A stretch of DNA of 12,283 nucleotides from Gemmatimonadota bacterium (GTDB lineage: Bacteria > Latescibacterota > UBA2968 > UBA8231), in contig JAYPJE010000093.1 of NCBI GenBank assembly GCA_038128265.1, positions 1 to 12,283 on the forward strand, written 5' to 3'. Under the pieces are notes generated by a model. It was not told where the DNA came from. It saw only the letters and a list, made by a program, of their open reading frames with translations, and did no database searches. Positions 1 through 12,283 of the stretch are shown in pieces (the first letter of the stretch is position 1; each line of letters starts with the position of its first letter). The translations under genes were made by a program, and so were the position numbers.

Positions 1-21
1 TGGGCGCGGGAGGCAATTGAT

Positions 22-180
22 ATGACGGGTTGGCAAACGGCGTGGACCGGGATCTTTGGTATAGCGGTCTTTCTGTTTTTTCTGGTGGAAGTCGTGGTCG
101 TCGTTGGCGGAGCGCGCGATATCGGCGATATGATGCGCTCGCTGATGCAGCAGGCCGACGCGGAGAGCGAGGGCGACTGA
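22..180 (+). CDS. Small (52 aa) single-pass membrane protein, not in the supplied ORF track
   Basis: ATG at 22 after GGAGG (9-13). Translates as MTGWQTAWTGIFGIAVFLFFLVEVVVVVGGARDIGDMMRSLMQQADAESEGD*, with one long hydrophobic segment. TGA ends at 180, 3 nt before the next ATG. A TGA at 18-20 in another frame may end an upstream gene. The frame is also open from position 1, so this could be the tail of a longer gene. Confidence 0.75.
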   Translation: MTGWQTAWTGIFGIAVFLFFLVEVVVVVGGARDIGDMMRSLMQQADAESEGD

Positions 181-183
181 ACG

Positions 184-912
184 ATGCGCGTACTGCTAAC
201 GGGTGCGGCCGGCTTTGTCGGCCGCGTTGCCCTCGACCAGCTGAGGGAGCGTCACGAGGTCACGCCGTTTGATGTGCGTCCGGTTGAAGGGTGCGACGAC
301 GCCCTCGTCGGCGACGTGCTCGACTACGACGCGGTCAGCGCGGCAATGGAAGGGTGCGATGCGGTGGTCAACACCATCATGGCGCCCAACCCATCCTACG
401 GCGGCAGCGGTCCTGGCTTTACTATCAACGTCAGCGGTATGCACAACCTGCTCGAGGCGGCGCGCGCGCACGGTATCAAGCGCTTTGTCCACACCTCGAG
501 CGGCGCGGTGCACACCGGCTACCCGCCGCCGCCGGCCACGCGCCTGACGCACGACCTCTATCCGCTCAAGGCGTCGGGCCCCTACGCGCTGTCCAAGGTG
601 CTGCAGGAAGAGCTAGCGCGCAACGTGCACGAACAGCACGGCCTGTCGATTGCCGCCATTCGCCCGTGGGGCATCATCGACTGCGAGCGCATGGTGACGA
701 CAGATGGTGCTCCCGTTACCGGCTTTTACTTCGGCAGCATCGATCGCCGCGACGTCGCTTCGGCGCTGGTCTGCGCGTTGGAGGCCGACGACATCGGCTA
801 CGAGTGCTTTTACGTCATGGCCACGCCCGGTGGCTACGAGGCCACCGATACGGCGCGCACCGAAGAGCGCTTGGGCTGGAAGCCGCAGTATCCATTTGAC
901 GCCGATTTATAG
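184..912 (+). CDS. NAD(P)-dependent epimerase/dehydratase-family (extended SDR) oxidoreductase
   Basis: N-terminal Rossmann motif TGAAGFVG, acidic residue after beta-2 (FDVRP), HTSS serine, catalytic YxxxK (YALSK), IDRRDVA and C-terminal LGWKP. Confidence 0.92.
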   Translation: MRVLLTGAAGFVGRVALDQLRERHEVTPFDVRPVEGCDDALVGDVLDYDAVSAAMEGCDAVVNTIMAPNPSYGGSGPGFTINVSGMHNLLEAARAHGIKRFVHTSSGAVHTGYPPPPATRLTHDLYPLKASGPYALSKVLQEELARNVHEQHGLSIAAIRPWGIIDCERMVTTDGAPVTGFYFGSIDRRDVASALVCALEADDIGYECFYVMATPGGYEATDTARTEERLGWKPQYPFDADL

Positions 913-913
913 C

Positions 914-942
914 TTGACGCTGCTGCGCGCACAACATACGTT
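914..942 (+). promoter_or_regulatory. Putative sigma70-type promoter for the 1070-2152 gene
   Basis: TTGACG (914-919), 17-nt spacer, TACGTT (937-942). Implies a transcription start near 948-950. Confidence 0.6.
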
Positions 943-949
943 TGGACCA

Positions 950-1069
950 GTGCTCCGGGGGAGCCTCCAGTCTGCGGCAAGGGTATAAACCCACCTTTTG
1001 AAGACGACATAGACCTTCTTTCAGCTCGTTTTAAGCAGACGCCGAGCGCATGTGAAAGAGGGTATTTTT
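950..1069 (+). ncRNA. Putative structured cis-regulatory 5' leader RNA sequestering the RBS
   Basis: Hairpins GCTCC/GGAGC (952-956/960-964) and GGGT-ATAA-ACCC (981-992). Stem ACCTTCTTTCA (1013-1023) with TGAAAGAGGGT (1053-1063) covers the SD. Inner stem GCTCG (1024-1028)/CGAGC (1043-1047). Loop GCAGAC (1035-1040) is complementary to GTCTGC (970-975). Confidence 0.6.
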
Positions 1070-2152
1070 ATGTCTAAGCAACTACCTCCTCAGCCACACC
1101 TCGATTCCCTAAAAAAACAGGCGCGCCAGCTGCTAAACGGCTATCGAGCCGCAGAGCCAGAAGCGCTGCAGCGCGTGGGCGATATGCAGTCCGAACTGCC
1201 GCCTTCGGCGCAGGAGGCGTTTAGCCTGCGTCAAGCGCAGCAAGTCATTGCCCGCGAGTATGGCTTTAGCTCTTGGCAGCAGTTGGCTGCATTCGTAGGT
1301 CAGCCGATCGACGAGCGCCGAGACAAATCTGCCTATCTCGAATACTTTGTGCGCATGGCAATCAAGCTAATGGACGATCTGGGCGATGAGAATAAGACCT
1401 ATGTGCTCGATAGGATTCAGCAGGCCCTTCCTCAATACGCAGGGTGTACGCGTCAAGAGGTGGGCGAGGCGCTGTCGCTGCAGGAGGCGCAATTGGTCGT
1501 AGCGCGCCTGTACGAATGCGATAGCTGGGAGGCGTTTGCGGCAACGGTGAAACAGTACAAGCACAGCGACGGCCCGCTGATGGATGGACAACAGCTGCGC
1601 GGCCTGGAGGCTCTGCACGGCGAATTTGCGTCCGCCCTAGCCGCCAACTTCAGCTCTAATGCTGCTGCGGCACAGCGCGTAGACGTGGGCATGGCCTTTG
1701 TCGACCAGACGACATACGGCGAATTCGTCCGTTCAATAGCGGGCCCCACCTGCGGCTTTGTCGTGGAAATGGACGGTCTGAATGGTCCCATCGTCGGAGA
1801 CATCGCCCTGCCCGTGGCGCGCGGCCTGCTGGGCTCCGGGCTGGAGGATTCCAGTCTAGCGGCGGGAGAAATGCAGCGCATGCAGCGCATTGCCGAGCAC
1901 ATTGCACGCGACGTCAAAAACGCATGGATACCGTTTATAGACGTAGCGGTGCGCACCGTGCAGATGCATACTGACCCGCGCGCGCCGCGCGCCGTGCCGC
2001 TGCACGAGATCGTCGGTCTACTTGCCTTCGAGGCCAACGGCACAGGGCCGGAAGCGCCTTTCTGCGGTCTGGTCAGCCTGTGCTATCCGGCGTCGCTGCT
2101 CGAAGCATTTTTGCCTGACCTGAGCGAACTGGCGGAGAATCGAGCGACGTAG
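1070..2152 (+). CDS. Fusion protein (360 aa): two N-terminal helical repeats (LKKQAR...AQxxIAREYGFxSW type) plus a FliM middle (CheC-like) domain
   Basis: ATG at 1070 with GAGGG SD (1058-1062) is preferred over GTG at 1052. Repeats at about aa 5-76 and 89-160. The C-terminal half has QLRGLEALHGEFA, VDQTTYGEFVRSIAGPT, AWIPF, HTDP...VPLHEIV and GLVSLCYPASLLEAFL, collinear with FliM blocks (lH.nFAr, vdQ.tY.EFi.Sip.Pt, aW.p, EtnP...vpp.E.v, G.mniciP...lEp). Confidence 0.8.
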   Translation: MSKQLPPQPHLDSLKKQARQLLNGYRAAEPEALQRVGDMQSELPPSAQEAFSLRQAQQVIAREYGFSSWQQLAAFVGQPIDERRDKSAYLEYFVRMAIKLMDDLGDENKTYVLDRIQQALPQYAGCTRQEVGEALSLQEAQLVVARLYECDSWEAFAATVKQYKHSDGPLMDGQQLRGLEALHGEFASALAANFSSNAAAAQRVDVGMAFVDQTTYGEFVRSIAGPTCGFVVEMDGLNGPIVGDIALPVARGLLGSGLEDSSLAAGEMQRMQRIAEHIARDVKNAWIPFIDVAVRTVQMHTDPRAPRAVPLHEIVGLLAFEANGTGPEAPFCGLVSLCYPASLLEAFLPDLSELAENRAT

Positions 2153-2176
2153 TACACTGTGCACAGCCGGGGCAAC

Positions 2177-2210
2177 GAGCGTCTCCGCCAGCGCGGGGGC
2201 GCTCTTTTTT
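2177..2210 (+). terminator. Rho-independent terminator
   Basis: 12-bp stem GAGCGTCTCCGC (2177-2188)/GCGGGGGCGCTC (2193-2204) with two G-U pairs, CAGC loop, then T6 (2205-2210). Begins 24 nt after the stop at 2152. Confidence 0.85.
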
Positions 2211-2237
2211 GGCATCCTCTGGTGCGAAGCGTATGTT
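2209..2237 (+). promoter_or_regulatory. Putative sigma70-type promoter of the hydrolase/Asp-box/sulfotransferase operon
   Basis: TTGGCA (2209-2214), 17-nt spacer, TATGTT (2232-2237). GGAG SD at 2261-2264. Confidence 0.45.
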
Positions 2238-2270
2238 TACCCGAATTCACGTTGCCAGGCTGGAGCCTGT

Positions 2271-3551
2271 ATGCAAGCACAGCGCAAAAAAATAGACGCC
2301 CTCTTTTCTCGCTACGACAGGGAGAACTCGCCCGGCTGTGCGCTGGCCGTCATCGACGGCGGTCAGGTCGCCTACGCGCGCGGCTATGGTATGGCCGATA
2401 TCGAACGGGGCAAAGGGATCACGCCGCAGTCGGCCTTTTACATCGCTTCGGTTTCCAAGCAGTTCACCTGCGCCTGCATGGTCTTGCTGGCCCAGCGCGG
2501 TGCGATTTCGCTGGACGACGACATTCGCCGCTACGTGCCCGAGCTGCCCGCCTACGGCGCGTCGATTACCATTCGCCACCTGATCCACCACACGAGCGGG
2601 CTGCGCGACAACCTCGACCTGTGGGCAGCGGCTGGCCGCTCGTTTGTGAAACCGTTTGACAACGAAGATTGCATGGCTCTGGTGCGCACGCAGCGCGGCG
2701 TCAACTTTGCGCCGGGGGAAAAACACCTCTACTGCAATACCGGCTACAAGCTGATGGCCGAACTGGTACCGCGCGTGACGGGACAGAGTCTGCGGCAGTT
2801 TGCCGAGGCCGAAATCTTCCGACCGCTGGGCATGCGGCATACGTTTTTTGACGATAGCAACGAAAAGATTGCGCGCCGCGTCGTTAGCTACCGAGAGCGC
2901 GAGGGAAAATTCCTGCCGCAGGAAAAGGCCTTTACTATTGTCGGCAGCGGCGGATTGGTGACGACTGTAGAAGATCTCTTTCTGTGGGATCAAAACTTCT
3001 ACCACTGCACCGTCGGTGGCACTAAGCTCGTCGAGCAAATGCAGGAGCGCGGTCGGCTTAACGACGGCACGCTGCTCGACTACGCCTTTGGCCTGAGCCA
3101 CGGCGTGCGCAACGGCCTGCCGACCATTGGCCACGGTGGCGTTATGCTCGGTTTCCGCACCCACCTGCTGCGCTTTCCATCGATTGGCTTTAGCGTCGTG
3201 GTGTTGGGCAATGTCGATACCTTTGACGCGTATGCTAGCGCGCGGCAGGTCGCCGATATCTGCCTGGCAGATCGCTATCCGCTGGCCCAGTTTACCGGTG
3301 CTTTTCGCTGCGACGAGCTCGATAAGACGTGCAGTATATACGCGCGCGCCGGTGCACTCGTTACCTACTTAACTGGCGAACGATTGCAGCTGGAAAGCGC
3401 GGGTGTCGATTGCTTTGGCGGCAGCGGATTTACCGTTGCCTTTCGCCGCCGCGCTGGGCGCGTAGACGGCTTTGTTCTCAGCACGGATCGCGCGCAGGGC
3501 ATGGTGTTCCATCGCGTCGCCGCTCGCCGCCGGCGTGCCGCGAGGAGATAA
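2271..3551 (+). CDS. Serine hydrolase, beta-lactamase class C / D-aminopeptidase-like (peptidase S12) family, with a C-terminal beta domain
   Basis: SPGCALAV, FYIASVSKQFT (SxxK), LIHHTSGL, FAPGEKHLYCNTGY (YxN), IFRPLGM, GSGGLVTT and IGHGG. No N-terminal signal peptide. Confidence 0.92.
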   Translation: MQAQRKKIDALFSRYDRENSPGCALAVIDGGQVAYARGYGMADIERGKGITPQSAFYIASVSKQFTCACMVLLAQRGAISLDDDIRRYVPELPAYGASITIRHLIHHTSGLRDNLDLWAAAGRSFVKPFDNEDCMALVRTQRGVNFAPGEKHLYCNTGYKLMAELVPRVTGQSLRQFAEAEIFRPLGMRHTFFDDSNEKIARRVVSYREREGKFLPQEKAFTIVGSGGLVTTVEDLFLWDQNFYHCTVGGTKLVEQMQERGRLNDGTLLDYAFGLSHGVRNGLPTIGHGGVMLGFRTHLLRFPSIGFSVVVLGNVDTFDAYASARQVADICLADRYPLAQFTGAFRCDELDKTCSIYARAGALVTYLTGERLQLESAGVDCFGGSGFTVAFRRRAGRVDGFVLSTDRAQGMVFHRVAARRRRAARR

Positions 3552-3553
3552 AC

Positions 3554-4627
3554 ATGTCGACTGTGCGCAGAGACTTTTCCATACCGCTGGTCGATCTGGC
3601 CGGCGAGGTTGACCGCCAGGTCATCGTCGACCGCGAAGAGGGCCAGTACTTGGGCCATCCGACGACGGCGCTGCTGGACGACGGCCAGACGATGATAGTC
3701 GTCTACCCCAAAGGCCACGGGCGCGGTGCGGTGGTCATGAAAAAGAGCTACGACGGCGGCTTGACGTGGAGCGAGCGGCTAGGCGTGCCGGACAATTGGT
3801 CTACCTCGCAGGAGGTGCCGACGCTCTATCGCACGGTCGATGCGCGCGGGCAAAAGCGCATCGTGATGTTTTCTGGACTCTATCCGATACGCATGGCCTA
3901 CAGCGAAGACGAGGGCGAGACGTGGTCTCCGCTCGAGCCGATTGGCGACTACGGCGGCATCGTGGCCATGGCCGATGTGGCGCGCCTGCGCGATGGACGC
4001 TATATGGCGCTCTTTCACGACGATGGCCGCTTTTTGCGCAACGGCGGTCAGCAGACAAACGTCTTTGAGGTATATGCGGTGTATTCCGACGACGGCGGTC
4101 TGCACTGGGGCGAACCGCAGTTCGTAACCGCGCATCCGCAGGCGCATCTGTGCGAACCGGGCATCGTGCGCTCGCCCGATGGCCGTCAGCTGTGCATGCT
4201 GCTGCGCGAAAACAGCCGCCAGTTTAACGCCATGGTCATTTTTTCCGACGACGAGGGGCATAGCTGGTCGACCCCGCGCCAACTGCCCGGCGCACTCACT
4301 GGAGACCGTCACCAGGCAATCTACGCACCCGATGGCCGGCTGATTATTTCTTTCCGCGATATGGCACACGAGACGCCGACGTGGGGTGATTGGGTTGGCT
4401 GGGTCGGCACCTACGACGATCTAGTCAACGGGAATGAAGGACAGTACCGCGTGCGTTTTATGGACAATCTCAAAGATGCCGACTGTGCCTACCCGGCGCT
4501 GGAACGGCTGCCGGATGGCACCATTGTAACGACGACCTACGGACACTGGCAAGAGGGAGAGGCGCCCTACATCGCCAGCGTGCGCTTCACCCTAGATGAG
4601 TTAGATGCCAACGCAAAGGAACGGTAA
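3554..4627 (+). CDS. BNR/Asp-box repeat sialidase-like beta-propeller protein
   Basis: ATG at 3554 after GAGGAG (3542-3547). Four Asp boxes: SYDGGLTWS, SEDEGETWS, SDDGGLHWG, SDDEGHSWS. Also LCEP, LLREN and DCAYP motifs. Confidence 0.88.
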   Translation: MSTVRRDFSIPLVDLAGEVDRQVIVDREEGQYLGHPTTALLDDGQTMIVVYPKGHGRGAVVMKKSYDGGLTWSERLGVPDNWSTSQEVPTLYRTVDARGQKRIVMFSGLYPIRMAYSEDEGETWSPLEPIGDYGGIVAMADVARLRDGRYMALFHDDGRFLRNGGQQTNVFEVYAVYSDDGGLHWGEPQFVTAHPQAHLCEPGIVRSPDGRQLCMLLRENSRQFNAMVIFSDDEGHSWSTPRQLPGALTGDRHQAIYAPDGRLIISFRDMAHETPTWGDWVGWVGTYDDLVNGNEGQYRVRFMDNLKDADCAYPALERLPDGTIVTTTYGHWQEGEAPYIASVRFTLDELDANAKER

Positions 4628-4636
4628 AACACCGCC

Positions 4637-5356
4637 ATGTCTCTGATTACGGTTATTGGCCGCGGCCACTCCGGCACGCGCGCTATCTCGCACACGCTCT
4701 ACGCCAGCGGCGTCTTTATGGGCAACTGCCTCAATCGCTCGGGCGACAAGATTCCGCCACAAAAGCTTTACGACGCCTGCCGCGTAATGGCTAAATACGT
4801 CGAGTGGAAGGGCGGCCTGGAGTGGAATTTTGAGCCGCTGCACACCATGGATATCGATCCGGAATTCACCGACTTGGTCAACGAGTATTTAGACGACGTG
4901 CTGCGCGATCGCTCGGAGCACAGGGGCTGGAAGCTGCCGGAGACGACGCTGATCTATCCTTGGATTTTGCGCATGTTTCCCGACATCAAGTACATCCACT
5001 GGATTCGCGATCCGCGCGATAGTATTATCGGCGGACATAAAACAGATGACTTGAGCGACTTCGGTATCGATTATCCGCGCACGGACAATGTGCGCCAGCG
5101 CCGCGCTATTTCGTGGAAGTACCAGTACGAGCTAATGAAGGCCACGCCCAAGCCGGCTCACTGCATCCACGTGCGCTTTGAGGACTTTGTGCTCAAGCAA
5201 GAGGAGACGCTGTCCCGACTCGAAGCCTTTCTCGGCTTTCCACTGGGACGCATCATCGTGCGCACGGATTCAATTGGCCGCTGGAAGACAGACGCGGAGC
5301 AGCACACCTTTGACTTTTTCCGCGACGCGATGGACGAGAGCGGCTACGCAGAATAA
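4637..5356 (+). CDS. PAPS-dependent sulfotransferase family protein
   Basis: 5'-PSB-like loop IGRGHSGTR, GWKLP, 3'-PB motif IRDPRD, VRFEDFV...LEAFLG and IGRWK. Confidence 0.88.
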   Translation: MSLITVIGRGHSGTRAISHTLYASGVFMGNCLNRSGDKIPPQKLYDACRVMAKYVEWKGGLEWNFEPLHTMDIDPEFTDLVNEYLDDVLRDRSEHRGWKLPETTLIYPWILRMFPDIKYIHWIRDPRDSIIGGHKTDDLSDFGIDYPRTDNVRQRRAISWKYQYELMKATPKPAHCIHVRFEDFVLKQEETLSRLEAFLGFPLGRIIVRTDSIGRWKTDAEQHTFDFFRDAMDESGYAE

Positions 5357-5369
5357 GTTTGGCGAACGC

Positions 5370-7235
<1,866 letters not shown>

Positions 7236-7247
7236 GTCATTCCTATC

Positions 7248-7287
7248 AAAAAAGGGGCTGCGCCGCGTCTGTTCGCGATGCAACCCC
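7248..7287 (-). terminator. Intrinsic terminator-like hairpin inside the typA 5' leader (putative attenuator)
   Basis: Minus-strand RNA GGGGUUGC-AUCGCG-AACAGA-CGCGGC-GCAGCCCC-UUUUUU: 8-bp outer stem, inner stem and U6, ending 3 nt before the typA SD. Confidence 0.6.
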
Positions 7288-7374
7288 CCAATGTACCTGG
7301 TCGCCGCACGAGACAACTCTACGCGGCGTTTTTCGCTGTGCGTTTCGTTTGTTGGTGTGTAATGCGCTGCAAAA

Positions 7375-7403
7375 AATGTAGGCGAGGACGAGAAAATCAG
7401 CAA
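7375..7403 (-). promoter_or_regulatory. Putative sigma70-type promoter of typA
   Basis: Minus strand TTGCTG (7403-7398), 17-nt spacer, TACATT (7380-7375). Implies a leader of about 130 nt. Confidence 0.55.
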
Positions 7404-7406
7404 GAC

Positions 7407-7436
7407 TTGCCCACAGCTCCATAGCTCGTCTATACT
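7407..7436 (+). promoter_or_regulatory. Putative sigma70-type promoter of the creatininase-family gene
   Basis: TTGCCC (7407-7412), 18-nt spacer, TATACT (7431-7436). Strong GAGGAGGAG SD before the ATG at 7495. Confidence 0.55.
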
Positions 7437-7494
7437 AAGGCTCGATCGCATCCGACCACTAAAAAATAGGCCCGTAACGAGGAGGAGTTATACC

Positions 7495-8298
7495 ATGCGC
7501 TGGGAAAATTTAACCGTGCCTCACTTTGTCGATGCCGTGGAGAAATGCCAGGGTGTTGGCATTGTGCCCATTGGCGTGATCGAGGCTCACGGTAGTCATC
7601 TGCCCTTGGGCACCGATATGTTTGAATCGCATTGGACGGCCTGTCGCGCCGCCGAACGCGAGCCGGCGCTGGTTTTTCCGGCCTACCCCTACGGCATCAA
7701 CCACGAATCGGCGCACCTGCCCGGCGCCATCGTCTTTAAGCGCGAACTGGTCTTTGCGCTGCTGCAAAACGTCTGCGATGAAATGGCGCGCCACGGCGTG
7801 AAGAAGATTATTCTGCTCAGCGGGCACGGCGGTAACCGCTACTTTTTGCCGCTCTTTGTGCAGACGCTCTTAGAAGAAGACCGCGACTACTGCGTGTACT
7901 ATGCCACGCCCAAGGCCGAGGGCACGGAGGGCGTGCTCGAGACGGGGGAAACGGGCCATGCCTGCGAAGCGGAGACCAGCACGAGCCTCTATATCAACGG
8001 CGAATTAGTCGAGATGGACGAGGTGCCCGCCGAGCCCTTTTCCAGCCTCCGACGCAACGCCGAGTTAAAGGAAGCCGGCGCCTATTCGCCGATGGACTGG
8101 TATGCGATGTATCCGCGCATGTATGTCGGCGACGCCAGCAAAGCCACGGCCGAAAAGGGTCAGCAGCTCAACGAAGCGCGCGTCGAGGGTCTCGTGCGCA
8201 TTATCCGCGCCGTTAAAAACGACGAAGTGACAGAAGGCTTAATCGACGAGTTTGTAGGGGGCATTGAAGAGCCGAGCAATCCGTGGCAAGACGCGTGA
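7495..8298 (+). CDS. Creatininase / creatinine amidohydrolase family protein
   Basis: Metal-binding motifs PIGVIEAHGSHLPLGTD, HLPG, GHGGN and GHACEAETS, plus GDASKATAEKG. Confidence 0.93.
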   Translation: MRWENLTVPHFVDAVEKCQGVGIVPIGVIEAHGSHLPLGTDMFESHWTACRAAEREPALVFPAYPYGINHESAHLPGAIVFKRELVFALLQNVCDEMARHGVKKIILLSGHGGNRYFLPLFVQTLLEEDRDYCVYYATPKAEGTEGVLETGETGHACEAETSTSLYINGELVEMDEVPAEPFSSLRRNAELKEAGAYSPMDWYAMYPRMYVGDASKATAEKGQQLNEARVEGLVRIIRAVKNDEVTEGLIDEFVGGIEEPSNPWQDA

Positions 8299-8370
8299 AG
8301 CGCTGGTTTATACCGGCACCCCTTTTACTTATTTTCTGCGCGTGCCCTCTTATTGGTGAAGGAGTCCGAT

Positions 8371-9435
8371 ATGTCCAGTGTGCGTCCCAAGGTTTTGATA
8401 GCGTGCGACAAAAACGTGCGGGAAAATTACTTGGCGCCCGAAGAAATACAGCGCTTAGAAGGGCTGGCCGACTGGGAGTGGTTTGAATGTGCGGGTGGCG
8501 GTATCTACGAGATACCCGACGATCCGCAAAAGGTTGAGGCCATTCAGCCACACTTGGCCGATAAGGACGCGCTGATCGTTTGCCACGGCGCGCCGCGCAT
8601 CGACGCGGACCTGCTATCGCACGCACCCGGTCTGAAAATTATTGGCGAGCTCGAAGGCGATCGCTTCGCCGCGCGCATTGATCTGGATGCGGCGTGGGCG
8701 CGGGGCGTGCGCACCGTAGATACGACCAACGGCTCGTCCTATCCGGTTGCCGAATGGGCGTTGGGCATGATCTTGGCGTGTTTGCGCAACGCCGGCGCGC
8801 ACTTTCGCCGCCTGATTGCCGGCGATACGCGGCGCGATCCAGACGTGGTGCGCCTAATGGGTGGGATGCTGCACGGCAAGCGCGTCGGCCTGATCGGCGG
8901 CGGCCATATGGGACGCCGGCTCATCAAGCTGCTGCGTCCGTTTGAGGGCGAAATCTGGGTGCACGATCCGTATTTGCCGCGCGAGCTAGCGGAGGCGGTG
9001 GGCTTTGTGCAGACGACGCTCGACAATGTGTTTTCCCACTGCGACATCGTCGTATCCGTTGCGCCGCTGACGCCGGCCACGCGCGGTATGATCGGCGCGC
9101 GCGAGCTGGACCTGCTGCGCGCCGGCAGCGTGTTTGTCAACGTCTCGCGCGGCGCCGTCGTCGATTCGGCCGCACTGATTGCTCGCCTCAAGCGGGGTGA
9201 CATCGTCGCTGGCATCGAGGCCTTCGATCCGGAGCCGATTCCGCCTGACAGCGAGCTGCTGCAGCTGGATAACGTATTTGTCAGTCCGCATTTTGGCTGG
9301 ATTACGGGCACCGACTATCCACACTTTTTTCCGCTGATGATCGACGAGTTTGAGCGCTTTTTTGCCGGTCACGAGCCCTACTTTGAGCTGACGCCGCGCG
9401 CCCAGGCCAACCGCACGGGCGCCGCGCCCGTTTAG
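8371..9435 (+). CDS. D-isomer-specific 2-hydroxyacid dehydrogenase family protein
   Basis: ATG at 8371 after AAGGAG. Motifs VAEWALG, LHGKRVGLIGGGHMG, HDPY, PLTPATRGMIG, FVNVSRGAVVD (Arg), DPEP (Glu) and SPH (His). Confidence 0.92.
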   Translation: MSSVRPKVLIACDKNVRENYLAPEEIQRLEGLADWEWFECAGGGIYEIPDDPQKVEAIQPHLADKDALIVCHGAPRIDADLLSHAPGLKIIGELEGDRFAARIDLDAAWARGVRTVDTTNGSSYPVAEWALGMILACLRNAGAHFRRLIAGDTRRDPDVVRLMGGMLHGKRVGLIGGGHMGRRLIKLLRPFEGEIWVHDPYLPRELAEAVGFVQTTLDNVFSHCDIVVSVAPLTPATRGMIGARELDLLRAGSVFVNVSRGAVVDSAALIARLKRGDIVAGIEAFDPEPIPPDSELLQLDNVFVSPHFGWITGTDYPHFFPLMIDEFERFFAGHEPYFELTPRAQANRTGAAPV

Positions 9436-10349
9436 CCTGAAAACCCAGGGGCACCGCGGCGGCGTCCCTGCTGTCGGTCGTAGGGCTGCGCTTCCTCTGG
9501 CTCCTCGTCCCCTTGCCAGGAATCCAATCCCAGCAGCTTTCTACCCAGCGGAGTGAGCGCCGCCGTCGTGCCGTGCCGGCGCTCCCAGTGGCGCGGGTCG
9601 CCGGGAAAGGCATCGCCCTCGGGTGCTCTGCGATGCAGCCAGGCGTCGATGCGCCAGGCGCGCGTGTCGGCGTTCCCTTCGCTGGCCGGCGCCATCGACA
9701 GGTACTGCGCCAGGCGCGGTGCCGCCGAGGTATTGGCACTGGTGCCGTGCGGCAGCAGGCTGTTCCAGATGAGCAGATCGCCCTTCTGCGTGGGTACTTC
9801 GACGACGTCAAAGCCGGTCAGGTCGGGGCGAAAGGGGTCGCGGTCTTCCGGCTGGGCGGCAATCCACGCGTCGAGCTGAGCGTAGAGAGCCGGCACGCAC
9901 TGAAAGCCGCCGGAACCGGCGGGGCAGTCGCTCAGGGATAGGAAACCCTGCACGCCAAAGGGCAGCGGCTTAAGCGAGGTGTCGATATCCCAGTGGATAA
10001 AGCCCTCAAACGCGCCATCGCCTCTGTTGGGTGGATTGAAGTTGCAGCGATCAATGCTCACCCACAGCGCCTGCGTTTGCCATAGGGCGGCAAACGCCTC
10101 GTGGATGCGCGGCCACTGGCGCGTGGCCCACAGCGCCGGATGATGGTAGAGTTCGACCATGCCGGCGCCGTTGAGTTCGGGCAGGCCATTGGCACGCTCG
10201 GGTGTTGGATACCACGTCTGCGGATCGCCCGGATCCATCTCGCCAAATTGCCAGATTGCCTCGGCTGCCTCGTCGAGCAGTGCGCTCGGTGCGGCATCGG
10301 CTACGACGACATAGCCGTTGGCGCGGAAAAAATCCAGATCGACGGACAC
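9432..10349 (-). CDS. Phytanoyl-CoA dioxygenase (PhyH) family Fe(II)/2-oxoglutarate dioxygenase
   Basis: Probable GTG start at 10349, 4 nt after the upstream stop. Motifs FFRANGYVVV, HWD (HxD), GGFQCVP, GDLLIWNSLLPHG (distal His) and PRLAQY. The ORF-track extension to 10628 overlaps the upstream gene. Confidence 0.88.
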   Translation of the reverse strand: MSVDLDFFRANGYVVVADAAPSALLDEAAEAIWQFGEMDPGDPQTWYPTPERANGLPELNGAGMVELYHHPALWATRQWPRIHEAFAALWQTQALWVSIDRCNFNPPNRGDGAFEGFIHWDIDTSLKPLPFGVQGFLSLSDCPAGSGGFQCVPALYAQLDAWIAAQPEDRDPFRPDLTGFDVVEVPTQKGDLLIWNSLLPHGTSANTSAAPRLAQYLSMAPASEGNADTRAWRIDAWLHRRAPEGDAFPGDPRHWERRHGTTAALTPLGRKLLGLDSWQGDEEPEEAQPYDRQQGRRRGAPGFSG

Positions 10350-10353
10350 AACG

Positions 10354-11070
10354 CTAGTCCGTAAAGCGCTGGCTGCCGTCAAAGGACACACGCGGCCAGC
10401 GCACGTGCGGCCAGTCGGAAAACCCGTGCGCGATATAGTGGTTGGCCAGCGAGTGACGGTAGGAGCCGGGCTGGCCGATGGGACCCCCTCGGTGCACCAG
10501 CACGCCGTCAAAGAACACGACATCGCCCTGTCGCACGCACACGGGGGTCTCCGGCAGCTCGTTGCGCGCACAGAGTTCGTCGACGGCCGCGTTATAGTCC
10601 CAGCCGTGAAACTCGCCCCCTTCGGCAAAGTCGCCGCCCGTCAGCAGGCGACCCTTGTGCGAGCCGGACTGCACCCACATGGCGCCGTTGTCCTCGTCGA
10701 CGTCCATCAGCGCGATCCACGCCGACATGCAGCCGGGTAAGTAGTACTGGTCTTGGTGGCGGCCCTGCTCCGATCCGACCCAGAAGTACATCGTCTGGAT
10801 GCCGTCGGGCTCGTCGCCGAGACACTGGACTAGCGGTTCTCTGAGTGGCGGTGCAATCAGCCACTCGCGCGCAGTCGGATCATACCAGTGCTGGTTATGG
10901 GTGCGCTGGAGCTCGTCGTCGGCGCGCGGCGCAAAGCCTTCTATGGACTTTTTGCCGGCGTGGAGGTCGAGCATATGGGCAACGAGCCCCTCGCACTCGT
11001 CGGCCGTAAAGACGCCCTCTACGACGGCCCATCCCTCGCGTCTGTAGTGTTCGGAATCTAGCGTGTTCAT
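10354..11070 (-). CDS. Phytanoyl-CoA dioxygenase (PhyH) family Fe(II)/2-oxoglutarate dioxygenase
   Basis: YRREGWAVVEGVF, HQD (HxD), SAWIALMDVDEDNGAMWVQSGSH, GDVVFFDGVLVHRG and RHSLANHY. GGAG SD upstream. Confidence 0.93.
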   Translation of the reverse strand: MNTLDSEHYRREGWAVVEGVFTADECEGLVAHMLDLHAGKKSIEGFAPRADDELQRTHNQHWYDPTAREWLIAPPLREPLVQCLGDEPDGIQTMYFWVGSEQGRHQDQYYLPGCMSAWIALMDVDEDNGAMWVQSGSHKGRLLTGGDFAEGGEFHGWDYNAAVDELCARNELPETPVCVRQGDVVFFDGVLVHRGGPIGQPGSYRHSLANHYIAHGFSDWPHVRWPRVSFDGSQRFTD

Positions 11071-11087
11071 CGCGCTCCGTCTCCGCG

Positions 11088-12283
11088 TTAGGCGGCGAGA
11101 ATGTTTTCGTAGACCTCGACGTGCTCGCCCTCGCGCTCGTCTGGATCGGCTAGCTTGAGCCAGACGGCCTGGTCCTCTTTGCGCGCGGCGATTTCTCCCA
11201 CGGCGCCGGCCTGCTGCGGTTCGGCGCCGCTCCAGATCACTTCGCCGTCCTGCAGAAATATGTACTGGCCGGCGTGCGCATCCAGCAGCTGCTCGCGGTG
11301 GTCGCGGTAAAAGAGGGCCTGCTCGCTGGCGGTTCGGCGCAGCCGATCGATCACTTCGGGCGGATCGGTTTTGGCCGAGTCGAATTCGGCAACGGGCAGC
11401 ACGAGCCCGTCCATTTCAAAGTCGATTTCGTCCAGATTGGTCGTGCCGAAGCCGTGCTCGGCGGCCACGGCCACCGGGCTTCGATCGCGGCGGAAGGGCG
11501 GGTGCGGCCAGTCGAGCGCGGGATTAGTACCCATCAGGTGTGAGCCGCAGGCGTCGGTGGCAATGACGTGGTCGCCTGCCACCAGGCAGTCGGCGATGCG
11601 TCCTTCGCCGTTCCACTCCATGCGCGCTTGGCCAGTTAGCCCATCGATAATATTCAGGCAGGGTTGGGCAATCATCCCTAAATCGGGTAGCACATAGGAC
11701 AGGCGAATAACGTGGTGAAAGTAGGTGCGCAGGCGGCCGTGCGGTGGAATGGGAGGCAGGCCAAAGAGATTTTTCAGACACAGCGTAATGCCCATAAAAC
11801 CGTGATTTTTCATTTTGGCGATAGAGACAAAGGCATCGGCTTCGCCCAGCGCAGCCGATAGCTGGTACTCGGAAAACATGAGGCCACCGCCCGGGACTTT
11901 GTAGCGCTCAAAGGGCGGGTCGCCCGCTTCGACGTAGCGCACGCCATACTCGTCGAGAATGGGCTTAGTATTGAAGTCGCTACCCGGGCGCTGACCCGGA
12001 GGCGCGGTGCTGGTATCGAGGGCAAAGAGCTCGGCGTCGGTGCGCTCGCGCAGCAGGCGCAAGCTGGCGCGCAGGACGTCGTCGTCGACCAACTCCTGCC
12101 GGCGGCCGCCGATGTAGCGAATGTCCTGCGTGCGGAACTGCATATTGACTTTGATGCCGACCTTTTTTGCACGCTCAATCTTTTCCCACGAGCGCGAAAG
12201 GGGCGCGGTGATTTGCTTTAATTTCTGGTAAATCTCGTCCAGCGACGCCTTGTGCGAGCAGTGCGTAGCGCGGACGGTGTAGT
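11088..12283 (-). CDS. DUF362 domain protein with a C-terminal DUF5678-like extension; 5' end lies beyond the window
   Basis: The frame stays open upstream of ATG 12143 to the window edge (YTVRATHCSHK...KKVGIKVNMQF). DUF362-type motifs IKxN, SIAKMKNHGFMGITLCLKNLFG, LNIIDG and DHVIATDA. Confidence 0.82.
   Translation of the reverse strand, partial: YTVRATHCSHKASLDEIYQKLKQITAPLSRSWEKIERAKKVGIKVNMQFRTQDIRYIGGRRQELVDDDVLRASLRLLRERTDAELFALDTSTAPPGQRPGSDFNTKPILDEYGVRYVEAGDPPFERYKVPGGGLMFSEYQLSAALGEADAFVSIAKMKNHGFMGITLCLKNLFGLPPIPPHGRLRTYFHHVIRLSYVLPDLGMIAQPCLNIIDGLTGQARMEWNGEGRIADCLVAGDHVIATDACGSHLMGTNPALDWPHPPFRRDRSPVAVAAEHGFGTTNLDEIDFEMDGLVLPVAEFDSAKTDPPEVIDRLRRTASEQALFYRDHREQLLDAHAGQYIFLQDGEVIWSGAEPQQAGAVGEIAARKEDQAVWLKLADPDEREGEHVEVYENILAA

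Follow-up and report, generated by a model that had tools for sequence, protein, structure and literature searches.

Why should a stand-alone copy of a FliM middle domain be preceded by a long, structured leader that buries its own ribosome-binding site, and what would such a leader respond to? The question is raised by a 12,283-nt stretch of DNA (the window in what follows) from a Gemmatimonadota bacterium placed by GTDB in Latescibacterota (GCA_038128265.1, contig JAYPJE010000093.1), for which a sequence-only reading had proposed a two-state switch between a predicted promoter and the ATG at 1070. The leader and its promoter are as follows.

914..919, + strand: -35 hexamer TTGACG, from the sequence, in an arrangement shared with homologous leaders
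937..942, + strand: -10 hexamer TACGTT, 17-nt spacer from the -35; transcription start inferred at about 948-950
949..1072, + strand: whole leader RNA, type I, from the inferred start to the start codon

The promoter prediction has stood up to comparison. A sigma70-type arrangement lies upstream of 34 of the 45 homologous leaders for which enough upstream sequence was available, against 3.5 in shuffles, and the -10 ends 6-12 nt before the first helix, P1, in 33 of the 45; the window's TTGACG/TACGTT pair fell below threshold in a consensus promoter scan and hence was unlisted there. From this spacing, the leader RNA probably begins near 949 and extends to the start codon, which follows the last base of helix P4 by 5-7 nt in 42 of 46 leaders. 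In the window the SD GAGGG occupies 1058-1062, ATTTTT 1064-1069 and the ATG begins at 1070.

Taken by itself, the window leader is a weak case: its folding z-score is -1.86, with 9 of 200 shuffles equally stable, and 47% of 2000 shuffled leaders contain some distal 6-bp complement. It is the comparison with homologues that makes the structure real. A 50-row alignment of leaders, chosen via the protein in related genomes (so that the rows are themselves related), was fitted to the four nested helices only, pk1, pk2 and P2 playing no part in the fit, and it retains all of the following elements.

952..964, + strand: P1, 952-955 with 961-964; 95.5% paired, 3 of 4 pairs changing on both sides
957..997, + strand: pseudoknot pk1, P1 loop 957-960 with 994-997; 91.4% paired (50 rows), 4 of 4 pairs changing on both sides
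967..977, + strand: P2 (2 bp), CC 967-968 with GG 976-977; 97.8% paired, closing the loop that presents 970-975
970..1040, + strand: kissing pair pk2, 970-975 with 1035-1040; 97.9% paired, 2 of 6 pairs changing on both sides
979..993 region, + strand: conserved unpaired A980 (47 of 48 rows), A979 (45 of 48) and A993 (43 of 48)
981-984 with 989-992, + strand: P3 hairpin; 97.9% paired, 4 of 4 pairs changing on both sides
1013..1063, + strand: P4, anti-SD, 1013-1023 with 1053-1063, 11 bp with one U-G; 96.6% paired, 8 of 9 counted pairs changing on both sides
1024..1047, + strand: P5, 1024-1028 with 1043-1047; 98.4% paired, 3 of 5 pairs changing on both sides, its loop presenting 1035-1040

Over the seven helices together, 96.5% of 1651 cells are paired and 25 of 34 pairs show a change on both sides, a level reached by none of 500 shuffles and far from the 43-52% of slid controls. 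The window carries a compensatory double change of its own in pk2 (U973-A1037, against C-G in 44 of 50 rows), and loci L224 and L227 carry additional ones; P2 is weakly supported, since its change from C-G to U-A occurs in three related rows only. The helices are mutually compatible and able to form simultaneously, and the resulting architecture is that of a 5' double-pseudoknot core that docks through the kissing pair onto a 3' hairpin in which P4 buries the SD. The computed unpaired probability is about 0 at 1056-1062, and the 3' hairpin is stable alone (-19.5 kcal/mol in the window, mean -17.8 over leaders). A structured, covarying 5' element with conserved unpaired bases and SD sequestration as its expression platform is of the kind expected of riboswitches. 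An extension of P3 that would pair GG 976-977 with CC 994-995 was considered (93% paired, no compensation, in competition with pk1) and not adopted.

Every feature named in the sequence-only reading is at its given position. The two main elements, the 11-bp stem over the SD and the long-range pairing of GCAGAC in the P5 loop with 970-975, are also conserved, and the wider expectation that a structured leader would precede homologues is also borne out, with the reservation that pk1 had been missed. The switching elements fared differently. CCUCC at 964-968, offered as an alternative partner of the SD, can be set against it in three registers, which pair in 65, 70 and 43% of cells; AAGG, from AAGGGU at 979-984, pairs with the two ACCUU copies (993-997 and 1013-1017) in 75 and 78% of cells, uncompensated, with 11 A-C cells where the partner U has become C. 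These counts use 48 rows, two partial rows having been dropped from the 50, and in the same rows the real user of ACCUU, pk1, is 93% paired with compensation, including nine A-U to G-C changes at that column. Terminator control, suggested by ATTTTT, is unlikely because the U-run is not conserved: the 8 nt 3' of the stem include at least five T in only 4 of 48 leaders. Since all conserved helices are compatible, neither the proposed alternative pairings nor any other conserved alternative gives a two-state fold visible in the sequence, although a switch that works by tertiary docking would escape a pairing test of this type.

The leader had not been recognized as a named riboswitch class, and a scan against Rfam 15 agrees, returning no match over it in the window, in 20 kin loci, in 20 loci from other phyla or in 16 further loci (11 of them type II, described below). 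A covariance model, R1, was built from 63 rows, 14 of which came from the 66 kin loci that had been fetched; the window leader, itself in the training set, scores 89.9 bits. R1 and blastn of the genome both recover the window's copy as the only one, with no second leader copy by either method. A search of 41 related genomes with the N-terminal 82 residues of the downstream protein gave matches in 17, as many as 10 in a single genome, and among the 66 kin loci R1 found 48 strong matches, two partial and 16 with none, so that 18 are without a full leader. Forty-five of the 48 strong matches lie directly before a gene encoding this N-terminal domain and the other three one short FliG_C ORF further upstream. 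Counted by genome, 16 of the 41 have RNA and domain, one the domain only, two the RNA only (one of these weak) and 22 neither, the kin not being independent of one another.

In the other direction, species-representative genomes were scanned with an RNA pattern that holds no protein information. The scan returned at least 120 stretches, and in 76 of the 80 copies examined the domain is encoded directly downstream, in keeping with the suggestion in the sequence-only reading that similar leaders precede other genes with this N-terminal domain. The remaining four comprise L100 and L107, before broken domain starts, L106, before an ankyrin gene with the domain gene second, and L070, with no clear gene. 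The record titles of the 80 span Acidobacteriota, Actinomycetota, Verrucomicrobiota, Planctomycetota, Gemmatimonadota, Alphaproteobacteria, Burkholderia, Lysobacteraceae, Limnocylindrales, Chthonomonadales, Eisenbacteria and Latescibacterota. Two distant groups, of 201 and 151 genomes, hold domain genes in 11 and 9 genomes respectively, and of the 21 loci examined there 15 have the leader, one has a partial leader and five have none.

The association frays at its edges, and leader-domain cassettes decay often. Among 26 further RNA matches in kin genomes, 14 precede the domain or a remnant at E < 0.001, three precede only its first 10-15 residues, two stand before a partner-type ORF without the domain, and seven have no recognizable gene. 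Genome G023 (91% complete) is a counter-case: it has two leaders that score strongly, while no intact domain is recovered at E 0.001, a remnant being present at L202. A leader without a domain gene in the stretch examined was seen at L227, L200, L070 and a MATE gene on an Agrobacterium plasmid. Intact-looking leaders also precede truncated or frameshifted domain genes at L189, L194, L199, L217, L218, L219, L222, L005 and L138, through decay or assembly errors, while at L023, L024, L027, L037, L047 and L287 only the 3' SD hairpin, whole or in part, is kept before the domain gene and the 5' core is lost. At L018 (1290-1500) a promoter and a GC-rich leader of structured appearance precede a domain gene; neither of our two models matches this leader, which is possibly another subtype.

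The gene that follows the leader in the window, and the hairpin downstream of it, have these features.

1070..2152, + strand: 360-aa ORF with two copies of a small helical domain and a FliM middle domain
1082..1285, + strand: N-terminal domain copy 1, residues ~5-72, candidate RNA-binding module; weak PF20066 match, helical model with pLDDT 82
1334..1549, + strand: diverged domain copy 2, residues ~89-160 (limits by eye); two profile hits in the ORF
1589..2116, + strand: FliM middle domain; PF02154 E 7.7e-14, under the NCBIfam full-length cut-off
2177..2212, + strand: intrinsic-terminator-like hairpin closing the one-gene unit, 12-pair stem and T run; scan not above chance (3 found, 2.9 expected)

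The genome's flagellar operon, on contig C37, has a FliM of its own, to which this domain is 36% identical. The N-terminal domain scores 20.7 bits against Glyoxalase_8 (PF20066), under the curated cut-off of 23.7, and profile comparison shows it to be homologous to the N-terminal 55 positions only of that family (hhalign 97.2%, E 3e-11). A combined profile of the domain matches at least 9,060 protein clusters at 50% identity. It is modelled as three helices (pLDDT 87), with conserved Lys/Arg at positions 15, 19, 23 and 62, an invariant Trp69 and no catalytic-looking invariant residues. The domain matches no known RNA-binding fold: Foldseek, VIA-align, a PDB sequence profile and the named clusters of the ESM Atlas gave no significant match to a known fold, and its best structural match (DUF1244 3fyb, Z 5.3, rmsd 2.3, 50 aligned) is within background; such null searches demonstrate neither a new fold nor a difference from known ones. 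No ANTAR model appeared among the Pfam matches of the window protein, nor among 25 of the 26 families matched by 58 domains.

What the domain is fused to varies widely. Of 60 kin proteins available 40 were scanned, 36 of them behind a leader, and in these the partners are ankyrin (12), FliG_C (7), FliM (2), bifunctional nuclease (2), APH (2) and, once each, FliG_N, a sigma54 activator, TPR and Clp_N, with seven having none; beyond the kin (35 proteins) they are mainly ankyrin, with methyltransferase and DUF1835 also present. No metabolite is common to these domains. What is shared is the N-terminal domain, and a loose detoxification theme remains. The gene context thus points to a protein ligand for the leader in preference to a metabolite.

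PF20066 proteins provided a second comparison. Among 121 alphaproteobacterial genomes, 10 have PF20066 genes, at 11 loci in total, and each of these loci bears a different conserved leader, here called type II. In 250 genomes of the class to which G041 belongs no PF20066 match exceeded the cut-off. Type II loci before PF20066 genes from Alphaproteobacteria and metagenomes are filed as L256-L266 and L298-L377. The scaffold is that of type I: a P1 whose loop pairs downstream (pk1), and a short P2 from which six nucleotides reach out to the loop of a 3' hairpin in a kissing interaction. In type II, GG-UGAA replaces GG-N-AA and P3 lies on the other side of that motif. Over 51 rows, 93.9% of cells are paired and 16 of 26 pairs change on both sides, 43 of the rows having been chosen by a pattern that fixes most of pk2 and P2 and leaves two varying letters free; one kissing position is C-G in 28 rows and U-A in 23 without a single mismatch. 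R1 misses type II leaders and the type II model, R2, misses type I. As there is no cross-detection, the kinship of the two rests on topology, on the GG-N-AA / GG-UGAA motif and on the homologous proteins, not on score.

An RNA-only scan of metagenomes for type II gave at least 120 matches, 80 of which were examined and 75 had enough sequence. Sixty-eight of these 75 copies precede the domain, fused to a glyoxalase fold, Clp_N, ClpX zinc finger, Lon N-domain or S1, and the other seven precede MATE efflux pumps without it. RNA subtype follows domain subtype: the better-scoring domain profile is the one of the same type at 76 of 76 type I and 69 of 69 type II loci, the type I profile having been built partly from those loci. 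RNA and domain go together across phyla whatever the fusion partner, and each domain subfamily has its own leader subtype.

The pumps are informative in this respect. The MATE subfamily concerned was found in 7 of 401 genomes, all seven related, and four of them have the leader. All four also hold a type II domain gene, in three with the order leader, domain gene, pump, and in G734 with a leader directly before the pump and a second leader before the domain gene elsewhere. In the three genomes whose pump has no leader, no type II domain was found, although two of them contain a more distant relative of the domain. Upstream of these two relatives a third, diverged leader can be made out by eye, with pk1-like and pk2-like complements and an R1 score of only 6-7 bits (L462:734-867, - strand; L463:211-356, + strand), a probable third subtype known from these two loci only. 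Pumps of this subfamily under a type II leader, directly or second after a domain gene, were noted at L315, L331, L338, L340, L347, L358, L369, L443-L446, L460 and L461. On plasmids, a leader, a MATE pump and then a glyoxalase-superfamily gene follow one another on pAMI4 of Paracoccus aminophilus, and an Agrobacterium fabrum plasmid has a leader before the pump with no domain gene annotated nearby, as far as the plasmid neighbourhood goes; blastn of plasmids with the window leader returned no match.

Together, an RNA and sister forms found almost only before domain-carrying genes and operons in many phyla suggest an undescribed feedback switch made of a protein and an RNA. The reading we favour, at a probability of roughly 55%, is that the domain binds the leader and controls translation while the fused partner serves as sensor or decoy. 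The leader would be the binding site of the three-helix domain, and the two together a portable one-component translational switch. The domain, through the conserved Lys/Arg of helix 1 and the invariant Trp, would bind the docked RNA and keep the SD closed, giving negative feedback, until the fused partner senses a signal (an antibiotic, a toxin or a partner protein) and the RNA is released, whereupon more of the sensor or decoy would be made, along with co-transcribed genes such as those for MATE pumps. Candidate sensors are ankyrin, TPR, FliG, FliM, Clp_N, ClpX zinc finger, Lon N-domain, glyoxalase fold, APH and methyltransferase; in the window it would be the stand-alone FliM middle-domain copy. 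The sensor or decoy role is proposed by analogy with ClpC2 and ANTAR proteins. Repression is preferred over activation by about two to one. Against it, the 3' hairpin is stable alone, so that extra repression may be unnecessary and activation is conceivable. The co-occurrence of the leader with the gene for a candidate nucleic-acid-binding protein is what is expected of an autoregulatory leader. Against binding by the domain, linkage between leader and gene also follows from co-inheritance, the domain has no match among known RNA-binding folds, and the kin loci without a full leader loosen the tie. More tentatively, we entertain a wider possibility: a superfamily of one-component translational regulators in which a new RNA-binding domain and co-diversified double-pseudoknot, kissing-loop leaders of three subtypes would act as a plug-in on essential-protein domains (FliG, FliM, Clp/Lon substrate domains, S1, sigma54 AAA+) and repeat scaffolds, turning these into inducible decoys or sensors that would respond to antibiotics, to toxins or to proteins of phages; efflux pumps would be members of the regulon.

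Small-molecule aptamers just as typically have a double pseudoknot with unpaired purines that never vary, and here the core and kissing pair might enclose a site for an ion, a metabolite or a toxic compound, whose binding opens or closes the SD hairpin, the domain co-travelling because it serves the same stress response. The aptamer-like architecture with its conserved unpaired nucleotides, the extent of the leader from promoter to SD, the 7 of 75 type II loci directly before MATE pumps, and the many partners of detoxification type (glyoxalase fold, APH, methyltransferase) would all suit such a new riboswitch. We nevertheless regard it as unlikely, because no alternative pairing is conserved, the association tracks an N-terminal domain of 50-70 residues and not an enzymatic or transport function, RNA subtype follows domain subtype, and the pump bears the leader only in genomes with the cognate domain (4 of 4 against 0 of 3).

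There are two further explanations. Promoter, leader and first domain might move together as a mobile or selfish cassette that captures coding pieces, the fold serving mobility, stability or an RNA antitoxin of the type III kind. Up to 11 copies per genome, a patchy distribution, the many copies before truncated or frameshifted genes, partners that are pieces of host proteins, and a nearest orthologue with a different upstream neighbour fit this picture, but an unsystematic look at the neighbourhoods viewed noticed no reverse transcriptase, transposase or repeat boundary, viral contigs yielded one real copy, and the domain has no residues that look catalytic, so that a cassette of this sort seems quite improbable. 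The viral copy is a type I leader with its domain gene on a contig of a viral collection (L419); the second viral match, L418, falls within coding sequence and appears fortuitous. Type III toxin-antitoxin systems have tandem pseudoknot repeats upstream of an endoribonuclease toxin; here each gene has a single leader with no repeat array, and PADLOC over 25 domains gave one weak AbiEii hit. Alternatively, the leader could be an RNA thermometer or an attenuator without a ligand, in which heat, or a general factor such as ribosomal protein S1 or a helicase, opens a G-U-rich SD stem and the tertiary fold only sets the threshold. In favour of this, U-G pairs are frequent at the SD in P4 and several partners are substrate-binding domains of proteases (Clp_N, ClpX zinc finger, Lon), yet it leaves the subtype-specific tie to the domain unexplained and, as thermometers go, needs neither conserved unpaired residues nor a 5' double pseudoknot; we consider it very improbable.

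Binding of the leader by the domain, the favoured reading, has partial parallels in several known systems. ANTAR domains are fused to varied sensor domains. Their target RNAs are pairs of hairpins whose loops are hexanucleotides (A1, G4), and by covering the RBS they can act on translation, so that, as in our proposal, a small helical domain recognizes structured RNA (PMC8164766). The RNA described here has no such pair of hexanucleotide-loop hairpins: it spans 120 nt and combines a double pseudoknot with a kissing interaction, and the targets are mainly genes of the domain itself. Mycobacterial ClpC2 binds cyclomarin A, then leaves its own promoter and acts as a sponge, according to PMC10030653, where it emerges as a partial copy of an essential protein (the Clp N-terminal repeat) joined to a nucleic-acid-binding module and self-repressing until the toxic ligand arrives; Clp_N is also a partner here. 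ClpC2 binds promoter DNA and acts on transcription (PMC10030653), whereas the present system has a covarying RNA over the SD and many partners. Ribosomal-protein leaders and 'protein binding candidates' resemble it as 5' leaders before a gene whose product probably binds them and limits its own synthesis (PMC11109978; compare PMC3616713), but the present leader has no rRNA mimicry or ribosomal gene, is multicopy and modular, and belongs to no Rfam leader family. The likeness to translational riboswitches is in a long-range loop pairing that joins a 5' domain to a 3' hairpin beside the SD, from which an unmatched sequence in Rfam, a non-metabolic gene context and the lack of a conserved alternative fold set our leader apart. 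Among such riboswitches, the ZTP, c-di-GMP-II, preQ1 and cobalamin classes have pseudoknot or kissing-loop aptamers.

A literature search outside subscription papers found no description of the leader, and a prior listing of the motif is possible; ankyrin and glyoxalase go unmentioned in the main texts of PMC5737381 and PMC11109978 and in one supplement of PMC8632094. It is rare for a complex RNA fold that occurs in many phyla to be absent from Rfam. Should the domain prove to be the ligand, a function would be at hand for a large unannotated family labelled 'glyoxalase superfamily protein' or 'ankyrin repeat protein', and with it an RNA-output counterpart to DNA-binding one-component regulators. 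The fused partners would then list host proteins under attack in soil and marine bacteria, and the subtypes, which do not cross, would offer orthogonal RNA-protein pairs for synthetic control of translation. Should the leader instead be a riboswitch, it would be a new class linked to detoxification genes.

Around the leader unit, the window encodes an epimerase, beta-lactamase-family, BNR-repeat and sulfotransferase proteins, a TypA/BipA GTPase, a creatininase, a 2-hydroxyacid dehydrogenase, two PhyH dioxygenases and DUF362 (5373-7451 on the - strand; 184-912, 2271-3551 and 3329-12143), with no sign of membership in the unit. Two more FliM-like genes of the same genome (G000 C9:3777-4763 and C14:68513-69073) lie outside the flagellar operon and are without the N-terminal domain. 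Stand-alone 96-aa FliG_C ORFs stand behind the leader at L002 (G000 C95:139-927), L215, L221, L227 and L233, and at three of these loci the FliG_C ORF is followed by a gene with two copies of the domain and FliG_C. Such a FliG_C pair opens contig C95 in the window's own genome, where the paralogue begins 138 nt from the contig end and its leader is cut off by that end.
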